Positions 1 through 64,000 of a stretch of DNA of 64,000 nucleotides are shown piece by piece. The translations under genes and the position numbers were made by a program. The stretch is taken from NCBI GenBank assembly GCA_964347045.1, contig CAYFXC010000002.1:116285-180284 (forward strand), written 5' to 3'. The notes beneath the pieces are model-generated. The model was not told the origin of the DNA and did no database searches. It saw nothing but the letters and a program-made list of their open reading frames with translations. Origin of the DNA: an uncultured archaeon. Its GTDB lineage: Archaea > Asgardarchaeota > Hermodarchaeia > Hermodarchaeales > Hermodarchaeaceae. Numbering within the stretch: the stretch's first letter is position 1; the number at the start of each line of letters is the position of its first letter.

Positions 1-136
1 AAAAAAAATCCGCCGGGTCTTCATCGTTCCTTCCCCTCCATTTTGGCACTTCCCGGTCCAAGTTTGTATGGGTGGCATTGGACCTTTTTGGACAACGGAT
101 CCGGAGTTGTTGTCCGGTTACCGTGAAGACCCGGCG
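1..136 (-). ncRNA. Structured 3' element of unit B followed by an oligo-U tract (candidate 3' UTR structure/terminator)
   Basis: Perfect 13-bp inverted repeat CGCCGGGTCTTCA (11-23)/TGAAGACCCGGCG (124-136) encloses hairpins GGTCCAA/TTGGACC (55-84) and GGACAAC/GTTGTCC (90-115). A8 at 1-8 reads U8 on the minus strand. Confidence 0.65.
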
Positions 137-198
137 TCAGTCAGCGTCCAAGGTCCGCGTCCCTGGTGTTGCAATGTCAATACCTGTTGTAAGCGTGA

Positions 199-342
199 TT
201 AGCGTCGTGAAGTGACGATGGCGAAGTTGATTCGATCGCGGGGGGTGCCTTTGGGGTTCTTTGCACCTGTCACAGCGCGTTCTGTGACCGGCATTTTGGG
301 AATGATATTTTTCTTGTGTCCGGTTTCTTTCTTATTGGTCAT
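199..342 (-). CDS. 47-aa basic microprotein B, MTNKKETGHKKNIIPKMPVTERAVTGAKNPKGTPRDRINFAIVTSRR (not in ORF track)
   Basis: Hand translation, ATG 342 to TAA 199. SD GGAAGGTGA 6 nt upstream. Clear homology to the ORF at 698-838. Confidence 0.8.
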   Translation of the reverse strand: MTNKKETGHKKNIIPKMPVTERAVTGAKNPKGTPRDRINFAIVTSRR

Positions 343-402
343 TTTCTATCACCTTCCTGACGATGCAGGTCAAGTGTGTATAACCCTTAGATTGCCTATT
401 AT

Positions 403-484
403 TCGATGGGAGCTTGTCGGTGCAAAAATCCGACAAAATAATGAGAGTTGAACCATCTTTTGCACTAGTTAGTGCAAAATTTAG
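403..484 (-). promoter_or_regulatory. Conserved upstream motif block of unit B, including perfect palindrome TTTTGCACTA-GT-TAGTGCAAAA (458-479)
   Basis: Motifs recur at equivalent spacing upstream of unit A. IR TTGTCGG/CCGACAA (414-436) around loop TGCAAAAAT. Confidence 0.6.
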
Positions 485-519
485 ATTGGTAACGGTTTTA
501 GTTCGAGAAGGGGGTAAAC

Positions 520-700
520 CGGGTCCGCAGAAGCTCCAGGCCAAAGGAGTCAGAAGGGTAGTAGGTCCGTTGCCGGATCGCTGCTACGCCGATCACCCGA
601 CAACGGATGGAGGCGATTGGTGCTTGTGCAGACCCGAGATATTAGGCTGAGAGGAGGACCGGATGGCTTTGTAGTCACCATGGGGATTCCTCACAGTCTA
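520..700 (-). ncRNA. Structured 3' element of unit A
   Basis: Closing stem 520-529/627-636 (minus: CGGGUCUGCA/UGCGGACCCG, one U-G). Inner stem TCCGTTG/CAACGGA (566-607). Stem 643-700 begins at the stop codon. Confidence 0.6.
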
Positions 701-838
701 GCGTCGACTAAGGACCAGCATAACTGCGTACCGAGTGCGTGGTTTTGCAATCGGATGGGGGTTGCGGCAGCCAGCGATAGCTCGTTCAGAAGCCGACATT
801 TCAGCGATTTTCTTGTGTTTATACTTGGATTTGGCCAT
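698..838 (-). CDS. 46-aa basic microprotein A, MAKSKYKHKKIAEMSASERAIAGCRNPHPIAKPRTRYAVMLVLSRR
   Basis: C-terminal part of track ORF 698..1000. ATG 838 has SD GGAGGGA 7 nt upstream. Homologous to 199-342. Confidence 0.8.
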   Translation of the reverse strand: MAKSKYKHKKIAEMSASERAIAGCRNPHPIAKPRTRYAVMLVLSRR

Positions 839-924
839 TCTCAAATCCCTCCAATTGTGTTGTCTCCGGGATTCCCGGGGAGAAACCCCGTTGCATGTGA
901 AAGAAGGCGGCCGTTTGATAAGAA

Positions 925-1007
925 TCGATGGGAGCCAAGAAGTGCAAATCTTCTCGAAAGAAACCTGTGAAAGATAGTTTTTTTGAACCACATTATGCAA
1001 AATTTAG
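925..1007 (-). promoter_or_regulatory. Conserved upstream motif block of unit A
   Basis: TCGATGGGAGC (925-935), IR AGAAG/CTTCT around TGCAAAT (938-954), TGCAAAATTTAG (996-1007). Confidence 0.6.
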
Positions 1008-1136
1008 CTTTAAATTAGGAAGTTTTCCGTTTGGGTTGATTTTCACTATCAGAGTTTGTGAATAAGTTTTCTTAAGATTTTTTTGGGGTGTTCTGCGAAG
1101 GCTTTTGTGAACTCGGTTATAGTGTAACCTGGTGAG

Positions 1137-1661
1137 TTGATGATCAAGCAAGAAATGGAGCCGATGGCGGGAATACAGGCGTTACCGGCATTTCCGGTGG
1201 TTCTCGTTACTGTGCAGGATAACGTGATGACAGCGGCAGCATTTCATTTCTTTTCTTTTAACCCGCCGAGTGTGATGGTGGGAATTCGTCCACAGGCGCA
1301 TACATTTAAACTAATTTTAAAGAGTCGTGAATTTGGAATTAATTTACCTCAGAAGGAGCAAATTGATGTGGTTCGAGTTTGTGGTTCAGTGTCAGCGAGA
1401 GATGAAGATAAGTTCCAAAAAACAGGGTTGACACCAATGAAAGGAACAGTTATTAATAGCGTGTTGGTGGCAGACTGTCCGGTAAATTTGGAGTGTCGAG
1501 TGGTTCATGAGGTTCAGTTTGAGGGAAGCCATCGGTGGTTTGTGGGAGAAGTTGTTGCAGCCCATATTGCGGAGGATTATTCTAAAGATACAATGCTAAT
1601 GTATTGGGCTCGTGAATATCGTCGTGTTGGGGATGTGTTATTGAGTGTGAAACGCCGTTAA
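1137..1661 (+). CDS. Flavin reductase-like FMN-binding split-barrel protein
   Basis: PVVLVT...SFNPP..., EFGINLP, CPVNLECRV, GSHRWFVGEV motifs. Confidence 0.9.
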   Translation: MMIKQEMEPMAGIQALPAFPVVLVTVQDNVMTAAAFHFFSFNPPSVMVGIRPQAHTFKLILKSREFGINLPQKEQIDVVRVCGSVSARDEDKFQKTGLTPMKGTVINSVLVADCPVNLECRVVHEVQFEGSHRWFVGEVVAAHIAEDYSKDTMLMYWAREYRRVGDVLLSVKRR

Positions 1662-1736
1662 TGTGAATTAGTGAATGGAGAGAACTTTTCTTTGAAAGAA
1701 GTGTGGTGAAGGTGGAAATTAGGATTTGATTATACT

Positions 1737-2174
1737 ATGAATCCACTACAGGTGTTTCCTTTCAAGAACATGCCTAAAATGGTCGATTTAATCGCTGAAG
1801 GCGAAGTAGGTGTAGGCGCTGTTCGGTCTGCGACAGGTATGTGTGGGTTTGATTCCACTGAGGTTTCTGATATGTTAGCGTATTTGACTAGTTTTGGCCG
1901 AGTGGAAACGAAGGAAAATGGGTGGATAATCCTAAGGGCGGAAGAGGAAGCAGTATATGGGCGGTTTCGGAAGGCGTATCTGAAAGCGCCGATAGCTATT
2001 CTGTCTAATTTGTCTGAAGAAGTGAAATCGGTTGAACAGCTATCACAGGAAACGGGTCTATCAGTGGAGACTGTTGATCTGTATTTGCCGTTCTTAGTTG
2101 AGATTACGCGGCTAGGTGTAATTAGTCGATGTGCAACTGAGTATCCGGTGATTTGGTGCCAAAAATCAAAGTAA
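1737..2174 (+). CDS. Hypothetical protein, probable tandem winged-helix domains
   Basis: Two HTH-like segments (VGAVRSATGM...MLAYLTSFGRV; SVEQLSQETGLSVETVDLYL). Confidence 0.6.
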   Translation: MNPLQVFPFKNMPKMVDLIAEGEVGVGAVRSATGMCGFDSTEVSDMLAYLTSFGRVETKENGWIILRAEEEAVYGRFRKAYLKAPIAILSNLSEEVKSVEQLSQETGLSVETVDLYLPFLVEITRLGVISRCATEYPVIWCQKSK

Positions 2175-2469
2175 CTGATCGAGTTGTGATAGGATTTCTC
2201 TCGCTTTACCAGAAAGGTGAATATCTGTCCCGATTGTGAGCAGTGTTGTTTCGACGTTTACTTCGAGGATTTGCTCCTCGTGTTGCCTGATAATAAGAGG
2301 AAATATGACGACAGGTTTGACAGTTGCAGAGGATTACACAGGGAGAGTATCTGCTGGTTGGAGTTTAGCAAACACTTGATCCATGATTTCAAAAGGAAGG
2401 CTTTAACCGAACCTGAAAACTTTGAAAAAATGAATGTTTTTTATCTTTTAAAGCACCTAAGATTTTGCC

Positions 2470-2838
2470 ATGACGCGCGTAGTTCATTTTGAAATCGCTG
2501 TCGATAGCCCGGATCGAGCAATCAAATTCTATCAGTCAGTTTTTGGTTGGAAAATTGAGAAATGGGAAGGTCCAGTGGATTACTGGATGGCCGTCACTGG
2601 TGAAGAAGGTGTACCTGGAATTGATGGTGCCTTTCAACTTCGATCGGATGCTCCACAACCCATTATCAACATTATTAGTACTTCCAATGTCGATCAAACG
2701 GTTAATCAAATCGTGAAAGCAAATGGTTCAATTCTTCGCCCAAAAATGGCTGTCCCTGGAGTTGGCTGGGCGGCATATGCCAAGGATACAGAAGGGAACG
2801 TTTTCGGGTTGATGCAAAGCGATCCAGAAGCAAAATAG
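2470..2838 (+). CDS. VOC/glyoxalase family protein
   Basis: VVHFEI...RAIKFYQSVFGW...PGVGWAAYAKDTEGNVFGL. Confidence 0.92.
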   Translation: MTRVVHFEIAVDSPDRAIKFYQSVFGWKIEKWEGPVDYWMAVTGEEGVPGIDGAFQLRSDAPQPIINIISTSNVDQTVNQIVKANGSILRPKMAVPGVGWAAYAKDTEGNVFGLMQSDPEAK

Positions 2839-2909
2839 AATAGTTTAGGAATTCCAAGAGAAAGCGTTAAAGCTCCTGACTAGTTGCTCAACCTTCCAAT
2901 AATTGGAAT

Positions 2910-4514
2910 TCATTGCACCCGCCATCGTCGAATGAATATCCAGAGTATTAAAGCCATTATTATTAGAATACCAAGAGTTAGGATGAGTGGAGCTAGCCAG
3001 GGGTTGAATAGAGTTGGTGGCACTAATGTTATTGTGACAGTGATTATGTTGCTCCAAGGGCTAAAGAGATTGTTATTGTCTCGTGCTCGGACTCGAAAAT
3101 TGTAAGTTCCAGGGGGATGATTAGAAAGAAGTAAGCTTGTGGTGTTGACGTTCCATGTTCTATCGGGAATGTGGAAAAATGGAGTGGTATCCATTTGTAT
3201 TTCATAGATATCGATTGTACCGTCAGCATCTAATGCATTCGTCCATGATAGGATGAGAGACCCATAAGGATTGAGGATAGTTGGTTCTAGTAATTCCACG
3301 GGTCCGGGACTCGTTTCGCCATTGTTGCCAATTTTCACAAGAAAGCCATTTGTTGATTCGGTAAGCCAACCAGAGGTAATTCCTGAAAAATAGTGACCAT
3401 TATTTCCGCTGGCGAATCCGAAAGGTTGGCAACTTCCTGTTCCCCCCCAAGATCTTTCCCAGTTGAGTGCCCCTGTGACATTATAGTTGAGAAGATTTAC
3501 TCGGTATCCAGCGTCAGGATCCTCATATTCACTTCCCACATAGATGTTATCTTCAGTGGCGAAAAGGTCGATTCCTTCATGATTTAATCCGGTGTTTTTG
3601 ATTTCTTCCCAAAGCAAGATGCTGGTGCTATTGTATTTCCGCAAGAAGAGCTCACCGGTACTGCTGGAACTGAAAGATTGAGTGGAGCCGGTAACATACA
3701 CACTATCATTGTAGACATTTACAGCACGGGCAAGATCTTTCAGAGCTCCACCCCATGTTACATTCCAAATTAGGATACCAGTTGGGGAGAATTTGGCAAG
3801 AAATGCATTGTTGTCTGAACCGTCCCATAAATTTCCATAATCACCAACTAGATATACACCATCCGAACCAACAGCAATACCATACCCGCGGTCAACAGGG
3901 GCCAAGTCCCAGAGTTCAGACCAAACTTCATTTCCATCAAAATCAAATTTCGCGATCAGTGCATCAGCATCATCGAGTTGAGATCTCTGTATAATTCCAC
4001 CAACATAAACACCATCGATTCCTATCCCAATGCTTGTAAACCATTCACTCGGAGAATTCCCGAATGAGACATTCCAGAGTTGATTACCATTGAAGTCTAA
4101 TTTTACGAGCAAGCCATTTGTTCCAAAAAGACCACTAGTGGTCTTCCCAGCAAGATAGACCGCATCCATGGAGGTTGTTAAAGCAGAGGCAGCTTCATCA
4201 TATGGAGCTTTCCAAGTCTGATTCCACAGGAGTTCCCCTTCGACAGAATATTTAAGCAAGAGTATGTTTTGCTTCATATCTTCTAGGTCCTGTGTGGTCC
4301 CCGCTACATAGATGCCACCAGTGCCAGAAGCGACAGAAGAGAAGTTATCGTTTTGTGTTCGCATCCAAAGTAGGCTCCATGGGTCGTTTGGGTCTAAAGG
4401 TGATGCGAGAATGCTAATCGGTGGTTGTTCGGCAAAATATGATGAAGTCGTTAACACTAGCACTAGGAGGAAAATGATTAGAAAGGCTACACCCCGTGGT
4501 TTCAAGGATACCAA
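2910..4514 (-). CDS. Secreted/membrane-anchored beta-propeller protein with FN3-like domain and C-terminal TM helix
   Basis: N-terminal hydrophobic signal. About 7 repeats of YVxG...LxKxxxxGxxxWxxxW. LSWT...YEIQ...YNFRVRARD...SPWS. C-terminal TM with RRWR tail. Confidence 0.85.
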   Translation of the reverse strand: MVSLKPRGVAFLIIFLLVLVLTTSSYFAEQPPISILASPLDPNDPWSLLWMRTQNDNFSSVASGTGGIYVAGTTQDLEDMKQNILLLKYSVEGELLWNQTWKAPYDEAASALTTSMDAVYLAGKTTSGLFGTNGLLVKLDFNGNQLWNVSFGNSPSEWFTSIGIGIDGVYVGGIIQRSQLDDADALIAKFDFDGNEVWSELWDLAPVDRGYGIAVGSDGVYLVGDYGNLWDGSDNNAFLAKFSPTGILIWNVTWGGALKDLARAVNVYNDSVYVTGSTQSFSSSSTGELFLRKYNSTSILLWEEIKNTGLNHEGIDLFATEDNIYVGSEYEDPDAGYRVNLLNYNVTGALNWERSWGGTGSCQPFGFASGNNGHYFSGITSGWLTESTNGFLVKIGNNGETSPGPVELLEPTILNPYGSLILSWTNALDADGTIDIYEIQMDTTPFFHIPDRTWNVNTTSLLLSNHPPGTYNFRVRARDNNNLFSPWSNIITVTITLVPPTLFNPWLAPLILTLGILIIMALILWIFIRRWRVQ

Positions 4515-4586
4515 GACCTTTTTCGAATAGTCGATAATCCAGTGATTCGTGTATATGAGGCTTCGTTTCAGGGCAGAATTTATGGT

Positions 4587-5030
4587 TTAGAGATTTTTGA
4601 GGGCATTATGTATTTTTTTGGCCTGGGCTTGCATTTCTTCGGTTGGTGGTGTTGTTCCATAATCAGGCCCTGCTTGGATACGCAATCCGTCACCTTCGAA
4701 TCGTGGAATAACATGGATGTGTATATGGGGGATTTCTTGAAATGCCGCCTTCCCATCAGCAAGCCAGACGTTAATCCCTTCACAGCGTATTCCGGATTTG
4801 CGGAGTGCCGCAGCGATGCGTCCTGCTATTTGGAAAAGGCGGCCACTCAGCTTTGGATCCAGCGCCCCTAAGCTAGCGACGTGGCCCTTAGGAATAACGA
4901 GAGTATGACCAGGATTAATTGGTCGAATGTCAAGAAATGCAATGATTTCGTCGTTTTCATAGACTATGCTAGCAGGCAATTTTTTTGCAATGATGTTACA
5001 GAAGATACAATCAGTTGAGGATTTACTCAT
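4587..5030 (-). CDS. HIT family hydrolase
   Basis: CIFC, PINPGHTLVIPK, HIHIHVIPR triad. Confidence 0.95.
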   Translation of the reverse strand: MSKSSTDCIFCNIIAKKLPASIVYENDEIIAFLDIRPINPGHTLVIPKGHVASLGALDPKLSGRLFQIAGRIAAALRKSGIRCEGINVWLADGKAAFQEIPHIHIHVIPRFEGDGLRIQAGPDYGTTPPTEEMQAQAKKIHNALKNL

Positions 5031-5549
5031 AACTGTGTCTTGGTGCTAACCTTTGATAAATGCCTTTGTGCCAGACGTGTTGGTTAAACTATTTATTATC
5101 TCTGGCTTGGTTCAAGAGAGAGTAGATTTGTTCATCGTTGAAAATTATCTCGTCTTTAACTTTGCATTCCTTGATACAAAGGAGAATTACTTGAGTGTGA
5201 TCTCTCCTACGCTGCCTTGGTTTTCGATTAATTCTTCATATGTAGCCACTGAACTATCAGGAAAAACGAAGCTTATAAGAGTGATTTCATCTGTCCTCGG
5301 AAATTCGGCAAGTCGAAGCAATTAATTTACCCATCTCTCTCGGACATCGCTGGGAGTAACAACGGCGTCTGGAGCCCCAGTTTCGCCCATAATAATTTTG
5401 CCTTATTCAGAAAGTCGCTGATTTCAATATGATTGAATGCTATTATCTTATTGTTTTTCTGATGATTTCTTAGTTGCGTGTGAATCTGCGAAAACTATTT
5501 GTGGAATCTGCTCTGACAGGGTGTCAGATTTGTGTTTGGTGTATTATCG

Positions 5550-7382
5550 ATGAAAGGCTGGACTGGAAAGCTATTACGTGTCAACCTAGCGACTAAGGAA
5601 GTAACCCCGGAAGTGTACTCCAAGGATTTTGCCTGGCAATTTGTGGGTGGTCGAGGATTTGCTGTGAAAATCCTATGGGATGAGGTACCTCGGGGGACCG
5701 ACCCGTTATCACCAGGGAACAAATTCATTGCAGCCGTTGGCCCACTTTCGGGACTCTCAATGCCCAATGTTGGAAAAACGGTTGTGGCATCAAAAAGCCC
5801 ACTGACAGGCATCTATGGTGACGGAAATATCGGTTCACACTTTGGTTCACAACTCCGTCGATCTGGTTATGATCTTGTTGTAGTTGAAGGAAAAGCAGAG
5901 AACCCTGTTTATGTTTTAATTGAAGATTCCGATGTTAATATTCTCGATGCAGGTCAATTATGGGGTAAAGGAGCATTCGAAGCGGAACAGAAACTAGAAG
6001 ATATCCATGGTAAGAACATCGGCACTCTCATAATTGGTCAGGGTGGCGAAAATCTTGTTAAGTATGCCATTGTCCGCTCCATGATGGGACGTGCAGGTGG
6101 TCGCCCAGGAATAGGAGCAGTGATGGGTTCAAAGAAGCTGAAAGCTTTGGTAGCAAGGGGAAGTACCAGCCCTAAGATTGAAGACATTCAAACGTTTCGT
6201 CAACTTGGTCGAGATGGTTTCAAAGATATTCGTGAAAAACCAAGTTACGACGAATGGATGACCCAAGGTACCATGTTAATTCATGCGTGGTGTCAGGAGT
6301 TTAGTATTCTCCCCAGCTATAATTTCAAGGAAGGGCAATTTGAGCATGCTGAAGCCCTGAGCGGAGACACGATGGAAACCATGAAAGAAAAAACTCGAGG
6401 ATGCCCTCATTGCACGATGCAGTGTGGTCATTCTATCAAAGATTCAGAAGGCAAACCTGCGGAGCTGGATTATGAGAATGTAGCATTGCTTGGCTCTAAT
6501 ATTGGATTGCGAGACCTACGTGAAGTGGCTACACTGAATCGGTTAGCAGACGAATTTGGGCTTGACACTATTTCACTTGGAAATACCATTGGTTTTGCAA
6601 TGGAAGCATCAGAAAAGGGGATAATTGATGAAAAGTTAGATTGGGGAGACTTTCAAGCCACAAAGCAGTTGATTTCAGATATCGCTTTTCGTAGAGGTTC
6701 CCTCGGACCCTTGCTTGCTGAGGGAACTCGGAATTACGCTTCGAAACTAGGCAAAGAAGCAATGGACTTTGCAATGCAAATTAAAGGATTAGAAATTTCA
6801 GGATACGACTGTCACGCAGCCCCAGGTATGGCTCTGTCATTCGGTGTCAGTTCTATTGGAGCACATCACAAGGAAAGTTGGATTATCACCTATGAAGTTG
6901 ATGTAGGTCGTGAATCCTACGATGAAAGTAAAGTAGACAAAATCATTGAATTACAACGGATTCGTGGCGGAATGTTTGAACAACTTGTTGGTTGTCGATT
7001 TCCCTGGATAGAATTGGGATTTAATCTTGAATGGTATCCAAAATATTTTGCAGCTGCCACTGGATTAAAATGGACCCTCGATGATTTTTGGGTTGTTGCA
7101 GATCGTATCTATTCTCTAGTTCGAGCATATGGAGTACGTGAATTTAATGGTGAGTGGGATCGCTCAATGGATTATCCACCTACTCGTTGGTTTAAGGAGC
7201 CCTTATCGTGTGGCCCGCTAGCCGGAATGAAACTTGACAAAGACGGTTATGAGAAAATGCTTTCTTGGTATTATCAAAAGCGAGGTTGGGATGAACGAGG
7301 AATCCCCACGAAGAAACGACTATCTGACCAAGGATTAGCTTGGATTATCCCTGAGCTTGAAGAAGTCACTACACTATCGTGA
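5550..7382 (+). CDS. aor: Tungsten-dependent aldehyde:ferredoxin oxidoreductase family protein
   Basis: GWTGKLLRVNL, KSPLTG, GAVMGSKKLKA, CPHCTMQCG, YYQKRGWD. Start refined to ATG 5550. Confidence 0.93.
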   Translation: MKGWTGKLLRVNLATKEVTPEVYSKDFAWQFVGGRGFAVKILWDEVPRGTDPLSPGNKFIAAVGPLSGLSMPNVGKTVVASKSPLTGIYGDGNIGSHFGSQLRRSGYDLVVVEGKAENPVYVLIEDSDVNILDAGQLWGKGAFEAEQKLEDIHGKNIGTLIIGQGGENLVKYAIVRSMMGRAGGRPGIGAVMGSKKLKALVARGSTSPKIEDIQTFRQLGRDGFKDIREKPSYDEWMTQGTMLIHAWCQEFSILPSYNFKEGQFEHAEALSGDTMETMKEKTRGCPHCTMQCGHSIKDSEGKPAELDYENVALLGSNIGLRDLREVATLNRLADEFGLDTISLGNTIGFAMEASEKGIIDEKLDWGDFQATKQLISDIAFRRGSLGPLLAEGTRNYASKLGKEAMDFAMQIKGLEISGYDCHAAPGMALSFGVSSIGAHHKESWIITYEVDVGRESYDESKVDKIIELQRIRGGMFEQLVGCRFPWIELGFNLEWYPKYFAAATGLKWTLDDFWVVADRIYSLVRAYGVREFNGEWDRSMDYPPTRWFKEPLSCGPLAGMKLDKDGYEKMLSWYYQKRGWDERGIPTKKRLSDQGLAWIIPELEEVTTLS

Positions 7383-7406
7383 TTTCATAATAATTGAAAC
7401 CAAATG

Positions 7407-7964
7407 CTAGTCGGTTTTGTCAGTAAAACTGATGCGAAAAACACAGTTTGCATTCCCTTGCAATCTCCCTTCGGTTTGAGTGACTCGAGCAATATATGGA
7501 ACCTTCAGATACTCAATCCAATGTTGAAGTAGTCCTTCAAGCATTCCAGAAACCAATTCACAATAGCGTAAATCCAATTCGGCTTCGAAGGTATCCTGCG
7601 AGCAGATGGGACAAGAATTTGTTCGAATAAATAGCGTGCGATCGTCGGTGAATTCCATAGAATCAGGCGGATTTCCTGTGGCTAGTTCCCAATTACGTGC
7701 GAGATATTCGTCAACCCGATTTAGGAAAAGATCTGGAGAATTAGGAAAGAAATCTTTTTTTGGTTCTCCATAGCGACTTACAAGCCCTAATAACAAAGGG
7801 GTAGTCATGGTTTTTCCGAGTGCGTGAAGCGCGCGTTCAATAGCTGTAGGATTACCAGCATGTTCGACGGATAGCACTTCCACTAATCGGAGATAGAAAA
7901 TCGATAATAGTGGTCCTGAGAAGAGAGGCGGTTTGTCTGGCGGCTCGGCTTCGTCGGAGGTCAT
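7407..7964 (-). CDS. V4R (TRAPP/Bet3-related fold) domain protein
   Basis: CPIC...YCELVSGMLEG...C pattern typical of V4R. Confidence 0.7.
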   Translation of the reverse strand: MTSDEAEPPDKPPLFSGPLLSIFYLRLVEVLSVEHAGNPTAIERALHALGKTMTTPLLLGLVSRYGEPKKDFFPNSPDLFLNRVDEYLARNWELATGNPPDSMEFTDDRTLFIRTNSCPICSQDTFEAELDLRYCELVSGMLEGLLQHWIEYLKVPYIARVTQTEGRLQGNANCVFRISFTDKTD

Positions 7965-8007
7965 ATCAATTTCATCCTATTATTTTCTTGACCTAGATTT
8001 TTAGAAT

Positions 8008-9252
8008 TTAATTGTCTTCTTCTGATTGCTTTTCTTCTGAAGCAGATTTAGTTGGTTTTCCTTTACCGGCTGCTTTCACACGTTCTCGCCGAGATTCCTT
8101 TGCAGGAGCACGTTCACGTAGTTGGCGTTCTGCTTCCGCTAAAGGACCTGGGGGAATTGTTGCAGGCAATGTCGGTGCTTGCCCAGTCAATTCAGCAATT
8201 TCAACTGATTTTTCAGCCCAGAGAACTTGTGCAGGATGTACGCCTGCGACTCGCCAGTAGAAGAAGCGGTCCCAGAGCTTTTCCTCAATTGAAAGGACTC
8301 CAGCTGATAGAGAGACGAGGTTCAGTCCAAGTCGATTAAATGCTTTTGCAACAACTTTGCGGACCTGATCACGGATTTCGGCTTCATCTCGTAATGCGCT
8401 CATAAATTCGTGTTCGGAGAACTGATCTCGCATCACGTTATCGATTAGGGTTTTTAAATATTCAACGAGTTCCTGTGAGTTCATTGGGATGCGTTGCTCA
8501 TGGAGTGTTGTGATAAGTTCACGGGGATCATCTACAACAAAGGCGAAGAGAAGCCCATAGGGCTCTTGGAGTCGGATTGACCGTTGATAGATGGTTTTCT
8601 CCTCTTTACCCAATCCAGTTTTAACTGGAATATCAAATTCTTCTCGACGCCAAGATTTTCCTGTCCATGTAAGTCGAGCAAGATCCGATGTTTGAGTAAC
8701 ACCCGTATTAGCGTAAACGTGAACTCGACCGGTGTAAATATAGACGATATTGGCTTTGAAACCTTGACCACGCCATCCCGTTTTAATCAACGGAGAAGGA
8801 AAGGTTTCAATTGAATATGGGGTTTCGCTAGGCTCCCAGACTTCATACACTTTGAATTCCCGATTGCCATTGTTAAATTCTTCACCATATGCACAACAGA
8901 TCCAATCGGGAGGCACGTATATCTTCGCGTCTTTTTCTAAAATTTCGATTTGTTCCATATCCCGCTCAAGGTCAGGAGGATGATAGATAAATTGAGGTAG
9001 TCTAGCATCAGATTCCTGTATTTCAATCCCAGTGGGGAGTGTTCGTGTCATGGTTTTCCCGGTGGAAAACCCACCGAAAGCCGCAATCCGTGTTAGCCGA
9101 CGAAATGCGCGGATTGCTTGGGCACCCCGATCCTTGTGGGGGGCTTGTATCATTTGAGTCCAATAGGTTTGTCCGCCGACATCACCAATAGGTATGCTAA
9201 ATTGAGGTCCAATTTGTGGATCTGGTGCCATTAAACAAATTGCTTTTGCCAC
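8008..9252 (-). CDS. SPFH/Band-7-like domain protein
   Basis: FVVDDPRELI...LKTLIDNVMRDQFS...IRDQVRKVVAKAFNRLGLNLVSLS resembles the SPFH core. Charged tail. SD GGAGG before GTG. Confidence 0.7.
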   Translation of the reverse strand: MAKAICLMAPDPQIGPQFSIPIGDVGGQTYWTQMIQAPHKDRGAQAIRAFRRLTRIAAFGGFSTGKTMTRTLPTGIEIQESDARLPQFIYHPPDLERDMEQIEILEKDAKIYVPPDWICCAYGEEFNNGNREFKVYEVWEPSETPYSIETFPSPLIKTGWRGQGFKANIVYIYTGRVHVYANTGVTQTSDLARLTWTGKSWRREEFDIPVKTGLGKEEKTIYQRSIRLQEPYGLLFAFVVDDPRELITTLHEQRIPMNSQELVEYLKTLIDNVMRDQFSEHEFMSALRDEAEIRDQVRKVVAKAFNRLGLNLVSLSAGVLSIEEKLWDRFFYWRVAGVHPAQVLWAEKSVEIAELTGQAPTLPATIPPGPLAEAERQLRERAPAKESRRERVKAAGKGKPTKSASEEKQSEEDN

Positions 9253-9314
9253 GATGAAAGCCTCCTTCTCATATTTGCGAATACTTCTAACTTCAAATAA
9301 CTATTGGTGAGTGG

Positions 9315-10172
9315 TTAAAATCCAGAGATTTCGTACCGGTCACCAAGTCGTTCTCTTTTTTTATCTTCTTTGCTACGCCATTCCTCTATGAATTGTTGTA
9401 TTTTTTGTTGTAGTGTACTATTTGGTGATTGGGCTATCCAGTCAAGAGAGATATGGACATGATCACCTCGAAGGACAATGGTTCGGGCTACGGCATCATA
9501 GTAGCCTCCTTGCCCTTTCTTGCTAAGGTATGCTATGAAATTAGTAAATTCTGTTTGAGCTTTTTTGCTATAACTTTGAAGCATGCTTTCAGGAACAACC
9601 AACATTTGGGTGTTAATCCGTTTCCCAACAAGCTGGTAGATGGCGGTTTCCGTCGTTGCTTCATGTTTAACCCCACTTTCAAGTAATGTGAAGAAGTCGA
9701 TTGGCCCAGAGAAACAGTTTTTAAAAAAGTCATGGCTAGTGCGTTGAAAATCTAATAGTTCCCCAGTGGCTTTGATGTAGACGACTTCGTTTACGCCATC
9801 AGAACGTTCAATAGCTAGATTCATGTGTTTTTTCCATTTAGTATAGCTTTCAGGATGTTCTTGAAGTTCTGGAAGAAAGACTAGGGGGATATTGAAGAAC
9901 ACCTTGCTATGTTTGAGTGCTTTTTCTAATTCTCCACTATATGGTTCTGGGGGTGGTAGACCTTCGATTTCAGCGACAAAAGAAGCCCGGAAGCTTGTGA
10001 GTATGAAATGTCCATCTTGTCCTTTCACCATTATTGGTTGGGTACCAGCGCGCACACCTTTCGCTATCTTTGCTTTGGCTACTAAGAGTAGCGTTTCTCC
10101 AGCTTTTGGAAGAATACTTTTTACAAGGGTTAATTTTTCAGATGGTTCTAGTTCCCAGGTCAACACGATCAA
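9315..10172 (-). CDS. Hypothetical protein: N-terminal PH/GRAM-like domain plus C-terminal SUI1/eIF1-like segment
   Basis: GETLLL...GHFILTSFRASF...IPL is PH/GRAM-like. LSKKGQGGYY...TIVLRGDH resembles the SUI1 pattern LKKK..GG....IELQGDH. Confidence 0.5.
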   Translation of the reverse strand: MIVLTWELEPSEKLTLVKSILPKAGETLLLVAKAKIAKGVRAGTQPIMVKGQDGHFILTSFRASFVAEIEGLPPPEPYSGELEKALKHSKVFFNIPLVFLPELQEHPESYTKWKKHMNLAIERSDGVNEVVYIKATGELLDFQRTSHDFFKNCFSGPIDFFTLLESGVKHEATTETAIYQLVGKRINTQMLVVPESMLQSYSKKAQTEFTNFIAYLSKKGQGGYYDAVARTIVLRGDHVHISLDWIAQSPNSTLQQKIQQFIEEWRSKEDKKRERLGDRYEISGF

Positions 10173-10213
10173 CCTTCATTTCTTTTATTGTAGAGGTCTT
10201 GATTATTTGATTA

Positions 10214-12361
10214 TTACCCAAGGAATTGGGTAGCGAATAGTGTGAACTTTTCCATGATTTCTTGTGTTATGCTTGGCTGGGTGGAAGTAATGGCTTCTTG
10301 GAAGTGTGACATATTAACAAGTGAGGCTTCGAGGTTTTTACGCAAAACTGCCAAGACTGCTTTACGGCAAACGTTTTGAATATCTGCGCCTGAGAACCCT
10401 TCGGTTACCAAAGCTAATTGATCTATTTCTACATCATCGGCTAAAGGCATATTCCGAGTGTGCACGGAGAAAATGGCTTGACGAGTTGCCAAATTGGGAG
10501 GGGGGGTAAAAATGAATATATCAAATCGTCCAGGTCGTAATAGAGCTGTATCAATCATGTCAGGGCGATTTGTCGCGGCTAAAACTACGACGCCTTCAAG
10601 TTCTTCCATTCCGTCCATTTCAACCAGCAATTGATTAACGATACGTTCACTAACTCGACTATCATATCCAGATCCACGGCGTGGAGCGATGTTATCAAGT
10701 TCATCAATAAATAGGATAGATGGTGCCGCCTGACGTGCGCGTCTAAAAATTTCAGCGATGATTTTTTCTGATTCACCCACCCATTTACTCATTACCTCTG
10801 CACCGCGGATACTGATGAAATTTGCCTGACTTTCAGTAGCTACTGCTTTTGCAAGAAGGGTTTTTCCAGTTCCAGGAGGACCAAAGAGAAGAACGCCTTT
10901 TGGAGGATTGATATTGAAACGGGAAAAAACATCGGGTCGACTAATTGGTAATTCGACAGCTTCACGTAACGCCTGTTTTGCCTCTTCCATGCCTCCAACA
11001 TCATCCCATCGAACCATAGGAACATCAATAGCAATTTCCCGAAGGGCCGATGGTTCGATAACTTGACGTGCAGATTTGAAATCGTTGGATGAAACAACAA
11101 TCTGGTTTATCACATCTGGAGGGACCTGCATTTGCTGTTCCTCGATTTTTGGTAGCATTCGCCGAAGCGCACCCAATGCAGCTTCCTTAACTAAAAAGGC
11201 TAAATCTGAACCCACAAACCCATAGGTGCCTTGAGCGATTTGCTCTAAATCCACGGATTCGTCAAGAGGCACTCCGCGTGTATGGACTCGAAGAATATCG
11301 TACCGCCCACGAGTATCAGGAACTGTAATGTGGATCTCACGGTCAAACCGGCCTGGTCGTCGAAGTGCGGGATCAACAGCTTCTAACCGATTAGTGGCCG
11401 CGAGTACAAAAACTTGATCTCGATCTTGAAGCCCATCCATAAGAGTCAAAAGTTGTGCAACAATACGACTTTCCATACCTCCCGATTCTCGTCTAGCAGC
11501 AATAGCATCAATTTCATCGATAAAAATAATTGCAGGCTTGTTCTTTTCGGCTTCCTGAAAGGCGTCTCTTAGAAATTTTTCGGATTCCCCGTAGTATTGA
11601 CTAACGATTTCTGGACCGTTTATAGCACGAAAGAAAGCTTCACTTTCTGTTGCAACAGTTTTTGCCAAAAGAGTTTTACCACAACCTGGAGGTCCATGGA
11701 GAAGAATACCACGGGGAGGTTGAATTTTTAATCGCGCAAATAACTCAGGGTGACGAATCGGAAGTTCGACAATCTCTCGTATTCGTGATATTGCGTCATC
11801 CAGTCCTCCTATATCATCGTAAGTTGTCGTAGCTATAATCTGCATTTCCTCAGGAGCCTCCTTTCGGAGCTGAATGTCGGTATTTAAATTTACGAGTACA
11901 TTACCAAGAGGGACCGTCTTCGCCACATAGAACTTGGCTTCACTTAGAGCAAACGCCGCTCTGCCAATTGCAATAATAGTATCCTTTTTGATAGGTTTGT
12001 CAAGAAGATTCGATTTTAACAAGGAAGTGGCTAACTCTTGCCGATATTCAATTTCTTCACCCTTGAGTGGGGTTAAAATTACACTCTGGGCAGGTTGTGC
12101 TTCGATGCCATGTAGCGTCACTACATCACCGATATGAACCCCTGCGTTTAGACGGGTTAGACCATCCATTTTAATGACATTCTGATCTTGAATACTAGGG
12201 TCACGAACCGCGAGGGCACATACGCTTTTCTTGCCTACAATCTCAACTAGCGAACCATCCGTGAGTTGTAACTGCGCTAACACGGCGGGGTCAATTCGTA
12301 CTGTGAATCGACCCACGTCTACGGCACTCGCTTCTACCACACGTACCGATACTACACTCAT
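10214..12361 (-). CDS. cdc48: CDC48/VCP family AAA+ ATPase
   Basis: N-domain plus two AAA modules: GPPGCGKT/IFIDEID and GPPGTGKT/LFIDELD, with RPGRFD fingers. Confidence 0.95.
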   Translation of the reverse strand: MSVVSVRVVEASAVDVGRFTVRIDPAVLAQLQLTDGSLVEIVGKKSVCALAVRDPSIQDQNVIKMDGLTRLNAGVHIGDVVTLHGIEAQPAQSVILTPLKGEEIEYRQELATSLLKSNLLDKPIKKDTIIAIGRAAFALSEAKFYVAKTVPLGNVLVNLNTDIQLRKEAPEEMQIIATTTYDDIGGLDDAISRIREIVELPIRHPELFARLKIQPPRGILLHGPPGCGKTLLAKTVATESEAFFRAINGPEIVSQYYGESEKFLRDAFQEAEKNKPAIIFIDEIDAIAARRESGGMESRIVAQLLTLMDGLQDRDQVFVLAATNRLEAVDPALRRPGRFDREIHITVPDTRGRYDILRVHTRGVPLDESVDLEQIAQGTYGFVGSDLAFLVKEAALGALRRMLPKIEEQQMQVPPDVINQIVVSSNDFKSARQVIEPSALREIAIDVPMVRWDDVGGMEEAKQALREAVELPISRPDVFSRFNINPPKGVLLFGPPGTGKTLLAKAVATESQANFISIRGAEVMSKWVGESEKIIAEIFRRARQAAPSILFIDELDNIAPRRGSGYDSRVSERIVNQLLVEMDGMEELEGVVVLAATNRPDMIDTALLRPGRFDIFIFTPPPNLATRQAIFSVHTRNMPLADDVEIDQLALVTEGFSGADIQNVCRKAVLAVLRKNLEASLVNMSHFQEAITSTQPSITQEIMEKFTLFATQFLG

Positions 12362-12468
12362 TTTAACCACACCTCACTTGTGTTTGGGATGCATGAGTTA
12401 TTGGTATTACCCACGCGAGTAGCATATTTAACTCCGGCGCCTGATAGAAGAATATGGGTCGTAAAATT

Positions 12469-13344
12469 ATGTCCACCCCAAAGCCATCTGCAATTCTTTT
12501 TCATACTGGTCACAATGAAGAACTTGCCCTCGACGAACCTGAACTCACTCATTTAGTGAAATTACTTGAAGCAAATGGAATGGCACCGCATTCTTCGAAT
12601 ATCCCGATATCAGGTGAGGAACTTTCAAAATTTCGAGTAGTAGTGCTAGGTAATCCCTTGGATATGAAATTCGATTCTCACGAAATAACCTCATTAGTTT
12701 CCTTCGTTGAAGCGGGCGGTGGCCTACTATTACTAAGTGGTGCTACAATATTTGGAAAAGGAGGGGATGCGGCGCGAAAAACGAACCTTAATGAAATCGC
12801 AAAACATTTCCAATTTAAATTTTCTACAAAGGCAATTGAACGTCCTAAAGATTCCCCAGATGAAATGATTACAGCAGTTCCGGCTAAAGACCATCCATCC
12901 AATGAAGGAATTCATAATCTGCAATTTACATCAGGAGTTAGTCTACTCGCAGAGGATGCAGGAATCCATCTTTTCCGAGTTTCTAATATTGCAGGTAATC
13001 CCACAATAGCTATAGCTACTGATGTAAAGAAGGGACGGGTTATCGCTTTTGGGGGAGGAACTTTCTTTTTCAATGACTATATTGGCATAGGTGACCATGA
13101 ACAACTCATTGTTCAACTATTCCGATGGCTTTCAGATGAACCTTTGAACCTCCCTTTTACGAAAATCTCAATCCCACCCCTAATCCATGATGAAGCATCC
13201 GCCAATGAAGCAATTGTCGAACTTCGACAACAGCTTGATAGGATAGAGGAAGAACTTGCCAGCCTTAAAGAAATTATTAGCTCAAGTGTCAAAGAAATGG
13301 AAAAACTAATGCGAAAAATCCAAAATGACGCTAAGGAGACCTAG
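12469..13344 (+). CDS. GIFT (GldG/IFT52-like) domain protein with C-terminal coiled coil
   Basis: LFHTGHNE...VVVLGNP..KF...EI..L..FVEAGGGLLL...NLNEIAKHF...GRVIAFG...LFRWL, then heptad-rich tail. Confidence 0.7.
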   Translation: MSTPKPSAILFHTGHNEELALDEPELTHLVKLLEANGMAPHSSNIPISGEELSKFRVVVLGNPLDMKFDSHEITSLVSFVEAGGGLLLLSGATIFGKGGDAARKTNLNEIAKHFQFKFSTKAIERPKDSPDEMITAVPAKDHPSNEGIHNLQFTSGVSLLAEDAGIHLFRVSNIAGNPTIAIATDVKKGRVIAFGGGTFFFNDYIGIGDHEQLIVQLFRWLSDEPLNLPFTKISIPPLIHDEASANEAIVELRQQLDRIEEELASLKEIISSSVKEMEKLMRKIQNDAKET

Positions 13345-14003
13345 TTTGTATAGGTCACCAATTGTTCGATAGTGATTCGACGTTCTAATTGTGCGGCTCC
13401 ATAGTTTTGGAGAGAAAAGTAATCTAGCATCACCTGAAAAACTGGTTGTTGGAGTATTTGAGCGAGTTCTTTTATAGACTTTTTTCCATCAATAGCCTCT
13501 AGGAGAGAATGTAATTTCACTGGAACCTGGCTTTTAGGAACTGTATGTACGCGGATTGGGGTGTAGTCTTCAGAAACAGCAAATGGACGAAAGAGCAATT
13601 CGATTTGTGGAGCAATTTCTCGAAAGGGACTTAAATCACCAAGCCAGTTTTCTAACATTTCGCCATGTTCTCGTTCCATGATGTTAATGAGGGCACGCAT
13701 GCGTTCACGAATGGCCACTAAGTCATCTGTAGAGAATACGGCGACGTAGATATTCTGCCCGTATTCTAAGAGAATTTTGACGTCCTCACGGTCAATGATG
13801 CGTAATCGACCATCCTCTCGTTCAAGGGCTCGTAATTTTTGACCAACCTCTGAGATTCGACCAACAAGATCAGAAAGAAACATGCTCACAGCAGAAAGGA
13901 AGCCAGTAACAAGATCAGGTTCCATGTTCTCGATTTGGAAATCTTTTTGGAGGAGGGTTCGACCATCACGATATACGACGTAAAGACTATACAATTGAGC
14001 CAT
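13341..14003 (-). CDS. Longin-like domain plus C-terminal wHTH (NPRL2-like architecture)
   Basis: LYVV..DGRTL...PDLVTGFLSAV...LENWLGDLSPF (Asgard longin-like). IDGKKSIKELA...LQNYGAAQL. Confidence 0.7.
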   Translation of the reverse strand: MAQLYSLYVVYRDGRTLLQKDFQIENMEPDLVTGFLSAVSMFLSDLVGRISEVGQKLRALEREDGRLRIIDREDVKILLEYGQNIYVAVFSTDDLVAIRERMRALINIMEREHGEMLENWLGDLSPFREIAPQIELLFRPFAVSEDYTPIRVHTVPKSQVPVKLHSLLEAIDGKKSIKELAQILQQPVFQVMLDYFSLQNYGAAQLERRITIEQLVTYTN

Positions 14004-14065
14004 TCGAACTCAACCTTTGGTAATACTTCACTCATGACACCAATAGAGAAAAGCTTTGCGAGACA

Positions 14066-16654
14066 TCATCTAACTCGTTGTGCAATTCGATGGATTTCGC
14101 TAATGATTTCTGTAGGAGAGGTTAATTCATCGCCGAGATACGTTCGACCCCGAGTGATGTACGCCATATAGAATGCCAAAAAAGGTATGAGTTTGTCATC
14201 TTTAATTCCGACTTCGATGTAATTGGGAATGTTCAATTCATGAGCTCGCTTTCGAGTCCATTCTAAGATGACGTCATGATGTTGTTTTTGTTTAATTGGA
14301 AAGAATTCGTGGTGTAGGTTAATTGTCACTAAGGGTATGCGATCATTGCTGAGAAGGTGACATTGATGCAAAACATCGGCGATGGCTTCTGGTAATCCGA
14401 GATCAGGCGTATTTGATTTACTCAACTGGATATTAGGGAGAAAATCGCTAAATACCACGATGATCGGAAGGGTGCCGGGATTTCGTCGACGTTCGCGTTT
14501 GATAGTTTCGTGGGCACGTTTCAATCCAGCCGCGAGGGGTGTATAGCCAGAGAGTCGGAGGGTCATGAGCTTTGAAACCAAACGGGTCCAATTTGTAGTT
14601 GGAGCTTGTACTTCCATGGCGCCCCAGTCTTTAAGTGCGATGAGCCCTACGCGATCTCTTGTGCCTTCCAGACAGCTTTTAAACGCAATTAATGAGAGTT
14701 GAAGTTTGTCGAAACTTTTGAGCATTGAAACACTCAAATCGACTACAAAGATAACCGTGAGGGGTGTCCGACTTTGAAAGCGTTTCTCTCGAACGTCGGG
14801 TGGCTGAATACGTACGCGAGGAATTTGTGGTCTTTCTGGATTGGTGTGGAGTGCAGCGGCTTTGATGGTGGCGGGAATATGAATGTTTCGTGGAGATCCT
14901 TGTGGAAGCCCTGATCCGAGAAGCACTCCACCCTCGGTTTCTCGAGAATGGATTGATCCTGCTCGTCGTCCGACTTGGCGGATTGACCATTTAGGAGCTC
15001 TTTGACGTCCAAAATATCGGGGTTCGAGAAAGTCCTTAAAATCAAATAGTGGTTTTCCTTCATCCATTCGAATCAATGAAGAAGACGATACTGGTTTGCT
15101 AGAAACAGAGGGAGGTGAGGAGCTTTGAGATTTTTGAGGTGGTGCAGTACTTGTAATGGGTGGTGCTGTGGATTCCCCCTGATGTTTGGCACGGCGATAT
15201 TTTCCCTTATAGTCGGGTGGTCGATCTCCTTGTGACAGCGCTGGCATGACTGAGCCGGGTCGCCTTTGAAGGCGAAATAATCGTTCGAGGAAAACGACTA
15301 GACCTGCTGAAATTAATCCGCCAACAACGAAATTGATAGGAGGAGGGAGCGGTAAAAGAAGGCCGATTGCTCCAGCGACTACCATGAAGAAACATACAAA
15401 ACCTGTGTAGGAACAGCGTCCACCCGTGCTTCTCCTAGGCGGTGTTCCAAAAAACTGTTCACCATCTTGATTGCTATCCAACGGATGATACTGTTTGAAT
15501 TTGTTAGTGAGTTTCTGATGCTCATCTTTTGTGTACGGATCTTTGTCCTTGGACTGAGGTGTCTGTGTTTTAGCTTTTTTTCTTGCCTCTTTCATAACGT
15601 CATGAATTTCGTTACCCGTAGGAGGTTCTAAAATTCCACGTTGTCGAGTTCGATGGCTAAGAGCAAGCGGGGCGACAGTTTCAATATCATCCGCAGTGAC
15701 TGTTGTTCGTCCATCAAAAGCAGCAAATGCCATTGCCGTTTTTGCTATCACAATATCAGGGCGAGCGCCATCTACTTGGAGTTCAGTAGTCAAATGGGCG
15801 ATGACTTGCATAATGTCTTCAGATATCATTACGGTTTTCATTCGTTCACGGGCAGCTGTAATTTCATCTCGGAGTTTGTCTTCTTTAGGAGCCCATTTCT
15901 TTTGGAGAGCTCTAGGATCTCGTTCAAAGTCTATGTTTATCTGGATAATTTCGACTCGCTCTTCTTGTGAGAAAGGACGCTGGATTGCGACATGAAGCGG
16001 AAACCGATCAAGTAGTTGGGGGCGGAGTTCCCCTTCTTCAGGATTCATTGATCCGACGAAAATAAATCGAGCGGGATGGCTCACAGATATTCCTTCTCTT
16101 TCCACGACATTAATTCCTGTTGCGGCTGCATCAAGAAGCGAATCAACAATATGATCAGGAAGAAGATTGACTTCATCAACGTAAAGGATGTTTTGATTGG
16201 CATCGGCAAGAATCCCAGGCTTTAAGGCAGCTTCTCCTTCACGAATGGCTCGTTCAACATCTAAACTGCCAACGACACGATCTTCGGTAGCACTCAGGGG
16301 GAGGTTGACTACGCGCATCTTTTGCATTTTGGTGTTTAATTTCTTAGTCTTTTCAAATTTTGCTGTACAAGCCGTGCAGAGTTCAGTGGCATTATCGGGA
16401 TCACAACGAAACTTACAGCCTTTTACTACAGGGATTTCTGGTAAGAGCGCTGCGAGCGAACGAACAACCGTTGTTTTCCCTGTACCTTTCGGACCCGTGA
16501 TTAAGAGTCCTCCAATGCTGGGATTAATGGCATTGAGAAGTAGGGCAAGTTTCAACTCGTCATGATTAACTAAAGCTGTGAAAGGAAGAACATTGCGAGT
16601 GCCGATGTTCACTTCCGGTGCCAATCCACGAACCTCTACAATTCCTGCGCCCAT
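14066..16654 (-). CDS. Mg-chelatase ChlI/ChlD-like AAA+ ATPase fused to vWA domain, with two TM helices in the linker
   Basis: [57 protein letters not shown]...TPLA...SD. Hydrophobic hairpin near aa 415-460. Confidence 0.88.
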
Positions 16655-16775
16655 TCCTCTTATGAAATTTTCCGAAGATGCACCATATATGATCCAAATT
16701 AGTTGCTCTTGAGATTAAATGGCTAGGTAAAAGCTTTAGCCTGTGAGACTTTACCTTGTAGCTATGATAGGTCAG

Positions 16776-17285
16776 ATGCCAACGGATTTTCGAAGTGGGC
16801 TAATAGAAGCCTATGAAGCCGCACGCAATCATCTTCGCTACATCGTTTCGGATTTAACACCAAAACAGGCTGCTAGAGAGCCTACTCCTGAATCACGTAC
16901 AATTCTTTATTATTTGACTCACATTGCGAATTCTGAGCTCTATTGGTTATCTGCATCAGGGCGAAAGGTCGTTGTATACGCAAAGACGGTCCCCCTTGAT
17001 ATTGCATTAGACTTGTTAGAAGATGTCCGGAAACGAATGATACGTGAACTTAAAGACTGCCCACCAGAAGAACTTGTATTTCAACCACCAACGAAGAAAT
17101 CAAAACCAAGTCTGGGTTGGGTTATATCTCGAATCACCCTACACACACTTTATCATAGCGGCGAAATCATTTACGCTCGCTACGCTGTTGGAGGATCTGA
17201 TTTACCAAATGATCAACTTGAAGAATATTGGGGGCGTATGATGGATGCCATCGCCCACCTAATTTTTTTGCAGAGCAATACATGA
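16776..17285 (+). CDS. DinB/DUF664 family four-helix protein
   Basis: YLTHIANSELYW and HTLYHSGEI His triad. Confidence 0.8.
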   Translation: MPTDFRSGLIEAYEAARNHLRYIVSDLTPKQAAREPTPESRTILYYLTHIANSELYWLSASGRKVVVYAKTVPLDIALDLLEDVRKRMIRELKDCPPEELVFQPPTKKSKPSLGWVISRITLHTLYHSGEIIYARYAVGGSDLPNDQLEEYWGRMMDAIAHLIFLQSNT

Positions 17286-17324
17286 GTTTACTTTCTTTAT
17301 CAAAAATCCATTGAGTTCTTATTT

Positions 17325-17858
17325 TCAAGCTGAAATCATTTCGATGAAAGCTTGTTCAAAAATCGAGTAGGAAGCAGGATCAAAGAGACAAAAGATTATT
17401 CTGCGAAGTGATGTTCGTGAATCACGAATGAAGTCTAGTGTGGTGGAAAGAATGATTTTTGCTGCTCGTTCTTTGGGAAATCCAAAGATGCCTGTACTGA
17501 TGGCTGGCAATGCTATGCTGCGTAAATGTTTACTATCAGCGAGTTTTAACGTATTTTGAACTACACTAGCGAGTTTCTCATCTTCTTCACCTTCACCCCA
17601 TTGAGGTCCCACTGCATGAATGACATAACGTGCTTTGAGATTTCCCCCAGATGTAAGAACAGCCGTTCCAACCGGTGTTCCCCCAATATCATTACACTCT
17701 CGTTGGATTGAAGGCCCTCCGCGGCGGCGAATTGCTCCAGCAACCCCACCTCCCATTTGGAGTGATTCGTTGGCAGCATTAACGATTGCATCTGTAGCTA
17801 GGTCTGTAATATCGCCTTGGACGAGTTCGATAGTGACGTTATTAATAACCCGCCGCAT
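17325..17858 (-). CDS. Macro domain (ADP-ribose binding/hydrolase, YmdB-like)
   Basis: GDIT..DAIVNAAN..GGGVAGAI, VIHAVGP, PAISTGIFGFP. Confidence 0.95.
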   Translation of the reverse strand: MRRVINNVTIELVQGDITDLATDAIVNAANESLQMGGGVAGAIRRRGGPSIQRECNDIGGTPVGTAVLTSGGNLKARYVIHAVGPQWGEGEEDEKLASVVQNTLKLADSKHLRSIALPAISTGIFGFPKERAAKIILSTTLDFIRDSRTSLRRIIFCLFDPASYSIFEQAFIEMISA

Positions 17859-18015
17859 GCTCCATCACCCATTCGATCATCCACTATCAGCAAAGGGTCT
17901 AACATCTCAGCTTAAAGGTTTCCCCTCCTAACCTTTCCCAACAGAAACCTTGAAAGTTCTTGTTTGTTATATTTGTTTTTCCTTCTCCATAGCAGAATAG
18001 CCTAGAGAATCACAG

Positions 18016-18696
18016 CTAGGGGAGAAGTGGACCCATCAGCAAGCCAGTTAACCCTGCAACGATTATTAATCCCCAAGAGATGAGAATGAGAATTAGGCAG
18101 CTGTATAACAGACCACGATGACCAGACACATTGACAAGATTCAGGTGCTCATCAAGATATGTGGCTTTGAAAGTCGCACGCGCATAAAAAACCGCAGCTA
18201 GTCCCAGCGGTACCCAAATTAGGTCAATAATAGTCCAAATTGATCCAACCAAAACCGCGGCAATCCCCCCAAAAATCCCACCAATCATTGCAAACAAGTA
18301 AAAGTCTGCTAAAACGAAACCGGTGGTTTCCCACAAAACTCCAGTTACCATTGCACTTGGTTCACCATATCGACTAGAAGCAAATCTTCTCCCGAAATAA
18401 CCTACTACGTAGGCTTCAATGCCACGTACCGCGACAACACCGGGAATGTACACAGCAGGTAAGCCAGCATAGGTGATAAGGAGACCCTTTCCCACAAGCT
18501 GACCGATTACAGTAATAATTAAACCAATCTCAGGACCATACAAGATTGCAGCAGCAAAGATTAACACAGAAGAAGCATCAATACTTCCCAAAGGAGTTGG
18601 AACAACAATGCTTGCATAGGCTAATACAGCCATAAGCGCACTGAGGATTCCAATCGTAGCAAAATACATTGATCGTGGCGAGGGGGGTTCAGACAT
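18016..18696 (-). CDS. ECF transporter S-component
   Basis: Multi-TM; SALMAVL...P...ID...AAILYGP..G pattern. Start refined to ATG 18696. Confidence 0.75.
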   Translation of the reverse strand: MSEPPSPRSMYFATIGILSALMAVLAYASIVVPTPLGSIDASSVLIFAAAILYGPEIGLIITVIGQLVGKGLLITYAGLPAVYIPGVVAVRGIEAYVVGYFGRRFASSRYGEPSAMVTGVLWETTGFVLADFYLFAMIGGIFGGIAAVLVGSIWTIIDLIWVPLGLAAVFYARATFKATYLDEHLNLVNVSGHRGLLYSCLILILISWGLIIVAGLTGLLMGPLLP

Positions 18697-18820
18697 TACA
18701 GTTCCCTCTTTTGAAGCAATTGCGATGATAAACGGGATGTATATAAGATTTGTGTAAAATGCCGTAGACTCAAAAGGAAGAATTATCAAGAATTTGGAAG
18801 GTTCAGCTCAGTGAGGGTTT

Positions 18821-19369
18821 GTGATGGGCGACGATCCTGCGAAATTGATTCAGCAGTTACATACTAACATTATTGCCCTTACTCGGACCCCCAATTTTGC
18901 GCGATTAGTCCCAGAAGTTGGCAGTAATTTCGTAGTATGTTTAACCGGTGCCACCAAACTTTCGCAGGTTGCCGGATTAACCGGTCGCATTATTCTTGTT
19001 CGAGGAAAACCGGAGCCAGTTGGCGAAGTAGATTTTGGGGGGGCACCATTCATGGGTCCTGTGATACTCAAGGCGCATCAATTAAATGAAACAATCCATG
19101 CAGCTTTATCATTACGATATTCAAATGACATTGTTGAGGCAGCTCGTCGAGCGAAATTACAAGTTGTGGGATTTCGCCTTGGAAAACTCAAGCCAATCCC
19201 AGATTGTATGACATTGGAGGGATTATCAAAATTTGGCTTTGTCCCAGAAGTTCTCTTTGATTGGGGAGCACATGGAGTAGAACCGCTTGTAGTTGTGTTT
19301 GGTTCAACACCGAAAGGTGTTACCCAACGAGCACGAGCAATTTTAACGGAATTACTAACTGATGTGTGA
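18821..19369 (+). CDS. ThiN-type thiamine-phosphate synthase family domain protein
   Basis: LVPEVGSNFV, VAGLTGRI, FGGA, DWGAHGVEP. Confidence 0.8.
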   Translation: MMGDDPAKLIQQLHTNIIALTRTPNFARLVPEVGSNFVVCLTGATKLSQVAGLTGRIILVRGKPEPVGEVDFGGAPFMGPVILKAHQLNETIHAALSLRYSNDIVEAARRAKLQVVGFRLGKLKPIPDCMTLEGLSKFGFVPEVLFDWGAHGVEPLVVVFGSTPKGVTQRARAILTELLTDV

Positions 19370-19376
19370 CTAAAGC

Positions 19377-20129
19377 GTGACAACCATCTTAGAAAAAAAT
19401 GGGAAGAACAAGCAAGCTGTTAGTCTAGCTTTTGGATCAATTGCAGCTCTTTATGATTCATGGTATGAGACGCCCATGGGAAGCTATGTGTGGTCAGTGG
19501 AAACAGACGCAGTTAAAGCATTAATTCCTAAGCGAGTTCATGGAGTGTCGCTTGAAGTTGGCGTTGGAACAGGAATGGCGCTGCCTCTTCTTCAAAACAT
19601 TTCGCTACAGCTTATTGGAATAGATATTGCTTGGCAAATGCTCGCTATAGCCCATAAAAAAGTCCTGAAGAACACCAATGCACATCTAATTCTTTCAGAC
19701 GGTACAAGCCTTCCAATTCGGAAAGAATGCCTTGATCTAGTTTTGGGCATGACAGTATTAGAGTTCATTCCAGATCGCGACGAATTTTTACAAGAAATTC
19801 ATCGATGCCTTCAACCAATTGGTCATATCATTTTGGGAGTACTAACATCGACAAACCTCTGGGCTGTTGAGAGACGTGTACGGAGTCTTTTTCAGCACAA
19901 TATCTTCAAATTAGCAAGATTCCCGAGCCCCTGGCAGGTAATGCGTATTTTATATCGGAATGGATTTTCAAAATCAACTTATCGAGGATCGGTGTATGCA
20001 CTTCCCTTTTCTCCGAATAGGTGTCTTCGAGTTTTCTCCCATCTTGATGCTTATCTGGGCACTCGATGGTTATGCCGTGCTCTTGGAGCATTTCTTGTTT
20101 TCCATGCGAGGCGGAATGGTTCTACTTGA
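19377..20129 (+). CDS. Class I SAM-dependent methyltransferase
   Basis: YDSWYET, LEVGVGTG, GIDIAWQML. Confidence 0.9.
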   Translation: MTTILEKNGKNKQAVSLAFGSIAALYDSWYETPMGSYVWSVETDAVKALIPKRVHGVSLEVGVGTGMALPLLQNISLQLIGIDIAWQMLAIAHKKVLKNTNAHLILSDGTSLPIRKECLDLVLGMTVLEFIPDRDEFLQEIHRCLQPIGHIILGVLTSTNLWAVERRVRSLFQHNIFKLARFPSPWQVMRILYRNGFSKSTYRGSVYALPFSPNRCLRVFSHLDAYLGTRWLCRALGAFLVFHARRNGST

Positions 20130-21108
20130 CGCGGGTCGTAAAGCGCTTGTAAGGATCTTCTCCAGGTTTAAGGCGTTTGGATTTTTCGTCAGATTCAATG
20201 AGAATATGTTTCCTTTTTGTAAATGTACCAATAATCGATGATTGTCTGTTGAAGCTGCTAATAGTTTGGATTATTTCATTTGCAGCTTCACTTTCTGTGA
20301 TTATCAGAAAGCTTCCAAAAGAAGAACAATGAATGGGGTTCCATCTCAAGTAGCGAAAGAGTTTGATACCAACGTCATCCCAAGGAATTTCGTTAAATTG
20401 AACAGTGATTCCTAGCCCTGTTGTTTTTTGGAGTTCAAATAATGCTGTTGCTAATCCTCCCTCAGCTAGATCGTGTAGTAAAGTAATTCTTTCTTGTGGT
20501 AGAGCTTTCACTAATGAAACTACTTCGAATGGGCTCAAGTCGTTTGCTAGTTCTTCACGCTGCGATCGTGGGAGAATTGCATCGACGCTGGAGGGTTCCA
20601 CGTTAGCTAGAAACCATAAGGTTTCACGAGCAATAGGTCCCACGGCGATTATGATATCTCCAGGTTTCACCTGAGGAATAGAAACTAAATCATCTGGTAA
20701 AATTCCAAAACAAGTTGTGGTAATGAGAGGGACTTCTAGTCCGTCATATCCTCCAGTGTGTCCCCCAATGACTTTGAGGTTGAGTTTCTGGGCTTCTTCT
20801 CCTAGTTGTTTTATGGTTGCAGTAAGCCAATCCACTTCGGTATTTGGTGGATAGTATATTCCCAAGGAGAGATATTGGGGTGTAGCCCATGCCATTGCAA
20901 CATCAGTGGCCGAATAATGAACTGCAAAAAACCCATAGAACTGTAGTGGTATCCCAAGAACGGGATCCGAAGCAACCACAACACGACCATCGAAACTGGT
21001 TGATCCATAGTCAAGGAGTACTGAGCGCGTGTCATCGACACGGGGTAAATGAGGGAAAACAAATCGTTCTAAATCGGTTAATGAAAGTTTGCCTTTGGGG
21101 AGGGTCAT
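20122..21108 (-). CDS. AIR synthase-related (PurM/HypE-like) protein
   Basis: GKL, SDPV, DVA, IGGHT, HDLAEGGL. Confidence 0.85.
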   Translation of the reverse strand: MTLPKGKLSLTDLERFVFPHLPRVDDTRSVLLDYGSTSFDGRVVVASDPVLGIPLQFYGFFAVHYSATDVAMAWATPQYLSLGIYYPPNTEVDWLTATIKQLGEEAQKLNLKVIGGHTGGYDGLEVPLITTTCFGILPDDLVSIPQVKPGDIIIAVGPIARETLWFLANVEPSSVDAILPRSQREELANDLSPFEVVSLVKALPQERITLLHDLAEGGLATALFELQKTTGLGITVQFNEIPWDDVGIKLFRYLRWNPIHCSSFGSFLIITESEAANEIIQTISSFNRQSSIIGTFTKRKHILIESDEKSKRLKPGEDPYKRFTTRVK

Positions 21109-21198
21109 GACATTGTCACCTCTGTTGAATTTGCATCGTTGCAGGTTATAATGCATACGGTTCAAATACCCAGAGGCACCAGTTCAATCCCTAACATA

Positions 21199-22131
21199 TT
21201 ATCGTTTTTGGTGGCGCGGTTCTAATGCAATTAGGATGGTTGCAAGAAAGATTAGTGCCGCCCCAAATCCTTGCCAAATAGCTACAGGCTGCCCAAGGAA
21301 AATGAAGCCAAAAAGTACCGCACTAATCGGATCCAGTAACAGAATTATGGATGCTGCGGACGCGTCAACCTTCTGAACTCCAACATTGGTTAACAAATAA
21401 GGGATAGTGGTAGAAATTAATGAAAACCCAAGTAAGAGCAGCCAAGCGGGGAGTGGTAAAAAGAGTATGATTCCAACAATTCTGGGATCATTTACAAAGA
21501 GGCTGATTATGAAAATTATTGGGACCATCCAGATCATGGCAAAGAAAAAGCCCCAAAAAGTTGTCACAGAAGGACGATACCCTTCATAACCACCCCATTT
21601 TCGACCCAAAACCATGTAAACCGCAGCAAAAATTGCATTTGATAATGCCAGGACTATTCCTGCAAGAGGAACAACGATAACATGGGGAATTATTGGCAAC
21701 GACACGATCACAGCACCCGCAATCGAAAGCGGTACGGCAATAAACCGAAGTCGTGTTAAGGGCTCTGCGAGGAATATGCGGCCTAAGAGAAGGGTTATTG
21801 CAGGATAAAGATAGGTGAGGGAAACGGCTACCACGACAGGTGTCCCAATGGCAATAGCTGTAATGTATACAATGAGCCCCAATGCGATTCCAATTAGCCC
21901 ATAAACCACAAATTGGGTCAGATGTTTTCGCTGGATGGTAATATTTCGAAAGGAATAGACAACACCGAGACCAATGAAAATATATAGAACAGAAAATGTT
22001 GTGCGAAAGAGCGCTTGTTGGAGTGAGGAAACACCGAGAAGAGTTAGATAAAAAGAAAAAACAGGAATAGTGCCAAAACAAATAGCAGCAATAATTAAGC
22101 TCACATAACTGTATTTAAATGAATTAGACAT
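21199..22131 (-). CDS. EamA/DMT family transporter
   Basis: 10 TM helices in two repeats; YLYP...FLAE, LLDPISA. Confidence 0.9.
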   Translation of the reverse strand: MSNSFKYSYVSLIIAAICFGTIPVFSFYLTLLGVSSLQQALFRTTFSVLYIFIGLGVVYSFRNITIQRKHLTQFVVYGLIGIALGLIVYITAIAIGTPVVVAVSLTYLYPAITLLLGRIFLAEPLTRLRFIAVPLSIAGAVIVSLPIIPHVIVVPLAGIVLALSNAIFAAVYMVLGRKWGGYEGYRPSVTTFWGFFFAMIWMVPIIFIISLFVNDPRIVGIILFLPLPAWLLLLGFSLISTTIPYLLTNVGVQKVDASAASIILLLDPISAVLFGFIFLGQPVAIWQGFGAALIFLATILIALEPRHQKR

Positions 22132-22184
22132 CCAAACTCGCTCGATGATTCGTTCCAAGATTCATATGAATGTTACATAAGTGT

Positions 22185-22760
22185 TTATGGCTTATGTTCT
22201 AAGACCGCTTTGGCTCCACCATGAAGTGCACTGATATTATCCTTCTCGTAGCGATGAAGTTTGCTATCGGTCTTAATTGCCACTTCGAGCATTTTCAAAT
22301 CGACACGATTATCAATAACCGCTAGAGCTCCAAGAGAAGCAATCCCCATATACCTTACATGTCCTAGCTTGTCCGCTAGTTTCCGAATTTCAACCTGATA
22401 GATGGTAGTGCCATTTTGTTGTACTAAATCTGCGAGTCCCATTTTTACCGTGGGATCATTAATAATCCCAGCTTCAATTAGAAGAAGATCACTGCTCAAG
22501 TCAGGACTTATTGAACAGCATTTCTTGAATGCCGGTGCAGAGAGGACGATAAGGATATTTGGTTTTTCAAATTTTAACTCGTAAATGGGGTCAGAGGAAA
22601 TAATGAGGTCTGTTGTGCAAGCATCACCCCGGGCGGCTGCACCGTGAGTTTCAGTTTGTAACACATGAAATCCTTTTTGCGCAAAGGTGGAACCGAGAAT
22701 TCGACTAGCAGTGACAACACCATAACCACCGTATCCTGCAAATCGAACCGTAAAGTACAT
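22185..22760 (-). CDS. korC: 2-oxoacid:ferredoxin oxidoreductase gamma subunit
   Basis: VRFAGYGGYGVV, HGAAARG. Last gene of the operon. Confidence 0.88.
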   Translation of the reverse strand: MYFTVRFAGYGGYGVVTASRILGSTFAQKGFHVLQTETHGAAARGDACTTDLIISSDPIYELKFEKPNILIVLSAPAFKKCCSISPDLSSDLLLIEAGIINDPTVKMGLADLVQQNGTTIYQVEIRKLADKLGHVRYMGIASLGALAVIDNRVDLKMLEVAIKTDSKLHRYEKDNISALHGGAKAVLEHKP

Positions 22761-22779
22761 CTTAAGCAACCTTCTTTTG

Positions 22780-23667
22780 CTATTCCCACAGTTTTTGTAA
22801 ATATTCGATTAATGTAGGTCGCTGTTCTCGCTTGAAGACACCTAAATCAATGAGCTTATCTTTCAAAGTTAATTGATAGCGTGGATGATTGAAGCGTTCA
22901 CCCGTCTTTTTCCCTTTCAATGCTTTAAGCATCCATGCGCCAGGAAGCCGTTTGAATTGGTCTAGTTCGATAGCTGATAGAGTGGATTGAAATTCCGTCA
23001 GAAATCGAGCAGCATAGGTGGGACACTGTGAAATGATTTCAATGAAAGCGAATCCCGGATGAAGCATAGCTTCTTTAATCGAGGCTATGATTTCATTAAC
23101 ATAGAATGTTGTCCATCGTGCAACATAGCTAGCCCCAGCCCCAGAAACGAGGTGGACAAGATCAAAAGGTGCTTCTGGATTCTGAGAGTAGGTCGAAGTG
23201 TGGACATTGAGAGGAGTTGTTGGAGCTGATTGCCCCCCCGTCATACCATAATTTAGATTGTTGACAAGAATTACCGTCATAGGTATGTTTCGCCGCGCGG
23301 CATGAATAAGATGATTTCCACCAATGGCAACTCCATCACCATCTCCAGTGAAAACTACAACGCGTAATTTTGGATTCATGACCTTTGCGCCAGTGGCAAA
23401 AGCAATAGCACGTCCATGGGTCGTGTGCAGCGTATCACCTTGAAAGTATGGACTTGGAATCCATGCAGAACAACCAATACCAGAAACTCCCAAGATTTCT
23501 TGATGTTGAAGCTTTTTAGAATTTATTAACTCATCAATGGCACGTACAAATGCATTGAGTATTGTGCCGTTCCCACAGCCTGCACAAAAAGCATTGGGGA
23601 GATTACGGAGGTATTTATCGCGATAATATTTTTGGGGTTTCCCAAGCTTTGTGTCGCGTTTGGTTAT
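22780..23667 (-). CDS. korB: 2-oxoacid:ferredoxin oxidoreductase beta subunit (inferred ATA start)
   Basis: FCAGCGNG lies upstream of the track start. GIGCS, HGRA, GDGD...NN.YGMTGGQ, CPT. Confidence 0.9.
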   Translation of the reverse strand: MTKRDTKLGKPQKYYRDKYLRNLPNAFCAGCGNGTILNAFVRAIDELINSKKLQHQEILGVSGIGCSAWIPSPYFQGDTLHTTHGRAIAFATGAKVMNPKLRVVVFTGDGDGVAIGGNHLIHAARRNIPMTVILVNNLNYGMTGGQSAPTTPLNVHTSTYSQNPEAPFDLVHLVSGAGASYVARWTTFYVNEIIASIKEAMLHPGFAFIEIISQCPTYAARFLTEFQSTLSAIELDQFKRLPGAWMLKALKGKKTGERFNHPRYQLTLKDKLIDLGVFKREQRPTLIEYLQKLWE

Positions 23668-24800
23668 TTCGACTCACCCTCCATAATGTAGTTAAGAATT
23701 TCATTCGAATGATGAACTTCTCCAGCCACCTTGGGTACACTTACAATAGTTGCTTGGCTCGCTAACCGCGCGATTTCATTTACCATCATTCCCATATTCA
23801 TTTCCACTACATAAATTCTGGAAATATCTTTGAGTAACTCAATAAGATGAGTTTCTGGGAGCGGCCAAAGTGTTTTCAATCGTATGAATCCGACATCATA
23901 TCCATGCTTTCGTGCGATTTGCACGGCTTGGTATGCGGGTCGGGCTGATGCACCAAAACTTAACACAACTGTTGGTGATGATTCAAGATGTCTTTTTTCT
24001 AAATCAAGCCCTTCTTTTCGGAGAGTATGTCCAGCTTGCCGATTCTTTTCGAAAATCCATTCGATTGTTGCTCGGTGGAACCGAGGCGTATAATCACGAA
24101 CACCAGTTGGTCGGTGCGCTGACCCTGTTACAAGAAGGTTTAACCCATCCCCGAACCGCGGCATCTCATACCGTAAGAAACTTTCTTCGGGGTTTGGGTG
24201 TTTTTTTGTGAGCCGTTCACGATTGATAATAGGCAACCCACCTCGTTTTGGAATAGTTAGAGGTTCACGCATATAGCTGATTTCTCCATCTGTCATGAGG
24301 AGTGTGGGAGTCCGGAAACGTTCAGCATAATTGAATGCATGAATTGTGAAGTCAAACATTTCCTGTACTGACCAGGGACTAAAAGCAAGAGGTGCAATAT
24401 CACCATGAGTACCAAATCGGGCTTGCATGATGTCTTGTTGTCCAGGCATAGTAGCTTGACCTGTACTGGGACCTGATCGTTGGGCATCGACAATTACAGC
24501 AGGAGTTTCAGTGATGTATGCATACCCAAGATTTTCTTGCATAAGGCTGAAGCCAGGTCCAGAGGTAGCCGTCATTGCCTTTCCGCCTGCCCATGACGCA
24601 CCAATGATTGCGGCTATTGAAGCGATTTCGTCTTCCATTTGCAAATAATAACCGTTGACTTCAGGTAGACGTTTAGCCATCCATTCAACAATACTTGTTG
24701 CGGGAGTGATGGGATATCCTGCGAAAAACCGGCAACCAGCATAAATCGCACCCTCAGCACAAGCTGTGCCACCATCAACGAAATGCAATCCAGCTTTCAT
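23664..24800 (-). CDS. korA: 2-oxoacid:ferredoxin oxidoreductase alpha subunit
   Basis: GYPITPAT, QMEDEI, TATSGPGFSLM, QRSGPSTG, VEMN. Confidence 0.95.
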   Translation of the reverse strand: MKAGLHFVDGGTACAEGAIYAGCRFFAGYPITPATSIVEWMAKRLPEVNGYYLQMEDEIASIAAIIGASWAGGKAMTATSGPGFSLMQENLGYAYITETPAVIVDAQRSGPSTGQATMPGQQDIMQARFGTHGDIAPLAFSPWSVQEMFDFTIHAFNYAERFRTPTLLMTDGEISYMREPLTIPKRGGLPIINRERLTKKHPNPEESFLRYEMPRFGDGLNLLVTGSAHRPTGVRDYTPRFHRATIEWIFEKNRQAGHTLRKEGLDLEKRHLESSPTVVLSFGASARPAYQAVQIARKHGYDVGFIRLKTLWPLPETHLIELLKDISRIYVVEMNMGMMVNEIARLASQATIVSVPKVAGEVHHSNEILNYIMEGESK

Positions 24801-25045
24801 TTTTCTTGCACCTCAATCATTATTGCCGCATCGGGACACCGTTTTTCACACAGCCGGCACGTAACACTTTTTTTTCCTCGGACAAGTATACATTTGGTTT
24901 CACCATCCATAATGAGGCGTGGATTATTTCCCCCCCATGCCGTTGGTTTATCTTCTTCCAAGATTTTCGTGGGACAAAAGAGGATACAGATACCACACCC
25001 TTTGCAAAGGTTTTCATTCACGGTAAGTTTGATATGCCGCGGGAT
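24797..25045 (-). CDS. korD: 2-oxoacid:ferredoxin oxidoreductase delta (2x[4Fe-4S] ferredoxin) subunit; start ATC 25045 or GTG 25021
   Basis: CKGCGICILFCP and C...CRLCEKRCPDAAI. ATGA overlap with alpha. Confidence 0.88.
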   Translation of the reverse strand: MPRHIKLTVNENLCKGCGICILFCPTKILEEDKPTAWGGNNPRLIMDGETKCILVRGKKSVTCRLCEKRCPDAAIMIEVQEK

Positions 25046-25143
25046 TCTACATTCCTCCTAAGGTGCGGTGGGTGTTTTCCATCGTCCGTGAATTTGCTTG
25101 AGGACCTAAAGCTTTATGGAAAGACGATACAAACGATGAAGCT

Positions 25144-26499
25144 ATGTCGAGCTCCATAAACCGAAGATTTCCACGCTGGTTAACCGCCATCTTCATGTTT
25201 GTCATTTCCTTGGTACTCGTCATTATAACATATTTCAGTGATATAGTGGGAGCTCTCTACTATTTTATTACCATACTCATAGCTTTCGCTCTCTGGACCT
25301 ATGTCGATAAGCAACCTATTGAGAAGTTAGGCTTTCGCTTTGTTTCCCGATGGTGGCTACAACTGCTTCTGGGTATTCTCCTCGCTAGCATAGTTCTTGG
25401 ACTCACTATCTGGCTTGAAGCTCTTTTAGGGTGGGTTATTCTTGCACCTGTTTTTCTGAGTGTACCCTGGTGGGTTATTGCTGGCACACTTGCCTATTAC
25501 GCAATTTGGCAAGCTCTTGTTGCGGGCGCAGAAGAGTTTGTAAGTCGAGGATATATTCAACAAAACCTAACTACACGATTGACGATGCCTCTAGCAATCC
25601 TTAGTTCAGCGATCTTGTTTGCAACATTTCACGTTCCAAGTATAATATATTACATGCTTCCTCCTGTGCAGGCAATTAGCATGTTTGTTAACCTATTTTT
25701 AGGGGGAATTATGTTAGGCCTAGCCTTTGCCCGAACACGTGCTCTCTGGTTGCCAATCGGACTTCATTTTGGTTGGAACTATATGCTTTATCATATTGCG
25801 GGGTTTGGTGGGAATGGATTATTCGAAGCTCAAGACACAGGTCCGACAATCCTAACTGGGGGTACAATGGGTCCGGAGGCAGGATTGTTAGGTACAATTG
25901 TCTTCTTGTTTCTGATCTTCATCGTTTGGATTGGAACGAAAGAAGCGGATGGGCAGCTTATGCGCACCTTTGATCGAAAAGCTCTTCTGATGTTCGCTTT
26001 TGGCTTTCTGGTAGTAGGAGTCCCTGTGGTTTTGGGTCTTTTAGTCATGGGTCTGTGGGTGTTTCTCATAATCTGGATTATCTATGCGATATTCTTTCTT
26101 CAGATTTGGGAAAATCGAATATTGTGTAGCCATTGTCCGCATTATGGCTCTGAAGGACGAATCCTTCGATGCCATGCAAATTACGGGCTTTACAAACTTT
26201 GGAAATATAACCCAACACCAATGAGTCGATCTGAACAAATCCAGATGATCATCGGAGTGTCATTTATGATAGGATTACCCTTCCCCTTTTTAGTTTTGAG
26301 TCAATCATGGTTTTTCCTAATATTCGCATTATTTGGAGCTATTGTATTCGCCGTCATTCTTTTTGGCTGGTTATGTCTTCGCTGTGTGAATTTTTCTTGT
26401 CCTTTTAATCGGGTGCCCAAGAAAGAGGTGGACACATTCTTAAGGCAGCATCCTGAGATGCAGAAAGCATGGGAAGGGAAAGGCTACAAACTTGACTGA
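25144..26499 (+). CDS. CPBP (Abi/CAAX-like) intramembrane metalloprotease fused to a Cys-rich membrane domain
   Basis: AEEFVSRGY, FATFH, HFGWN. C-terminal CSHCPHY..C / CLRCVNFSCP. Confidence 0.85.
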   Translation: MSSSINRRFPRWLTAIFMFVISLVLVIITYFSDIVGALYYFITILIAFALWTYVDKQPIEKLGFRFVSRWWLQLLLGILLASIVLGLTIWLEALLGWVILAPVFLSVPWWVIAGTLAYYAIWQALVAGAEEFVSRGYIQQNLTTRLTMPLAILSSAILFATFHVPSIIYYMLPPVQAISMFVNLFLGGIMLGLAFARTRALWLPIGLHFGWNYMLYHIAGFGGNGLFEAQDTGPTILTGGTMGPEAGLLGTIVFLFLIFIVWIGTKEADGQLMRTFDRKALLMFAFGFLVVGVPVVLGLLVMGLWVFLIIWIIYAIFFLQIWENRILCSHCPHYGSEGRILRCHANYGLYKLWKYNPTPMSRSEQIQMIIGVSFMIGLPFPFLVLSQSWFFLIFALFGAIVFAVILFGWLCLRCVNFSCPFNRVPKKEVDTFLRQHPEMQKAWEGKGYKLD

Positions 26500-26513
26500 A
26501 CCGAAAAAATTGC

Positions 26514-27137
26514 CTAACCCTTGTGGAACTTGATTGCAAGAGCGGCAACTCGTTGTCCGACTAATTGACTATTCCGAATACCAATTTCATCTTTAGATGT
26601 CCACCGCCAAGTGAAGCCTTCACTCTGCAAACCTGTTATTCCTGCCCATCCTTCTTTAACGGGATCACCAACTCCACCGACAACAATCATGCCTTGTCCG
26701 AGAGCATAATTGATTATGGTTGTCGCGGTTGATTCTTGACCACCTTGCCTTAGACCAGCGGCGACAAGGATTCCGACTATTTTGTCACGTAAGCGATGAT
26801 CATGCATTTTTCGTGTTCGTGAGCGGTCAATGAGATTTTTAAGCAGACCGGGAACGGAAGAGAAGTATGATGGACTAGCAAAGATTATACCATGGGCAGT
26901 TTCCATTTTATCTAAGACCTTTGGAACATCATCTTTACTATCTTCCGGGCAGGGTTTTTGACGTACACAGTTATCACATCCTGTACAGGGAAGAATGCTG
27001 TAATCTGCTAGGCGTAGCAATTCCGTTTCTATTTCACCAGAAGATTTGGCGGAAGCAAGGGCTTGCGCTAGTAGAAATTCTGAGCTGGATTTTTCTTTTT
27101 TAGGAGAACCACATATACCTAAGACTATAGTTGACAT
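26514..27137 (-). CDS. Iron-sulfur flavoprotein / flavodoxin-like (NADPH-dependent FMN reductase fold)
   Basis: GICGSP, CTGCDNC....C, SPSYF, GGQE. Start refined to ATG 27137. Confidence 0.9.
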   Translation of the reverse strand: MSTIVLGICGSPKKEKSSSEFLLAQALASAKSSGEIETELLRLADYSILPCTGCDNCVRQKPCPEDSKDDVPKVLDKMETAHGIIFASPSYFSSVPGLLKNLIDRSRTRKMHDHRLRDKIVGILVAAGLRQGGQESTATTIINYALGQGMIVVGGVGDPVKEGWAGITGLQSEGFTWRWTSKDEIGIRNSQLVGQRVAALAIKFHKG

Positions 27138-27219
27138 TGTAACACGCTTCTGAAATCTTAGTTCTTCACTATGAAAGAACCCCTTTTCAGCCTTATTGTA
27201 TCCATAAATATGTGTAAAA

Positions 27220-27849
27220 TCATCGTCGAATATTCCTTCGAAGGCTCTGCTCAATGCGATAAAGATCTGCAGGAGTGTTAACATTGGAAAATGTGAGAAG
27301 TTTCTTATCAAATCGTTTGAGAGCATTTGTCGATAAATAAATTACATGGCCAATATTGTCAATCAGGCATTGCATTCTTGGTTTCTGTTCTTCCAAACAC
27401 TGAGACGCCACTTCTTGTGCAATTTCTGTTGCAAAGACTGAGTGTAAAGGCTCAACCCAACCATTAGGCCATCGTGGAACAGCCGCATGATGACTTTCTA
27501 CCATACTCCACATTATATCGAAAAACATGTTATGGATTAAAGGTGAATCACAGGGCAGAAGCTGAGTATATGGATTCTGAGCGTGTTGAAAAGCTGTCAA
27601 CGCACCAACTAGTGGGCACCGTAGTTCTGTGGGGATATCCGTAATTATTTGCTCTTCTGGGAAGTGTTCAGCATATAATTCGCGATCATTCCTAGCATGA
27701 ACAACAATGAAAACCTCTTGAGCGTAGGCTTCACAGGCGTCAACAACATGGAGGAAAAGAGGTTTGCCAGCAACCTGCACGAGCGCCTTGGTTGGTTTAA
27801 ACCGATCACTTTGACCCCCAGCTAGTATCGCTACGCTAACAGGTTGCAC
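27220..27849 (-). CDS. mobA: Molybdenum cofactor guanylyltransferase
   Basis: ILAGGQSDRF..KAL, PCDSP, EPLHS, NVNTPADL. Confidence 0.9.
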   Translation of the reverse strand: MQPVSVAILAGGQSDRFKPTKALVQVAGKPLFLHVVDACEAYAQEVFIVVHARNDRELYAEHFPEEQIITDIPTELRCPLVGALTAFQHAQNPYTQLLPCDSPLIHNMFFDIMWSMVESHHAAVPRWPNGWVEPLHSVFATEIAQEVASQCLEEQKPRMQCLIDNIGHVIYLSTNALKRFDKKLLTFSNVNTPADLYRIEQSLRRNIRR

Positions 27850-28279
27850 TTCTATTCCTCTCAATAGGGTATTGTAGGTTCTTATGCGGCATGAGCGAAC
27901 ATCAGAACTAAAAATTTACTGTAAAACCAAAACTTGGCTTAAATCAAGAAACGCACTATCGTTTGCAAAAAAAGGGGTTTGGTCTCCCCTCCAGATTCAA
28001 ACTAACATTCCTCTAAGAACCTATAAAGTAGAAAAAGAAGGATTAAGAACGGTTTAAATTTCCTTAAATTACGATTTTTGTAATATTTTGAGAATAAAAG
28101 CTAAAATAACAAAGAAAATAGAAAAACATAGGTTTTAAACAGTTTAAACGAAATTCTAGTACAAACCCTTTAGAAAATATAACAATAAAATAGAACAAAG
28201 TAACATAAAAGTCGCATTCATAGCCTTGAATGACATTCCACTGGATTCGTTGTTAGATTAAAATCATTGAGGTTTATTT

Positions 28280-29677
28280 ATGGCAATTGCTTCTGAGGAG
28301 TTCCTAGATAGGGTGGAAAACCGTATTCTGAACCGTTTGGTTCCCCAGGAAAGGAGTCCTGTTAGGAGCCTGTTACAGAATGTGATAATTCTAATTAAAC
28401 GTGTTAGGGGCCAACAACTAAGTGAGGATGAAAGAGTATATCCACTACATCCTCTTTTAGCTGTTATCGGTCAAAAAGCAGGAGAGATGACGCTACAAAC
28501 CCTTCTTTATCGATTACATCTAGTTGACAGATATGAATTTAATAAATCAAAGGATATTATTAGTGTTCTAACTCGAAAAATTCCCATTGGAATTAACGAA
28601 TCATTATCAGCTCGCAAAGCCCAAATTCTTTGGCATTTATTCCAAAATCCTTCACTCCCCAAATATCAATTAGCCAAGGAACTAGGCACAACACCACGCA
28701 CCATATCAAAAGAATTAACTGAATTGCATCAGGATTTGGCGTTTAACATTTGGACAACGCTTGATGCTCATAAATTCCATTTTGTTGTGAAAACCATTAT
28801 ATTCAGAACACGATCAATAGAACACACAAAACGGCTGGAGAATTTCATTTCTAAAGGACAAGGATTTCTCCGCACATTTCATCTTGATCAAGATATACGA
28901 AGCGGTGAAATTGTTTATCGATATCCTGATCAACCAGAAGCCCATAAGATGTTTAAAGAGCGATATCGTTGGCTTCAAGATGAGTTCTTTATCGAATCTC
29001 ATTTAGTTCAAATTCTTGGGTTATTCCAATCGATTTCGCTTGAGACATATAATCCAGCAACGAATTCCTTTTCAATTGAACCGGAAATAGTCTCAGAAGC
29101 ACCGTTCGGCTACTTTAAAGGGCATCTTGATACACTCCCCCAACCTCAGGGAATAGACTACACACAACCATTTAGGTTCGACAAAGCAGATTTTCTTTTA
29201 GCTGATACCCTATATTCATCTGGACCTTTTAGGAAATCCGATTACAAACGAAATCTTTTGAACCGACATGGTATCAACTACTCAATGAAAACAGTCTGGA
29301 AGAAAGAACAACGACTTCGAAGAGAGAATGCCGCAATTCCAATGATTGATCTACAAATTCCAGGTTTTGACGAAGATTTACTCTTTGTTGTGTTTTGTAC
29401 ACCAGACGCAACTAAGTCGATTCATGCGATCTCAGCATTTCTTCCATTTGTTATGACTTTTAACACAGATTCAGGCTGTTTTTTGAGAATCCAACGTCCA
29501 ATTCATACATCTACTCTTACGGGACAGCTGATTCGTAAAATCAATCATCAAAAAGGAGTTTTTGATGTAAAATTGCTTCGTTTTCAATGGAGAATCCAGA
29601 TGCCGATATTACCGAAAATTGTTGATTGCTGGAATATCGAGGAACAGAAATGGTTGATACAGGAAGACGCCATTTGA
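28280..29677 (+). CDS. Large double wHTH/Lrp-like DNA-binding protein, paralog 1
   Basis: HTH QLAKELGTTPRTISKELTEL. Second HTH-like segment. Internal duplication. Homologous to 29699 and 34817 ORFs. Confidence 0.75.
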   Translation: MAIASEEFLDRVENRILNRLVPQERSPVRSLLQNVIILIKRVRGQQLSEDERVYPLHPLLAVIGQKAGEMTLQTLLYRLHLVDRYEFNKSKDIISVLTRKIPIGINESLSARKAQILWHLFQNPSLPKYQLAKELGTTPRTISKELTELHQDLAFNIWTTLDAHKFHFVVKTIIFRTRSIEHTKRLENFISKGQGFLRTFHLDQDIRSGEIVYRYPDQPEAHKMFKERYRWLQDEFFIESHLVQILGLFQSISLETYNPATNSFSIEPEIVSEAPFGYFKGHLDTLPQPQGIDYTQPFRFDKADFLLADTLYSSGPFRKSDYKRNLLNRHGINYSMKTVWKKEQRLRRENAAIPMIDLQIPGFDEDLLFVVFCTPDATKSIHAISAFLPFVMTFNTDSGCFLRIQRPIHTSTLTGQLIRKINHQKGVFDVKLLRFQWRIQMPILPKIVDCWNIEEQKWLIQEDAI

Positions 29678-29698
29678 GCTATGGAGGAAGGTCAAATA

Positions 29699-31120
29699 AT
29701 GACACGCGGGAAAAGACAGCTCAAACAAAAAGAGGATATCACTCAAGAGTTTATTGAACGTATCATTACCCGTTCTAGACCAGAAGACGATCACGAGGAA
29801 CTGCGGATTTTTCTTACTAATGTGCGTCTATTCATTAAGCGTGTTGAAGGTTTCGATTTAACTGAGGATGAAAAAGAATATCCGCCTCATTCACAATTCA
29901 CACATCATACCTTGAGGAAGGGACGAAGTACAGCGGACGGTTTGAAGTATCGATTGAGAACAATTGACCGATACAAGATAACCAACGTCCAACAAATAAT
30001 CAACATAATAGCATCAACCGCGGTTTCAAGTCCAAAAGGAAAATTAACTCTCCGACAGATACAGATAATCCAAGAACTACACAAAAACCCCCTATTACCT
30101 CAATACGAACTCGTACAGCGACTCTCTACAACTTCCTCAATCATTCGGAACGAACTAAAATTTCTTCGGCGACGTTTTTCGATGGGCATAATTAACAATT
30201 TAGATTACAATAAATTCAAGTTAGGACTATTTGAGATTGATTTTCGCACCATGTCCTTAGATGCCTCTGAAAAACTTGAAATGCATTATCGACGAACTCC
30301 ACCTCCATTTCTACGACGGATTAGTTTTGACCATAACTACCGCGATGGTTTCATTCACTATTTAATTCCAGATCAACCTTCGAGCCATCAAAAGCTTGCT
30401 GAACGGATTGCTTGGTTAAACTCAAACTTCTTACAGGAATCGGCTTGTTTTCGAACACATGGTTTTCGAGTTGACTTGTCATTTGAAAATTACAATATTC
30501 CCACCGGAACTTGGATGCTTGATGCAAATACATTTTCAGTCGACATGTTAGAATTCCTATCTCGTCAAAAACGTGATCAACCCCAACCGCGGGAACGTAC
30601 ATACACGAATCCGATTCACTTTGATAGGGTTGACTATATTCTTGCGTCTACCCCCTATCTTTTTGGAGAAAAGCAGCGTATTGAAGTTCGACAAAAGGTG
30701 TTAAAACGCCACGGGTACACAATATCCAAGAAAACGATTTGGAACCGTGAAAAGAAATTACAGCAGGCAGATGTTTTTTATCCGTCAGTTTGGTATGATT
30801 CCCCTGAGTTGGAGGAGCTTGTGAAATTCACTATAAACTGTACAAATAATGCACTCGAAAAGATTTACCGTCTTATTTCCATCCTACCATACACTTATTC
30901 GGTGCCAACGGACGTCGGTGTGACCTTCACGTTCCAACGACCGAGTCGATGTTCTTCGATAACTGGATTATTAACGAAAGCGTTTGACAAAATTGATGGA
31001 GTCTCAAATATTTGGGTGATCCGATATGAGCCTACATTCAGTCCACAGTTGTTTACCCAAGTTGTAGATCGATGGGATGAAAGTCATCAACGTTGGTTAC
31101 TACAAAAAGGCGACATTTAA
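29699..31120 (+). CDS. Large double wHTH/Lrp-like DNA-binding protein, paralog 2
   Basis: HTH ELVQRLSTTSSIIRNELKFL; LDYNKFKL; SKKTIWNREKKL. Confidence 0.75.
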   Translation: MTRGKRQLKQKEDITQEFIERIITRSRPEDDHEELRIFLTNVRLFIKRVEGFDLTEDEKEYPPHSQFTHHTLRKGRSTADGLKYRLRTIDRYKITNVQQIINIIASTAVSSPKGKLTLRQIQIIQELHKNPLLPQYELVQRLSTTSSIIRNELKFLRRRFSMGIINNLDYNKFKLGLFEIDFRTMSLDASEKLEMHYRRTPPPFLRRISFDHNYRDGFIHYLIPDQPSSHQKLAERIAWLNSNFLQESACFRTHGFRVDLSFENYNIPTGTWMLDANTFSVDMLEFLSRQKRDQPQPRERTYTNPIHFDRVDYILASTPYLFGEKQRIEVRQKVLKRHGYTISKKTIWNREKKLQQADVFYPSVWYDSPELEELVKFTINCTNNALEKIYRLISILPYTYSVPTDVGVTFTFQRPSRCSSITGLLTKAFDKIDGVSNIWVIRYEPTFSPQLFTQVVDRWDESHQRWLLQKGDI

Positions 31121-31130
31121 TCCGTATAGC

Positions 31131-32033
31131 TCATTTGTGTGAAGCGTGGATTATTGTGTAGAAATGGTCAACGAGTTGTTCGGCAATATTGATTTCAGTA
31201 ACTTGCTGTAAACCTTGCCAGCCGCTACTACTATTAACTTCAGTGACAACAGGTCCGTTCTTTGTTTCTAATATGTCAACGCCAGTATAAGCTAACCCAA
31301 TCGTTTCCGCACATTTTTCTGCGATATCGGCAAGCCCGGGTGAAAGGTGAAGGGGTTTGGGCTCGGCTCCTTGTCGGAGAGTTGTTTTCCAGTTATCCCC
31401 AACACGAGTCATTGCAGCAATGGCTTTATTTCCTATGACAAAAACACGGATATCCCGATTCCCGTGCTCAAGATATTCTTGGACATACATGACATATCGA
31501 CTTGCCTCAAGCGCTCGAAACACTCTTCGGGCAATTTCATGATCAGTTATTCGAGTCATTCCTACACCACCGGACCCGAAAAGTGGTTTTACCACGATAT
31601 CTTTGTATCGTCGAAAGGCGTGGAGTGCATCACGCGCATATTGAGTAATTGTTGTTGAAGGAACAGGGATTCCAGCTAATTCAAGTAAACGTAGAGTATA
31701 GTACTTGTCCACAGCTTTTTCGATGGCATGAGGGCGATTCATAAAAGGAATACCAAGGCGTTCGAGGCAGTGAAGAGTATCCATTCGCAAAATTACTTGC
31801 TCTAGGGATCCGCCGGGAACAGCCCGAGTGAACACGCCTTCAAGGGTGGTTAAATCTTCTCTTTTGAACTGAACACGAGGACGTTTTCCTCCAACTCTGA
31901 CGATGGTTTCGGTTACATCGAATACGACGCATTTTGTGTCTCGTCTCTGAATCTCACTAACAAGACGACTTGTCTCCCAGCCTTCAGGTTCCGTTGAAGC
32001 AACACCCACCCGACGAACTCTCCTTCGCAACAT
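31131..32033 (-). CDS. mptN: RimK-family ATP-grasp ligase, probable tetrahydromethanopterin:alpha-L-glutamate ligase
   Basis: GSLEQVILRMDTLH, KPLFGS.G.G, QEY, DIRVFV, GVDI, EVN. H4MPT gene context. Confidence 0.75.
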   Translation of the reverse strand: MLRRRVRRVGVASTEPEGWETSRLVSEIQRRDTKCVVFDVTETIVRVGGKRPRVQFKREDLTTLEGVFTRAVPGGSLEQVILRMDTLHCLERLGIPFMNRPHAIEKAVDKYYTLRLLELAGIPVPSTTITQYARDALHAFRRYKDIVVKPLFGSGGVGMTRITDHEIARRVFRALEASRYVMYVQEYLEHGNRDIRVFVIGNKAIAAMTRVGDNWKTTLRQGAEPKPLHLSPGLADIAEKCAETIGLAYTGVDILETKNGPVVTEVNSSSGWQGLQQVTEINIAEQLVDHFYTIIHASHK

Positions 32034-32036
32034 GTT

Positions 32037-32819
32037 TCACCTTCGAAAAATATCTCGTTCTTCTTCCCGAATAAGGATCTTTGCTGATCCTTTGCCCTTC
32101 TCATAGCGGTATCCGCGAATCACAATAACCGCATTTCCTTCATCAGCCTCACCCATTAGTAATTCTGCGGCAGAGGCTAGTTCATCAGCAATAGCAACTT
32201 TTGTGCTTCGTAATTCATATCCAAAGAGATCGGTTAGACCGACATAACTTTTCATGGGGATGAGGCCGGCGATTCCAATTGCGACATTAATGGCACCATC
32301 TCGGAATGGTCGCCCATGGGTATCGGAAATTATAACACCAACATCTATTCCCAAACACGCTTTGATTGTACTCCGAATTTTTTCCGCAGAAGCGTCAGGG
32401 TTTTGTGGAAGCAGCGTCACACAATCGGGGTTCGGAACATTCGATGAATCGATGCCCGCATTTGCACAAACATAGCCATGGTGAGTTTCTACTATGAGAT
32501 GCCCTTGCTCAGCTCGTACCACTTTGCGTGATGCTTGTAAAATTACCTCAACAAGTTCAGGACGTTTGTCCAACTTCTTAGCAAGTTCTTTAGCCTCCGA
32601 GGAGGGCGTAACAGTTGAAAGGTTGATAGTTCGCCCTTCAGCACGAGATATTATTGTTTGTGCGATAACTAAGATGTCGCCGTTTACAATTGCGAATCCA
32701 CTTTTCTTACTTGCTTCAATAATTTTAGCGCCAACATCATCGCCTACTTTGATAATTTCTAAACGGGGTAAGGAATGGACGGAATATGATAATGAATCAC
32801 TTGGTTTAGATGAAGGCAT
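32037..32819 (-). CDS. cofE: Coenzyme F420-0:L-glutamate ligase
   Basis: SRAEGR, CANAGIDSSN, SDTHGRPFR, ADELASAA..MGE, DIFR. Confidence 0.93.
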   Translation of the reverse strand: MPSSKPSDSLSYSVHSLPRLEIIKVGDDVGAKIIEASKKSGFAIVNGDILVIAQTIISRAEGRTINLSTVTPSSEAKELAKKLDKRPELVEVILQASRKVVRAEQGHLIVETHHGYVCANAGIDSSNVPNPDCVTLLPQNPDASAEKIRSTIKACLGIDVGVIISDTHGRPFRDGAINVAIGIAGLIPMKSYVGLTDLFGYELRSTKVAIADELASAAELLMGEADEGNAVIVIRGYRYEKGKGSAKILIREEERDIFRR

Positions 32820-32969
32820 GTTCGAGTCGTTCGGGATTCCGTTTTTCCAGCTTAAGAGTTTGCCGACTCGAAAGATGACGCCCGAAGGAAAGCTATAAAG
32901 ACGAGAACCACTGCAGCAATCTTATCATCTAACCAATGCCATTGATCTAATGCTTCGAGTGTGCAAAGT

Positions 32970-33578
32970 ATGCATGATAAATTCATTAAATACCATGTTC
33001 AAAAGGGTCAACTGGTTCGGGTTCCCCGAGACTACGAGAACGAGTTTGGGACAGGAGATGTGTATCTGGTAGATACCGGACCCATCATCTATTCTTGGAT
33101 TGGAAAAAAGTCGTCTCCTGATGATCGGTTCATTGGAGCCATTACCTCTGTTTGGAAAGACCATGATCGAAAGGGAGCTGCGAAACTTGTGACTGTGAAT
33201 GAGGGCGAGGAATCTAAAGAATTCTTGGAGCTCTTCCAGGGAAACATCATAATTACAGAACAAGATACTGAGGGAATTTTGAAACGGATAGCTCTCAAGC
33301 AACGCGACTTTAAGCTCTTCCGGGTCCACATTGAGGGCGAACTGAACATGTATTATGAAGTGGACCGATCTAAAGAATCCCTTACAACGGATGATGTCTT
33401 CCTTTTGGATACCTATAATAAAATCTACATTTGGCGAGGGCGAGAAGCTACAGCCTTCGAACGATGGGAAGCAATGCACATCGCAGAATTGTATGATTCT
33501 CAACGCACGGGGCATCAAGAAATCATCATCGTGGAAGAAGATAGTGAGCCTAAAGAATTCTTCAAGCATCTCAAATGA
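32970..33578 (+). CDS. Two-domain gelsolin-like protein
   Basis: Two repeats: GDVYLVDT..IYSWIG..S...EGEESKEF and DDVFLLDT..IYIWRG..A...EDSEPKEF. Confidence 0.9.
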   Translation: MHDKFIKYHVQKGQLVRVPRDYENEFGTGDVYLVDTGPIIYSWIGKKSSPDDRFIGAITSVWKDHDRKGAAKLVTVNEGEESKEFLELFQGNIIITEQDTEGILKRIALKQRDFKLFRVHIEGELNMYYEVDRSKESLTTDDVFLLDTYNKIYIWRGREATAFERWEAMHIAELYDSQRTGHQEIIIVEEDSEPKEFFKHLK

Positions 33579-33595
33579 GACACATAAAAATTGGT

Positions 33596-33762
33596 GGAGT
33601 TAACCAAGAAGGGGGAAGAAATCCCAGTTTTATAATAATACAGTAGGCCCCAAAGCCCTTCTTGGTCAGTTCCCCGCTGGTCTTTTTCTACCAATTCCTG
33701 ATGGTGCCGGTTTAACCCAGCTGAACTCTGCCCCGATGCAGGCGAGAGACAACGGGGCAGAG
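33596..33762 (-). terminator. Structured trailer between gelsolin and the orphan operon (possibly bidirectional)
   Basis: Perfect stems ACCAAGAAGGG/CCCTTCTTGGT (33603-33666) and CTCTGCCCCG/CGGGGCAGAG (33726-33762). U-rich tract downstream on the minus strand. Confidence 0.6.
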
Positions 33763-33774
33763 CCATATGACTGG

Positions 33775-34122
33775 TTAAGTGGCTTCATCGAGGACTAGGC
33801 TAACAAATTGCCCCAATCGACCGGTGTGCTGGATGGCTTTGATGAGTCGAGCCTCGTGCGACGCTTTTTTGACGAGAAGATGATTCTCGCGGACGACAGC
33901 GAGTTCCGTAAGAAGGTCATAGAGCCGACGTAGTTCCATACGGTCGACTTGCTGAGAAAGGCGTTCCAGGAGGCGGAACACGTCGTTCAGTGCAACCTTC
34001 TCGAGCTGGACAAGGTTGTCCGTGACATTTCGCGACCGCAAATAGGATCGGGCCAAGCGTAAAACTGGGTCGCTTTTGTCTTCTGTCCCTGTGGTCACGG
34101 CAATTCCCCTCAGTGTCGCCAT
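33775..34122 (-). CDS. 115-aa orphan helical protein (MATLRGIAV...LDEAT)
   Basis: ATG 34122 is 1 nt after the upstream TAG and has SD-like GGGGGTG. Amphipathic Leu-rich helices. The track TTG start at 34209 is probably wrong. Confidence 0.65.
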   Translation of the reverse strand: MATLRGIAVTTGTEDKSDPVLRLARSYLRSRNVTDNLVQLEKVALNDVFRLLERLSQQVDRMELRRLYDLLTELAVVRENHLLVKKASHEARLIKAIQHTGRLGQFVSLVLDEAT

Positions 34123-34123
34123 A

Positions 34124-34387
34124 CTAAGCACCCCCAACGCTGGCGACGCTTGAGACTTCGCTACCATTCGGTTCAACGCGGACGCGAACTCCGCTAGGAG
34201 TTGCCTCAACGATGAGCCGACCAGTTAGACCGCAGGTATCCTTGACTAATTCTATTAGCAAGGTACCTATCGCTCCAATTTCTCGGAGGTTTTCACACCC
34301 CGTCTTCGGGGTAATATCGATATCGAATGGATAGGCATCCTTGACGCCAATCATTCGCTGGGTTTCTTCCATCAGTTCTGTAGCCAC
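34124..34387 (-). CDS. 87-aa orphan alpha/beta protein (MATELMEE...SVGGA)
   Basis: GTG 34387 preceded by SD AGGTGG. Protein-like composition. Coupled to the downstream ORF. Confidence 0.65.
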   Translation of the reverse strand: MATELMEETQRMIGVKDAYPFDIDITPKTGCENLREIGAIGTLLIELVKDTCGLTGRLIVEATPSGVRVRVEPNGSEVSSVASVGGA

Positions 34388-34405
34388 TTTTATCTCCACC
34401 TTTCT

Positions 34406-34581
34406 AAACACAACTGGGAAAAACGAGAGAACGTGAAACCGATACTAATGCATTCAAGGGACAACTGAGAAAGCCAAACTCAGATTAGTCGTATGCTAGT
34501 ACGGGAACGGATTCGTCTTGTAGGGGGGATCCATTGTTCGGTTTTCACTTCCGGGCTGTTTTTCCCTTGGCGAGTGTGTTT
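34406..34581 (-). promoter_or_regulatory. Long structured 5' leader with possible 12-aa uORF (MDPPYKTNPFPY, 34496-34534)
   Basis: Nested stems 34406-12/34575-81, 34416-24/34558-66, 34433-42/34538-48 and inner CTGAG/CTCAG. BRE/TATA-like AAAGGGCTACTTAAAG on the minus strand at ~34614-34629. Confidence 0.6.
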
Positions 34582-34816
34582 GCTGGAATCTATTACAATC
34601 AATGGGCACAAGCCTTTAAGTAGCCCTTTATGAAGCGTGTAACGGAGCTGACAAAAAAGCCATTTTAGCCAAAAAAAGCAGCCAAAGCGTAGGATGGACT
34701 TTAAACTCATAAACGAGAATGCATTTTCGCAAACAAGAATTAAGTCATCCTGTTCAAAACAGTAATTTCGTCAAAAGGAAACTTTTTATGCCAGTTTCTT
34801 TCTTTCTGACGATGGT

Positions 34817-36253
34817 GTGGCGCGCGTGGCATCTGCTATCGAAGCATCCGATTTGCTCTCCACCTTGAAACATAACATGCATGAATCCATGCGCCCAAGT
34901 GAAGAACTTTTCCAAATTGAGTGTCTGATAGATAACCTAAGAGTGTTTGCAAAAAGGTCAAGGGGGATTCCTCTTAGTGAAGACGATCACAGGATTCAAC
35001 CTCACCCTGAATTTGATGGAATGACTGTAGTACCTCGCGAAAGAACATACAACTCCCTACTCCGTCGTCTGAAAGTATTACTCCGGTTCAACATAACTTC
35101 TTACGAAAAAGTTTCTCGGGATTTGTTACAGGGACTGGTTTCGGATGAAACTGACCGGCTGACCGGTAGAGAAATTCGACTAATGTCTTTACTTTATCAA
35201 CGCCCAAATACTCCTCAAGCACAAATGGCAAAGGAATTAAAAATAAGCTTGCCCACGATGCGAAAAGACATTCGAACACTTGAAGAAAAAATCGGCCTTC
35301 GTTTTGCTAATCTAGTTGACTGGGGACGTTTCAAGCTACGCCATTATGGTATTTTCTTTATTTCCATGGGAGTTGATGCATCTCGACGCCTTGAAAAAAT
35401 CTTCAATGAAGAGATGTCAACATATCTTACATCGGCTGTGTTTGACACAACATTACTGCGAGGTTTTGTGGGATTTAGACTTCCAGATCAGGGTCGACCA
35501 CTTCAGCTTTTTTATGAGCAGGTTGAAATTTTGAAAGAGAATTTCTTTGAAGTTTGCCAGGTGCATGAGATAAAGCAATATTACCAAGCAATTTGCTTTG
35601 ATCATTTTGACTACGAAACCGGCTCATGGCTCATTGAAGGAGATGTTTCTACCTTAGGTCTTCTGAATTTTGTTCGAGAGAATTGGACTGTTCTTCCGAA
35701 GCCACGAGGATTATCGAACACTTTAGCACGATCATTCGATCAGCTTGACTATTATTTGGCTTCATTTCTGGTAGGCGATGGTCGGGCACAAATGAAAAAA
35801 ATTCAAAATAGGTTGCGTTCCGTGAATATTGATGCTCCTCGAACAACTGTCTCGACCCGGAAGAGCCGACTTTTAAAGGAGAGAACTCTTGAACCCTATT
35901 TTGTATTTGGTACACCACAACTACCGTTTTTCATTACATTTGCAGTCGAATGTGAGCCATATATTGCTGAACAGCTGGCTGTGGGAGTAGCCCAAATGCC
36001 GATGTCATTCGCTACGATATCTAATATTGGTTGCGTTGTAAATGTGAGTGTTCCATCTCGGAATCTTGGTCAAATTCTTAATCTTCTCTCCCTCACTCGC
36101 GAAGAAGAGGCCGTGAATGAGATCTGGCAAATGCAACAATACCGCAATATTGGCTCAGTCGACCCAGCCCAACTTGCTTCTAAGTGGAATGGATCATATT
36201 GGAATTGGTCTGAAGAAGAATTTGCCATTCCGTCGTTGGGTTTGGAGCATTAG
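34817..36253 (+). CDS. Large double wHTH/Lrp-like DNA-binding protein, paralog 3
   Basis: HTH QAQMAKELKISLPTMRKDIRTLEE; VDWGRFKL; PRTTVSTRKSRLLKE. Confidence 0.8.
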   Translation: MARVASAIEASDLLSTLKHNMHESMRPSEELFQIECLIDNLRVFAKRSRGIPLSEDDHRIQPHPEFDGMTVVPRERTYNSLLRRLKVLLRFNITSYEKVSRDLLQGLVSDETDRLTGREIRLMSLLYQRPNTPQAQMAKELKISLPTMRKDIRTLEEKIGLRFANLVDWGRFKLRHYGIFFISMGVDASRRLEKIFNEEMSTYLTSAVFDTTLLRGFVGFRLPDQGRPLQLFYEQVEILKENFFEVCQVHEIKQYYQAICFDHFDYETGSWLIEGDVSTLGLLNFVRENWTVLPKPRGLSNTLARSFDQLDYYLASFLVGDGRAQMKKIQNRLRSVNIDAPRTTVSTRKSRLLKERTLEPYFVFGTPQLPFFITFAVECEPYIAEQLAVGVAQMPMSFATISNIGCVVNVSVPSRNLGQILNLLSLTREEEAVNEIWQMQQYRNIGSVDPAQLASKWNGSYWNWSEEEFAIPSLGLEH

Positions 36254-36326
36254 ACTGAGATTGCGAAAGGATTTTGTCTGCCCGTATTTATTCTATGACT
36301 CCTTTCTGTGATAGGTGGTGTAAATC

Positions 36327-37355
36327 ATTAGCAGTAGCATTGTTTTCCGGGAAGGCGATTTTGTTGAAACTACCGAGGGGTTGATTTTTGATGTGAAGGG
36401 AGTAGTTCATCCACCGGATAGAGTGATTGCATTCTTACGATATTATCCTTCACCAAATGGGAAACGGGAAAGAGATGGACAACGGTATGACAAAGTATAT
36501 CATTTGGCAGAGCGTTTTGATTATCTTAAGCAATATTATTCTCAGTATCTTTATGAGGATGCGATATTTGGACGAGAGCTTCAAGGAATTCCTCACTCTT
36601 TTGTAAAAAAAATTTACCGGCCTAAGGAAAGTCTTGTAAAGTTGAGGGAATTAGAGAAACGGGATTCGTTGCAGCAAGATGTTGTGACCTTTACAGAAAT
36701 GATAGAAGAGGCAGCCCGAATACCATCTAAATCACTAGGCGTTTCAGGAAGTATTCAGGTGGATCTACATGGACCAGCTTCAGATATTGATTTAATTGTA
36801 TATGGTCGTAGAAATGCAAGATCGTTACAACTAGCATTACGTCGGGCGCATATGGTTCCCGAAGAAGGAATTTCTGCTTATCGGCTAGACACCTATCAAC
36901 CTGTGTATAATCTTCGGTGGAGTGGAACAGGGATCCCGATTGATACTATGCTTTTGGTGGATGGCTTGAAGTCAATGCATGGGATTTTTGGCGGGCATCA
37001 TTATTTCATCAGAGCGGTGTTGAGTTGGGATGAGGTGCATGAAAAATATGGTGACCTAATTTATCGGCAATTGGGTCATGCCCGAGCACGATGTATGGTT
37101 ACAGATGACCGTGATGGTTTATTTACGCCATGTCGTTATGAAATTGATGACGTGACCTTTCTGAAAGGAACGAAAGCAAAAAACGTTCGTGAAATTGTAA
37201 GTTTTCGAGGGCGATTTGCTGAGCATGTGCGGCAAGATGAGGAAGTCATTGTGCAAGGTGCATTGGAAAGTGTCGAACATGGCAATGAGAAATGGACGCG
37301 GTTTTTACTAGGAGATACTCCAACAGATATCTTATTACCCAATAGTTTGCTTTGA
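36327..37355 (+). CDS. Archaeal Pol-beta-superfamily nucleotidyltransferase (COG1665-like), paralog 1 (inferred ATT/ATC start)
   Basis: GVSGS...SDIDLIVYG; HPPDRVIAFLRY. The frame extends upstream through FREGDFVETTEG to an in-frame TAA at 36321. Confidence 0.8.
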   Translation: MSSSIVFREGDFVETTEGLIFDVKGVVHPPDRVIAFLRYYPSPNGKRERDGQRYDKVYHLAERFDYLKQYYSQYLYEDAIFGRELQGIPHSFVKKIYRPKESLVKLRELEKRDSLQQDVVTFTEMIEEAARIPSKSLGVSGSIQVDLHGPASDIDLIVYGRRNARSLQLALRRAHMVPEEGISAYRLDTYQPVYNLRWSGTGIPIDTMLLVDGLKSMHGIFGGHHYFIRAVLSWDEVHEKYGDLIYRQLGHARARCMVTDDRDGLFTPCRYEIDDVTFLKGTKAKNVREIVSFRGRFAEHVRQDEEVIVQGALESVEHGNEKWTRFLLGDTPTDILLPNSLL

Positions 37356-37377
37356 GTAATATGTTGGTGGTATTGGG

Positions 37378-38424
37378 GTGGCGCGTCTTCCAAAGGATAA
37401 AGATTTTGTGGAAACTAAAGAGGGATTATTCTTCACAATTGTGGGCTATTTACATCCACCCGATTCATATACAGCCTATCTGAAGTACCGTCCAAATCAG
37501 AAAGGGAAATGGGAACGAGAAGGAGTTCACTACCAGCGTATGATGCAAGTATATAGCGCGGCAGAGGTACAAACTAGCAGTAATTGGCTGTTGGAAAATC
37601 ACCCAGAGTACATCAAGCTTGATCCAGTGCGAGCAATTAAACTTCCTTTAATTCCCAGAGAGAATATTGTAGCACATTATTTACCTGAAATTCGAATGAC
37701 CGAAATTATCCATAGCCCTCAAGATTCATTGGAATCCAAAACCAAAGCCCTAGTGACATTGCTATCAGAGGCTAGTGGTGTAGAGAAGACCCGGTTCGGA
37801 ATTTCAGGATCTATTCTTTTAGAAATTCATAATCCCATGTTTTCGGATATTGATCTACTCGTCTATGGTCAGGATAATGCGCAACATGTTCGAGCTGTGA
37901 TGGACGAGTTATTTGGCGAAAACAAAGTTAAGCCGTATTCAGGCGAGGAGATTCAAGCGTGGCAGTTAAGGCAAGTTCGAACCCTAGGAATACCTGCACG
38001 CTATGCCGAACAAATCGCCTGGTCACATTGGCAGCGTGGTCGTTTTAGTAAAACCGCCTTTTCAATTACCCCGGTTCGGATGGATGGGGAAATTATGAAT
38101 CAATATGGCGATGAAACGTTTTCTCCTGTAGAGAGTGTTGAATTTACAGCCACTATCATAGAAGATGAGTCAAACCTGTTCGTTCCTGCTAGATACCTTG
38201 TCAGTGATATCAACATAGAGGAAGGATATACAGAATTGCCAGCTTTAACTGAGGTAGTTTGTTTTGAGGGAATATTTTCAGCAGTTTTTCATAAGAACGA
38301 TAGGGTAAGAATTAGAGGAATGGTTGAAGCTGTTCGTGACAAGAATGGCAATGTTCTTCGAAATCATGTAATTGTTGGAACCTTGTCAGCGCAAGGTTGG
38401 ATTATTCGTTTGCCATCATCATGA
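37378..38424 (+). CDS. Archaeal nucleotidyltransferase (COG1665-like), paralog 2
   Basis: KDKDFVETKEG, HPPD..AYLKY, GISGS...SDIDLLVYG. Confidence 0.8.
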   Translation: MARLPKDKDFVETKEGLFFTIVGYLHPPDSYTAYLKYRPNQKGKWEREGVHYQRMMQVYSAAEVQTSSNWLLENHPEYIKLDPVRAIKLPLIPRENIVAHYLPEIRMTEIIHSPQDSLESKTKALVTLLSEASGVEKTRFGISGSILLEIHNPMFSDIDLLVYGQDNAQHVRAVMDELFGENKVKPYSGEEIQAWQLRQVRTLGIPARYAEQIAWSHWQRGRFSKTAFSITPVRMDGEIMNQYGDETFSPVESVEFTATIIEDESNLFVPARYLVSDINIEEGYTELPALTEVVCFEGIFSAVFHKNDRVRIRGMVEAVRDKNGNVLRNHVIVGTLSAQGWIIRLPSS

Positions 38425-38522
38425 ATTGTCGATAGGAGTTTTTAATGCCTTGGGCTTCAGCAAGAGATTTATTAAAGGTCATTTGTTATCGATTGCAACC
38501 AGAAGTGGAGTGATGTAGATCA

Positions 38523-38921
38523 ATGCCTAGCTTGGAAGTCGTGTTATTAACCGGTCGGACTCGTCGTCAGGGTGTGGGCCTTGAAGCGGGAAAACTTAGT
38601 GAAATTTACCATGAAGCTACGACTCAAATTCGCCTTGATCCCACTGATTTAGAGAAATTACAAATTGAACCTGGCGATACCGTTGAGGTTACTACTGAAA
38701 ATGGAAGTGTTGTGTTGCGAGCAGAACTTGCGCCACGGGCTAGTGAGGGGATTGGGTTCATCCCCTATGGTCCTTGGGCTAACTGTATAATTAGTGGAGA
38801 CACAGATAGCACAGGGATGCCCACAATGAAAGGGTTGAAGGCAAAAATTACACCCGCCCCTGAAAAGCAGGTTTTAACACTTCAAGAACTGTTTGCTACT
38901 ATGCATCGTTCCACAACTTAA
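38523..38921 (+). CDS. fwdD: Formylmethanofuran dehydrogenase subunit D
   Basis: LLTGRT..QG, FIPYGPWAN, TDSTGMP.MKG. Confidence 0.92.
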   Translation: MPSLEVVLLTGRTRRQGVGLEAGKLSEIYHEATTQIRLDPTDLEKLQIEPGDTVEVTTENGSVVLRAELAPRASEGIGFIPYGPWANCIISGDTDSTGMPTMKGLKAKITPAPEKQVLTLQELFATMHRSTT

Positions 38922-38954
38922 TTTGGTTGGATTTCAACGAATTTGGGAGATTCT

Positions 38955-41138
38955 ATGATTACGATCATCATCCTAAGTGTTGCAATTTTCATTGGATTAT
39001 TAGCAATTCTCGTCGCTTTGGTATTTTATCAACTAGTAATGCGAGAAGATGAAGGCAACGAGCGAATGCAAGAGGTGAGCAAACTCATCGAGGATGGAGC
39101 CCAATCGTTTCTTCGCGTTCAATATCGGATTATCGCAGTCTTCACCATTGCTATGGCCGTGCTCATTGGAGTTTCTGAGTTTTTATTCGGTGCTACTGGA
39201 ATTACCACTGTTGCTCTTGCGCTGGCTGTTTCATTCATCATTGGCTGTTTTTCGAGCATGCTAGCAGGTTATATCGGAATGTTGGTCGCAACACGGGCAA
39301 ACCGACGTACTGCAGCAGGCGCAGAAGCAGGTGGGATGAATCCTGCTTTTCGTGTGGCGTTTAGGGCAGGATCGGTAATGGGCCTAATCATCAGTGGACT
39401 CGCCCTTTTGGGAATTGCGTCTTTGTATTTACTCTGGAATTTCGTGTTTCCCGTTCTTGGATTAAATGGCGGTATTGCGCTATGGGAGATAATCATTGGA
39501 TTTTCCTTTGGGGCAAGCAGTGTAGCACTTTTTGCACGGGCAGGAGGAGGAATTTTCACAAAAACTGCAGATATCGCGGCAGATATTGTTGGAAAGGTAG
39601 AGTATGATATTCCAGAGGATGATCCACGAAATCCGGCAGCAATTGCAGATGCAGTCGGTGATAATGTCGGAGACGTGGCAGGAACGGGTGCTGATATTTT
39701 CGATAGTAATATCGCTGCGATTTTAGCAGCCGCGATTTTGGGAGCAACAATTGATTTGGTTCTAATTACTAGTGGGATTTACGTGCTCATTCCCTACGGA
39801 TTGATTCCGCTGATAATTACAACTCTAGGCGGGATAGCGGCCATAGTGGGTGTCTTTACGGTTCGGACTAGTGATACTTGTGAACCTGATTGTTCGCTCA
39901 ACAATGGCACCTATTATTCTACAATCCTATTTGGTGTACTTATTGTGGTTGTATTGTTCCTTCTCCAAGTACCCATTGTCATTGCAATTGCTGGCATACT
40001 TGGACTTCTTGCAGGAGTTCTCATAGGATTCGTATCGAATATATTCACCAATGATTATGGCTTTGGACGTTTCCAACCCGTTCAAAGTATGGTCCGATCG
40101 GCGGAAACCAGTACAGGCACATTGGCCTTATCTGGCTTTTCATATGGTCTTCTAAGTGTTGTTCCTTCGGTGGTGGGCATTGTTGTAGCATTAGTTGCAG
40201 CATTTATTCTTGGAACCCTAATTCCTATACCTGGACCAGTTGGTTTCTGGCAAGCGGGAGTTTTTGCAGTATCAATTTCCGCAGTGGGGCTATTAGCCAC
40301 GAACGGTCTAGTTGTGAGCGCAGATGCGTATGGTCCTATTGTAGATAATGCCCGAGGAATCATTGAGCAATCCGGGGCATCAAAGGAAGCAATTGAGGAA
40401 TGCGACAAACTTGACGCAATTGGAAATACAACAAAGGCAATCACCAAAGGTTTTGCCATTGGTGCTACGGCATTAACCGTTTTTGCCCTTTTTGCAGCGT
40501 ATATTGAACTTGCCACTCAAATAACTGGAACAATCATATTCATCGACCTTCTTAACCCAGTTGTCCTTGCAGGAGCTCTAATTGGTGGAATATTACCAGC
40601 AGCGTTCTCTGCAATTTTAATACTCGGCGTTCAAAAAAATGCTGACAAACTTATTATCGAAATTCGTCGACAGTTTCGAGAGAACCCCGGGATACTTGAA
40701 GGTAAGTCAATGCCCAATTATGACCGAGGGATCAAAATTGCCACACAAGGGGCCTTACGGGAGCTTTTACCTGCCACGATTATTGCAATCATTACTACAG
40801 TAATTACCGGTATAATATTGGGTCTAGAAGCTCTTGCAGCCTATCTAGCTGGAGCAGTAATTGTTGGCCTTATCCTTGCACTATTCATGGATAATTCAGG
40901 TGGCGCCTGGGATAATACCAAGAAATTCATTGAATCGCCAGCTTATGATCATGATAAACCAAACTATCATAGAATTCATTCTGCATCCGTAGTCGGTGAT
41001 ACTATCGGTGATCCCTTTAAAGACACGGCAGGACCTTCAATTAATACCCTTCTCACTGTAACTAGTCTTACAGCTACGATTTTTCTCCCTTTGATTTGGA
41101 CAGGACATCTTTGGCTCATAATCCTACTTTTACCGTGA
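38955..41138 (+). CDS. hppA: Membrane-bound H+-translocating pyrophosphatase, K+-independent type
   Basis: GGGIFTKTADIAAD, EDDPRNP, DNVGD, DAYGPIVDNA, GNTTKAI, GDTIGDPFKDTAGP. Confidence 0.95.
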   Translation: MITIIILSVAIFIGLLAILVALVFYQLVMREDEGNERMQEVSKLIEDGAQSFLRVQYRIIAVFTIAMAVLIGVSEFLFGATGITTVALALAVSFIIGCFSSMLAGYIGMLVATRANRRTAAGAEAGGMNPAFRVAFRAGSVMGLIISGLALLGIASLYLLWNFVFPVLGLNGGIALWEIIIGFSFGASSVALFARAGGGIFTKTADIAADIVGKVEYDIPEDDPRNPAAIADAVGDNVGDVAGTGADIFDSNIAAILAAAILGATIDLVLITSGIYVLIPYGLIPLIITTLGGIAAIVGVFTVRTSDTCEPDCSLNNGTYYSTILFGVLIVVVLFLLQVPIVIAIAGILGLLAGVLIGFVSNIFTNDYGFGRFQPVQSMVRSAETSTGTLALSGFSYGLLSVVPSVVGIVVALVAAFILGTLIPIPGPVGFWQAGVFAVSISAVGLLATNGLVVSADAYGPIVDNARGIIEQSGASKEAIEECDKLDAIGNTTKAITKGFAIGATALTVFALFAAYIELATQITGTIIFIDLLNPVVLAGALIGGILPAAFSAILILGVQKNADKLIIEIRRQFRENPGILEGKSMPNYDRGIKIATQGALRELLPATIIAIITTVITGIILGLEALAAYLAGAVIVGLILALFMDNSGGAWDNTKKFIESPAYDHDKPNYHRIHSASVVGDTIGDPFKDTAGPSINTLLTVTSLTATIFLPLIWTGHLWLIILLLP

Positions 41139-41307
41139 TTTGAAACCAAGTCCATAATCCAGAAAAAAATGTTCTATGAAAGACATTGGCTAGATTTTTC
41201 ATCCGATTAAAATGTCAAAATCTATTGAAGTCAACATAATGTTACATGCAATCAGACTTCCACTGCGTAAGCGTGCCATCCATAGATATTAAGGTGATAA
41301 ATCAGAA

Positions 41308-41331
41308 ATTCCGAACTAACTAGTTCGGAAT
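41308..41331. promoter_or_regulatory. Perfect 11-bp-arm palindrome ATTCCGAACTA-AC-TAGTTCGGAAT, candidate operator
   Basis: Seen directly. Intergenic, upstream of the CPBP gene. Confidence 0.5.
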
Positions 41332-41436
41332 CACTCTTTTTTCTCTAATCTTCTGCGAAAATATTAACTAACCGGGTTCCATGAATTCAAAAGTGTTTAG
41401 CCACTTTCACATTCAACCTCTGACCAAGGTTAGGGT

Positions 41437-42306
41437 ATGATTACTATGTCTGAATCCGATATGGTTCGTAAACCCTTGATACCTCCAATTCTATTGTCAA
41501 TTTTGTTTTTTATAATTGCCATGATTTTCCGTATCATCGACATATTTGTACTACAGCTCCATTTAACAAATTGGAGCATAATTACATCCAAAGTAATTCC
41601 TCTAGTTTTGCTTCTCATCTATGTCGGTGTTGTATACCGCACCTTCTCCGTACTTGGCATTCACATAAAATATTTGATCACTAACATCGTGCTAGGTATT
41701 CTGACTTATCTTGTCTACTTTGTTCTTCCATACATTTTAGAATATTACATCGAAGTTGTCCTAGGACTAGGACCCAGACTATCGTTGACTACAGCCCCCG
41801 TATTCTTAATCGCCTACTTTCTAGTTTTCTATATCATCAATTCATTCATGGAAGAAGGTGTTTTCCGTGGGCTCATGATGCGCTGTTTCATGACCAAGAC
41901 CAACGTCAACATTGCCAACGTCATTCAGTCCGTCTTCTTTGGCTTCTGGCACATTGTTTGGCCCATCAATGCTCTATTCAGTGGGATGAACCCAATTAGC
42001 GCAGGATGGTACGCAGCCTACTACGTGGCTTCAACTTTTGTTTTTGGTATTGTCACTGGTTACATGTTTCAAAAAACCAGTAGCCTATGGGGCCCAATCA
42101 TTTTACACACTCTCTGGAATTTTACACTCTTCATGATAACACTGACCTATCTATTTCCTCCGAATGAAACAATGACACTAATCATTTATGGCACAACCAT
42201 CGCAACAGAAATTGTTGGTGCCATCATTACCATTGTTCTCATCAAATTCATTAGTCAACGACAGAAACTCCCCGAACTAACACCTTGGAATACTCCGCTT
42301 CCCTAA
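41437..42306 (+). CDS. CPBP (Abi/CAAX-like) intramembrane metalloprotease
   Basis: MEEGVFRG, FGFWH, HTLWN; multi-TM. Confidence 0.9.
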   Translation: MITMSESDMVRKPLIPPILLSILFFIIAMIFRIIDIFVLQLHLTNWSIITSKVIPLVLLLIYVGVVYRTFSVLGIHIKYLITNIVLGILTYLVYFVLPYILEYYIEVVLGLGPRLSLTTAPVFLIAYFLVFYIINSFMEEGVFRGLMMRCFMTKTNVNIANVIQSVFFGFWHIVWPINALFSGMNPISAGWYAAYYVASTFVFGIVTGYMFQKTSSLWGPIILHTLWNFTLFMITLTYLFPPNETMTLIIYGTTIATEIVGAIITIVLIKFISQRQKLPELTPWNTPLP

Positions 42307-42423
42307 ATACACATTCAGAAACCATCTTAGAATGAAAAGACAGTAGTGTGGGCGAACCGCTTAAATGACAGAACCGCCTTGTACAACAACACCTTATGTT
42401 AGGTGCTAAATGAGGTTCAGTTC

Positions 42424-43821
42424 ATGGCTACCAAAGACACCGACGCTATTCTCTCCACTCCAAGATCGCGTATCACGAAACATGTCATCTGCCCATTTTG
42501 TGGTTGCCTATGTGACGACATAGAAGTTGCTGTGACACTAACTGGTCCTCTGCCTCGTGTTCCTGAAGGAACAATTGTGGAGGCTTTGAATGCCTGTCGA
42601 ATTGGACATACTAAATTTCTGAAGGTACGGGACGAGTTTCGAATTTACAAACCGGAGTTGCGGTCGGGTCCAAATAAGTCAGAGGTTCGGCAAGTTTCCT
42701 TGGAAGAAGCGGTAAAAGTTGCAGCAAAAATCCTAGTAGATGCAAAACGGCCTGTGATTTATGGATTAGCCAGTACTTCCAATGAAGCGAATGCTAAAGC
42801 ATTAGAACTAGCGGAGGTGTCTGGTGCAATAGTCGATAACACTTCATCTGTATGTCATGGTCCCGGTATTGAAGCAGTACAACGTGTTGGGATTGGTACA
42901 TGTACACTAGGTAAAATCAAAAATTATTCAGATTTGATTATATACTGGGGCTGTAATCCGGTTGCCGCTCACCCACGACATACTAGACGCTATTCTCAAT
43001 TTATTGAAGGATTATTCCAGCAAGTGGAAGATCGAAAAATCTACCATATCGACGTCCGACCTACAAGATTCACAGATCAGGTTACAAATTCGATTATTGT
43101 TAAACCAAATAAGGACTATGAACTTATCCAAGCTATACGAGCACTTTTACATGGATACGAGTTGCAGGCTTCAGAGGTAGCTGGTGTCCCAATGCGCCAA
43201 ATTCGCGAATTTGCCAATGATTTGAAGAGTGCTAAATTCACGACAATTTTCTTCGGATTAGGACTGACACAAACCCATGGTAAGGATCACAATGTATCAG
43301 CAGCTATCGATCTTACTGCAGATTTGAACCATCACACAAAAGCAGTTATTATGCCCTTGCGAGGACATTTCAATGTCACTGGTTCAAACCATGTGTCCAC
43401 ATGGACCTATGGATATCCGTTTTCTGTGAGTTTAGAGCAGGGCGCGCCGTACTATATGCCCGGTGAAACTAGCGCAGTTGATGTGCTAGCTCGAGGAGAA
43501 GCTGATGCGTTCTTTGCAGTTGCTGCGGATCCCGCAGCGTCATTTCCCATGGCGGCTGTTAAAGAAATGATGAAAATGCCAGTTATTGTGTTAGATCCCA
43601 AGCGATGTGCAACAACCGAAATCGCAGATGTAGTTCTTCCTTCAGCTTATGTTGGCATTGAAGCAGAGGGAGTACAAACGGCGTACCGAATGGACGGAAT
43701 TCCACTTCAACTTGACAAGATTGTGGATCCTCCAGAAGGAATCAAAACTGATGAGCAAATTCTCGATATGATGGTTCGTGAAGTGTGCAAATTAAAGGGG
43801 ATTAAACGCTATTCTCATTAG
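42424..43821 (+). CDS. fwdB: Formylmethanofuran dehydrogenase subunit B (Cys, not Sec, ligand)
   Basis: CPFCGCLCDD, SVCHGP, YWGCNP..AHPRH, RGHFNV.G, YRMDG. Confidence 0.95.
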   Translation: MATKDTDAILSTPRSRITKHVICPFCGCLCDDIEVAVTLTGPLPRVPEGTIVEALNACRIGHTKFLKVRDEFRIYKPELRSGPNKSEVRQVSLEEAVKVAAKILVDAKRPVIYGLASTSNEANAKALELAEVSGAIVDNTSSVCHGPGIEAVQRVGIGTCTLGKIKNYSDLIIYWGCNPVAAHPRHTRRYSQFIEGLFQQVEDRKIYHIDVRPTRFTDQVTNSIIVKPNKDYELIQAIRALLHGYELQASEVAGVPMRQIREFANDLKSAKFTTIFFGLGLTQTHGKDHNVSAAIDLTADLNHHTKAVIMPLRGHFNVTGSNHVSTWTYGYPFSVSLEQGAPYYMPGETSAVDVLARGEADAFFAVAADPAASFPMAAVKEMMKMPVIVLDPKRCATTEIADVVLPSAYVGIEAEGVQTAYRMDGIPLQLDKIVDPPEGIKTDEQILDMMVREVCKLKGIKRYSH

Positions 43822-44509
43822 TTCGCGCGCTAATTTGTTTCCCCAGTTTTTCGCTGATTGAGTGAATCGTAAAACCCTGGAAATTCGAAATAACCAAGTC
43901 CGCGTGTGCAAGATCCTCAGCTGGATTTGTGGTTGTGAGGGCAACACAGGTCATATTTGCAGATTTTGCGGCCGTGACACCTTTTGGTGAATCCTCAAAT
44001 ACAAGACAATGCTCTGGGCTAACGGCTAGGGTTTCGGCGCCCAATAAATATGGTTCAGGATCTGGTTTAATCTTGGTCACTCGGGTAACATCGATTACCG
44101 GATGCTTACCTAACAGCCCCAAGTGTTTCAAAGCGGCATTCAAACTGACAGGATGACCTGTACTGACAAACGCAATAGGAATTTTTGCCATATATACCGA
44201 TTCATAAAATGTAATAAACCCAGGAACTGGTTGAAGTTCGCCGTTTTCAACGCGTTCTCGATAAAGGAATCGACGTTGTTTAATTAACGGGTCTGGATCA
44301 TCGTGTATGCCCTTTTCTTGAAAAAGGGAGTTCATAATGGCATCCGATCCCGCACCAAGAAACCGTGTTTTCCATTCTTCTTCCGAGATATGAATTCCGA
44401 AGGGCTTTAAGATTTCATTGAAGGTTTGGAGATGCAGAAGTTCACTTTCAACTACGACACCATCAATATCAAAGAGCACCGCTTCAATTGGCGAGGAGGG
44501 CGATAACAT
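43802..44509 (-). CDS. HAD family phosphatase (beta-PGM/CbbY-like)
   Basis: FDIDGV..SE, KPDPEPY, FEDSPKG. Confidence 0.93.
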   Translation of the reverse strand: MLSPSSPIEAVLFDIDGVVVESELLHLQTFNEILKPFGIHISEEEWKTRFLGAGSDAIMNSLFQEKGIHDDPDPLIKQRRFLYRERVENGELQPVPGFITFYESVYMAKIPIAFVSTGHPVSLNAALKHLGLLGKHPVIDVTRVTKIKPDPEPYLLGAETLAVSPEHCLVFEDSPKGVTAAKSANMTCVALTTTNPAEDLAHADLVISNFQGFTIHSISEKLGKQISARTNENSV

Positions 44510-44525
44510 GTTTAATCATCCTAAT

Positions 44526-45281
44526 CTATGAATCAAATAGAAACCGTTCAAGATCTTGTAGATTCCCAAATCCGTCAATTCGATATGCGAATTCTTGACT
44601 TTTTTCTGCTGAATTCCCTACTTCCTTGGAAAGCACACCTAAGCGTCCTTTCTCTTGATCTAAATTTACAAGAAACGTTTGTATTCCAAGTTCTGAAGCC
44701 GCCATATCACTAATAGGATCATTACCCGCCATAATACAATCTTCAGGTTTTTGGTGAATCATGTCCAAAATGGTTTGATAGTATTCAGGACGAGGTTTAC
44801 AATAAGACATATTTTCAGCGTGTGTCATGAGAGCTATATCCAAATCTGAAAGATTAGCCCAGCCTAACCGAATTTTAGTAGCGAGCTCTGGGAAAATAGG
44901 ATTTGTTGCGATAACTACTTGCAACCCTTTTTCTATGACATGTTCGAGAAGCTTTCGCCCATATGGTACAGAGCTAACAATTGACTCAAGTTGATGAAAG
45001 GATTCTTCATAAAATTTTGTGAATCGATTAATACACTCATCAAAGCTGAGGGACGGCGTATTAGAAATGAAATGGTGGGTAAATGCTTCCACATTGGTCA
45101 TGCGACCGTCATTGTGGATCATTTTTCGTGTGGATTGGAGGAGCCTTTGAAAGAAGGTGGATTCATCAAAAAAATCTTGCAGGTAAGGATAAGCAAGTTT
45201 GGCATAGGAATAAAGAAAGTGGTCTTCATTGAAAAGCACGAGAGTATTGTCGAAGTCAATTAATAGTGCATTTTTTACCAA
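44526..45281 (-). CDS. HAD family hydrolase
   Basis: DFDNTL, ATNPIFP, CKPRPEYY, GND...DM. Confidence 0.9.
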   Translation of the reverse strand: MVKNALLIDFDNTLVLFNEDHFLYSYAKLAYPYLQDFFDESTFFQRLLQSTRKMIHNDGRMTNVEAFTHHFISNTPSLSFDECINRFTKFYEESFHQLESIVSSVPYGRKLLEHVIEKGLQVVIATNPIFPELATKIRLGWANLSDLDIALMTHAENMSYCKPRPEYYQTILDMIHQKPEDCIMAGNDPISDMAASELGIQTFLVNLDQEKGRLGVLSKEVGNSAEKSQEFAYRIDGFGNLQDLERFLFDS

Positions 45282-45338
45282 GGAATCTGCTCCATTGTCA
45301 ATTGATTCTTTAAAAGATCAGCTATTTTTTCTGATTTT

Positions 45339-45764
45339 TTATTCCACTAGGCCCTTCACCTTGATTTGGAGTTTCGGTGCAATGTTTACGATAAAATATG
45401 ACACGGCAAAGGGTAGGGCATTATATTCTTCTTGAAATCCTTCGAAACTAAGGGAGGCTATCCCTTCATGCCCAATAACTCCAACGGCGCCTTGATCTGT
45501 TATAAAATATTTAATTTCAGCGAGTTGTCCATTTGCCTCAAGTAGGCTCCTGTAGAGTTTACCTTTATCGACGTTTTTGAGTTCATCTGCTTCAACAATG
45601 ATGATGAAAAACCGTACCCACTTATCGCTACGATCAACGATTAAGAGAAATCTACGGTCATCAATAGTGTATGGAAGAATAATTCTGTCTTCGGCAGGAA
45701 TGACACGGTATGTTAGACTCATCTGTTTTAGATAACTTTCAATTGTTTCCATTGTTGTGGGCAT
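45339..45764 (-). CDS. YbjN-like (T3SS-chaperone fold) protein, paralog 1
   Basis: IESYLKQMSL.Y...LYRSLLEAN...KYFI...G. Paralog of the next ORF. Confidence 0.7.
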   Translation of the reverse strand: MPTTMETIESYLKQMSLTYRVIPAEDRIILPYTIDDRRFLLIVDRSDKWVRFFIIIVEADELKNVDKGKLYRSLLEANGQLAEIKYFITDQGAVGVIGHEGIASLSFEGFQEEYNALPFAVSYFIVNIAPKLQIKVKGLVE

Positions 45765-45844
45765 AATTCTAACCTCGATTAGATTGAACAACTCAACGGC
45801 AGGATTCAGAAAAATCTTCTTCTTTCTTTGCTTTTAGATTGAAT

Positions 45845-46309
45845 TCAAGTATAAATGGAAAGTTCATCTCGAGTGGGCAGTTTTAGGGTAAGGTTTAGTT
45901 TTTTAGCAATGACAGTTAGAAAATAGGTTATCCCATAAGGAATCGCCCGAAATTCCTCACGGAAACTATCCACTGTTAACACTTTGATCCCTTCGTGACC
46001 AACAATTCCAATATCTCCTTTTTTAGTAATAAAATATTTGACTTCAGCGAGATGTCCGTTAGCAACTAAAAGCTCGTAATAGAGTTTTTCCTGCTTTTTC
46101 TTATCAGACACTTTCTCTGCGAGCATTATTAGAACCCAAAACCGAACAAATTGACCTGAAACATCAATGATGACATCAAAATTCAAAGATTCTTCAGGTA
46201 CAGAAAAGGGGACACGAATTCGTTGAATCTCGCCATTAATGGGTTTAATTTCATAGGATAGGTTCATCGACTTCAAGTGCATTATCACTTGGTCAAGGAT
46301 TTCTGCCAT
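45845..46309 (-). CDS. YbjN-like protein, paralog 2
   Basis: LYYELLVANGHLAEVKYFITKKGDIGIVGHEG matches paralog 1. Confidence 0.7.
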   Translation of the reverse strand: MAEILDQVIMHLKSMNLSYEIKPINGEIQRIRVPFSVPEESLNFDVIIDVSGQFVRFWVLIMLAEKVSDKKKQEKLYYELLVANGHLAEVKYFITKKGDIGIVGHEGIKVLTVDSFREEFRAIPYGITYFLTVIAKKLNLTLKLPTRDELSIYT

Positions 46310-46511
46310 AGCGGATACTCCAAGGATACCCAGTGTTCCAATAAAACTCAACCCATTAGAAAAAACTATCTCCCACTCGAAATAATTTAAACAAAAAGGA
46401 GTGATACCATCAGAAAATTGAACTAGCTAAGAAAAGAGGAGAATTAAGTTTGTTTTTGCAAAGTTCAGATGGGAGTAATTTCAAGGCGATCAAAAAGCAA
46501 AGGTGCAATGA

Positions 46512-46703
46512 TCATTGCGCTCGAAGAGGTATTGATCGTCCGCAGTGACGACATCGTGCCTGTTTTTCCTTTGAAAGAAGCCAGTTGTAGAGTTTGCCTT
46601 TAATAAGGTTAAGTTGTCCACAGGCTGGACAAGTAACTGTTTTGGTGGTCGAGCGCTGCACGGTTGTTACCGCGCCTGACTCCATAACGGTCGTTTTCAT
46701 CAC
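46512..46703 (-). CDS. Small Zn-ribbon protein
   Basis: CPACG...CRHCG. SD AGGA before GTG. Confidence 0.75.
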   Translation of the reverse strand: MMKTTVMESGAVTTVQRSTTKTVTCPACGQLNLIKGKLYNWLLSKEKQARCRHCGRSIPLRAQ

Positions 46704-47011
46704 GTTCCTATTTATTGCTCATGTGTACCGCACTAAAAAAGATATTTAAACCCTTGGATTTCGTTATAGGGCGACAATATCTTCTAAAATCCCCATATTA
46801 GACATATATTATTTTTTTACGAGTTTTAAGGCATTTAAGCTGAGTTATAGGAGGATTAGAGGATTAAGGAATTCTAAAAGCTCATTTATATTAGTGGTAT
46901 TACCCAGTAGGGGCTCCAAATCTTACACAGCTCAAGACAACCGACGAGCTATTATACAGCTAAGTTAGGAGTAAGACTACCCTATCAAATTGAGCTGAAG
47001 AGGAGTCAACA

Positions 47012-47410
47012 ATGTCAATTGATGATGATCAACTCGTTGAACATGCCCGCGACGCCCAAAAAAACGCTTATGCGCCTTATTCAGAATTTAATGTAGGAGC
47101 GGCGCTACTCACTGAGGATAACCAGGTTTTTTCAGGATGCAATGTTGAGAATGCGACCTTTGGTGCAACGATTTGTGCCGAGCAAACAGCTGTGTTTAAT
47201 GCCGTGTGTCATGGTGCTAGACAATTCACTAAGATAGCAATCGTAACAGATAATGATGCCCCCGTGATGCCTTGTGGAATTTGTCGAAGCGTTCTTTTTG
47301 AATTCTCACCCGATATGGAAATCATTGCTGTAGGATCATCAGGTAGGATGGAAAAAATACGGCTTTCCCAACTGTATCCGAAGGGATTTCGGCTAAAATC
47401 TAAAGTATGA
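47012..47410 (+). CDS. cdd: Cytidine deaminase (homotetrameric)
   Basis: AYAPYS.FNVGAAL, GCNVENA, CAE, PCGICR. Confidence 0.95.
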   Translation: MSIDDDQLVEHARDAQKNAYAPYSEFNVGAALLTEDNQVFSGCNVENATFGATICAEQTAVFNAVCHGARQFTKIAIVTDNDAPVMPCGICRSVLFEFSPDMEIIAVGSSGRMEKIRLSQLYPKGFRLKSKV

Positions 47411-47426
47411 GGACTACTAGCTACGA

Positions 47427-47801
47427 TTAGGCATTTCGAGTCATGACTTGCCGAATGTATTTGAATACTAACACAAGGAGTTCATAGTCCATGACGGGAC
47501 CGAATGCGATACGTTGGCTATCGTTGGGTTCCGCGTAAAGGAAAACATTGGAGTTCTTTTTGACGATAACACTGGCTTGGTTGGCTTCTGCGTAAACATC
47601 CATACCTTGAAAGAATTGTTTGACGTATTCGATGTCTAGAGGTCGACTGATTTGCACATTAGCATAACCAGATTCAGTGCAATGAATCTTCATTTTACCA
47701 AGGAATAAGGCATCATCGGAGACGGCGGGTTCAGCTTCTTGTAGAAGGGAGAGGAGGGTTTGTTTAACCAAGTCTTTCCTCGTCATTGTGCGATCCGCCA
47801 C
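47427..47801 (-). CDS. Hypothetical protein
   Basis: 124-aa ORF filling the gap; no family recognised. Confidence 0.6.
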   Translation of the reverse strand: MADRTMTRKDLVKQTLLSLLQEAEPAVSDDALFLGKMKIHCTESGYANVQISRPLDIEYVKQFFQGMDVYAEANQASVIVKKNSNVFLYAEPNDSQRIAFGPVMDYELLVLVFKYIRQVMTRNA

Positions 47802-48100
47802 TCTTTTTATTTAATTCCTATTGTATTGGTAAGCGTGTGTTTGCGACCAATTAAGTCTTCTCGTATTTTAGCAGTTGGGGTCAAAAACACCTGCATTCTT
47901 TAAGCAAATATTTATTTTGGAAAAGGGTTGCGGCTGCAACCAAGCGAACGAAAGGAAAGTGGAAGGTTGATACGCTGACATAATTTAATCCGACAATTTG
48001 TAAACCCCCAACGGAATGGAGTTCACCGAAATGCTTAGCTAAATTTCTCATTTCGCGTTTAGGATTTGTGAGCCGACCCATTTGGGGGCCAATATCTCTC

Positions 48101-49492
48101 TCAAGTTTTTCTGAATCCTCTGAAGTCCTCATCTCCTTCCATATACAACTTCCTTGCAGTTTCAATCATCTGTTCCTTTTGATGGTCAAAATAATTCTCT
48201 AGTAATCTTTTGTTTGCTTCAAAGAGATAGTGATAATATTCCTCATCGGAAAGAGGTGTGAAATTCACAGCCAGAAGATCTGAATTTGTATGCTTATTTT
48301 CATAGAAATCCTCAGCATCCTTAAGCAAACCTTTTTCAATTGCATAGTAATACAAATCTGACCCTGGATATGGTGTGACTGGTCGAATTGTTCTCATTTG
48401 AGAATGGTCATCATATTTCAGCAGAAACTGTACTCCCTTTTCAAGCACTTTCTCATCCTCGTCGATATTCCCCCAGATGATATTGAAACCAGGTGAGATA
48501 CCTGCAGCCAATGTATTTTCAATTCCCAATGTAATTTGTTCGACGGTCAAAATCTTGTTCATCTTTTTCAATGACTCATCATCATAACTCTCGATTCCAT
48601 AATTAATGAACACACAACCTGCCTTCTTCATGAGTTCAAGGATTTCGGGTTTTGCAAAATTAAGCCGACCATTGCAATCCCATCGAATATCTAAACCTGA
48701 AGCCATGAAAGCTTCACAAAGAGCCCGTGCTCTCTTTTCAGAGACCATCAAAAGCTCATCTGCAAAAGCAAAATATGTAATTCCATAATCATTATGCAAT
48801 AGACGCATCTCTTCTACGACATTCTCGGGACTCCGAAATCTGATTCCTTTGTCCATACGATAGCAGAAATTACACTTGTATGGACATCCTCGAGAGCTAA
48901 GTATTGGTAAGCATCGATCGCTAGTCCTGATGTGGGGCATTCTCAGCAGGGAGTAGTAATTCATCGGAAATAGATCATAAGCTGGAAATGGAATCGAATC
49001 CAAGTCCCTAATTAGCGGTTGTTCCTCTGTGATGATGAATTCTCCCTTTTCATCTCGAAAAGCTATTCCCTTAACACTTCGAAGATCTTCACTTTTTTCG
49101 AAAGATTCCATAAGGTTAGTAGTACTGATCTCGCCTTCTCCAATAACAACAACATCGGCTCTAGTTTTTTTTAAGAAGTATTCTGGTTCAGGTGATGGGC
49201 CATGCCCTCCAATTATATATCGAGGTCTATCAGGAACTTCGGAAATCGCATCTGAAATTTTCAGAAGTTTTTGATATTGATAATAACCTCCGATAACACC
49301 TACCCCGACAACATCGAACTGATTATTGGTCAGATGCTCCGTTAGGTGAGACTCCGGAAAGTGGTATACATCTTGATTGTAGATTGTGATATCATGACCT
49401 GCATTTCTAAGGACCGCAGCAAGATAAGCAATTCCTTGAGGGAACCAGTGAATATAGGAATCGTTGTCATACACTATGAAACAGATCTTCAT
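48101..49492 (-). CDS. B12-binding domain radical SAM protein
   Basis: PQGIAYLAA, GGHGPS, GEGE, SRGCPYKCNFC, GIES, TPYPGS. Confidence 0.93.
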   Translation of the reverse strand: MKICFIVYDNDSYIHWFPQGIAYLAAVLRNAGHDITIYNQDVYHFPESHLTEHLTNNQFDVVGVGVIGGYYQYQKLLKISDAISEVPDRPRYIIGGHGPSPEPEYFLKKTRADVVVIGEGEISTTNLMESFEKSEDLRSVKGIAFRDEKGEFIITEEQPLIRDLDSIPFPAYDLFPMNYYSLLRMPHIRTSDRCLPILSSRGCPYKCNFCYRMDKGIRFRSPENVVEEMRLLHNDYGITYFAFADELLMVSEKRARALCEAFMASGLDIRWDCNGRLNFAKPEILELMKKAGCVFINYGIESYDDESLKKMNKILTVEQITLGIENTLAAGISPGFNIIWGNIDEDEKVLEKGVQFLLKYDDHSQMRTIRPVTPYPGSDLYYYAIEKGLLKDAEDFYENKHTNSDLLAVNFTPLSDEEYYHYLFEANKRLLENYFDHQKEQMIETARKLYMEGDEDFRGFRKT

Positions 49493-49755
49493 AGAACCAC
49501 TAAATGTTCGACAATTGTTTGCGATATAAATCAATCTGTTGACTGACACTAATCATGAAGCATACATCTCTCAACTAAGAGTTTCGTGACTTCGGTTTAC
49601 GATTTTCCTAGCAAGTTGTAGACCGTACTAAAAAGAGCCCAATATAATTGAATTTTGACTTAATTGGCGTTCACCGGATTTTAGTACAACAGGATTATGT
49701 AGAGCTTCTCCATGTAGTATTGTTCTTTAAGATTTGAATACTTGGTGAGAATATC

Positions 49756-50097
49756 ATGATTGCTGGTCGATTTGATGAGCGGCCTGAAGAACAGGTGACC
49801 CAATACGGTTCGCAAGGTACAACGATTCGCTGGTTGATTAATCGAGATAACGGAGCCCAAACCTTTGCGATGCGCCGGTTTGAGGTTCAACCAAAAGGTG
49901 AAATCCCCCTTCATGCCCACAGTGCAGATCATGAGATATACATCCTCTCAGGAGAAGGGAAGGCGTTTACCAAAGAAAAAGAAATCGCCATTGAACAGGA
50001 TATGTTTCTCTATGTTACTCCTAATGAAGAACATGGATACAGGAACACTGGTGATACCCCATTGGTGTTCATTTGCGTGATCCCTATTATCGATTAA
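49756..50097 (+). CDS. Cupin domain protein
   Basis: PLHAH..DHEIYILSGEG...PNEEHG..N. Confidence 0.92.
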   Translation: MIAGRFDERPEEQVTQYGSQGTTIRWLINRDNGAQTFAMRRFEVQPKGEIPLHAHSADHEIYILSGEGKAFTKEKEIAIEQDMFLYVTPNEEHGYRNTGDTPLVFICVIPIID

Positions 50098-50258
50098 GTT
50101 CAAAGCCACAATACAAATCTGAAAGCGGAATATCTTGAGATGACTTGTGAACCTGGGTTTGAACTGGGTGAATGTATTGGAAATATCTAGAGCATGATAA
50201 GTGAAGATTGGAAATACGAGAAAGGATACTGATCTTGAAATTAAATGGATATTTTCGT

Positions 50259-51269
50259 CTACCGATGCCAAAGCTCGTCTCGTCGTTTTTTATCTAATTG
50301 TGGCAAATCATGCCAGAAGATAGATTTACTTTTGATTGGAGCTACTTGCTTAAGTTTGAAAACTCCCATAGCAACGATGTTGATAAAGAGGATATTCAGA
50401 AGCACCAAAAGGGAACTAAGTCCTGCAATTGCCAGTGCAATGCCATACAGTACAAGGTTTCCAGCGGCAAGCAGAAAGAAAGCGAAAACCAGATTTATTC
50501 CAGCATTGACGGCGGGAGGCATTAGCGAGGCAGCAATGGCCACACCAACAAGGCTTCCAATGTCACCGCGTGTAGCGGCAAGGGCAACTCCTGCACCAGA
50601 AGCGGCGGCAACCACAATACCTAGACCGAGGAGCCAAAGGGAAGCCCTGGCAATCATTTCAGCCGTGGGCCAAGACCAAGGCCAAGCGGGGTGAAGACTA
50701 AGAGGCAGTAGAACGGCACCCATGATGAGACCCATTATTAACGCAATTGCTAGACCTAATGCTTCATTTTTGATTCCTGTTACGACAAGTCGTCGATCTT
50801 GGATTACTGCACCGAAGCTTAAACCGAGAATTGGACCCATTAGAGGTGCGAGAAGCATGCTGGCGACGATGATTACAGGGCTATTGGTTGCTAATCCAAT
50901 TGAAGCGATAATACAAGAAACAACTAGAAGTGCTAAGAAATCAAATGATAGTCGTGTTCCGGTTGCGATTTTACTATAGATTTCTTCTACGGAGAGACGC
51001 TCGGTTGGTTTTATGGTGACTTCTTCCTCAGCTATTGGTTTGCTAGCTTCTACAGGGAGTACGTCAATAATTCCATAATGTACACCAACACCAATGGTTT
51101 CAAGGTCGGTGAGAATTTTTGAGCTTCTTGCTGGTGAGACACGGAAAATGAGCATGAAACCAGGGGCAGTATGGATTTTTGCGATATTGCGAACTTGAGC
51201 TTGCTCTTCAAGGAATTCCATGACTTGACCGACTTTTTCTTCGGGGATTGTTATCTGAAATTGACGCAT
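50259..51269 (-). CDS. TIGR00341/DUF389 family membrane protein
   Basis: IASIGLATNS..IVASMLLAPLMGPI, GVAIAASLMPP. Confidence 0.9.
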   Translation of the reverse strand: MRQFQITIPEEKVGQVMEFLEEQAQVRNIAKIHTAPGFMLIFRVSPARSSKILTDLETIGVGVHYGIIDVLPVEASKPIAEEEVTIKPTERLSVEEIYSKIATGTRLSFDFLALLVVSCIIASIGLATNSPVIIVASMLLAPLMGPILGLSFGAVIQDRRLVVTGIKNEALGLAIALIMGLIMGAVLLPLSLHPAWPWSWPTAEMIARASLWLLGLGIVVAAASGAGVALAATRGDIGSLVGVAIAASLMPPAVNAGINLVFAFFLLAAGNLVLYGIALAIAGLSSLLVLLNILFINIVAMGVFKLKQVAPIKSKSIFWHDLPQLDKKRRDELWHR

Positions 51270-51461
51270 AATGAATTCCCCGCTCTATTATGAGCGATAA
51301 CTCTCCTCAGAGTATCTGCGTATAAGGCTTACGATTTTGACCAGAATATGAAAGCATTCTGTGAAAATCGGAACGGCAGAACGCTTAATTAGCTGTGCAC
51401 AGTATTGCGTTGTATCCGCACAAACCCTGTACAGAAACTAGCAACCAATGGTGAAAAAATC

Positions 51462-53171
51462 GTGCGCTCCCAGAACTTGCTTATCAAGAATGGCTTTGTC
51501 GTTGATCCAAAAAACGATATCTTTGAAGTAAAGGATATTGCCATCAAAAATGGAAAAATTGTTGAATCTATTGATCCTGAATCATCTGAGATCATTAATG
51601 CTGAAGGACGCATGATTGTTGCTGGTGGGGTTGAAATTCATGCACATTTAGCTACACCAAAAGTCGACTCGGGCAGGGTTCTTAGGTGTGATCAATCTAG
51701 AATGGATCCTTATACCTATTCAGATATCTGTCGCGCTGGAGTCTGGGCTAGTGTTCCCCCCACCTTTATGACAGGGTACAAATATTCACAAATGGGTTAT
51801 ACCTTTGTTACAGAGGCAGCTTCAGCTGGCCTTGTAGCTCGACACACACATGAAGAGCTTGCAGAAATACAACCCCATGATAAGATTATGTTTCCTCTTT
51901 TTGGCAATTATCAGCTTATCATGGATTATTCTCGTGACAAAGAATATGAGAAGCTCGCTGGTTTTGTAACATGGATGCTTTCGGCTACTAAGGGCTGGGC
52001 AATTAAAGCCGTGAATCCCACTGGTGTGTGTGATTGGAGTTGGGGTGGAAATGTTGAGAACTTAGATGAGCAAATTGCATGTTTTGATGTTACTCCTCGC
52101 GATGCCATTACTGGTTTGCTTGAAGGGGCTGAAAGCCTAGTTCTACCACATCCGCTTCATTTGCATGCTAACATGTTAGGGCGTCCTGGTAACGCAGATA
52201 TCACGATTGAGACCATGGAAATTGCAAGTAATCGTCCTGCAACAAAACGTGCTTCGGGATATAATCTCCACATGACCCACATTCAGTTCCACTCTTATGG
52301 TGGAGATAGTTTTGTAACATTCAAGAGCGGAGCAGAACCGATTGCAAAATACATTAAAAGCCATAAAAACGTCAGCTGCGACTTAGGGCAGATTGTATTT
52401 TCCGACACCACAACTATGACTGCAGATGGCCCTTGGGAATGGATTCTTCGCGGAATCTCAGGAAGCCGATGGGTTAATGATGACATCGAGGTTGAATGCG
52501 GTGGAGGAGTTGTCCCCTATGTATTCAAGAAAAGCTCACGAGTCAACGCCATTCAATGGGGGATTGGACTCGAAATTGCTCTTATGGTTAATGATCCTTG
52601 GCGAGTGATTCCCAGCACCGATCACCCCAATGCTGGAACCTTCATCAACTATCCATCAATTGCCGCCTGGCTAATGAGTAAAAAAGCTCGAGAAGACATT
52701 CTAGCAGACATCAAACAATCAGCCAAGAAACGATTGGACCTTCCTGCCATTGATACCGAATGGACAATGAAAGAGTATATCATCTCAACACGAGCAGGAC
52801 CAGCAAGAATTCTGGGATTACCCAATAAGGGCCATCTTGGTATTGGAGCTGATGCTGACATCGCATTTTATGACCTTAATCCCGAAGAAGACTATGCCAA
52901 GAAACCTGATAAATTAGTCCGCGGGCTTTCGCAAGCTTGGATGACTATCAAAGATGGTCGCATAGTTCAAAAAGAAGGAAAAATGATCGCAACACCTAAA
53001 GGAAGCACTTATTGGATTGACGCAGAAGTTGAACCTGATTTAGCGAAAGAAGTTGAAAAAGACATTCGTCAGAAATTCATGAGTTCCTACACCATTGCCT
53101 ATGAGAACTATCCCGTTTCTAAACGATACTTACATCGTTCTGCGGCAGTCAAATTGGAAGCGAGTAGCTAA
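51462..53171 (+). CDS. fwdA: Formylmethanofuran dehydrogenase subunit A
   Basis: EIHAH, KAVNP, HLHANMLGRPGN, HIQFHSYG, TMTADGP, TDHPNAG. Start refined to GTG 51462. Confidence 0.95.
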   Translation: MRSQNLLIKNGFVVDPKNDIFEVKDIAIKNGKIVESIDPESSEIINAEGRMIVAGGVEIHAHLATPKVDSGRVLRCDQSRMDPYTYSDICRAGVWASVPPTFMTGYKYSQMGYTFVTEAASAGLVARHTHEELAEIQPHDKIMFPLFGNYQLIMDYSRDKEYEKLAGFVTWMLSATKGWAIKAVNPTGVCDWSWGGNVENLDEQIACFDVTPRDAITGLLEGAESLVLPHPLHLHANMLGRPGNADITIETMEIASNRPATKRASGYNLHMTHIQFHSYGGDSFVTFKSGAEPIAKYIKSHKNVSCDLGQIVFSDTTTMTADGPWEWILRGISGSRWVNDDIEVECGGGVVPYVFKKSSRVNAIQWGIGLEIALMVNDPWRVIPSTDHPNAGTFINYPSIAAWLMSKKAREDILADIKQSAKKRLDLPAIDTEWTMKEYIISTRAGPARILGLPNKGHLGIGADADIAFYDLNPEEDYAKKPDKLVRGLSQAWMTIKDGRIVQKEGKMIATPKGSTYWIDAEVEPDLAKEVEKDIRQKFMSSYTIAYENYPVSKRYLHRSAAVKLEASS

Positions 53172-53275
53172 AAATAACGCGAAATTTTTCGTCAAATTTA
53201 TAACAAAAAGAGCTATGCTTTCAATCGTTCCTGCAATAGTCTAAGAACATGTGAGCGAGAACGAGAGTGCAAGTA

Positions 53276-56200
53276 ATGTCAAAAGTTCGAGAATTTACAC
53301 CAGCCGATGCCGCAGGATTAGCTAGGTGCATCAATGAAAGTGAAGGAGGCTGGCCTGGCGGAATTACCGGAGGAGTTGATCATACAGCAGAACATATACT
53401 CGAAGACTTTGAACGTGAAGAGAAACTTACCTGGTTAGTCGCAATAAGCGAAGATGCACAGGTTGCAGGGATTTCTACATTATTACCATATTATGAAGAT
53501 CCTGAGGCCGCATATCTTGGATTTTTAAACGTTAGTGATGCCCACCGAAAAAAAGGATTAGGGAAAGCACTTTTAGTCGAATCAGTGAATCGGGTTAAGA
53601 CTGAGGGGTATAAACGCCTTTTCTTACATACTTGGGCTGGAAACCTAAATGCTGTTCCTGTCTATAAGCGAACAGGATTCTTTTGGCGTCCAGATACTCA
53701 AGTATTAATGGAGAATTACATTCCGACCATTCTCAAATTACCAATTGCACAAGCTTTTTTCAAGCAACATGATTGGTATGAGTCCTACGTTCGGAAGATT
53801 GAGCTCAAACCCGATGAAATGAAACATCGCGGTCTCAATGTATATGAGTACCGGTGGAAGAAACAAGGAGATTTTCTTCGGATTATGATTGATCGAGAAA
53901 GTCGTGGACCGACACTAATTGAAAATAACAACCTATTAGTAGAATGCTGGGTTGCTGATGCAGAACCAGCGTTGGGTTTACCCATACCAGTTCGGTGGAG
54001 AATTCAGAATAAGAGCCCCACTAGCTCCTTGGACTGTAACCTAATTGTAACACTTCCTAAAGGATTTAAGTTAGTCGAGGCACCCACAACAAAAATTACA
54101 GTTCCACCTAAAAAATCGATTACACTTAATGGAGTGATTGAAGGGCAAGTCACTGTTATTCCACCAGAAGAAGAGAAACGTGCGTTGACTATTATTTCCA
54201 AACTATTAATTGACAAAATACCTATCCAGCTCGAAACAGGTATCCGTGCAAAGCATCAGATTCAAGTGTCTACAGTTCCTCCATCCGTATGGTGTCGACC
54301 TGGAAATCGGTTTACAATAGCCATTGCTATTAAGAGCAATCTTAAGAAGCTAGCAAAGGGCCGTCTTTTTGTACGAACTCCTCGAGGCCTTAAAACAAAG
54401 CAGAAAAAATTTGACATTCAATTAGAACCGGAGAGTTATTCCGGAGTAGAGCTAGACGTCGTTGCGAATTCGTCTTTAGGCACGAAAGCTTTGCCCCTCA
54501 AGATTCATGCAAAACTTGAGGTTAAAGGACATTTGATCAAAACTAGAACTGAAAAGATATTCGTGCACTGCTTAGGTCATGGTGGAATTTTAGTCACACC
54601 CCATCAGGATAACCGTCGTTTACAAGTTCACACCGAAACCTTACAATTCACCATAAATCTGTCAAAGGGAGCCCATATCGATAATCTTACAAACCGATTG
54701 ACCAACAGAGTTCAGATAAGATCTCATTGCCGAAGTAGTTTAGGTCCACCATTTTGGCCTTCAGAACAGATGAACACCCACTTTAAGCATAGGATCGAAC
54801 ATTTAGAAGACGGAACTACGCGAATTATTACCTGGATGATCTCTAATCGATATGCAGGTTTAGTATTTTCAAAAACCTTTGTATTGACTGGCAATTCATC
54901 CATTCTTGGTATCGAATATGGATTTGAAAATACTAACCCAAAGAAGACCTATCAAATTAGGTTAATGCGGGGTAGTATTTCTGGGGTTTGGGATCATCTT
55001 CATGTCCTTCCACTAAAGAAAGGTTTGCTCCGTGAAGAATTCATTGAGGATGAGTTCTTCGCTTCAGACAGGGAACTTCCGAAAAAACGAGAAGAGTGGG
55101 CTGAAACTTGGTATTGCCAAGAATTACCACATAAAGGTGAAGTAATTGGCGTGTTATGCCCCCCGTCAATCTTTTACGAGGCTCGTGGGTTCACATTCAT
55201 CGATTTTCAGGTACAGGTTCCGCCAATACCCCCGAAAAAGGAAGTTGTTTTGCCATATCTTTATCTAGTGACGGGATTAGGAACTTGGCGACATATACGA
55301 AGGCTTTGGCATTATTACTACTCAGATGAACCTGAAAAAGCACTCCAGACCGAGTTAAAACCCTACAAGGTTGTGGATATTCGAACAGAAGAGTATCCGA
55401 TGCTTCAAGAAGTTAAACCAGAAATTATGGTCCCCCTCAAAGTTCACCACCTTGTTCACCGTCCAATCCGTGGAACCCTTCGCTTCGCGGCACCAAAGGG
55501 TTGGAAAATCATCCCCCGAACCACTAATTTCAGAGATCTCAAAGGAGATAAGCCCCTATCCGTTCCGGTCAAACTACAAGCAACTGCAAAGACAAAGTTA
55601 GAACCAGATCTTCTTACCATCTCAGCCCAAGTTGAAACTAGACTTCAAACCAGAGATTTTCAAATTCCAGTCATTTTACACCGGAAATCAGGTAAAATAA
55701 CGATTTCACACACTACTATCGAAAATCATGAGATCTGCATTATCGATAACGGAAAATTCCTGCTTAAAATCGCTCCTGGCTTTGCAGGAAGTGTGTTTGC
55801 CTGGATTAACAAGGAAACGGATACTAATTTACTTGAGTCGAATTTTCCGCAGGCAGGTCCCAGAGTGTGGTTTAATCCGTGGTATGGGGGTATTCGTTTT
55901 GAGCCATTTTCAGGAAAACAGCCCGGTTGGTTTCCAACAAAACTTGACCGTGAGAGTTGGATACTAGAAGAAACTCAACGGAGCGGTTGGAAGGGAGTGA
56001 CCTTAAGCGTCAAACCTGATATGGAAGAACGTACACTCAGAGGTTTCCGGTTGGCGCTTCAGGTTTTAACACAGCCAAAAAGCAATATTGTTGCGCTCAT
56101 CGGTCAGGTTATTAATCAATCTCAGGCACCAAGAATAATCAACCATCGATTTCGAATAGCACTTCCTTCTCGGGAGACTTCACCTAACCTAGAGACTATC

Positions 56201-56509
56201 ATTCCCCGAGCAACAACCACCTATCGTCGTCATCGTGTCCAAACCCATGCATGGCCCACATCAACACAACCGTATATTGGTATTGAACATGGACCAGATG
56301 ATGCAACAATTGTGTTCAGTAGTAAATTAAGACCAAAGACGGAATTATATTTAGGAGACTTGAACCCCGAATTCATTGCTATCCAAACTCAAGAACCTAT
56401 CGAGCTTGGTCCAAACGAAAGGGTCGAACGTACAGGGTTTTTAGTAACTTCAAATTTACCATGGAAGCAAGCAAAAGCCTATGGCGTACTCTCAGAGCTC
56501 ATTATCTAA
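53276..56509 (+). CDS. Large protein: N-terminal GNAT acetyltransferase plus multiple beta-sandwich domains
   Basis: LNVSDAHRKKGLGKAL, TWAGN.NAVPVYKRTGFFW, then ~850 aa of beta-rich repeats. Confidence 0.85.
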   Translation: MSKVREFTPADAAGLARCINESEGGWPGGITGGVDHTAEHILEDFEREEKLTWLVAISEDAQVAGISTLLPYYEDPEAAYLGFLNVSDAHRKKGLGKALLVESVNRVKTEGYKRLFLHTWAGNLNAVPVYKRTGFFWRPDTQVLMENYIPTILKLPIAQAFFKQHDWYESYVRKIELKPDEMKHRGLNVYEYRWKKQGDFLRIMIDRESRGPTLIENNNLLVECWVADAEPALGLPIPVRWRIQNKSPTSSLDCNLIVTLPKGFKLVEAPTTKITVPPKKSITLNGVIEGQVTVIPPEEEKRALTIISKLLIDKIPIQLETGIRAKHQIQVSTVPPSVWCRPGNRFTIAIAIKSNLKKLAKGRLFVRTPRGLKTKQKKFDIQLEPESYSGVELDVVANSSLGTKALPLKIHAKLEVKGHLIKTRTEKIFVHCLGHGGILVTPHQDNRRLQVHTETLQFTINLSKGAHIDNLTNRLTNRVQIRSHCRSSLGPPFWPSEQMNTHFKHRIEHLEDGTTRIITWMISNRYAGLVFSKTFVLTGNSSILGIEYGFENTNPKKTYQIRLMRGSISGVWDHLHVLPLKKGLLREEFIEDEFFASDRELPKKREEWAETWYCQELPHKGEVIGVLCPPSIFYEARGFTFIDFQVQVPPIPPKKEVVLPYLYLVTGLGTWRHIRRLWHYYYSDEPEKALQTELKPYKVVDIRTEEYPMLQEVKPEIMVPLKVHHLVHRPIRGTLRFAAPKGWKIIPRTTNFRDLKGDKPLSVPVKLQATAKTKLEPDLLTISAQVETRLQTRDFQIPVILHRKSGKITISHTTIENHEICIIDNGKFLLKIAPGFAGSVFAWINKETDTNLLESNFPQAGPRVWFNPWYGGIRFEPFSGKQPGWFPTKLDRESWILEETQRSGWKGVTLSVKPDMEERTLRGFRLALQVLTQPKSNIVALIGQVINQSQAPRIINHRFRIALPSRETSPNLETIIPRATTTYRRHRVQTHAWPTSTQPYIGIEHGPDDATIVFSSKLRPKTELYLGDLNPEFIAIQTQEPIELGPNERVERTGFLVTSNLPWKQAKAYGVLSELII

Positions 56510-56532
56510 AATGTCAAAAGAGTTCATAATGT

Positions 56533-57390
56533 TTATTGAGTTTTTGTGGAATAGAAGGTATACCATCGTTCTAAGGTGACTTCCAGCCGTCTTTCCGCCT
56601 TCACATTGTAGGGAGGAATTGGTCCTGCATCTTTCTCTTTTTTCAATAATTCCAAAGAATATCCTTGACGAATTTTCTCTTTTATCCACTTTTCGAGTTT
56701 TTTAAAGTATGACAGATGTGTGTGGATTTCCCCTTTGTCACAAAGAGGCCCATGGCCTGGCACAATTGTTTTCACAGGCATTTCAAGAATCGATTCGAAT
56801 GCCTTAATCCATGCAGGAGGGTTATTTGTGGGATCACCAGCATACGGGTATTCTTGGCTGAATACTAGGTCACCTGCAAAAAGAACTCTTTCTGGGTTGA
56901 AATAGACAATAGAATGTCCAGCGGTATGACCGCCAGTATATTGAATCGTAATTTCGTTTTTTTCTCCAAGAACAAATGATTCTTCGAAAGTTTGTGTAGG
57001 TGTAATAATGCTAAGGTTTTTGAGTTGACGGCTGAGTTCAGGTTCAGTTTCAGCATAGAACTCTCTCATCTCTTCAATCCTTCTTGGAGACCAATGATCT
57101 GCCAAAAGAGTGGGGTACTGTTCTACCATTTTTGAAGAAGCCATTAATAGATATTGTTGAAATTCTTGAGCACCAAACACATGGTCAGAATGATAATGTG
57201 TTAGGATGACGGCTGTGATTGGTGTGTCGATTTTTTGTTGAATTTGGTCATGGAATTCTTTTGCGACGGCTGGTGTCATTCCAGTATCGATGACAATGGT
57301 TTGGTTGGGGATTTGAATGCATCCAACATTTCCATAGGTTGATCCATCAACAATAGCCCATGTGGAGCTACTTACTTGTTCAAGTAGCAT
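56533..57390 (-). CDS. MBL-fold metallo-hydrolase
   Basis: THYHSDHVFG, GHTAG, AGDL, PGHG. Confidence 0.93.
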   Translation of the reverse strand: MLLEQVSSSTWAIVDGSTYGNVGCIQIPNQTIVIDTGMTPAVAKEFHDQIQQKIDTPITAVILTHYHSDHVFGAQEFQQYLLMASSKMVEQYPTLLADHWSPRRIEEMREFYAETEPELSRQLKNLSIITPTQTFEESFVLGEKNEITIQYTGGHTAGHSIVYFNPERVLFAGDLVFSQEYPYAGDPTNNPPAWIKAFESILEMPVKTIVPGHGPLCDKGEIHTHLSYFKKLEKWIKEKIRQGYSLELLKKEKDAGPIPPYNVKAERRLEVTLERWYTFYSTKTQ

Positions 57391-57531
57391 TGTCGATATT
57401 TCCTTTCATTTTGATGATATCTGATTATTGGGAAGAAGGCACCTTTAGGTGTTCAGCTTTGGTAAGATGGAAAGATGTTAAGAGGTGTTGGTATTCAGTA
57501 TTGGACGATGAATTCAAAGGAGATTTCTCAT

Positions 57532-57972
57532 ATGTCCAAGGTTTCAAAAAAACGTCAACCATTCAGGCTTCAGCTTATGGATTTACTTCTTCAACTGCCG
57601 GTATCAGCCGAGATTGCCCAAGAAGTTGCCAGCGAAGTGGTGAAAAACTCATCTGTTGAAACTCCTCCTGAGACTATTCGCATCATGATTTTGGATAGTT
57701 TGCGAAAACGTGATTCGACTGCAGCTGAAAAGCTCTCTTTTCGGTTTAAATTCGTTGAGCATTGCTTAGCAACTGTCCAGCGTGAAACTGTAGGACCGGC
57801 AGGTGAAATCTATGATGAAGAAGCCTTGGATGAGCTCCTAGAGGCAGATGAAATTACTGCGGCTGAATTATATTTCATGGAGGGTCGTGAAGGGCGAGCG
57901 TGGCTGCGTAAAGTAGAGCATTTTGATAGTGTTTCTACTGAATTAGCCCGAGATGACAGATATGAAGACTGA
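57532..57972 (+). CDS. Hypothetical protein with degenerate ATP-cone-like N-terminus and acidic C-terminus
   Basis: QPF...AEIAQEVASEV...ETIRIMILDSL..RD..AA. SD AAGGAG. Confidence 0.55.
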   Translation: MSKVSKKRQPFRLQLMDLLLQLPVSAEIAQEVASEVVKNSSVETPPETIRIMILDSLRKRDSTAAEKLSFRFKFVEHCLATVQRETVGPAGEIYDEEALDELLEADEITAAELYFMEGREGRAWLRKVEHFDSVSTELARDDRYED

Positions 57973-58390
57973 GGACAAGGGGATAAGTGATGAAACCTTT
58001 GAAACAATTAGATTTCCCGACAATGATGTTTCTAAAACTAGACTCCGCCTATTTATTACAATTATAGTGACTGGGCTTATTGGAGTTCTTGTCTTTTTTG
58101 ACCAGTTATTAGGGCTTTGGCCTCTTGGGATGTATTGGATTCTGTTTATATTAGGTCTGGGTATGTGTGGCATCTTTGTCTGGGTTCTTCTTAGATGGAA
58201 TGAAAGACACCGAAAAGATGATGAAAAAACCTTTCTGGAGCGATGGGGGGATGAGATTGGTTGGCCCCTTATGATTCTTGCATTCACTATTCAATTCTTA
58301 GTTCCTCAGATACGACCAATACTCCTAGGAGCTATTCTTGGAGGAAGTTGGTTCCTTGTCCTCTGGAATAGGCAAAAAGAGAATTCTTAG
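57962..58390 (+). CDS. Four-TM hypothetical membrane protein
   Basis: Four hydrophobic segments; start uncertain. Confidence 0.65.
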   Translation: MKTEDKGISDETFETIRFPDNDVSKTRLRLFITIIVTGLIGVLVFFDQLLGLWPLGMYWILFILGLGMCGIFVWVLLRWNERHRKDDEKTFLERWGDEIGWPLMILAFTIQFLVPQIRPILLGAILGGSWFLVLWNRQKENS

Positions 58391-58399
58391 TAAAACACT

Positions 58400-58765
58400 T
58401 CAGTTGTCTTCTGCGATCATTTCAATGATTCTAAAAAGTTCTTTTGCCCGAACGGGCTTCACTTGGAATACTGCCGCACCAGCTTCAATGGCTTCTGAAC
58501 GAACGGTCTCATCTGCACTTACAAAGATAATTTTACTATGAGCGTTGATTTCTTGAATCATTTTCGTAGCGCTTATTCCATCCATGCGTGGCATGCGATG
58601 ATCCATTATTATGACATCTGGCTTAGGATTCATCTTTAGAAAAAGTTGAACTGCTTCGTTACCATCGAAGGCAGAGCCTACTACCTTGTGACCTTTCATC
58701 GTGAAGAGAGCTTTGTAAATTTGGTGAAGGTTTTCTTCGTCATCAACGATGAAGATTGAAGCCAT
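58400..58765 (-). CDS. Stand-alone response regulator receiver
   Basis: IVDDE, MDHRMPRMDG, VSA, KP. Start refined to ATG 58765. Confidence 0.93.
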   Translation of the reverse strand: MASIFIVDDEENLHQIYKALFTMKGHKVVGSAFDGNEAVQLFLKMNPKPDVIIMDHRMPRMDGISATKMIQEINAHSKIIFVSADETVRSEAIEAGAAVFQVKPVRAKELFRIIEMIAEDN

Positions 58766-58979
58766 TGAATGCACTGTCCATTTCACTTTGGTATTTTTTG
58801 GCATACGATGTAGTTTTAGCAGTATATCCCCGCGGCGTTGTCCAGTGAGTTTTGTGTTAAATCCGGTTATGAATTTTGTGTTTGCCCCGTATGTCCTCCG
58901 TATTCTATTTCGGATTTCTGCACTAATTTTTAGAACCAGTGTGCCCATTGATACTCACATCATAAACGATGTGTAACTT

Positions 58980-59123
58980 ATGGCAATTGATCCAATCTAT
59001 AAAATGGAAGTTAATGAAAGAACTGCAAAATTAACTTCCAAGTATAAAAGTAAAACATACTATTTCAGCGCACATAACGGCAAAACCGAATTTGATAGAA
59101 ATCCAGAAAAGTATGCTACCTAG
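58980..59123 (+). CDS. 47-aa YHS-domain protein lacking its cysteines (not in ORF track; may be degenerate)
   Basis: MAIDPIYKMEVNERTAKLTSKYKSKTYYFSAHNGKTEFDRNPEKYAT matches the YHS pattern DPVC.M.V...Y.GKTYYFC...C...F..NPEKY. Confidence 0.8.
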   Translation: MAIDPIYKMEVNERTAKLTSKYKSKTYYFSAHNGKTEFDRNPEKYAT

Positions 59124-59158
59124 TTGAAAATTTCAAAGATAGCCCAGAATTATGCATT

Positions 59159-60595
59159 CTAAGTTTCTTCTATCGGAAGAAAGATACGAAACGCCGCCCC
59201 TTTTCTAGCTGGCATAGAGAGTAGTTCGATTGAACCGCCATAGGCATCAAGGACCCGCTTACTCAGGTTTAAACCCAACCCACTGCCTGTAGTAGTCATA
59301 CCACGCTCGAAGAGTTTGGCTTGAAGGTTTTTAGGGATACCAGGACCATTATCCACGATATCGATTTGAATTTGATTCTCTTTTTGAACGATTCTGACAT
59401 TCACCACTGGTTTGGGCCCCGCATGTTGGGCAGAGTTGCGGAAGAGATTAATAAAAACAAGGGGGAGTAGACGTCCACTCGCAACGTGAATACCTTTAGG
59501 TTTTGGAGGAAAGTCGATCTTGATTGTTAAGTCTTTGTAGGTTTTCATTGCTTGGTTTGCAACCCGTTGAATAAGAGCTTTAATTTCCTTTTCAGCTTCT
59601 TTGTCGGGACGTCCAAAGACATCGAGAAGACGCGCCATGCGATCAGCAGCGGCTCGTGTAGCTTCGATGAACTCGGTAAGTTCAGAATTTTCTGAAAGCA
59701 TCATTTGCGCAACTTCAGTGGTGCTAAATATTACTTGTAAATCATTTCCGAGGTCATGTCGAAGAAGCGAGGCATAAAGTTCGAGGTCTCGGTTGGTATT
59801 TTTCAGTTTAATTTCTGTGAGCTTACGGTCATGAATATCTCGAACAATCGAGTAAAGTGCCACTACTTCACCATTTCGAATGACCTGTTTGCTGCTCACT
59901 TCACCCCAAACTCGCGAACCATCTTTTGCTATAAATGGATATTCTGTTGATGGAACTGAGTCTCCAGCCAATAGTCGCTTCGAATTTTCAAGGGCTTGAG
60001 GAAGTAGCTCAGCAGGAATTAGTCCCAAACTAGGATATAGTTTACCCTTCAATTCGTCAGGATGATAACCTAAATGGTTTTCAACAGATGGGGAGACATC
60101 TAAAATGGTCAGATCTTGGTCTAGATGGAGAAAAACATCAGTGAGATTCTCAAAAAATAGCCGATATCTTTCTTCACTCTCAGCTAAAGCTTCTTGAGCA
60201 TGTTTTCTTTCAGTAATATCTTCAATGGTTCCTTCATGGTGGATAACTTTGCCCTGTGAGTTGCGAACTGCACGACTACTAATGAGAACCCAGATGAGCC
60301 GTTCATCGAGTCTACGAAATTGAGCTTCAAAGCCTACAACTACATCCTTTTGAGCAACCTTGCGTTCCCACTGGCGCCGAACATTAGGATCAACATAAAA
60401 TGAGGATACCCTACGCTTTATGAGCGATTCTTTATCAGGAAACCCCAACATCTTGACAAAGGCTGGATTTGCATCGAGAATTTCTCCAACCCTAGGTTTT
60501 GTACGAAAAAGCCCAATAGGAACCCTTTCGAAAAGCTGGTAATATTCAGCTTCGGCTTCTTTCAATTTAGTGATATCAGTTTTGGTGGTGGGCAT
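59159..60595 (-). CDS. Cytoplasmic PAS-PAS histidine kinase
   Basis: Two PAS/PAC domains, RHDLGN H-box, NLFRNS..H, DNGPGI, GLGL. Confidence 0.93.
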   Translation of the reverse strand: MPTTKTDITKLKEAEAEYYQLFERVPIGLFRTKPRVGEILDANPAFVKMLGFPDKESLIKRRVSSFYVDPNVRRQWERKVAQKDVVVGFEAQFRRLDERLIWVLISSRAVRNSQGKVIHHEGTIEDITERKHAQEALAESEERYRLFFENLTDVFLHLDQDLTILDVSPSVENHLGYHPDELKGKLYPSLGLIPAELLPQALENSKRLLAGDSVPSTEYPFIAKDGSRVWGEVSSKQVIRNGEVVALYSIVRDIHDRKLTEIKLKNTNRDLELYASLLRHDLGNDLQVIFSTTEVAQMMLSENSELTEFIEATRAAADRMARLLDVFGRPDKEAEKEIKALIQRVANQAMKTYKDLTIKIDFPPKPKGIHVASGRLLPLVFINLFRNSAQHAGPKPVVNVRIVQKENQIQIDIVDNGPGIPKNLQAKLFERGMTTTGSGLGLNLSKRVLDAYGGSIELLSMPARKGAAFRIFLPIEET

Positions 60596-60758
60596 TATAT
60601 TCCACCTATGAATTTTTATTAATGGAGAAATGACTGTTTCCCCAACCTCTTCTCACCTTCAGATTCCATGAAATTGAGATAAGTGTCTTTCGTTATAGAT
60701 GTATAACGTCTTAGCTTGATTGCGGAAAAGGAAGAGACAGAGGGAAATAATTGTTAAT

Positions 60759-61655
60759 CTAATCAAGAAGTGCTTTGAGATGGAGTTTGTGTTTACCGAG
60801 TTTGCCTTCGAAATTAACAGCTGTGACTTTGACAAGCCCAGGAACTTTTGCAGCAGCGTTTAAAGCTGCACGCATGCCGTCTTGAACTGCATTCTTGCTC
60901 AACCCGTTGAATACGATTTCTAATACGCTGTTTACATCCGAGGGAACAAGAGAATCTGGTATATGTTCCCTTAAAGTGGGACAGAGCCGCACATTAGTTG
61001 AAGCTTTTAGGAAGTCGTATTTTGAGCCCACTTGGCTTCCACTGCGACAAATACCTCCAGGGAATGGTGCAACGCAACCATCGACATCTTGAATAGCTTC
61101 AACGGCATCTTCAGCGGCTTTAAGTGTTATTTTAGGAGTTTTACCCATGAGAATAAGGTTTCCACCACCCACGCCTTTTTTAATTCCAAATTTCTCCTCG
61201 ATAACAAACTCGCCCTCAATAACGGGAATTCGCCAAGCCAGCAGTTTGTCTCCAACACGTTTTCGATCTTCGAATCCGTCGCCAAAATAGCGGAGTTGAT
61301 TCCCAACGTCTACCCATTCTTCGGCATCATCCAATGCATTATAAACGTTGGTAGTCGGACATGTGAGAATGCATTGCCCTGTTCGCTTACGAAGCTGTTT
61401 TGCTAGATCCTTTGTTTTCAAGCCAGCAAAGAGCAGTGTGATTCCTGGACGTTTATCGGGTGTCTCAGTTTTGGGGATAATTCGGTCAATTCCGACTTCA
61501 ACTTTGCATTCAATTACAGATGTGGCAAATCCGGCTGTAGAAAGGGCACAGGTTTTTGCCCATTTTGCCGATTCTGCAGTCATCAGTATTCGAGCGACTT
61601 GCATATCGAAGGCTTCAGCAAAGGTATCTTCAATTTCTACTCCATTCAGTTCCAT
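60759..61655 (-). CDS. ftr: Formylmethanofuran:H4MPT N-formyltransferase
   Basis: NGVEIEDTFAEAF, GFATSVI.C, TPDKRPG, GQCILTCPTT, PFPGGI.RSGS.VGS. Confidence 0.96.
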   Translation of the reverse strand: MELNGVEIEDTFAEAFDMQVARILMTAESAKWAKTCALSTAGFATSVIECKVEVGIDRIIPKTETPDKRPGITLLFAGLKTKDLAKQLRKRTGQCILTCPTTNVYNALDDAEEWVDVGNQLRYFGDGFEDRKRVGDKLLAWRIPVIEGEFVIEEKFGIKKGVGGGNLILMGKTPKITLKAAEDAVEAIQDVDGCVAPFPGGICRSGSQVGSKYDFLKASTNVRLCPTLREHIPDSLVPSDVNSVLEIVFNGLSKNAVQDGMRAALNAAAKVPGLVKVTAVNFEGKLGKHKLHLKALLD

Positions 61656-61791
61656 TGTATAAACCCCGAACCAGAGTCGTAATGATTAATAATAACGTTA
61701 CTGTACAACCTAAATCTGTTTATGATAGTTTCACGAATTGCGAACATCCCCTCAAAGTGTTTTTAACAGGTAGAATGGAGCGACAACGAAT

Positions 61792-62685
61792 ATGCCTACA
61801 TCAAAACTCGTACTTCGACCCAACTTTGATTCCGCAGAAAAAATTCCACTTGATTTGAAGTCTGTTTCACCAAATACATTTGCTGGAAAAACAATTGACA
61901 AGATTAAGAAGATAAAAATCTGGCACGGAAACCGTCGAACCACACTAGAAAAATTCTTTGAAGTGGCTGGAAAAACGAATAAAGCGCCTGAGAAGACGGT
62001 GATAGAAATTGCAGGAGCAATACCGCAGGTTCGACATCTTGGTCAAGATATGACCGCAGGAACTATCATTGTAAAAGGAGATGTAGGGATGCATTTAGGC
62101 GCTCGGATGAGGGCAGGAACAATTGAAGTCAAAGGGAATGCAGATCATTGGTTGGGAGCAGAGATGTCCGGAGGCAGCATCCGTGTCAGAGGAAATGTTG
62201 GAGATAAGGCTGCCTCCTCGTACCTTGGAAGTAGGTATGGAATGAATGGAGGAACCCTTCATATTAAAGGAAATGCTGGACATGAACTAGGAATGGGTAT
62301 GCGGAGAGGAATTATAGTGGTAGATGGGAACACAGAATCCTATACTGGAACTCGTATGCTCGCAGGAACGATTATTGTACGGGGCCAATTAGGTGACCGG
62401 GCAGGCGCGGCAATGGGATACAAAGGAACAATTATTGCTTTGGGAAAGGCAAAACCACCGATGCCCACTCATTTATTCAACGGCGAATACTCAGACATGG
62501 TCTTTCTCCGCCTCCTCATGGATGCCATTGAAACCGAAATCCCAGGCGTCACTTTCACTGAACAGGAGCGGATTGGCCCATATCTTCGGTTTACAGGCGA
62601 TTTTGGTTCGGGTGGGCGAGGTGAGCTACTCCTATTCAAGCCAAAAAACAGTCATGTTCTTGAGGTAGCGAATAATGGTGAATAA
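61792..62685 (+). CDS. fwdC: Formylmethanofuran dehydrogenase subunit C
   Basis: Repeated GxxMxxGxIxVxG beta-helix motifs. Confidence 0.93.
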   Translation: MPTSKLVLRPNFDSAEKIPLDLKSVSPNTFAGKTIDKIKKIKIWHGNRRTTLEKFFEVAGKTNKAPEKTVIEIAGAIPQVRHLGQDMTAGTIIVKGDVGMHLGARMRAGTIEVKGNADHWLGAEMSGGSIRVRGNVGDKAASSYLGSRYGMNGGTLHIKGNAGHELGMGMRRGIIVVDGNTESYTGTRMLAGTIIVRGQLGDRAGAAMGYKGTIIALGKAKPPMPTHLFNGEYSDMVFLRLLMDAIETEIPGVTFTEQERIGPYLRFTGDFGSGGRGELLLFKPKNSHVLEVANNGE

Positions 62686-63652
62686 AACTCAACTTAGTGT
62701 CAACAAGCTTGCAATGCCCTTGGTAAAGCGTCTTATCGCGGAAAGTGATATACTTCAAGTCAAGGTGCACAAAACCAAAAACAAAACCACAATTATCGAT
62801 TGTGGAATCGATGTTCCTGGAAGCCTTGAAGCGGGCCGTCTCGTCTCGGAAGCGTGCATGGGTGCACTAGGAACTGTTGAATTGGACACCACCATTATTG
62901 GAGGTTCTACATTTCCTACAGCACGAGTAACTTGTGATAATGCAGCGCTTGCCTGTATTGGATCCCAAGCCGCTGGGTGGAACATAAAGGTAGAGGGATT
63001 CTTCGCCCTCGGATCTGGTCCCGCTCGAGCACGGGCTCGCGTTGAAAGTAAACTCTTTGATAAACTCAACTATGAAGACAAGCACAAAGAAGCAATTCTC
63101 TTGTTAGAAACGCGAACACTTCCTAATCCTGCAGTGAGTGAATATATTGCAGAAGCTTGTAAAATTGACGAAAGAGACCTCTATCTTCTCGTAGCGCCAA
63201 CCGCCAGTATTGTTGGCTCGGTTCAGATTTCTGCACGGATAGTCGAAACCGGAATTCACAAACTCAAAATTCTTGGTTATGATTTTCGAAAAGTGCTCAG
63301 TGGAATCGGATTATGCCCAATTGCGCCTGTGGCTCGTAAAGATACGTGGGCAATGGGCATCACAAATGATGCGATTCTTATGATGGGAGAAACCTTCCTT
63401 TTTATTCAATCGACTGAGGATGATGGCTTAGCAGATCACATCAAAGAAGCACCTTCCTCAACTTCATCGGATTACGGAAAACCCTTTCGCCAAATTTTCA
63501 AAGATGCAGAAGGCGATTTTTATCGGATTGACAAGATGCTCTTTGCTCCTGCACGAATTGCTATCAATGATTTACGAACGGGGCTTTTCTATACAGCAGG
63601 GAAACTCGATCCAAAACTGTTTCTTGAGGCAATAAAATCAACTCTTAAGTGA
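62675..63652 (+). CDS. mch: Methenyl-H4MPT cyclohydrolase
   Basis: GSQAAGW, GSGPARA, APTASIVGSVQISARIVETG, TNDA, YGKPF, FAPA. Confidence 0.96.
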   Translation: MVNKTQLSVNKLAMPLVKRLIAESDILQVKVHKTKNKTTIIDCGIDVPGSLEAGRLVSEACMGALGTVELDTTIIGGSTFPTARVTCDNAALACIGSQAAGWNIKVEGFFALGSGPARARARVESKLFDKLNYEDKHKEAILLLETRTLPNPAVSEYIAEACKIDERDLYLLVAPTASIVGSVQISARIVETGIHKLKILGYDFRKVLSGIGLCPIAPVARKDTWAMGITNDAILMMGETFLFIQSTEDDGLADHIKEAPSSTSSDYGKPFRQIFKDAEGDFYRIDKMLFAPARIAINDLRTGLFYTAGKLDPKLFLEAIKSTLK

Positions 63653-63753
63653 TTGGACCCTTCTTTGACAAAATCCTAAAAACGTAAGAAAACACCGTTA
63701 GAGGAAGAATTTATTCGAGGAGGATTATTCATGAAAAAAGGAAAGGGACGCCA

Positions 63754-63924
63754 ATGGCACTTGAATTTACCCTACTCATCGTAATCTTTGCTGTAATCGT
63801 TGTAGGTTCTACTTTTTTGTCACACATTTTTTCTGAGCTAACTCGGCTTCCTCGATTGGTTTTTTACATCATCGTTGGTCTCGTGATTGGACCACTTTTT
63901 TTGAACTTGCTAAATCCAGATTAG
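63754..63924 (+). pseudogene. Truncated N-terminus of a cation:proton antiporter (CPA)
   Basis: MALEFTLLIVIFAVIVVGSTFLSHIFSELTRLPRLVFYIIVGLVIGPLFLNLLNPD-stop matches the CPA TM1-2 pattern LP....I..G..IGP..L; stops after 56 aa. Confidence 0.65.
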
Positions 63925-64000
63925 ACAATAACCATTGTATTCTGTCAAAAAGTGTCACAATAACATGCAAAAGTGTCAGAATAGCACGATTCCTCTTGTT

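Follow-up and report, generated by a model that had tools for sequence, protein, structure and literature searches.

Tandem microprotein genes with conserved 3' RNA domains beside double AsnC/Lrp-type regulator genes in an Asgard archaeon

Introduction

Small basic RNA-binding peptides with arginine-rich motifs are well known, such as lambda N/boxB, and so are ribosomal proteins that recognize a structured part of their own mRNA. Bacteria also have dual-function or 3'-UTR-derived small RNAs, for example SgrS/SgrT, RNAIII/hld, and CpxQ. In archaea, oligo-U is a known termination signal. Asgard archaea are the closest known relatives of eukaryotes; to our knowledge, their small proteins and noncoding RNAs are almost unexplored, and archaeal genes seldom have long, conserved, structured 3' UTRs. 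Our search of the literature on small proteins and structured RNAs of Asgard archaea or Hermodarchaeota found nothing relevant.

Here we analyze the first kilobase of a 64,000-nucleotide stretch of DNA from an archaeon of the Hermodarchaeaceae (the whole stretch is referred to as the window). An initial annotation, made from the sequence alone, viewed this region as an undescribed microprotein plus cis-RNA system. As a description this holds; the mechanisms listed with it fare unevenly.

Results

Two paralogous microprotein genes

The following features define the coding parts of the two units, A and B, with their Shine-Dalgarno (SD) sites:

698..838, minus strand: sORF A, type A microprotein; ATG at 838, stop at 700-698, 46 aa plus stop
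847..852, minus strand: SD of sORF A, GGAGGG
199..342, minus strand: sORF B, type B microprotein; ATG at 342, stop at 201-199, 47 aa plus stop
349..354, minus strand: SD of sORF B, AGGTGA

Both minus-strand small open reading frames (sORFs), at 838-698 and 342-199, run from ATG to stop exactly as first annotated, each behind a strong SD (GGAGGG at 852-847 and AGGTGA at 354-349), and the alignment pattern proposed for the two peptides matches at every residue. The peptides share 41% identity (BLASTP, E = 3e-9). It had been pointed out that the ORF track mis-starts A and misses B, which we can account for: the longest-ORF rule picks a TTG at 1000 and yields 100 aa for A, and a 60-aa cutoff would drop the 47-aa sORF B. 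The annotated order of motif block, SD, sORF, and multibranch RNA is common to both units, in full TTTGCAC boxes, GCTCCCATCGA, SD, sORF, spacer, a closed RNA domain of ~127-130 nt, and a T-rich tract. The expectation of more units to the left of the window is borne out only in part: there is no further tandem unit, since a gene for a secreted protein comes next to unit B, but another family member does exist 6 kb away, the nearest one (C2:110128-110268).

The host genome has seven copies of the microprotein gene, six intact and one a pseudogene, and relatives have ~60 intact copies; the count of ~60 covers 18 genomes, and there are 5-7 microprotein genes per genome. Within four subtypes, dN/dS is 0.10-0.14 at dS of 0.8-1.4, and the low values span the entire peptide. 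With dN/dS of ~0.1 and the frame kept in ~60 homologs, the protein-level selection claimed in the initial annotation is confirmed, and purifying selection on the reading frames is strong. In every copy examined, GGAGG or GGTGA precedes the start by 6-9 nt. Two plus-strand ORFs (617-970 and 212-451) were considered as genes and dropped, because selection acts in the minus-strand frames and the G-U pairs of the RNA described below fit the minus strand. Thus, sORFs A and B are real paralogous genes, arranged in tandem on the same strand.

The family is narrowly distributed. Members are present in 17 of 18 other genomes of one Asgard archaeal family and in none of the 381 other genomes of the phylum outside that family (0/381), and only 21 cluster representatives were found among 1.8 billion. 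A protein-atlas search gave no usable match.

Protein properties and resemblance to the HU arm

Members are 40-54 aa long, with a pI of 10.2-12 and a net charge of +4 to +12 (47 aligned members). The peptides are hydrophilic: GRAVY is negative in all 47 (-0.18 to -1.38), and the longest hydrophobic run is ~8 residues. AF2 models show the same two helices and no strands in type A (pLDDT 72) and type C (pLDDT 61), at moderate confidence.

No family had been recognized for these peptides, and no described protein or RNA family matched in Pfam, NCBIfam, PHROGs, PADLOC, Rfam, or PDB. Scanning A and B against Pfam at E ≤ 1 yielded zero families, and profile searches of Pfam, NCBIfam, PHROGs, and PADLOC at E ≤ 1 returned at most chance-level rows (E 0.27-1). 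The PDB sequence search with the family profile at E ≤ 10 produced chance rows only, and a Foldseek search of PDB with the AF2 model had no match below E of 6.

The one suggestive likeness is to the arm of HU/IHF proteins (PF00216, Bac_DNA_binding). Both are basic, and the motif E-R-A-x4-R-N-P is spaced as in E. coli HU-beta (KERAARTGRNP), in register with the arm signature R-x-x-R-x-G-R-N-P-x-T-G, but the likeness does not extend to the T-G turn or the second strand. hhalign aligns microprotein columns 14-43 with HU residues 47-76, which correspond precisely to the arm, but this match to E. coli HU is not significant (probability 3.9%; E = 0.011 for a single comparison). A six-frame search of the whole genome with PF00216 matched no microprotein. 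Moreover, the microproteins are half as long as the ~90-aa HU/IHF fold and lack its helical dimerization body, and the HU arm is a beta-ribbon, whereas AF2 predicts helices at that place. The likeness is a resemblance only, not membership. Of the functions offered initially, a nucleic-acid-binding peptide is compatible with a net charge of +7 to +12 and a pI of 10.2-12; a probable nucleic-acid-binding role is proposed from composition and the sub-significant resemblance to the HU arm.

Upstream elements

Ahead of the SD sites lie the following elements:

995..1001, minus strand: unit A distal TTTGCA box, Lrp-type half-site, seen directly in the sequence
942..948, minus strand: unit A proximal TTTGCAC box; the GCTCCC element follows 6 nt downstream
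917..935, minus strand: unit A candidate core promoter; GCTCCCATCGA (935-925) abuts TATA-like TTCTTATC
458..479, minus strand: unit B putative operator palindrome, TTTTGCAC-N6-GTGCAAAA, half-sites invariant
420..426, minus strand: unit B proximal TTTGCAC box
395..413, minus strand: unit B candidate core promoter; GCTCCCATCGA (413-403) abuts TATA-like AATAATAG

The conserved upstream motifs reported earlier are present; we read them, as the initial annotation had not, as TTGCA/TGCAA half-sites and GCTCCCATCGA beside a TATA-like box. The exact 11-mer GCTCCCATCGA is conserved ahead of A, B, E, and related members in many genomes. In the unit B palindrome, the TTGCA and TGCAA pentamers are separated by an 8-nt spacer that differs from genome to genome; written as TTGCAC-N6-GTGCAA, the half-sites are invariant and the spacer is variable in 10 loci. 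Taking a palindromic TTGCA...TGCAA box near an AsnC-type HTH gene as the mark of an Lrp/AsnC-type operator, the unit B palindrome qualifies, with double HTH genes adjacent (see below). The consensus box of Ss-LrpB is TTGCAAAATTTGCAA (PMC1802622). Its pentamers are identical to those of the unit B palindrome (PMC1802622), and several sites occur per control region in the Sulfolobus solfataricus system (PMC1802622, PMC4046817), as here; the spacer, however, is 5 bp for Ss-LrpB and 8 bp here. We regard the upstream motifs as a putative Lrp-type operator and core promoter.

The same promoter module precedes an unrelated gene for a 79-aa membrane protein, which itself lies beside another regulator paralog. 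A genome scan for TTGCAY-N(4-8)-RTGCAA palindromes gave eight matches, little above shuffled sequence, and thus no wider regulon. Types C and D and the members of the sister genus are without TTTGCAC boxes and without a regulator gene within 1.5 kb.

Flanking double AsnC/Lrp-type regulators

Paralogous genes with two AsnC/Lrp-type HTH domains (C2:113252-114244 and C2:114351-115424) flank the A-B cassette, a feature absent from the initial annotation. Their products are fused double-HTH proteins of 330-357 aa, in which Pfam finds HTH_AsnC/HTH_24 doubled and no RAM ligand domain. Double AsnC-type HTH genes adjoin the A-B tandem in all seven other genomes examined, which are close relatives whose synteny is not independent. 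The neighbors kept across the seven genomes are the regulators, a flavin reductase, a wHTH protein, and a secreted protein. There are 14 regulator paralogs in the host genome. Windows of 2.5 kb around the 12 paralogs other than the flanking pair cover 2.3% of the genome, and four of seven independent features of the system fall within 2.5 kb of one of them (P ~1e-5).

Structured RNA domains behind the genes

Downstream of each sORF are a spacer and a closed RNA domain:

642..697, minus strand: unit A spacer hairpin, beginning at the stop codon; MFE -17.2 kcal/mol, z -2.58; conserved in type A
515..641, minus strand: unit A 3' RNA domain; P1 pairs 637-627 with 529-519 and encloses the UCCGUUGUCGG/CCGGCAACGGA helix (P3), P4, and the P5 hairpin
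139..198, minus strand: unit B spacer; sequence conserved among type B, no significant fold of its own (z +0.44)
9..138, minus strand: unit B 3' RNA domain; P1 pairs 136-124 with 23-11
1..8, minus strand: U-tract after unit B P1, continuing left of the window; probable archaeal terminator by likeness to the known signal

The 3' RNA structure proposed initially is well supported: both domains fold better than shuffled sequences (z -3.83 for A and -2.98 for B), and the closing stem covaries. P1 has 12-14 bp, is 90% paired, and carries compensatory changes in 8 of 14 pairs, with a covariation score of 0.387 versus at most 0.159 with the partner slid. In the type A fold, compensatory change affects 10 of 34 pairs (eight sequences). 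G-U pairs are compatible with the sORF strand only. Identity of the RNA is 0.77 (B) and 0.60 (A) versus 0.51 and 0.34 at 4-fold sites. The 3' RNA is thus real, multibranched, covarying, and more conserved than 4-fold codon sites. The unit B domain has a AUCCGUUGUCC motif, a GGUCCA/UGGACC hairpin, and an invariant purine-rich 3' part; the invariant loop sequences of the ~130-nt domain are UCCGUUGUC, CCUCUUGG, UGCCACCC, and GGGAAGUGCC. Taking at least five U at the transcript end as the archaeal oligo-U terminator, unit B qualifies, with U8 directly after P1 and, as first annotated, position 1 of the window inside the tract. Unit A has only a weak T-run after P1 (GGUUUACC). Most B, C, and D copies have a U-run behind the domain.

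The RNA module is restricted to one genus. Almost all sense matches of model R1 (30 of 31) lie behind a family sORF. With model R2, 11 genomes each yielded one additional conserved copy, which at the three loci checked sits in the 3' UTR of a PF00144 hydrolase gene, unrelated and of the beta-lactamase family, encoding ~400 residues, with only 3-10 nt between its stop and the RNA. In the host genome, the hydrolase 3' domain is at C23:11767-11936. The idea of an unusually stable mRNA is, to this extent, compatible with an RNA that behaves as a transferable 3'-end module. In type C members, a 17-bp hairpin and U-run take the place of the RNA domain, and in the sister genus a plain GC hairpin and U-run do.

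Searches for known RNAs gave chance rows only, far below gathering scores, for positions 1-3000 of the window against Rfam 15 at E ≤ 10, and again chance rows only for five other loci at E ≤ 1; ARAGORN was likewise negative for tRNA and tmRNA. The invariant AUCCGUUGUC has no apparent target in trans: the 10-mer occurs eight times in the genome (~5 expected) and its complement nowhere else. Several candidates were rejected by eye: a hammerhead core (no GAAA after the stem), a C/D-box sRNA (C-box-like GAUGAUGU ahead of type D domains, but no D box), a SECIS element (no in-frame UGA), and a bulge-helix-bulge processing stem (P1 is without paired 3-nt bulges). A second ORF in the unit B RNA (GGAGGGG...AUG) was dropped as well, its AUG not being conserved.

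Discussion

Our preferred reading, to which we give a probability of about one half, is that the region comprises two separate tandem single-gene transcription units under Lrp-type control, each encoding a nucleic-acid-binding microprotein and ending in a cis-acting 3'-end RNA module. The flanking Lrp/AsnC-type proteins would bind the half-sites and turn the units on or off, and GCTCCCATCGA with the A/T box would serve as a BRE/TATA core promoter. The protein, predicted to consist of a Lys-rich tail, a helix, an invariant RNP loop, and a second helix, would work through binding nucleic acid. The RNA domain would be the 3' UTR, acting in cis as a 3'-end module: together with the U-tract it may set the 3' end, and it may protect the mRNA against 3'-to-5' decay. 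Transcript ends, translation, and promoter use are here predicted for both units from sequence.

A ~130-nt multibranched domain with invariant loops exceeds what a terminator or decay block needs, which hints at a specific binding partner. The basic peptide itself could be that partner, binding the conserved loops in a specific ribonucleoprotein, with feedback on its own mRNA, a stable particle once the RNA has been cleaved off the mRNA, or action on other module-bearing mRNAs (e.g., that of the hydrolase) as variants. The high basicity of the peptides, invariant blocks beyond the needs of base pairing, RNA conservation well above the neutral level, and the sORF-RNA linkage kept in each paralog lineage, though paralogs are only ~40% identical, all argue for it. 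So does a conserved mini-ORF of 26-28 aa at type D loci, which corresponds to the C-terminal half of the protein only and stops 57-61 nt ahead of the RNA in 8 of 10 loci. However, the protein occurs without the RNA domain in types C and D-ORF1 and in the sister genus, and a match between RNA and peptide subtypes is equally expected from common descent; we consider this reading rather unlikely. Quite unlikely, too, is the wider proposal that the peptides and the UCCGUUGUC-bearing module form a lineage-specific post-transcriptional circuit under Lrp-type control, in which the peptides would recognize the module in their own and other mRNAs, such as that of the membrane-anchored beta-lactamase-family hydrolase, and so set stability or translation. 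The peptides might also be protein-binding modulators or cofactors of the adjacent double AsnC/Lrp-type proteins, replacing a small-molecule effector, and not mere targets. Both families are expanded in one genome (14 regulator paralogs and 6-7 microprotein genes), their genes are repeatedly adjacent, the regulators have two HTH domains and no RAM domain found by Pfam, and in two other assemblies the distant member P0018 has a similarly built regulator in its vicinity. Ordinary regulator-target linkage explains the adjacency equally, though; the promoters bear Lrp-type operator sites, and regulator paralogs also adjoin genes outside the family (the hydrolase, the 79-aa membrane protein, and a LamG-like protein), so a modulator role seems distinctly improbable.

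The distance from stop to P1 is constant (~57-71 nt) in types A, B, and D-ORF2, the type A structure begins at the stop codon, and the mini-ORF retains the C-terminal part only. These features would suit a cis-acting regulatory ORF, at whose hydrophobic-SRR-stop end ribosome stalling or termination would remodel the RNA and control termination or a downstream gene. But purifying selection acts on the whole peptide and not on its end alone, and that end varies: SRR, SRH, SKR, SRQ, IIR, and TRRV all occur, with SRRGSKW in types C and D. The U-tract ends the domain and is followed by the next promoter or an unrelated, nonconserved gene, and the same RNA stands behind the 400-residue hydrolase gene, whose stop is 3-10 nt off. 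We thus consider this highly unlikely and do not favor the terminal arrest peptide suggested earlier, given that the C-terminal end is not fixed. Toxins (type I toxin-antitoxin-like or membrane-active) or RiPP precursors might be suspected in a multicopy, lineage-specific family with a pseudogene, a Cys conserved within GCRNP in many members, and an S8 subtilase gene 3.4 kb from the cassette. Yet types B and D have Ala or Gly in place of the Cys, only one of seven relatives has the subtilase next to the cassette, synteny is vertically kept, and PADLOC gave no match. A type I toxin was rejected: it would need a hydrophobic transmembrane helix of ~18 or more residues, and these hydrophilic peptides have no hydrophobic run longer than ~8. 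The RiPP precursor of the initial annotation fares no better, with selection along the whole peptide, conservation without a leader/core pattern, and no conserved modifying enzyme nearby; toxin and RiPP functions both appear very improbable.

Under the preferred reading of regulated microprotein units, the locus offers a complete and compact expression unit, with putative operator and core promoter, ribosome-binding site, a 46-codon gene, and a ~130-nt 3' UTR under selection, present in 5-7 copies per genome and linked with a family of Lrp/AsnC-type regulators. The 3' UTR module, found behind unrelated genes, is a testable entry into archaeal mRNA 3'-end biology, and because peptides this short can be synthesized chemically, tests of binding would be cheap. 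Should the circuit exist, it would be a small-protein/3'-UTR regulon of a kind undescribed in archaea; if the RNA is only a stabilizer and the proteins are generic polyanion binders, this is a well-annotated orphan family of local interest.

Comparison with known systems

Like SgrS/SgrT, RNAIII/hld, and CpxQ, the units combine a translated sORF (as predicted here) with a conserved structured RNA on one transcript; they differ in belonging to an archaeal lineage, with no homology and no base-pairing target found for the single-stranded motifs. As in archaeal regulator-target pairs of the Lrp/AsnC (FFRP) type, an AsnC-type HTH gene lies next door, but here the regulator is a double HTH protein without a recognized RAM domain, and the predicted targets are microprotein genes. 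With lambda N/boxB-type peptides and self-binding ribosomal proteins the units share a short basic polypeptide encoded beside a structured RNA in one transcript. There is no sequence relation to these; in the archaeal units, the RNA is in the predicted 3' UTR and not in a leader, and there are 5-7 regulated paralogs per genome.

Microprotein genes at the left end of the window

According to the initial annotation, the left end of the window carries two tandem microprotein genes, and the window begins within the U-tract of unit B. Both statements hold. Units A and B, of ~500 nt each, align end to end with an identical order of parts, and the two products align as proposed (41% identity, E 3e-9). 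The remark that the ORF track misses sORF B and misplaces the start of sORF A was also right. The genes are as follows:

838 to 698, minus strand: sORF A, 46 aa (ATG at 838, stop codon at 700-698), with SD sequence GGAGGG at 852-847
342 to 199, minus strand: sORF B, 47 aa (ATG at 342, stop codon at 201-199), with SD sequence AGGTGA at 354-349

Their right-hand neighbours are:

1137-1661, plus strand: flavin reductase-like gene
1737-2174, plus strand: wHTH protein gene
2470-2838, plus strand: glyoxalase/bleomycin-resistance-fold gene
4514-2910, minus strand: probable surface protein of 534 aa with N- and C-terminal hydrophobic segments

Distribution and selection

Both sORFs are real microprotein genes under selection. 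Within subtypes A, B, C and D, dN/dS is 0.10-0.14 at dS 0.8-1.4, and GGAGG or GGTGA lies 6-9 nt upstream of the start in all 40 copies examined. The family profile detected ~60 copies with intact frames across 18 genomes, which belong to a single Asgard archaeal family (14 of 14 in the home genus, g1, and three of four in the sister genus, g2), and none of the 381 other genomes of the phylum gave a match. Among 1.84 billion cluster representatives, searched exhaustively with the profile, just 21 matched at E<=0.001. The closest homologs carry the NCBI label "Promethearchaeota archaeon". Pfam, NCBIfam, PHROGs, PADLOC, PDB sequences and the ESM Atlas yielded no match. The A-B tandem is present in nine g1 genomes, and the genes around it, for a flavin reductase, a wHTH protein, a secreted protein and regulators, are kept in part; thus, it was inherited vertically and is not a mobile repeat.

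The source assembly (2.58 Mb, 89% complete), in which the window spans positions 116285-180284 of contig C2, encodes six intact paralogs. A seventh copy (locus L002; contig C6, 44748-44882, minus strand) is interrupted by in-frame TGA, TAG and TAA, has no RNA domain downstream and is a pseudogene.

The 3' RNA domain

Downstream of each stop codon come, in order, a spacer, a domain with a closing stem of 12-14 bp (P1) and a T-rich tract; the type A spacer forms a hairpin starting at the stop codon (z -2.58). P1 is 90% paired, with compensatory changes in 8 of 14 pairs across 22 copies of types A, B and D, and its covariation score is 0.387, compared with at most 0.159 for slid partners. The type A RNA is a three-way junction composed of P1, a 10-bp helix (UCCGUUGUYGG/CCRGCAACGGR), the inner element P4 and the P5 hairpin, with compensatory changes in 10 of 34 pairs among only eight sequences. 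The G-U pairs are compatible with the sORF strand only. MFE z-scores are -3.83 (unit A) and -2.98 (unit B), and between-species identity of the RNA (0.77 in B, 0.60 in A) exceeds that of 4-fold codon positions (0.51 and 0.34, respectively). Pairing, covariation, fold z-scores and conservation therefore confirm the multibranch RNA of the initial annotation: a structured 3' RNA on the sORF strand is real and under selection. Searches against Rfam, tRNA and tmRNA gave no match. The invariant loops UCCGUUGUC, CCUCUUGG, UGCCACCC and GGGAAGUGCC suggest that the domain may have a specific partner. In the type E member, the 3' region (locus L006; contig C2, 110000-110130, minus strand) contains the T-loop-like GGTTCGACT as well as GACAAC, the complement of GUUGUC in the other types.

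Two covariance models, R1 (all RNA types) and R2 (type D plus a hydrolase-linked exception), define what the RNA accompanies. R1 matched g1 alone: 13 of 14 g1 genomes in the family search (E<=0.01), none of four sister-genus genomes and none of 132 others. Of its 31 sense-strand matches, 30 begin no more than ~330 nt 3' of a family sORF. R2 revealed one additional conserved copy per genome in 11 genomes. At the three loci checked, this copy directly follows a hydrolase gene of the PF00144 beta-lactamase family whose product has a membrane anchor at its C terminus; the P1 of the RNA copy differs entirely in sequence and retains pairing. In the source assembly these are:

Contig C23, 10534-11748, plus strand: hydrolase gene
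Contig C23, 11767-11936: RNA copy

Here a regulator paralog, the anchored hydrolase gene and the D-like RNA module form a same-strand row (locus L040; 9390-11936, plus strand). A divergent hydrolase (PF00144) paralog is found upstream of the type D locus in 8 of 11 genomes. Type D loci also have a second conserved ORF, a mini-ORF of 26-28 aa (..NGSNKDYFVYSLILSRR-stop) similar to the C-terminal half of family members; in 8 of 10 loci its stop lies 57-61 nt upstream of the RNA. At the type D locus of the source assembly (loci L007/L071/L082; contig C5, 123154-123610, plus strand), two sORFs, the first a 45-aa member ending in SRRGSKW and the second the mini-ORF, precede one RNA domain. Type C members have nothing more than a 17-bp hairpin with YCGUUGUGG and a U-run, and sister-genus members have a plain GC hairpin and a U-run. 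Taken together, the copy behind the hydrolase gene and the members with simple hairpins indicate that the RNA domain behaves like a transferable 3'-end module that does not require an sORF in cis. It probably acts in cis as a 3'-end, stability or recognition module.

Upstream motifs and AsnC/Lrp-type regulators

Conserved motifs, read as a probable Lrp-type operator plus core promoter, precede the microprotein genes. TTTGCAC boxes are common to types A, B, E and a few others; in type B they form the palindrome TTTTGCAC-N6-GTGCAAAA, with invariant half-sites and a variable spacer (10 loci). Another box lies 6-7 nt upstream of GCTCCCATCGA; directly adjoining GCTCCCATCGA is an A/T-rich, TATA-like box ~45-70 nt upstream of the start codon. 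Between species, the stretch separating the RNA of unit A from the start of sORF B has 71% identity. In types C and D the upstream palindromes differ from these, and no AsnC-type regulator gene lies within 1.5 kb. The promoter module of the microprotein genes (TTTGCAC-type boxes and GCTCCCGTCGA), together with the CAATTGGAGGGATTTGA leader that comes after it, recurs before an unrelated gene (contig C13, ~31075-31530, minus strand). This gene lies immediately downstream of a regulator paralog, and its 79-aa product has a membrane helix at the N terminus.

Just left of the window are two paralogous regulator genes, each encoding two AsnC-type HTH domains:

Contig C2, 113252-114244: regulator gene
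Contig C2, 114351-115424: regulator gene

The assembly has 14 such paralogs (330-357 aa, two AsnC-type HTH domains, RAM domain not recognised), several of which adjoin microprotein genes or genes with the same promoter or RNA motif. Paralogs of the two genes also accompany the A-B tandem in 7 of 7 other genomes (13-kb stretches); in some of these they directly precede or follow it in the same orientation. Of seven independent features, four are no more than 2.5 kb away from one of the 12 other paralogs, whose windows make up 2.3% of the assembly; the rough P value, with the C2 cluster left out, is about 1e-5. These four are the B2 sORF, the RNA 3' of the hydrolase gene, a AUCCGUUGUC hairpin behind a LamG-like membrane-protein gene and the 79-aa membrane-protein gene with the promoter module. 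A distant family member, P0018, has a regulator of the same build nearby in two other assemblies. The microprotein genes are thus linked to AsnC/Lrp-type genes, and these regulators presumably bind the TTTGCAC-type boxes. The AUCCGUUGUC hairpin (locus L037; contig C30, 12900-13010, plus strand) is GC-rich and followed by a U-run, the LamG-like protein is C-terminally anchored, and three regulator paralogs are no more than 4 kb away.

Protein properties and comparison with HU

The family consensus runs from a Lys-rich N-terminal tail through [M/I]-x3-E-R-A-x2-G-x-[RK]-N-P, a Pro-rich loop and a short hydrophobic segment to a basic end. Members are very basic (pI 10.2-12, net charge +4 to +12) and probably bind nucleic acid. 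That microprotein and RNA form a specific particle is conceivable though unlikely. Still less probable is that the microproteins are partners of the AsnC/Lrp-type regulators. We consider both cis-regulatory translation of the sORFs and a toxin or RiPP very unlikely.

Using the family alignment, AF2 predicted a tail, a helix, the RNP loop and a second helix (pLDDT 72 for type A and 61 for type C), and Foldseek found no structural match to this model. Membership in HU/IHF was considered and rejected. On the one hand, hhalign aligns the family with HU residues 47-76, and the E-R-A-x4-R-N-P motif shares its register with E. coli HU. On the other hand, the hhalign probability is only 3.9%, PF00216 matched no microprotein in a six-frame genome search, and AF2 gives helices, whereas the HU arm is a beta-ribbon. 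The likeness to HU is therefore one of resemblance rather than of membership.

Follow-up and report, generated by a model that had tools for sequence, protein, structure and literature searches.

The window, that is, the whole 64,000-nt stretch of DNA analysed here (positions 116,285-180,284 of contig CAYFXC010000002.1, from an Asgard archaeal MAG of 2.58 Mb in 83 contigs), carries within its first 1,000 bases two tandem minus-strand units, A and B, each of which contains a stem-closed sequence that could fold as RNA. The locus raises the question of whether these sequences are a genuine RNA element, on which strand such an RNA would lie, and what it would do for the small genes beside it. Asgard archaea are the closest prokaryotic relatives of eukaryotes, the biology of mRNA 3′ ends in archaea is poorly understood, and to our knowledge very few structured RNAs are known from the Asgard lineages.

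Two tandem microprotein genes and their 3′ regions

Both units share the same order of parts on the minus strand, namely an upstream block, a Shine-Dalgarno (SD) site, a basic ORF of 46-47 aa, a spacer of ~60 nt and a stem-closed element of ~125 nt. Microprotein gene A (698..838; 46 aa, MAKSKYKHKKIAEMSASERAIAGCRNPHPIAKPRTRYAVMLVLSRR, stop TAG) is preceded by the SD sequence UUGGAGGGAUU at ~844-854, and gene B (199..342; 47 aa, MTNKKETGHKKNIIPKMPVTERAVTGAKNPKGTPRDRINFAIVTSRR, stop TAA) by GGAAGGUGAU at ~348-357. Since a strong SD site is found at all of the ORFs, the microprotein ORFs are regarded as real genes; the homologous ORFs are uninterrupted and terminate with TAA or TAG, or with TGA in a few cases. 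The upstream control region of unit B (403..481, minus strand) consists of a GCUCCCAUCGA block at 403-413, repeated TTTGCAC half-sites, an AT-rich box and a palindrome, TTTTGCAC-N6-GTGCAAAA, at 458-479. Among 10 orthologs of unit B, the 20 nt just downstream of the block show an identity of 0.9. The upstream region of unit A (925..1004, minus strand) carries an identical GCUCCCAUCGA block at 925-935 together with TTTGCA sites. The two upstream regions look like a shared promoter or operator. A hairpin located before GCUCCCAUCGA has arms that differ between the units (UUGUCGG/CCGACAA and GAGAAG/CUUCUU), while its loop, AUUU(UU)GCAC, is kept.

The spacer that separates the stop codon of ORF B from its element (137..198, ~62 nt, minus strand) has a column identity of 0.68-0.70, contains indels and has no conserved fold; an extended ORF or readthrough past the microprotein stop was rejected on account of this lower conservation and the indels. 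Spacer A (641..697, minus strand) forms a nested hairpin, CUGUGAGG...CCUUGCAG with AUGGUGA...UCACCA inside, which is conserved in nine orthologs of the same type; at two positions of its stem, G.U pairs occur when it is read on the minus strand.

Beyond the spacers lie the two structured 3′-UTR elements, both of which were scored with R1, a covariance model built from the minus-strand sequences of 21 aligned elements. Element B (10..137, minus strand, ~126 nt; R1 108 bits, E 1e-20) is closed by a stem, P1, in which 136-124 pairs with 23-11, so that the DNA forms a perfect 13-bp inverted repeat (11-23/124-136). Two nucleotides past this closing stem is a run of eight U (1..8, minus strand; A8 on the plus strand). 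Oligo-U tracts are described as a termination signal in archaea (PMC8716108), and the U8 is likely to be such a signal and to mark the end of the transcript. Inside P1, the 10-mer AUCCGUUGUC (91..100, minus strand) precedes an inner hairpin, GGUCCAA...UUGGACC (55..84, minus strand), with an invariant UUGCCACCC in its loop, and the hairpin is followed on its 3′ side by the invariant stretches GGGAAGUGCC and UGGAGGGGAAGG (~26-54). An AUG preceded by an SD sequence inside element B was considered as a further start codon and rejected, being specific to this genome; the orthologs have UUG or CUG at that place, which is part of the 3′ strand of P1. Element A (516..640, minus strand, ~120 nt; R1 85.5 bits, E 1e-15) has a P1 of 11 bp with two G.U pairs (637-627 with 529-519). 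Its inner hairpin, P3 (567..606, minus strand), is made up of CCGUUGUCGG (606-597) paired with CCGGCAACGG (576-567) and is extended by GAUCG/CGAUC. The 10-mer AUCCGUUGUC recurs here at 608-599, where it is the 5′ strand of P3. Element A has no U run, and the promoter region of unit B comes next.

The pairing from which the preliminary description had started, CGGGUCUGCA (636-627) with UGCGGACCCG (529-520) in unit A and CGGGUCUUCA (133-124) with UGAAGACCCG (23-14) in unit B, is exact in letters and coordinates on the minus strand, and the two stems do differ in two pairs, of which one is altered in both of its bases (G-C to U-A) and the other in a single base (U.G to U-A). The shared 10-mer that it had pointed out likewise occurs in each unit (plus-strand GACAACGGAT at 91-100 and 599-608).

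Element types and their distribution

An alignment larger than that used for R1 comprises 30 unique elements; they fall into six subtypes and come from 15 genomes, all belonging to one genus. Most homologous ORFs are followed, ~50-70 nt past the stop codon, by a 10-17 bp stem with the core GGGYCUUC/GAAGRCCC that spans 116-137 nt. This closing stem, put at 12-16 bp for the domain as a whole, is G+C-rich and encloses 95-120 nt, which contain hairpins that are specific to each type and a few invariant stretches that are single-stranded, namely CCGUUGUC and, in the B type, also GCCACCC, GGGAAGUGCC and UGGAGGGG; a further word of the interior is GGACCGGGAAGTGCC. The A type (eight sequences) consists of P1, a short CUCCR/YGGAG helix and a long covarying hairpin, CCGUUGYYGG...CCRGCAACGG, extended by GAUCG/CGAUC. 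The B type (10 sequences) has a P1 of often 16-17 bp, the hairpin GGUCCA...UGGACC and three invariant stretches (AUCCGUUGUCC, UUGCCACCC and CCGGGAAGUGCC...UGGAGGGGAAGG). The G type contains P1, CCGUUGUC, a small hairpin and a covarying GCUGG/CCAGC or GCCGA/UCGGC hairpin around a C/U-rich loop. The 'multibranch' architecture proposed earlier thus applies to the interiors of the A and G types, with no more than partial support in the B type. Elements of the F type have a B-like interior within a diverged P1 that carries a tandem G.A mismatch. That is, the interior has been kept in spite of the diverged stem, and the constraint on it must be at least as strong as that on P1. The inner hairpin of the B type is kept in 11 of the 12 B- and F-type elements and is broken in the contig-13 paralog. 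The two F-type tracts L060 1501-1620 and L061 354-472 have the tandem G.A/G.A in the middle of the stem (GGGGGUUCAGGGG with CCCCUGAAAACCU), and the F-type P1 may be a sheared-pair or kink-type variant.

The 10-mer motif and CCGUUGUC, or near variants of them, occur in the A, B, F and G types, and the pairing partner of CCGUUGUC is not kept. The caution attached to the 10-mer in the preliminary description was well placed: it forms the 5′ strand of the covarying A-type hairpin and has no conserved partner in the B, F and G types. Because its structural role differs by type, the 10-mer is suggested to be read as sequence and not as part of one fixed helix.

R1 gave three strong matches and one weak match in the genome of origin and detected elements in all 15 genomes of the genus (this one and 14 relatives), with no element in the four genomes of the sister genus, the class comprising 19 genomes in all. 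Linkage to the ORFs was assessed by comparing R1 matches with protein matches, and ten further matches were inspected directly. For all ORF-strand R1 matches whose position relative to a protein match was determined, a microprotein match lies 48-220 nt upstream on the same strand, and each genome has 4-7 paralogous units of microprotein plus RNA.

The microprotein itself is distributed somewhat more widely. The protein profile matched in 17 of the 18 other genomes of the host's taxonomic family and gave no match in 22 genomes from 15 other families of the phylum. The protein family, found only in the host's Asgard class, amounts in public protein collections to 17 clusters at 90% identity and, in a set of 1.84 billion representatives, to 21 clusters at 50% identity; its members are annotated only as 'hypothetical protein', and the records of close relatives are labelled Candidatus Hermodarchaeota, Promethearchaeota or Thorarchaeota. 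Searches of Pfam, NCBIfam, PHROGs and PDB sequences assigned the microprotein to no family, and the ESM Atlas gave no usable match. In the sister genus (L012, L013 and L016), the gene is followed by an 11-bp GC hairpin, GCCGCCAGC/GCUGGCGGC, ~15-45 nt past the stop codon, then by a U run and a convergent gene. The presence of the protein gene with a plain hairpin and U run in the sister genus indicates that the ancestral arrangement was a 3′ hairpin with a U run after it.

Synteny of the flavin reductase that adjoins unit A extends to at least four other genomes, which argues that the locus is vertically inherited and not mobile. The neighbouring genes are of ordinary kinds. The flavin reductase gene lies at 1137-1661 of the window (plus strand; Pfam). 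Further along, at 5532-7382 (plus strand), is a gene for a tungsten-type aldehyde:ferredoxin oxidoreductase with AFOR_N and AFOR_C domains (Pfam).

Covariation and strand of the RNA element

Minimum free energies compared with dinucleotide shuffles gave z-scores of -2.5 and -3.6 for the minus strand and of -3.0 and -2.8 for the plus strand. These values lie modestly beyond the shuffles, and being moderate and similar on both strands, they mean that folding energy alone decides nothing. The matter is settled by the homologs. In the 21 aligned elements, 9 of the 15 pairs of P1 change on both sides and 90% of the cells are paired, versus 78% in shuffles; in the 30-element alignment, this holds for 10 of the 16 pairs, with 85% of the cells paired versus 73%. 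The covariation score of P1 was reached by none of 500 shuffles for either alignment, and P1 pairing in the 30 elements drops to ~50% when the partner strand is slid by one column. P1 carries at least three different sequences (UCUUCA/UGAAGA, CCUAC/GUAGG and CCUGCA/UGCGGG). Since the 15 MAGs that supplied the sequences are related and belong to a single genus, the covariation cells are not independent events. Within the A-type P3, compensatory changes were found at 5 of the 15 pairs. The interior fold of the B type is poorly defined, and the stretches of it that are most conserved never vary and hence show no covariation; an H-type pseudoknot between the GCCACCC of the P3 loop and the GGGAAGUGC that follows, both of which are invariant, is possible as a loop-to-flank pairing.

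Conservation along the unit follows the same boundaries. Among 10 B-type orthologs, column identity is 0.84-0.89 in the ORF, 0.68-0.70 in the spacer and 0.78-0.93 in the element, and it falls from ~0.87 to ~0.4 right after the U run. In a locus, it is the terminal unit whose element has an oligo-U run directly behind it. A run of U6-U8 is located within 5 nt of P1 in nine of the ten B-type copies, and weaker runs of U4-U8 follow the G, E and F types. After the P1 of the A and D types, the longest run is U3-U4, and the A-type copies precede the promoter region of the next unit.

The assignment of the RNA to a strand relies on the kind of mismatches that the stems tolerate. On the ORF strand, the mismatch cells of P1 comprise 24 G.U versus 8 A.C, most of the latter at the fraying outer end, and those of the A-type P3 comprise 18 G.U versus 2 A.C. 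The contig-13 paralog has two G.U pairs inside P1, at which the other strand would have mismatches. Together, the G.U excess, these contig-13 pairs and the U run on the ORF strand place the RNA on the minus strand. A functional RNA on the plus strand, antisense to the tail of the microprotein mRNA, would agree with the plus-strand z-scores, which match those of the minus strand, and with the spacer stem of unit B at 165-184, which has a G.U pair on the plus strand only. However, this stem is not conserved, the mismatch ratios of 24:8 and 18:2 and the U run all point to the minus strand, and R1 scores 85-110 bits on the minus strand as against 15-31 bits on the plus strand (a weak argument, R1 having been made from minus-strand sequences). 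We therefore consider an antisense RNA to be extremely improbable. The doubt about the strand in the preliminary description is thereby resolved in favour of the minus strand.

The same observations bear on whether the inverted repeat acts at the level of DNA, as the terminal inverted repeats of a miniature mobile element, as an attC-like site or as a palindromic protein-binding site. A perfect 13-bp inverted repeat around ~100 bp, the cassette-like appearance of the units and the nearly equal folding of the two strands are what such a feature would present. Against this, the placed copies sit at one position behind the microprotein ORFs in a syntenic neighbourhood, mismatches are biased by strand toward G.U, and the conservation of the interior is strand-specific and ends at the U run. 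Moreover, a search for the pattern CGGGYCTTCN{95,125}GAAGRCCCG in metagenome and viral contigs returned chance palindromes only, with none of the 160 tested loci passing R1, and no integrase or transposase was detected by Pfam in the six neighbouring ORFs (window 1137-9252). A DNA-level role is thus very unlikely. The core sites of integron attC, R′′ and R′, read RYYYAAC ... GTTRRRY at the ends of an imperfect palindrome; the stem core found here is CGGGYCUUC/GAAGRCCCG, with GTTRRRY at neither end, and attC was rejected. An assignment to MITEs was also rejected, given placed copies in 15 genomes behind microprotein ORFs, the syntenic flavin reductase and the 24 G.U against 8 A.C cells in P1.

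The element is therefore a conserved, strand-specific, structured 3′-UTR domain on the strand of the microprotein ORF, and the structured RNA that had been proposed is borne out by homolog covariation in both P1 and the A-type P3, its strand now being the minus strand. The cis-acting part of that proposal fits best, as all placed matches lie behind microprotein ORFs and conservation ends at the U run.

Relation to known RNAs and possible roles

Comparison with Rfam 15 (including ribozymes, riboswitches, C/D and H/ACA sRNAs, SECIS and Y RNA) gave no match at gathering score over the 64-kb window, and at E-values up to 10 within positions 1-1200 there were four chance-level matches only, none of them inside the elements. 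None of the three analyses by which the preliminary description had proposed to challenge the RNA, namely Rfam, homolog covariation and folding energy, thus speaks against it. The elements matched no ribozyme family, ARAGORN found no tRNA, tmRNA or tRNA-like gene in the window, and a literature search found no description of the motif. Several named kinds of RNA were rejected individually: an archaeal SECIS, as the microprotein ORFs have no in-frame UGA; a C/D box identity, for which there was no Rfam match; and an excised or circular archaeal RNA flanked by bulge-helix-bulge (BHB) motifs. The BHB motif consists of two 3-nt bulges around a 4-bp helix, and P1 is by inspection continuous, with at most 1-nt symmetric loops.

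The element is nearest to 3′-UTR-embedded small RNAs and to terminator-proximal hairpins. Small RNAs embedded in or derived from 3′ UTRs are known in bacteria, e.g. CpxQ, SroC and DapZ, with which the element shares a conserved structured mRNA end, a stem followed by a U run and possibly a single-stranded conserved stretch. It differs from them in its archaeal host, its larger size and the 100-nt interior inside the terminal stem, and there is no relation in sequence or in Rfam. As in intrinsic or oligo-U terminators, the B type has a G+C-rich stem directly before U6-U8, and the sister genus has a plain hairpin with a U run. This trait, a G+C-rich stem with an immediate U run, is present in nine of the ten B-type copies (U6-8), weaker in the G, E and F types and absent from the A and D types. 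Unlike an intrinsic terminator, though, the element has a 'loop' of ~100 nt that is conserved and partly folded, and the A and D types lack the U run; a short terminator hairpin with a small loop was rejected because the stem encloses 95-120 nt of conserved sequence. Termination in archaea is, besides, not hairpin-driven and needs no hairpin. The differences from these nearest kinds are thus the conserved 100-nt interior within the terminal stem, the archaeal host and the coupling to paralogous microproteins. By analogy only, the arrangement recalls the 3′ stem-loop of eukaryotic histone mRNAs, a hairpin of 6 bp with a 4-nt loop that is bound by SLBP: in both cases multi-copy genes for small basic proteins have mRNAs that end in a conserved structure and not in a generic tail, whereas the two structures resemble each other in neither sequence nor size nor architecture.

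The best reading of the element is a genus-restricted, cis-acting, 3′-terminal mRNA domain. We consider it fairly probable, from the sequence features described above, that three functions are packaged in this domain. That is, the U run would end transcription in the manner of other archaeal oligo-U tracts; the closing stem would lock the 3′ end in a helix and so shield the short mRNA from 3′-to-5′ decay; and the conserved interior would be bound by a trans factor that adjusts how stable the microprotein mRNA is or how it is translated. As the A and D types lack a U run, termination cannot be the whole function, and unit A, which has none, is probably read through into unit B. Likewise, a simple hairpin suffices in the sister genus, and the conserved interior of 100 nt must have another explanation. 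In view of the SD-like GGAG and anti-SD-like CUCC motifs, candidate factors are the basic microprotein itself and the ribosome.

The conserved interior could alternatively belong to a stable, trans-acting small RNA, either cut from the 3′ UTR or ending the transcript, in which CCGUUGUC would act as the base-pairing seed for other mRNAs. Stable small RNAs usually have the form seen here, a closed stem with a U tail; the interior equals the ORF in conservation; and CCGUUGUC or a near variant is kept in the A, B, F and G types without its partner. This motif, however, is buried in the covarying A-type hairpin, and the spacer has no promoter-like conserved block. Furthermore, an 8-mer is expected ~80 times by chance in 2.6 Mb, so that a target search is not meaningful. 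Such a small RNA seems unlikely.

A second alternative concerns the protein partner more closely, in that the element would be the binding site of the microprotein encoded upstream of it, forming a small RNP or an autoregulatory loop like those of ribosomal-protein mRNAs. The microprotein is very basic, and in an AF2 model a Lys-rich tail, predicted as disordered, precedes two short helices; placed elements are encoded together with the microprotein, in 4-7 paralogous units per genome. Yet confidence in the model is low (pLDDT 65), no RNA-binding family matched, the F-type units join an A-like protein to a B-like RNA interior, and in the sister genus the protein occurs and the element does not. 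The leader structures of ribosomal-protein mRNAs are described as autoregulatory and protein-binding (PMC7247131). The present element resembles them as a structured RNA beside a gene for a small basic protein, and differs from these leaders, which are 5′ and mimic rRNA sites, in its location in the 3′ UTR and in a microprotein that belongs to no known family. Binding by the cognate peptide is accordingly rated as improbable.

Returning to the cis-acting mRNA domain, a bolder version of it would see in gene and RNA tail a novel kind of module, complete in itself, of which one Asgard lineage would have built up 4-7 diverging copies in each genome. The module could be an RNP, in which the basic helical-hairpin peptide would bind the conserved interior of its own mRNA tail, or a translation toggle, in which the SD-like GGAGG and anti-SD-like CUCC of the 3′ domain would switch the translation of the short mRNA through the ribosome. 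We regard this as a rather doubtful, though conceivable, extension.

Whichever role applies, covariation supports an RNA family that Rfam lacks and that is strictly coupled to equally unannotated microproteins, with several paralogous pairs per genome. Entire modules of gene plus RNA in such genomes are evidently overlooked by gene callers and RNA libraries. A peptide of 47 aa and an RNA of 125 nt make up a small synthesizable system for the control of stability or translation by an archaeal mRNA tail. The family being narrow (one uncultured genus) and its function inferred, the general impact is moderate.

Several other copies in the same genome differ from units A and B. A scan of the whole genome for inverted repeats with a GGRYCY stem, which was too noisy at 165 matches, pointed to a fourth unit on contig 5, which R1 confirmed weakly. 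This unit (G000:C5:123130-123620; L036 1160-1640, plus strand) is bicistronic: an ORF of 45 aa (MSKKKINF...SRRGSKW) comes first and is followed by a second ORF of 26 aa (MAVNKKAHYQAHSKNNFVYTLVLVRR) with its own SD site, then by a 129-nt element with AUUCCGUUGUC and finally by U8. Five other genomes share the layout, and their second ORF always ends in a hydrophobic run plus RR; in G-type units generally, a second ORF of 26-29 aa lies between the microprotein ORF and the element. About 6 kb before the window, on the minus strand, is a distant paralog, MQTQIGRKLRLYANVARMSNAQRLFAGCRTNPRAGPRLEQALGLIIR (G000:C2:110126-110269), which the protein profile missed; the GCUCCCAUCGA block lies upstream of it as well, and its 3′ structure is of another kind and shorter. 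The copy at G000:C6:44772-44873 (L038) is a paralog that has decayed and contains in-frame stops; it is followed by scattered B-type words (CAUUGCCAC, GGGAAGAAGUGC and AUCCGUUGAC), and at a further copy ending in ...SRRGSKW (G000:C22:28151-28264; L037) two short hairpins and a U run are found in place of the large element.

Follow-up and report, generated by a model that had tools for sequence, protein, structure and literature searches.

A four-gene unit with a diverged Cdc48, a predicted soluble SPFH protein and a TRAPPC3-like protein in one genus of Hermodarchaeia

Results

A four-gene unit limited to one genus-level clade

Within the window, the 64,000-nucleotide stretch of DNA analysed here, we delineated a four-gene unit that is real and limited to one genus-level clade among the genomes searched. 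It is probably a dedicated machine that remodels a membrane-associated complex. Our leading reading, to which we assign about an even chance, is that of a Cdc48 segregase peculiar to this lineage, which probably works apart from the proteasome and would bind an SPFH scaffold in the cytosol as well as an adaptor of its own. As previously described, the genes are co-oriented: four minus-strand open reading frames are separated by gaps of 41–50, 62 and 43 bp and flanked on both sides by genes of the opposite strand.

10214..12361, minus strand: gene 1, Cdc48/VAT-type AAA ATPase, 715 aa, N-D1-D2 (profile search, tree, ortholog alignment)
9315..10163, minus strand: gene 2, orphan protein, 282 aa, candidate adaptor (ortholog alignment)
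8008..9252, minus strand: gene 3, predicted soluble SPFH protein, 414 aa, YdjI/Band_7_1-derived (profile-profile comparison, Foldseek)
7407..7964, minus strand: gene 4, stand-alone TRAPPC3/V4R-fold protein, 185 aa (ortholog profile against Thor TRAPPC3)
12362..12453, no strand: intergenic region common to gene 1 and the divergent GIFT-domain gene (locus comparison)
12454..13344, plus strand: divergent neighbour with a GIFT/DUF4350 domain and a C-terminal coiled coil (domain search, synteny)

The proposed synteny across Asgard genomes holds within the genus, where the order of the four genes is retained in 14/14 Hermodarchaeia genomes, and fails beyond it, the unit not being found in any of the 236 other Asgard genomes searched. 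It lies on a single contig in 13 of the 14 (cut by contig ends in three) and is split over two contigs in one; these genomes are kin, so that the counts of conserved order are non-independent observations. Metagenome loci showed a consistent order in 10/10 for whichever genes each holds, down to 55–76% identity. All four orthologous groups have an identical narrow range in the genomes searched, and genes 2–4 had no match near any of 20 Cdc48 loci examined beyond this genus.

Gene order by itself is little proof, as the flanking AFOR, HIT, GIFT and ChlI-vWA genes are equally syntenic within the genus; because the GIFT ortholog is likewise missing from the sister genus, synteny and range fail to single out the four genes. 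The GIFT/DUF4350 gene adjoins the unit wherever the contig reaches that far, with a conservation of 48–66% versus 83–91% for the SPFH protein. Purifying selection was detected on all four genes (pN 0.056–0.13 versus pS 0.65–0.76 in 8/8 pairwise comparisons). Between gene 1 and the GIFT gene, the TATA-like block GGAGTTAAATAT (12435–12424) is kept in 6/6 loci examined, and the intergenic region is a probable bidirectional promoter; a scan for sigma-70 promoters, with 6 sites versus 9.7 in shuffles, gave no information. Further out, the frame at 13341–14003 is a putative longin protein by its motifs, a call that found no confirmation in Pfam and PDB searches.

Gene 1 encodes an extra, tail-less Cdc48

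The gene 1 product scores above the curated TIGR01243 cut-off (898 versus 803 bits) with CDC48_N and two AAA stretches, and its start at 12361 is kept in 12/12 orthologs. Its earlier designation as a dedicated Cdc48 paralog is borne out by the conserved gene order, by its being the third copy in the genome, and by its long branch in the Cdc48 phylogeny (0.65, support 1.0/100); copy number is mostly three in same-genus genomes and two each in the sister genus. Since the same genome retains two further Cdc48s along with PAN and a canonical YdjI-like SPFH protein, the Cdc48 and SPFH of the operon are extra, diverged copies. The N-domain in particular has diverged, with 30–39% to the sister clade versus 42–48% for the C3 paralog.

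In common with archaeal Cdc48/VAT (TIGR01243), the protein has the N-D1-D2 architecture, intact Walker A/B and arginine-finger ATPase motifs and canonical D2 pore loops, whereas it differs in its long branch, altered D1 pore loops, missing C-terminal tail and own operon. D1 pore-loop 1 carries K255Q, K255 being present in 61/61 other Cdc48s, and D1 pore-loop 2 has a 2-residue deletion together with substitutions. A C-terminal HbYX tail for 20S docking is common, not universal, in Cdc48/VAT. The operon protein ends in FATQFLG: counted from the PSIT column, the tail has 20–21 residues in 12/12 operon Cdc48s versus 31–33 in the sister clade, and HbYX occurs in 0/12 compared to a strict HbYX in 10/61 other Asgard Cdc48s (Pro counted as hydrophobic). 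Both PAN and archaeal Cdc48 are reported to bind the 20S through this motif (PMC4192671, excerpt). As so few of the other proteins carry it and four other complete Asgard Cdc48s are likewise short-tailed, tail loss alone is no proof of proteasome uncoupling. In the family termed f14, three genomes have a tail-less Cdc48 without the operon's partner genes; the nearest outside Cdc48 adjoins a convergently oriented HTH-V4R gene in 3/3 f14 loci, for which a significant match to gene 4 was not found.

Gene 3 is a derived SPFH protein of the YdjI type

Sequence profiles identify gene 3 as a genuine SPFH protein that derives from the soluble YdjI/Band_7_1 type and is not an erlin. The SPFH assignment made at the outset passes the Band_7 cut-off (E 1.3e-6), with a Band_7_1 score under the respective cut-off (15 versus 24 bits). 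HHalign profile-profile comparison with YdjI-like proteins yielded a probability of 97.8% and an E of 7.6e-13, homology to the Asgard members extending over 170 columns including the QTSDLA motif and the post-SPFH helix. The AlphaFold model has a mean pLDDT of 42.6; with this low-confidence model, the top 11 Foldseek rows were all SPFH proteins (best E 2e-3). The protein comprises an N-extension of about 95 aa, an insertion of about 30 aa in the SPFH domain, and a helical region, of which residues 323–358 are highly conserved (96%). A charged tail replaces the zinc ribbons and tail cysteines are absent in 16/16 sequences, while the canonical YdjI-like paralog of the same genome has a C-terminal zinc ribbon.

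None of the four proteins contains a transmembrane (TM) segment, the best 19-residue Kyte-Doolittle means being 1.24–1.47, whereas the two stomatin-like SPFH proteins of the genome reach 3.0 and 3.5. The lack of an obvious TM helix noted earlier for the SPFH protein is in line with its value of 1.24. As the unit encodes no TM protein, the link to the membrane is inferred, and one element that could provide it lies in the N-terminal part:

9067..9129, minus strand: basic amphipathic helix, SPFH residues 42–62 (alignment, AlphaFold helix 42–58, hydrophobic moment)

This invariant helix (90% conserved) has R48, R51, R52 and R55 on one face, a hydrophobic moment of 0.64 and a net charge of +6 across residues 38–66, making it a candidate membrane anchor or Cdc48-N-binding helix. 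YdjI-type SPFH proteins are described as soluble and as requiring partners for membrane recruitment (PMC8581546, excerpt). Gene 3 resembles the YdjI/SamI type (Band_7_1, PF13421; B. subtilis pspA-ydjGHI; archaeal Meth_adaptin ESCRT loci) in being soluble without a TM helix, but lacks the zinc ribbons and has gained the N-extension and the insertion. An AAA ATPase, Vps4, is reported to be encoded near a YdjI-type SPFH protein in Meth_adaptin loci (PMC10936438, excerpt), whereas the ATPase here is the two-ring Cdc48 and the unit contains neither a PspA/ESCRT-III nor a membrane anchor gene; PspA was without a match in this genome, which is 89% complete.

Gene 2 is an orphan protein with a KA1/TBP-like C-terminal model

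Gene 2 begins at a conserved TTG at 10163, the ORF finder placing the start at 10172, and belongs to an orphan protein family. Its profile of 15 sequences, compared with 1.84 billion representatives, retrieved its own cluster and one 911-aa protein (E 7e-4), a repetitive protein whose match was judged spurious. PDB sequence searches with genes 2 and 3 yielded no significant match, and Foldseek found no match to the gene 2 model at E 0.001 or better. Two parts can be distinguished:

9714..10163, minus strand: N-terminal half of gene 2, weak PH/GRAM-like call (ESM features, local HHalign)
9339..9569, minus strand: C-terminal alpha-beta3-alpha domain of gene 2, KA1/TBP-like (helix-grip) model (AlphaFold, VIA-align)

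Of the PH/SUI1-like character initially ascribed to gene 2, the PH part is weakly supported for the N-terminal half and the SUI1 part is unsupported. The PH/GRAM/bPH fold is a seven-strand sandwich followed by a C-terminal helix. By ESM features (0.86–0.89), 10/10 of the best named matches belong to one family or clan, which we treat as a lead only. Local HHalign against an Asgard bPH_3 profile scored 26.3 (27/27 controls at most 15.9) with a probability of 19% over 27 columns, aligning the PH/GRAM/bPH motif G-x-h-h-L-T-x-x-R-h-x-F; global alignment failed, Pfam gave no PH match, and genome scans with bPH_3 and GRAM missed gene 2. The AlphaFold model has a mean pLDDT of 43.2, below 50 in the N-terminal half. 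For SUI1, HHalign against the genome's own SUI1 yielded a probability of 2% over 14 columns, no match was present in 33 members or among 50 VIA-align rows, and the GDH motif is variable (GHH, GGH, GTH).

Residues 201–270 are modelled with a pLDDT of 71–94, and the C-terminal motif LGDRYEITGF is conserved. The best VIA-align match of this domain was the Kcc4 KA1 domain (3OST; Z 5.6, rmsd 3.4, 76 aligned), tied with the METTL16 VCR and others; since Z values under 8 may reflect merely a common arrangement, the KA1/TBP-like fold of the model may be only that.

Gene 4 matches the TRAPPC3/V4R fold

The V4R assignment of the preliminary description does not reach the Pfam cut-offs (TRAPP E 0.05, V4R E 0.14), yet the ortholog profile of gene 4 matches Thor TRAPPC3 (7YH3/7YH2) over the full length with E 1e-5/8e-5. 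The invariant cysteines C118, C121, C135 and C174 align with the Thor TRAPPC3 cysteines, four of which are reported to bind Zn (PMC10933270, excerpt); at the level of sequence profiles, gene 4 matches the TRAPP/V4R fold with four putative Zn cysteines. Compared to Thorarchaeia TRAPPC3 (PDB 7YH2, 7YH3), gene 4 is about 25 residues longer and operonic with Cdc48 and SPFH genes, with a small GTPase absent from the unit.

Cofactor motifs and complex prediction

Published consensus motifs for p97 cofactors of the VIM, VBM, SHP and UBX classes are Rx5AAx2R, EhRRRRLxhh, h(x)1-2F/W(x)0-1GxGx2L and FPR (PMC5389986, PMC10641518, excerpts). None of the strict motifs (VIM, VBM, SHP, FPR) occurred in the four alignments scanned (A1, A3, A4, A6). 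A partial VIM, Rx5AA without the pivotal last Arg, is found in 16/16 SPFH proteins at a chance rate of 0.13 per protein, as is RRLxRh, a pattern picked after sequence inspection. An SHP reading of WRGQG in the SPFH protein was rejected because the final Leu is missing and the stretch aligns within the SPFH domain. Complex prediction of the Cdc48 N-domain with SPFH 1–362 and gene 2 gave 0.00, 0.44 and 0.41 (controls 0.00, 0.00 and 0.35), evidence neither way. That the operon Cdc48 has its own adaptors, as suggested earlier, is plausible.

Discussion

The leading reading describes a co-transcribed module of one Hermodarchaeia genus, in which a duplicated Cdc48 would have specialised as a segregase for one target complex. 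The SPFH protein may oligomerise into a ring or cage in the cytosol, tethered to the inner face of the membrane through its basic amphipathic helix, through gene 2 or through both; with its PH-like and KA1-like parts, gene 2 could act as an adaptor joining the Cdc48 N-domain to the scaffold or the membrane. The TRAPPC3-like protein, as a putative Zn-binding dimer, would bind a hydrophobic ligand or lipid and regulate assembly. Cdc48 would pull either a client or a subunit of the SPFH assembly through its pore and then release it, recycling the complex as NSF or Vps4 would, instead of supplying the 20S proteasome. A more specific version is possible but doubtful: gene 2 and the Arg-rich SPFH helix would be dedicated operon-encoded Cdc48 cofactors, p97-style adaptor logic having evolved independently in one lineage of Hermodarchaeia, and the tail-less Cdc48, recruited along with the TRAPPC3-like subunit to a cytosolic SPFH cage at the membrane, would disassemble this cage, like NSF/Vps4 with their targets.

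Pairings of an SPFH scaffold with an AAA motor are established for HflK/C-FtsH and prohibitin-AAA protease (PMC12624060, excerpt), and the unit is analogous to these, to the prohibitin-m-AAA pair and to Erlin1/2-p97 ERAD at the level of its components. In contrast to erlin, HflK/C and prohibitin, which are reported as TM-anchored and located in the ER lumen, periplasm or intermembrane space (PMC12624060, excerpt), the operon proteins are all predicted to reside in soluble form in the cytosol, and their motor lacks a protease domain.

The four genes might instead be co-regulated and physically independent, extra paralogs (unfoldase, scaffold, ligand sensor) that make up a stress operon particular to the genus and form no single complex. 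We consider this unlikely, although the synteny of the entire neighbourhood, the lack of canonical p97-binding motifs in the scanned alignments and the three f14 genomes with a tail-less Cdc48 and no partner genes speak for it; all four genes are diverged, extra or orphan with a common range and are better conserved than the GIFT neighbour, and the Cdc48 has an accelerated branch with a diverged N-domain.

Membrane association is typical of SPFH, PH-like and KA1-like folds, and the invariant basic helix fits membrane binding, both of which argue against a ligand-sensing or signalling module without a membrane role, in which the V4R/TRAPPC3 protein would sense a small hydrophobic molecule and Cdc48 would remodel a soluble regulatory assembly. 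Such a module, improbable in our estimate, would be consistent with the absence of TM helices from every part, with the HTH-V4R genes of the f14 loci, and with the hydrophobic ligands reported for V4R-fold proteins (PMC10933270, excerpt).

The proto-ERAD system originally envisaged, an ancestral erlin-p97 pair extracting membrane proteins for proteasomal degradation, is highly improbable: Cdc48 and SPFH genes do share one unit in an Asgard archaeon and the D2 pore is intact, but the SPFH protein is soluble, of the YdjI/DZR type, and lacks the N-terminal TM helix with which erlins assemble in the ER lumen (PMC12624060, excerpt), the Cdc48 tail and HbYX are lost, and the unit holds no Derlin/retrotranslocon, ubiquitin ligase, ubiquitin-like or membrane-spanning protein gene (a DER1 search of the genome, with neither matches nor matching controls, was uninformative). 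The confinement of the unit to one genus-level clade among the genomes searched looks like lineage innovation and not a eukaryote precursor.

On the leading reading, the unit offers a compact, predicted fully soluble four-protein set for asking whether an archaeal Cdc48 relies on adaptors of its own and can operate independently of the proteasome. It provides the orphan gene 2 family with a partner context and assigns a TRAPPC3-like protein to a stable genomic setting; in MK-D1, small GTPase genes and those for roadblock, longin or TRAPPC3 proteins are reported not to share operons as a rule, so that partners are difficult to predict (PMC10933270, excerpt). Confined as it is to one genus-level clade among the genomes searched, the unit shows Asgard recombination of eukaryote-like parts rather than the origin of ERAD.

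Conservation and range of the four-gene unit

The preliminary description had noted four co-oriented, closely spaced genes, and the reannotation agrees, with all four on the minus strand and intergenic gaps of 50, 62 and 43 bp.

Genes of the unit (window positions)
12361–10214, minus: Cdc48, 715 aa
10163–9315, minus: orphan gene 2, 282 aa counted from the conserved start
9252–8008, minus: SPFH protein, 414 aa
7964–7407, minus: V4R-like protein (gene 4), 185 aa

The unit is bordered downstream by a convergent aldehyde ferredoxin oxidoreductase gene and upstream by a divergent GIFT-domain gene. The proposed check of synteny across Asgard genomes revealed that the order is kept in 14/14 same-genus genomes, 13 of which carry all four genes on one contig (in three, contig ends truncate the outermost genes) and one of which has the unit divided between two contigs. 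All ten metagenome loci, three of which look near-identical to one another, were consistent with this order for the genes present; four carry the complete set, and the most divergent locus showed 55–76% identity. Purifying selection acts on all four genes, with pN of 0.056–0.13 versus pS of 0.65–0.76 in 8/8 comparisons with two relatives.

In the genomes searched, the four-gene combination is restricted to one genus-level clade. Among 251 genomes, full-length SPFH orthologs turned up only in the window's own and in the 14 of its genus; family f6 yielded partial matches in 12 genomes, and those examined were ordinary YdjI-like proteins. Gene 2 was present in 15/61 genomes, all within the genus, and in none of the four sister-genus genomes (80–83% complete), even with the E limit relaxed to 1. 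For gene 4, strong matches were confined to the genus, with weak ones in seven other genomes (121 searched).

Two loci showed irregularities. In the relative G007 the V4R frame ends early (L043:6081–6761) and the Cdc48 contains Ns (about L043:10650), possibly an assembly gap. In the metagenome contig L076 (1–1546), the reading frame of a clpP–clpX-like bacterial sequence continues into that of the operon Cdc48, the two joining at their common Walker A motif, probably a chimeric misassembly.

Further genes of the window are as follows.

13341–14003, minus: 220-aa gene, conserved roughly 1 kb upstream of Cdc48
14066–16654, minus: ChlI/MoxR-type AAA fused to vWA
28280–31120 and 34817–36253, plus: three similar-sized genes (465–479 aa) with a weak central HTH match only, probably a paralogous family
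53267–56509, plus: 1080-aa protein; an N-terminal GNAT domain is its sole Pfam match at E 1e-4

By its motifs, the 220-aa product resembles a longin plus winged-helix protein, a call that Pfam and PDB searches did not confirm. It may be linked to gene 4, since TRAPP pairs longin folds with TRAPPC3 folds.

A divergent Cdc48 paralog

The window's genome encodes three Cdc48s, PAN and one ESCRT-locus ATPase; sister-genus genomes yielded two Cdc48 matches each. Phylogeny bore out the suspected paralogy of this third copy. In a FastTree of 73 Asgard Cdc48s (a chosen subset of matches, partial sequences excluded) and an IQ-TREE of 34 sequences, the operon Cdc48s formed one separate clade on a long branch (0.65; support 1.0/100), nested in a group containing the genome's C3 paralog (0.999/100). 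Their closest outside relative, with weak support (0.49/64), was a short-tailed Cdc48 of family f14 (L109:5655–7880, L201:52–2178, L203:1501–3726). In one of these three loci the Cdc48 lies close to a ChlI–vWA gene whose best match in the window's genome is the window's own; a tail-less paralog may therefore predate the operon. The best match of the window's ChlI–vWA sits near the tail-less Cdc48 at L109 (genome G045), a hint of an older neighbourhood. In 3/3 f14 loci this Cdc48 adjoins a convergent HTH–V4R gene.

The operon Cdc48 retains intact Walker motifs, arginine-finger motifs and D2 pore loop. Residue 255 in D1 pore-loop 1 is Gln, versus Lys in 61/61 other Cdc48s, and two residues are missing from D1 pore-loop 2. 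Counted from the PSIT column, the tail comprises 20–21 residues in 12/12 operon Cdc48s versus 31–33 in the sister clade, and lacks HbYX in all 12. Through this motif, PAN and archaeal Cdc48 dock onto the 20S (PMC4192671). The loss calls for cautious reading, as HbYX, as scored here, occurs in only 10/61 other Cdc48s, and four other complete Cdc48s are likewise short-tailed.

The genome also contains ESCRT loci at C8:28405–31195 and C8:38549–42954. One combines two Snf7 genes with a Zn-ribbon/bPH/Vps23-core protein; the other comprises a Vps4-like ATPase with ESCRT-I/II-like neighbours.

Properties of the accompanying proteins

Gene 2 gave 33 hits at 59–87% identity and, in a search of 1.84 billion representatives, no credible relative beyond its own cluster. 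Of its supposed PH/SUI1-like character, the PH part persists weakly: language-model features rated the N-half PH-like (0.86–0.89, a lead only), and a profile built from 23 Asgard bPH_3 domains matched locally (score 26.3 versus ≤15.9 in 27 controls; probability 19%), while global alignment failed. The SUI1 reading was not supported by profile comparisons. The C-domain, modelled confidently as α-β3-α, resembles KA1/TBP-like domains at only Z 5.6, a likeness that may reflect a common arrangement. Conservation reaches 86% over the final ten residues, which makes this end a candidate binding motif.

The SPFH assignment held: the protein exceeds the Band_7 cut-off, and Foldseek with a low-confidence model returned SPFH proteins in all top 11 rows (best E 2e-3). 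Its nearest relatives are proteins that combine Band_7_1 with zinc ribbons (HHalign 97.8%, E 7.6e-13), one still present in the window's genome. Compared with these YdjI-type relatives, the zinc ribbons have been lost, and an insertion and an N-extension of 95 residues have been gained; the extension contains a basic amphipathic helix (90% conserved). This helix partly resembles the p97-binding VIM and VBM helices; it conforms to neither consensus motif (as defined in PMC5389986 and PMC10641518), and VIM's pivotal last arginine is missing. B. subtilis YdjI, soluble and bearing a C-terminal zinc finger, is brought to the membrane by partners (PMC8581546, PMC13713150).

The TRAPP-related fold claimed for gene 4 was corroborated by a 12-sequence profile matching Thorarchaeia TRAPPC3 across its length (7YH3, E 1e-5; 7YH2, E 8e-5), with four invariant cysteines aligned. 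A second stand-alone TRAPPC3/V4R-like gene lies at C3:12852–13361 (minus) of the window's genome, upstream of a gene resembling HMG-CoA reductase. The Thorarchaeia protein forms a homodimer that binds Zn and contains internal cavities (PMC10933270).

Possible function

The identities and sequence changes of the parts are established; we consider it an even chance that the parts constitute a lineage-specific Cdc48 segregase module. Within it, the SPFH protein would provide a scaffold in the cytosol, at the membrane, with gene 2 as adaptor and the TRAPPC3-like protein as a regulator that binds a ligand or lipid; the Cdc48, lacking its tail, would extract and release a client or recycle the scaffold. 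All of these interactions are inferred, as are the attachment to the membrane and the loss of proteasome coupling.

A rival reading, of lower but appreciable probability, is that the genes are co-regulated and act independently. Because the flanking genes are as syntenic as the unit, and the GIFT ortholog was likewise not found in the sister genus, synteny indicates a stable unit and not a physical complex. No TM segment was found in the SPFH protein, as anticipated, which would suit a soluble ligand-sensing module, a reading we regard as unlikely. The proto-ERAD role originally envisaged is not supported and very improbable despite the Cdc48–SPFH pairing, since erlins are TM-anchored and luminal (PMC12624060), unlike this YdjI-like protein.

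A description of the operon was not found in the literature searched, although supplements (including the PMC10936438 files and Asgard survey tables) could list the genes; the main text of PMC12962969 mentions neither Cdc48 nor ERAD. In PMC10936438, YdjI-like SPFH proteins of other archaea are tied to Vps4 loci, not to Cdc48. The gene combination is real, conserved and apparently undescribed, and the four-gene unit represents a variation on the SPFH-plus-AAA theme.

Follow-up and report, generated by a model that had tools for sequence, protein, structure and literature searches.

A conserved proline-rich micropeptide gene in an unusually folded operon opposite a double-Lrp-like regulator gene of an Asgard archaeon

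The stretch of DNA analyzed here in its full length of 64,000 nt (the window; G000:C2:116285-180284) belongs to a 2.58-Mb Asgard genome with a GC content of 42.9%. It contains a minus-strand unit of about 1 kb that is bordered by a convergent gelsolin gene (32961-33578) and by a divergent gene for a 478-aa HTH protein (34817-36253). This locus is an ordinary chromosomal operon, and its mRNA is unusually folded and conserved. As judged from genome searches and synteny, the operon is single-copy and its gene order is constant throughout the class. The features of the locus are the following, in window coordinates.

34817..36253, plus strand: regulator of 478 aa with an unknown N-domain and two wHTH/Lrp-like modules; Pfam HTH matches at residues 115-158
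34768..34812, plus strand: inverted repeat with 14-bp arms (34768-34781 and 34799-34812) just 5' of the regulator start, near-invariant in the genus
34650..34658, minus strand: T-rich promoter-upstream block, invariant in 13 genus genomes
34614..34621, minus strand: TATA-like box about 30 nt 5' of the inferred start, CATATAAAGG in most homologs
34388..34590, minus strand: folded 5' region of about 203 nt, first 21 nt near-invariant; a long stem is predicted to sequester the ribosome-binding site (RBS) of the micro-ORF
34545..34552, minus strand: Shine-Dalgarno (SD) sequence of the micro-ORF, GGAAGTGA, 10 nt 5' of its ATG; 7-8 of 8 positions match GGAGGTGA at 17/17 loci
34496..34534, minus strand: micro-ORF of 12 aa, MDPPYKTNPFPY, kept in 17/17 class genomes
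34124..34387, minus strand: ORF1, 87 aa, beta-alpha-beta-beta core (residues 21-72; AlphaFold pLDDT 67.7), of a family found in several Asgard classes
34115..34147, minus strand: stem that pairs the ORF1 end with the ORF2 start codon and encloses the ORF2 SD; 92% paired, synonymous sites nearly frozen
33775..34122, minus strand: ORF2, 115 aa, helical bundle (pLDDT 75.8), restricted to the class
33779..33784, minus strand: 3' arm of a long-range helix whose partner is the ORF1 start (34387-34382); 98% paired, invariant
33717..33774, minus strand: first 3' hairpin, from the stop codon, with compensatory changes at six adjacent pairs (21 compensatory cells)
33596..33673, minus strand: second 3' stem, its loop variable in length; a T-run comes after it, and it faces the convergent gelsolin gene; 89% paired

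A preliminary description of this DNA had reported two ORFs 1 nt apart, both starting with MAT. The two ORFs and their spacing stand (87 aa, 34387-34124; 115 aa, 34122-33775; minus strand), and the start of ORF1 needs a qualification: as its start codon is GTG, the protein reads MAT only after initiation. A frameshift fusion of ORF1 and ORF2 was rejected; the gap between them varies from 1 to 3 nt, and since it measures 2-3 nt in some homologs, such a fusion is not conserved. The finding of that description did not include a third gene, an SD-led 12-codon ORF located in the leader (34534-34496), and it is this conserved micropeptide gene that is the main content of the locus. Transcription of the operon probably starts near position 34590, and a scan for tRNA and tmRNA genes found none.

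Given a unit of about 1 kb that is GC-shifted, heavily paired and equipped with small ORFs, the preliminary description had also entertained a captured RNA or ssDNA element, and obelisks are indeed about 1 kb in length, highly paired and endowed with small ORFs (PMC10827157). An obelisk- or viroid-like replicon is nevertheless barely credible as the source of this locus. We are dealing with a single copy of chromosomal DNA that has its own archaeal promoter, keeps the same gene order across the class and is inherited vertically with its neighbors; its predicted fold is branched and not rod-like; a search for viral relatives found none; and ORF1 is part of a cassette that occurs in other Asgard classes. 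Pfam and PDB searches returned no Oblin match.

Contigs of 17 class genomes extend over the leader, and every one of these genomes has the micro-ORF, with 10-14 codons, the same SD, an early proline and an end of the P-x-stop type; across the class genomes, the other two frames at this site run for 0-23 codons. Its SD, frame and proline pattern are retained while the surrounding leader diverges, and the micro-ORF is present as well in metagenome loci that are more distant from this class. The family pattern, M-x(1-2)-P...[DNES]-[P/x]-x-P-[FWY/other]-stop, is matched by only 18 of the 2698 SD-led micro-ORFs of the genome. The middle of the peptide is highly variable between close species, consecutive proline codons are not conserved, and the 12-aa peptide found here possesses neither an export signal nor a hydrophobic stretch. 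The micro-ORF lies 283 nt from the regulator start, in divergent orientation, and the predicted unpaired probability of its RBS is 0.09-0.39 in 18 of 19 homologs. Another intergenic, SD-led ORF of 10 codons with two prolines is located elsewhere in the genome (G000:C1:9195-9227, minus strand).

The claim that the region is GC-rich holds in so far as its GC content of 0.507, against 0.429 for the genome, is reached by just 0.85% of 5033 1-kb windows. Taken alone this value is not diagnostic, because the L22 and S3 ribosomal-protein genes reach 0.48-0.51. The folding of the transcript is more telling. The whole region has a minimum free energy (MFE) of -350.5 kcal/mol and a multi-branched predicted fold, both in the MFE and in the consensus structure. 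Against codon-preserving shuffles, ORF1 and ORF2 together yield a z-score of -3.73 here and of -1.6 to -4.8 in 13 species of the genus, compared with a background of 58 random genes with a mean of -0.35 (sd 1.11) and one gene at or below -3; leader and trailer of this genome give -2.0 and -3.5. One control gene, G000:C3:34924-36423, has a codon-shuffle z-score of -5.3. Furthermore, the between-species divergence at four-fold sites of ORF1 and ORF2 is 0.22-0.23 as opposed to a median of 0.67, the lowest and second-lowest values among the 198 genes sampled. An overlapping frame was rejected as the reason for this synonymous constraint, as every alternative frame has stops in 13/13 species. Recent transfer is an unlikely cause of it, given a diverged leader and amino-acid identities in the ordinary range (0.82-0.87). 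Folding beyond codon shuffles, low four-fold divergence and the lack of an open alternative frame therefore argue for selection on the RNA sequence itself, and they lend support to the earlier proposal of a structured coding RNA or very stable mRNA. Selection at the mRNA level exceeds that on any other gene sampled, ribosomal-protein genes included, making this transcript a good target for structure probing.

These data bear directly on the simplest conceivable reading, according to which the locus is a highly expressed small-protein operon whose GC content and folding are by-products of codon preference. Ribosomal-protein genes do share its GC content; however, their synonymous sites are near-saturated (0.55-0.63), and the folding z-scores of L22 and S3 are positive (+1.2 and +0.8). 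As the shuffles keep codon usage and the micro-ORF is left unexplained, this reading is largely refuted, and we regard it as very improbable.

Hairpins had been described as running almost continuously through leader, both ORFs and trailer. The stems that were named are present in the sequence, but local hairpins are not continuous, because windows inside ORF2 are near zero; among 150-nt windows of the coding strand, strong folding is confined to 34150-34400 (z -3 to -5) and 33550-33850 (z -2 to -3.5). Across 15 homologs, the named stems fare differently. Those at 33726-33762 (99% paired, 21 compensatory cells) and 33603-33666 (89%, 7 compensatory cells) are well kept, as are CCGTGAC/GTCACGG (91%) and the stem at 34115-34147 (92%). 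The AACTCC/GGAGTT stem is less so (78%), and both AACCTT/AAGGTT (73%), in whose place the consensus pairs AGAAGGTT with GACCTTCT (98%), and ACCCCG/CGGGGT (only 64%) are poorly kept. Covariation supports only the 3' hairpins: in the trailer, 20 changes keep pairing where 11.1 are expected, whereas in the coding region 76 changes at positions paired in this genome (G000) do so against an expectation of 74.5. The helices of the coding region are maintained by invariance, including the stem at the ORF2 start, a candidate translational-coupling hairpin, and the helix that connects the ORF1 start with the ORF2 end. The latter (33779-33784/34387-34382) would close the whole coding region and, being invariant, offers no covariation. 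In the second 3' stem, two species tolerate a 30-nt deletion of the loop. The word TCGCC recurs on the minus strand in the invariant 5' block (34575-34569), at the ORF1 end (34146-34142) and in the loop of the first 3' hairpin (33745-33741), and is possibly a protein site or an alternative partner for the ORF2 start.

Might the 1-kb transcript then have a structural role of its own, as a scaffold or a storage RNP, perhaps with ORF1 or ORF2 bound to it, that freezes its synonymous sites? The exceptionally low four-fold divergence, the long-range helices between the ORF1 start and the ORF2 end, the near-invariant 5' block and the recurrence of a YUCGCC word in leader, ORF1 end and 3' loop all agree with such a dual-function RNA. 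We consider it improbable all the same. The coding region is devoid of an excess of pair-keeping changes, and its paired sites are just marginally more conserved than the unpaired ones (0.24 vs 0.34, p=0.08). No Rfam match was obtained at gathering score (best E 0.44, well short of the cut-offs), and neither protein matches an RNA-binding family. Moreover, the sister genus shows a weaker signal (z -0.7 to -2.8, GC 0.42-0.45); dense folding is hence largely a genus-level feature. The folded 5' region likewise has dinucleotide z-scores of -1.2 to -5.8 in 12 genus-level homologs and behaves inconsistently in the second genus.

The regulator encoded opposite the operon belongs to a family that is present in 104 of 301 Asgard genomes. 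In searches with the family profile, both halves of the protein match structures of the Lrp and MarR types, among them LrpA (1i1g) and the HTH regulators PH0140 and PH0061 (E 2.5e-4 to 6e-3). Pfam and NCBIfam return only HTH/Lrp-like matches and no TPR repeats, with the Lrp-like matches far below the NCBIfam cut-offs. Compared with Lrp/AsnC (feast/famine) proteins such as Pyrococcus LrpA, to which both halves show these weak profile matches, the regulator differs as a 478-aa single chain that combines two modules with an extra N-domain. The suspicion that this wHTH gene is linked to the operon is borne out by synteny in the class and in several Asgard families, and the regulator probably controls the operon. 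The inverted repeat at 34768-34812, one arm of which is retained in the second genus, is a candidate operator or, alternatively, a 5' hairpin.

ORF1 had been called an orphan, incorrectly as it turns out: 18 class genomes have homologs, and a widened profile reaches five other Asgard families, with database names that include Atabeyarchaeum, Baldrarchaeia and Njordarchaeum. Neither ORF1 nor ORF2 could be assigned to a family via Rfam, Pfam, NCBIfam, PDB sequence, Foldseek, VIA or atlas searches, and the resemblance of ORF1 to MinE-like and HATPase-like proteins is weak (E > 0.1). Longer ORF1 homologs show, by eye, the strand-helix-three-strands-helix order of Roadblock/LC7 proteins (PF03259), whereas ORF1 of the window has just four elements. 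None of 49 ORF1-family members matches PF03259 in Pfam, the fold-search lists of the 87-aa model do not contain it, and hhalign comparisons with a shallow 11-sequence profile gave P 0.07 and 0.29. As to a KH domain with its GxxG loop, the ORF1 model shows one continuous helix at residues 34-52, the glycines are lost in distant members, and there is no Pfam KH match. The idea that ORF1 is a copy of the regulator N-domain was rejected (hhalign probability 0.1%), and a predicted complex of regulator and ORF1 (score 0.15, mark 0.32) counts neither for nor against their interaction.

ORF2 is found in 19/19 class genomes, with one weak match outside the class, and fold searches gave no significant match. 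A paralog of it resides in the same genome (G000:C6:52077), and 14/15 genomes of the genus have this paralog. It sits behind a SufR/ArsR-like HTH gene (L001:5411-6449; G000:C6), and because it overlaps the end of this gene, ORF2-type proteins may be partners of HTH regulators, as the arrangement suggests. ORF2 was also compared with the regulator N-domain and rejected as a copy of it (hhalign probability 0.8%). In 3/4 sister-genus genomes, a stand-alone receiver (REC-like) gene lies 3' of ORF2 (L017:1909-2280, L018:1312-1701, L020:1026-1415); a similar receiver gene is located in the window behind a PAS histidine-kinase-like gene (58400-60595).

To trace the arrangement beyond the class, we collected 33 regulator loci and searched the 3837 ORFs from them with an ORF1 profile built from the class only. 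Elsewhere, this profile picks exactly the small genes behind proline-rich micro-ORFs (E 8e-6 to 3e-3), namely at four loci in three other families and, weakly, at a fifth, all of them opposite the regulator. Eight further distinct loci with ORF1 homologs had no part in building the profile, and seven of these have a peptide ORF directly upstream, the exception being L165; four of the seven are confirmed to face the regulator. ORF1 homologs of other families usually face the same double-Lrp-like regulator, and peptide and ORF1 genes are adjacent and co-oriented in every lineage examined, in related genomes that do not count as independent. In other lineages, only a few nt separate the peptide ORF from the ORF1 homolog, or else the peptide comes with a signal-like segment. 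In one family, the motif closes an ORF of 40-42 aa that begins with basic residues, contains a long hydrophobic stretch (L106, L161, L168 and L170) and was judged by eye to be signal-peptide-like. The regulator loci of another family (f6), probably the Thorarchaeota, have one or two micro-ORFs, with peptide genes in tandem at some of them, and a 44-45-aa protein that ends in the proline motif of the micropeptides. This protein appears to start at ATT, ATC or ATA after a perfect SD (L118-L120, L122-L125, L114). The ORF1 profile matched in 0/76 f6 genomes; an 81-109-aa protein of f6 is weakly ORF1-like (P 0.0007-0.0035, probability 9-27%; one further comparison gave nothing), so that its homology to ORF1 is only suggestive.

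Other regulator paralogs have proline-rich micro-ORFs of their own, including distant ones on contig C1 of the same genome (G000:C1), namely the two proteins with 'MYP' micro-ORFs at their sides, which the regulator profile recovers; several paralogs have a peptide and no ORF1 homolog nearby. The paralogs at 28280 and 29681 (L138) have no adjacent peptide. The locus is the version present in this lineage of a conserved Asgard cassette, which can be written as a double-Lrp-like regulator gene, divergent promoters, and then the genes for a proline-rich peptide, an ORF1-family small protein and lineage-specific extras, which are ORF2 here, joined in the sister genus by a response regulator. From this distribution we infer that regulator, peptide and ORF1 may be the oldest unit, to which ORF2 and the dense folding of the RNA seem to have been added later.

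The data show the gene content and gene order, the conservation of the peptide at the protein level and the constraint at the RNA level. The mechanism that we propose is a working model, which we consider plausible and somewhat short of probable: the peptide would be the ligand of the regulator, ORF1 its co-factor, and the folded mRNA a device that stabilizes the message and gates translation. The peptide, or its C-terminal D/N-P-x-P-aromatic end, would be made as a free product and would bind the regulator encoded opposite, thereby altering the hold of the regulator on the shared promoter region and creating feedback on the operon, with ORF1 in the role of a dedicated co-factor. Within this genus, the leader stem would hide the RBS of the peptide, the stem at the ORF1/ORF2 junction would couple ORF2 to ORF1, and the 3' hairpins would protect the mRNA end; as a result, the message would persist for long, and the output of peptide would be low or gated. 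This reading was reached because the same tail occurs as a bare micro-ORF, as the tail of a signal-like segment and as the end of a 45-aa carrier, and in each case this is at a regulator locus. That the motif is also placed on signal-like and 44-45-aa precursors, and that peptide genes occur in tandem, suggests that the peptide product matters beyond the mere passage of ribosomes. Several points count against a ligand role. Lrp-type domains are known to bind amino acids, not peptides; the regulator paralogs at 28280 and 29681, and L165, lack a peptide; there is no export signal here; the middle of the peptide is variable; and the predicted occlusion of the peptide RBS fits a switch in cis as well.

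Such a switch is the main rival. The micro-ORF would then be a cis-acting leader peptide of the MgtL kind, inert as a peptide, and ribosome loading or slow decoding of its prolines would refold the leader and switch translation of ORF1 and ORF2, or transcription. Its proline-rich character, its position within a folded leader of 200 nt and the precedent of MgtL/MgtP (PMC5021804) speak in favor of this; in addition, when the micro-ORF start is held unpaired, the predicted accessibility of the ORF1 RBS falls in 13/19 homologs, in a model that has no null. Yet the predicted effect is reversed in this genome and in one other and is absent in four, runs of consecutive proline codons are not conserved, and two of the four sister-genus genomes that keep the peptide have an unstructured leader. 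Elsewhere, the peptide ORF lies a few nt from the ORF1 homolog or bears a signal-like segment. An attenuator in cis hence agrees with what is seen in this genus and is at odds with the lineages that have no folded leader; we rate it as unlikely overall, if far from negligible. Even as a mere cis leader, the peptide would still represent a rare archaeal example of leader-peptide control. The likeness to the proline-rich leader ORFs of Salmonella, MgtL and MgtP (PMC5021804), is one of layout only, a short proline-rich ORF within a long folded leader that precedes the main genes. It differs in that the C-terminal peptide motif is conserved across classes here and runs of proline codons are not, in that the motif also appears on signal-peptide-like and 45-aa precursors, and in that the folded leader is not universal.

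Alternatively, the target of the peptide might be ORF1 (or ORF2) in place of the regulator, with the two forming an activator/anti-activator pair that acts downstream. The adjacency and common orientation of peptide and ORF1 genes in all lineages examined would be in keeping with this; several regulator paralogs, however, have a peptide and no ORF1 homolog nearby, and we hold a target of this kind to be quite improbable.

Returning to the peptide as a ligand of the regulator, the closest counterparts are the RRNPPA peptide-receptor cassettes of Bacillota and their phages: Rap/Phr, Rgg/SHP, NprR, PlcR/PapR, PrgX and AimR/AimP (PMC12700828). As in these, a tiny peptide gene stands beside the gene for a cytoplasmic HTH regulator, here and in other families, paralogous regulators come with different peptides, and export-tagged forms exist in some lineages. 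The locus may, by analogy, work like an RRNPPA cassette. It is no member of this group, because its putative receptor is not a TPR protein and no export signal is present here: the regulator has Lrp-like modules and no TPR match, and the peptide of this genome lacks a signal sequence, signal-like forms being confined to another family. Further differences are a third small gene (ORF1) within the cassette and the archaeal host.

Asgard archaea are the closest prokaryotic relatives of eukaryotes, and to our knowledge, next to nothing has been learned about their gene regulation and cell-cell signaling. Our search of the literature on Asgard peptides and regulators found no description of a peptide-regulator circuit, and the locus points to an undescribed, putatively peptide-controlled gene circuit. 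Conceivably, and this we consider rather doubtful, it might reflect an Asgard type of peptide signaling unrelated to bacterial RRNPP and two-component systems, in which the peptide would be exported in some lineages and cytoplasmic in others, a single-chain double-Lrp receptor would act together with a small co-factor, and the output would here be stored on, or gated by, a structured mRNA. The components of the locus are few and can be tested directly: the peptide can be made as a synthetic 12-mer, the regulator is one soluble protein, and a candidate operator and the two small proteins complete the set.

Further observations concern relatives of the regulator and other small ORFs. Two tandem regulator paralogs in the window (28280-31120, plus strand) that have no adjacent proline-rich micro-ORF are possible orphan receptors. 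In family f12, a second regulator paralog is followed by a convergent 45-53-aa ORF of signal-peptide-like appearance (L109:1363-1500, L111:1468-1629). At the beginning of the window (1-1010, minus strand; ATGs at 838 and 342), two paralogous basic ORFs of 46-47 aa share the upstream motif GCTCCCATCGA and the trailer motif ATCCGTTGTC. The preliminary description had noticed that an 8-mer of these trailers, CCGTTGTC, recurs in the operon (33748-33755); this copy exists only in the present species and is absent from all 15 homologs, and with the word missing in homologs, the link of CCGUUGUC to the 1-1010 cassette trailers was rejected as chance. Further copies of the 1-1010 ORF are found at G000:C2:110339 and C13:56758, and several sites with ORFs of this type lie near distant profile matches of the double-Lrp regulator.
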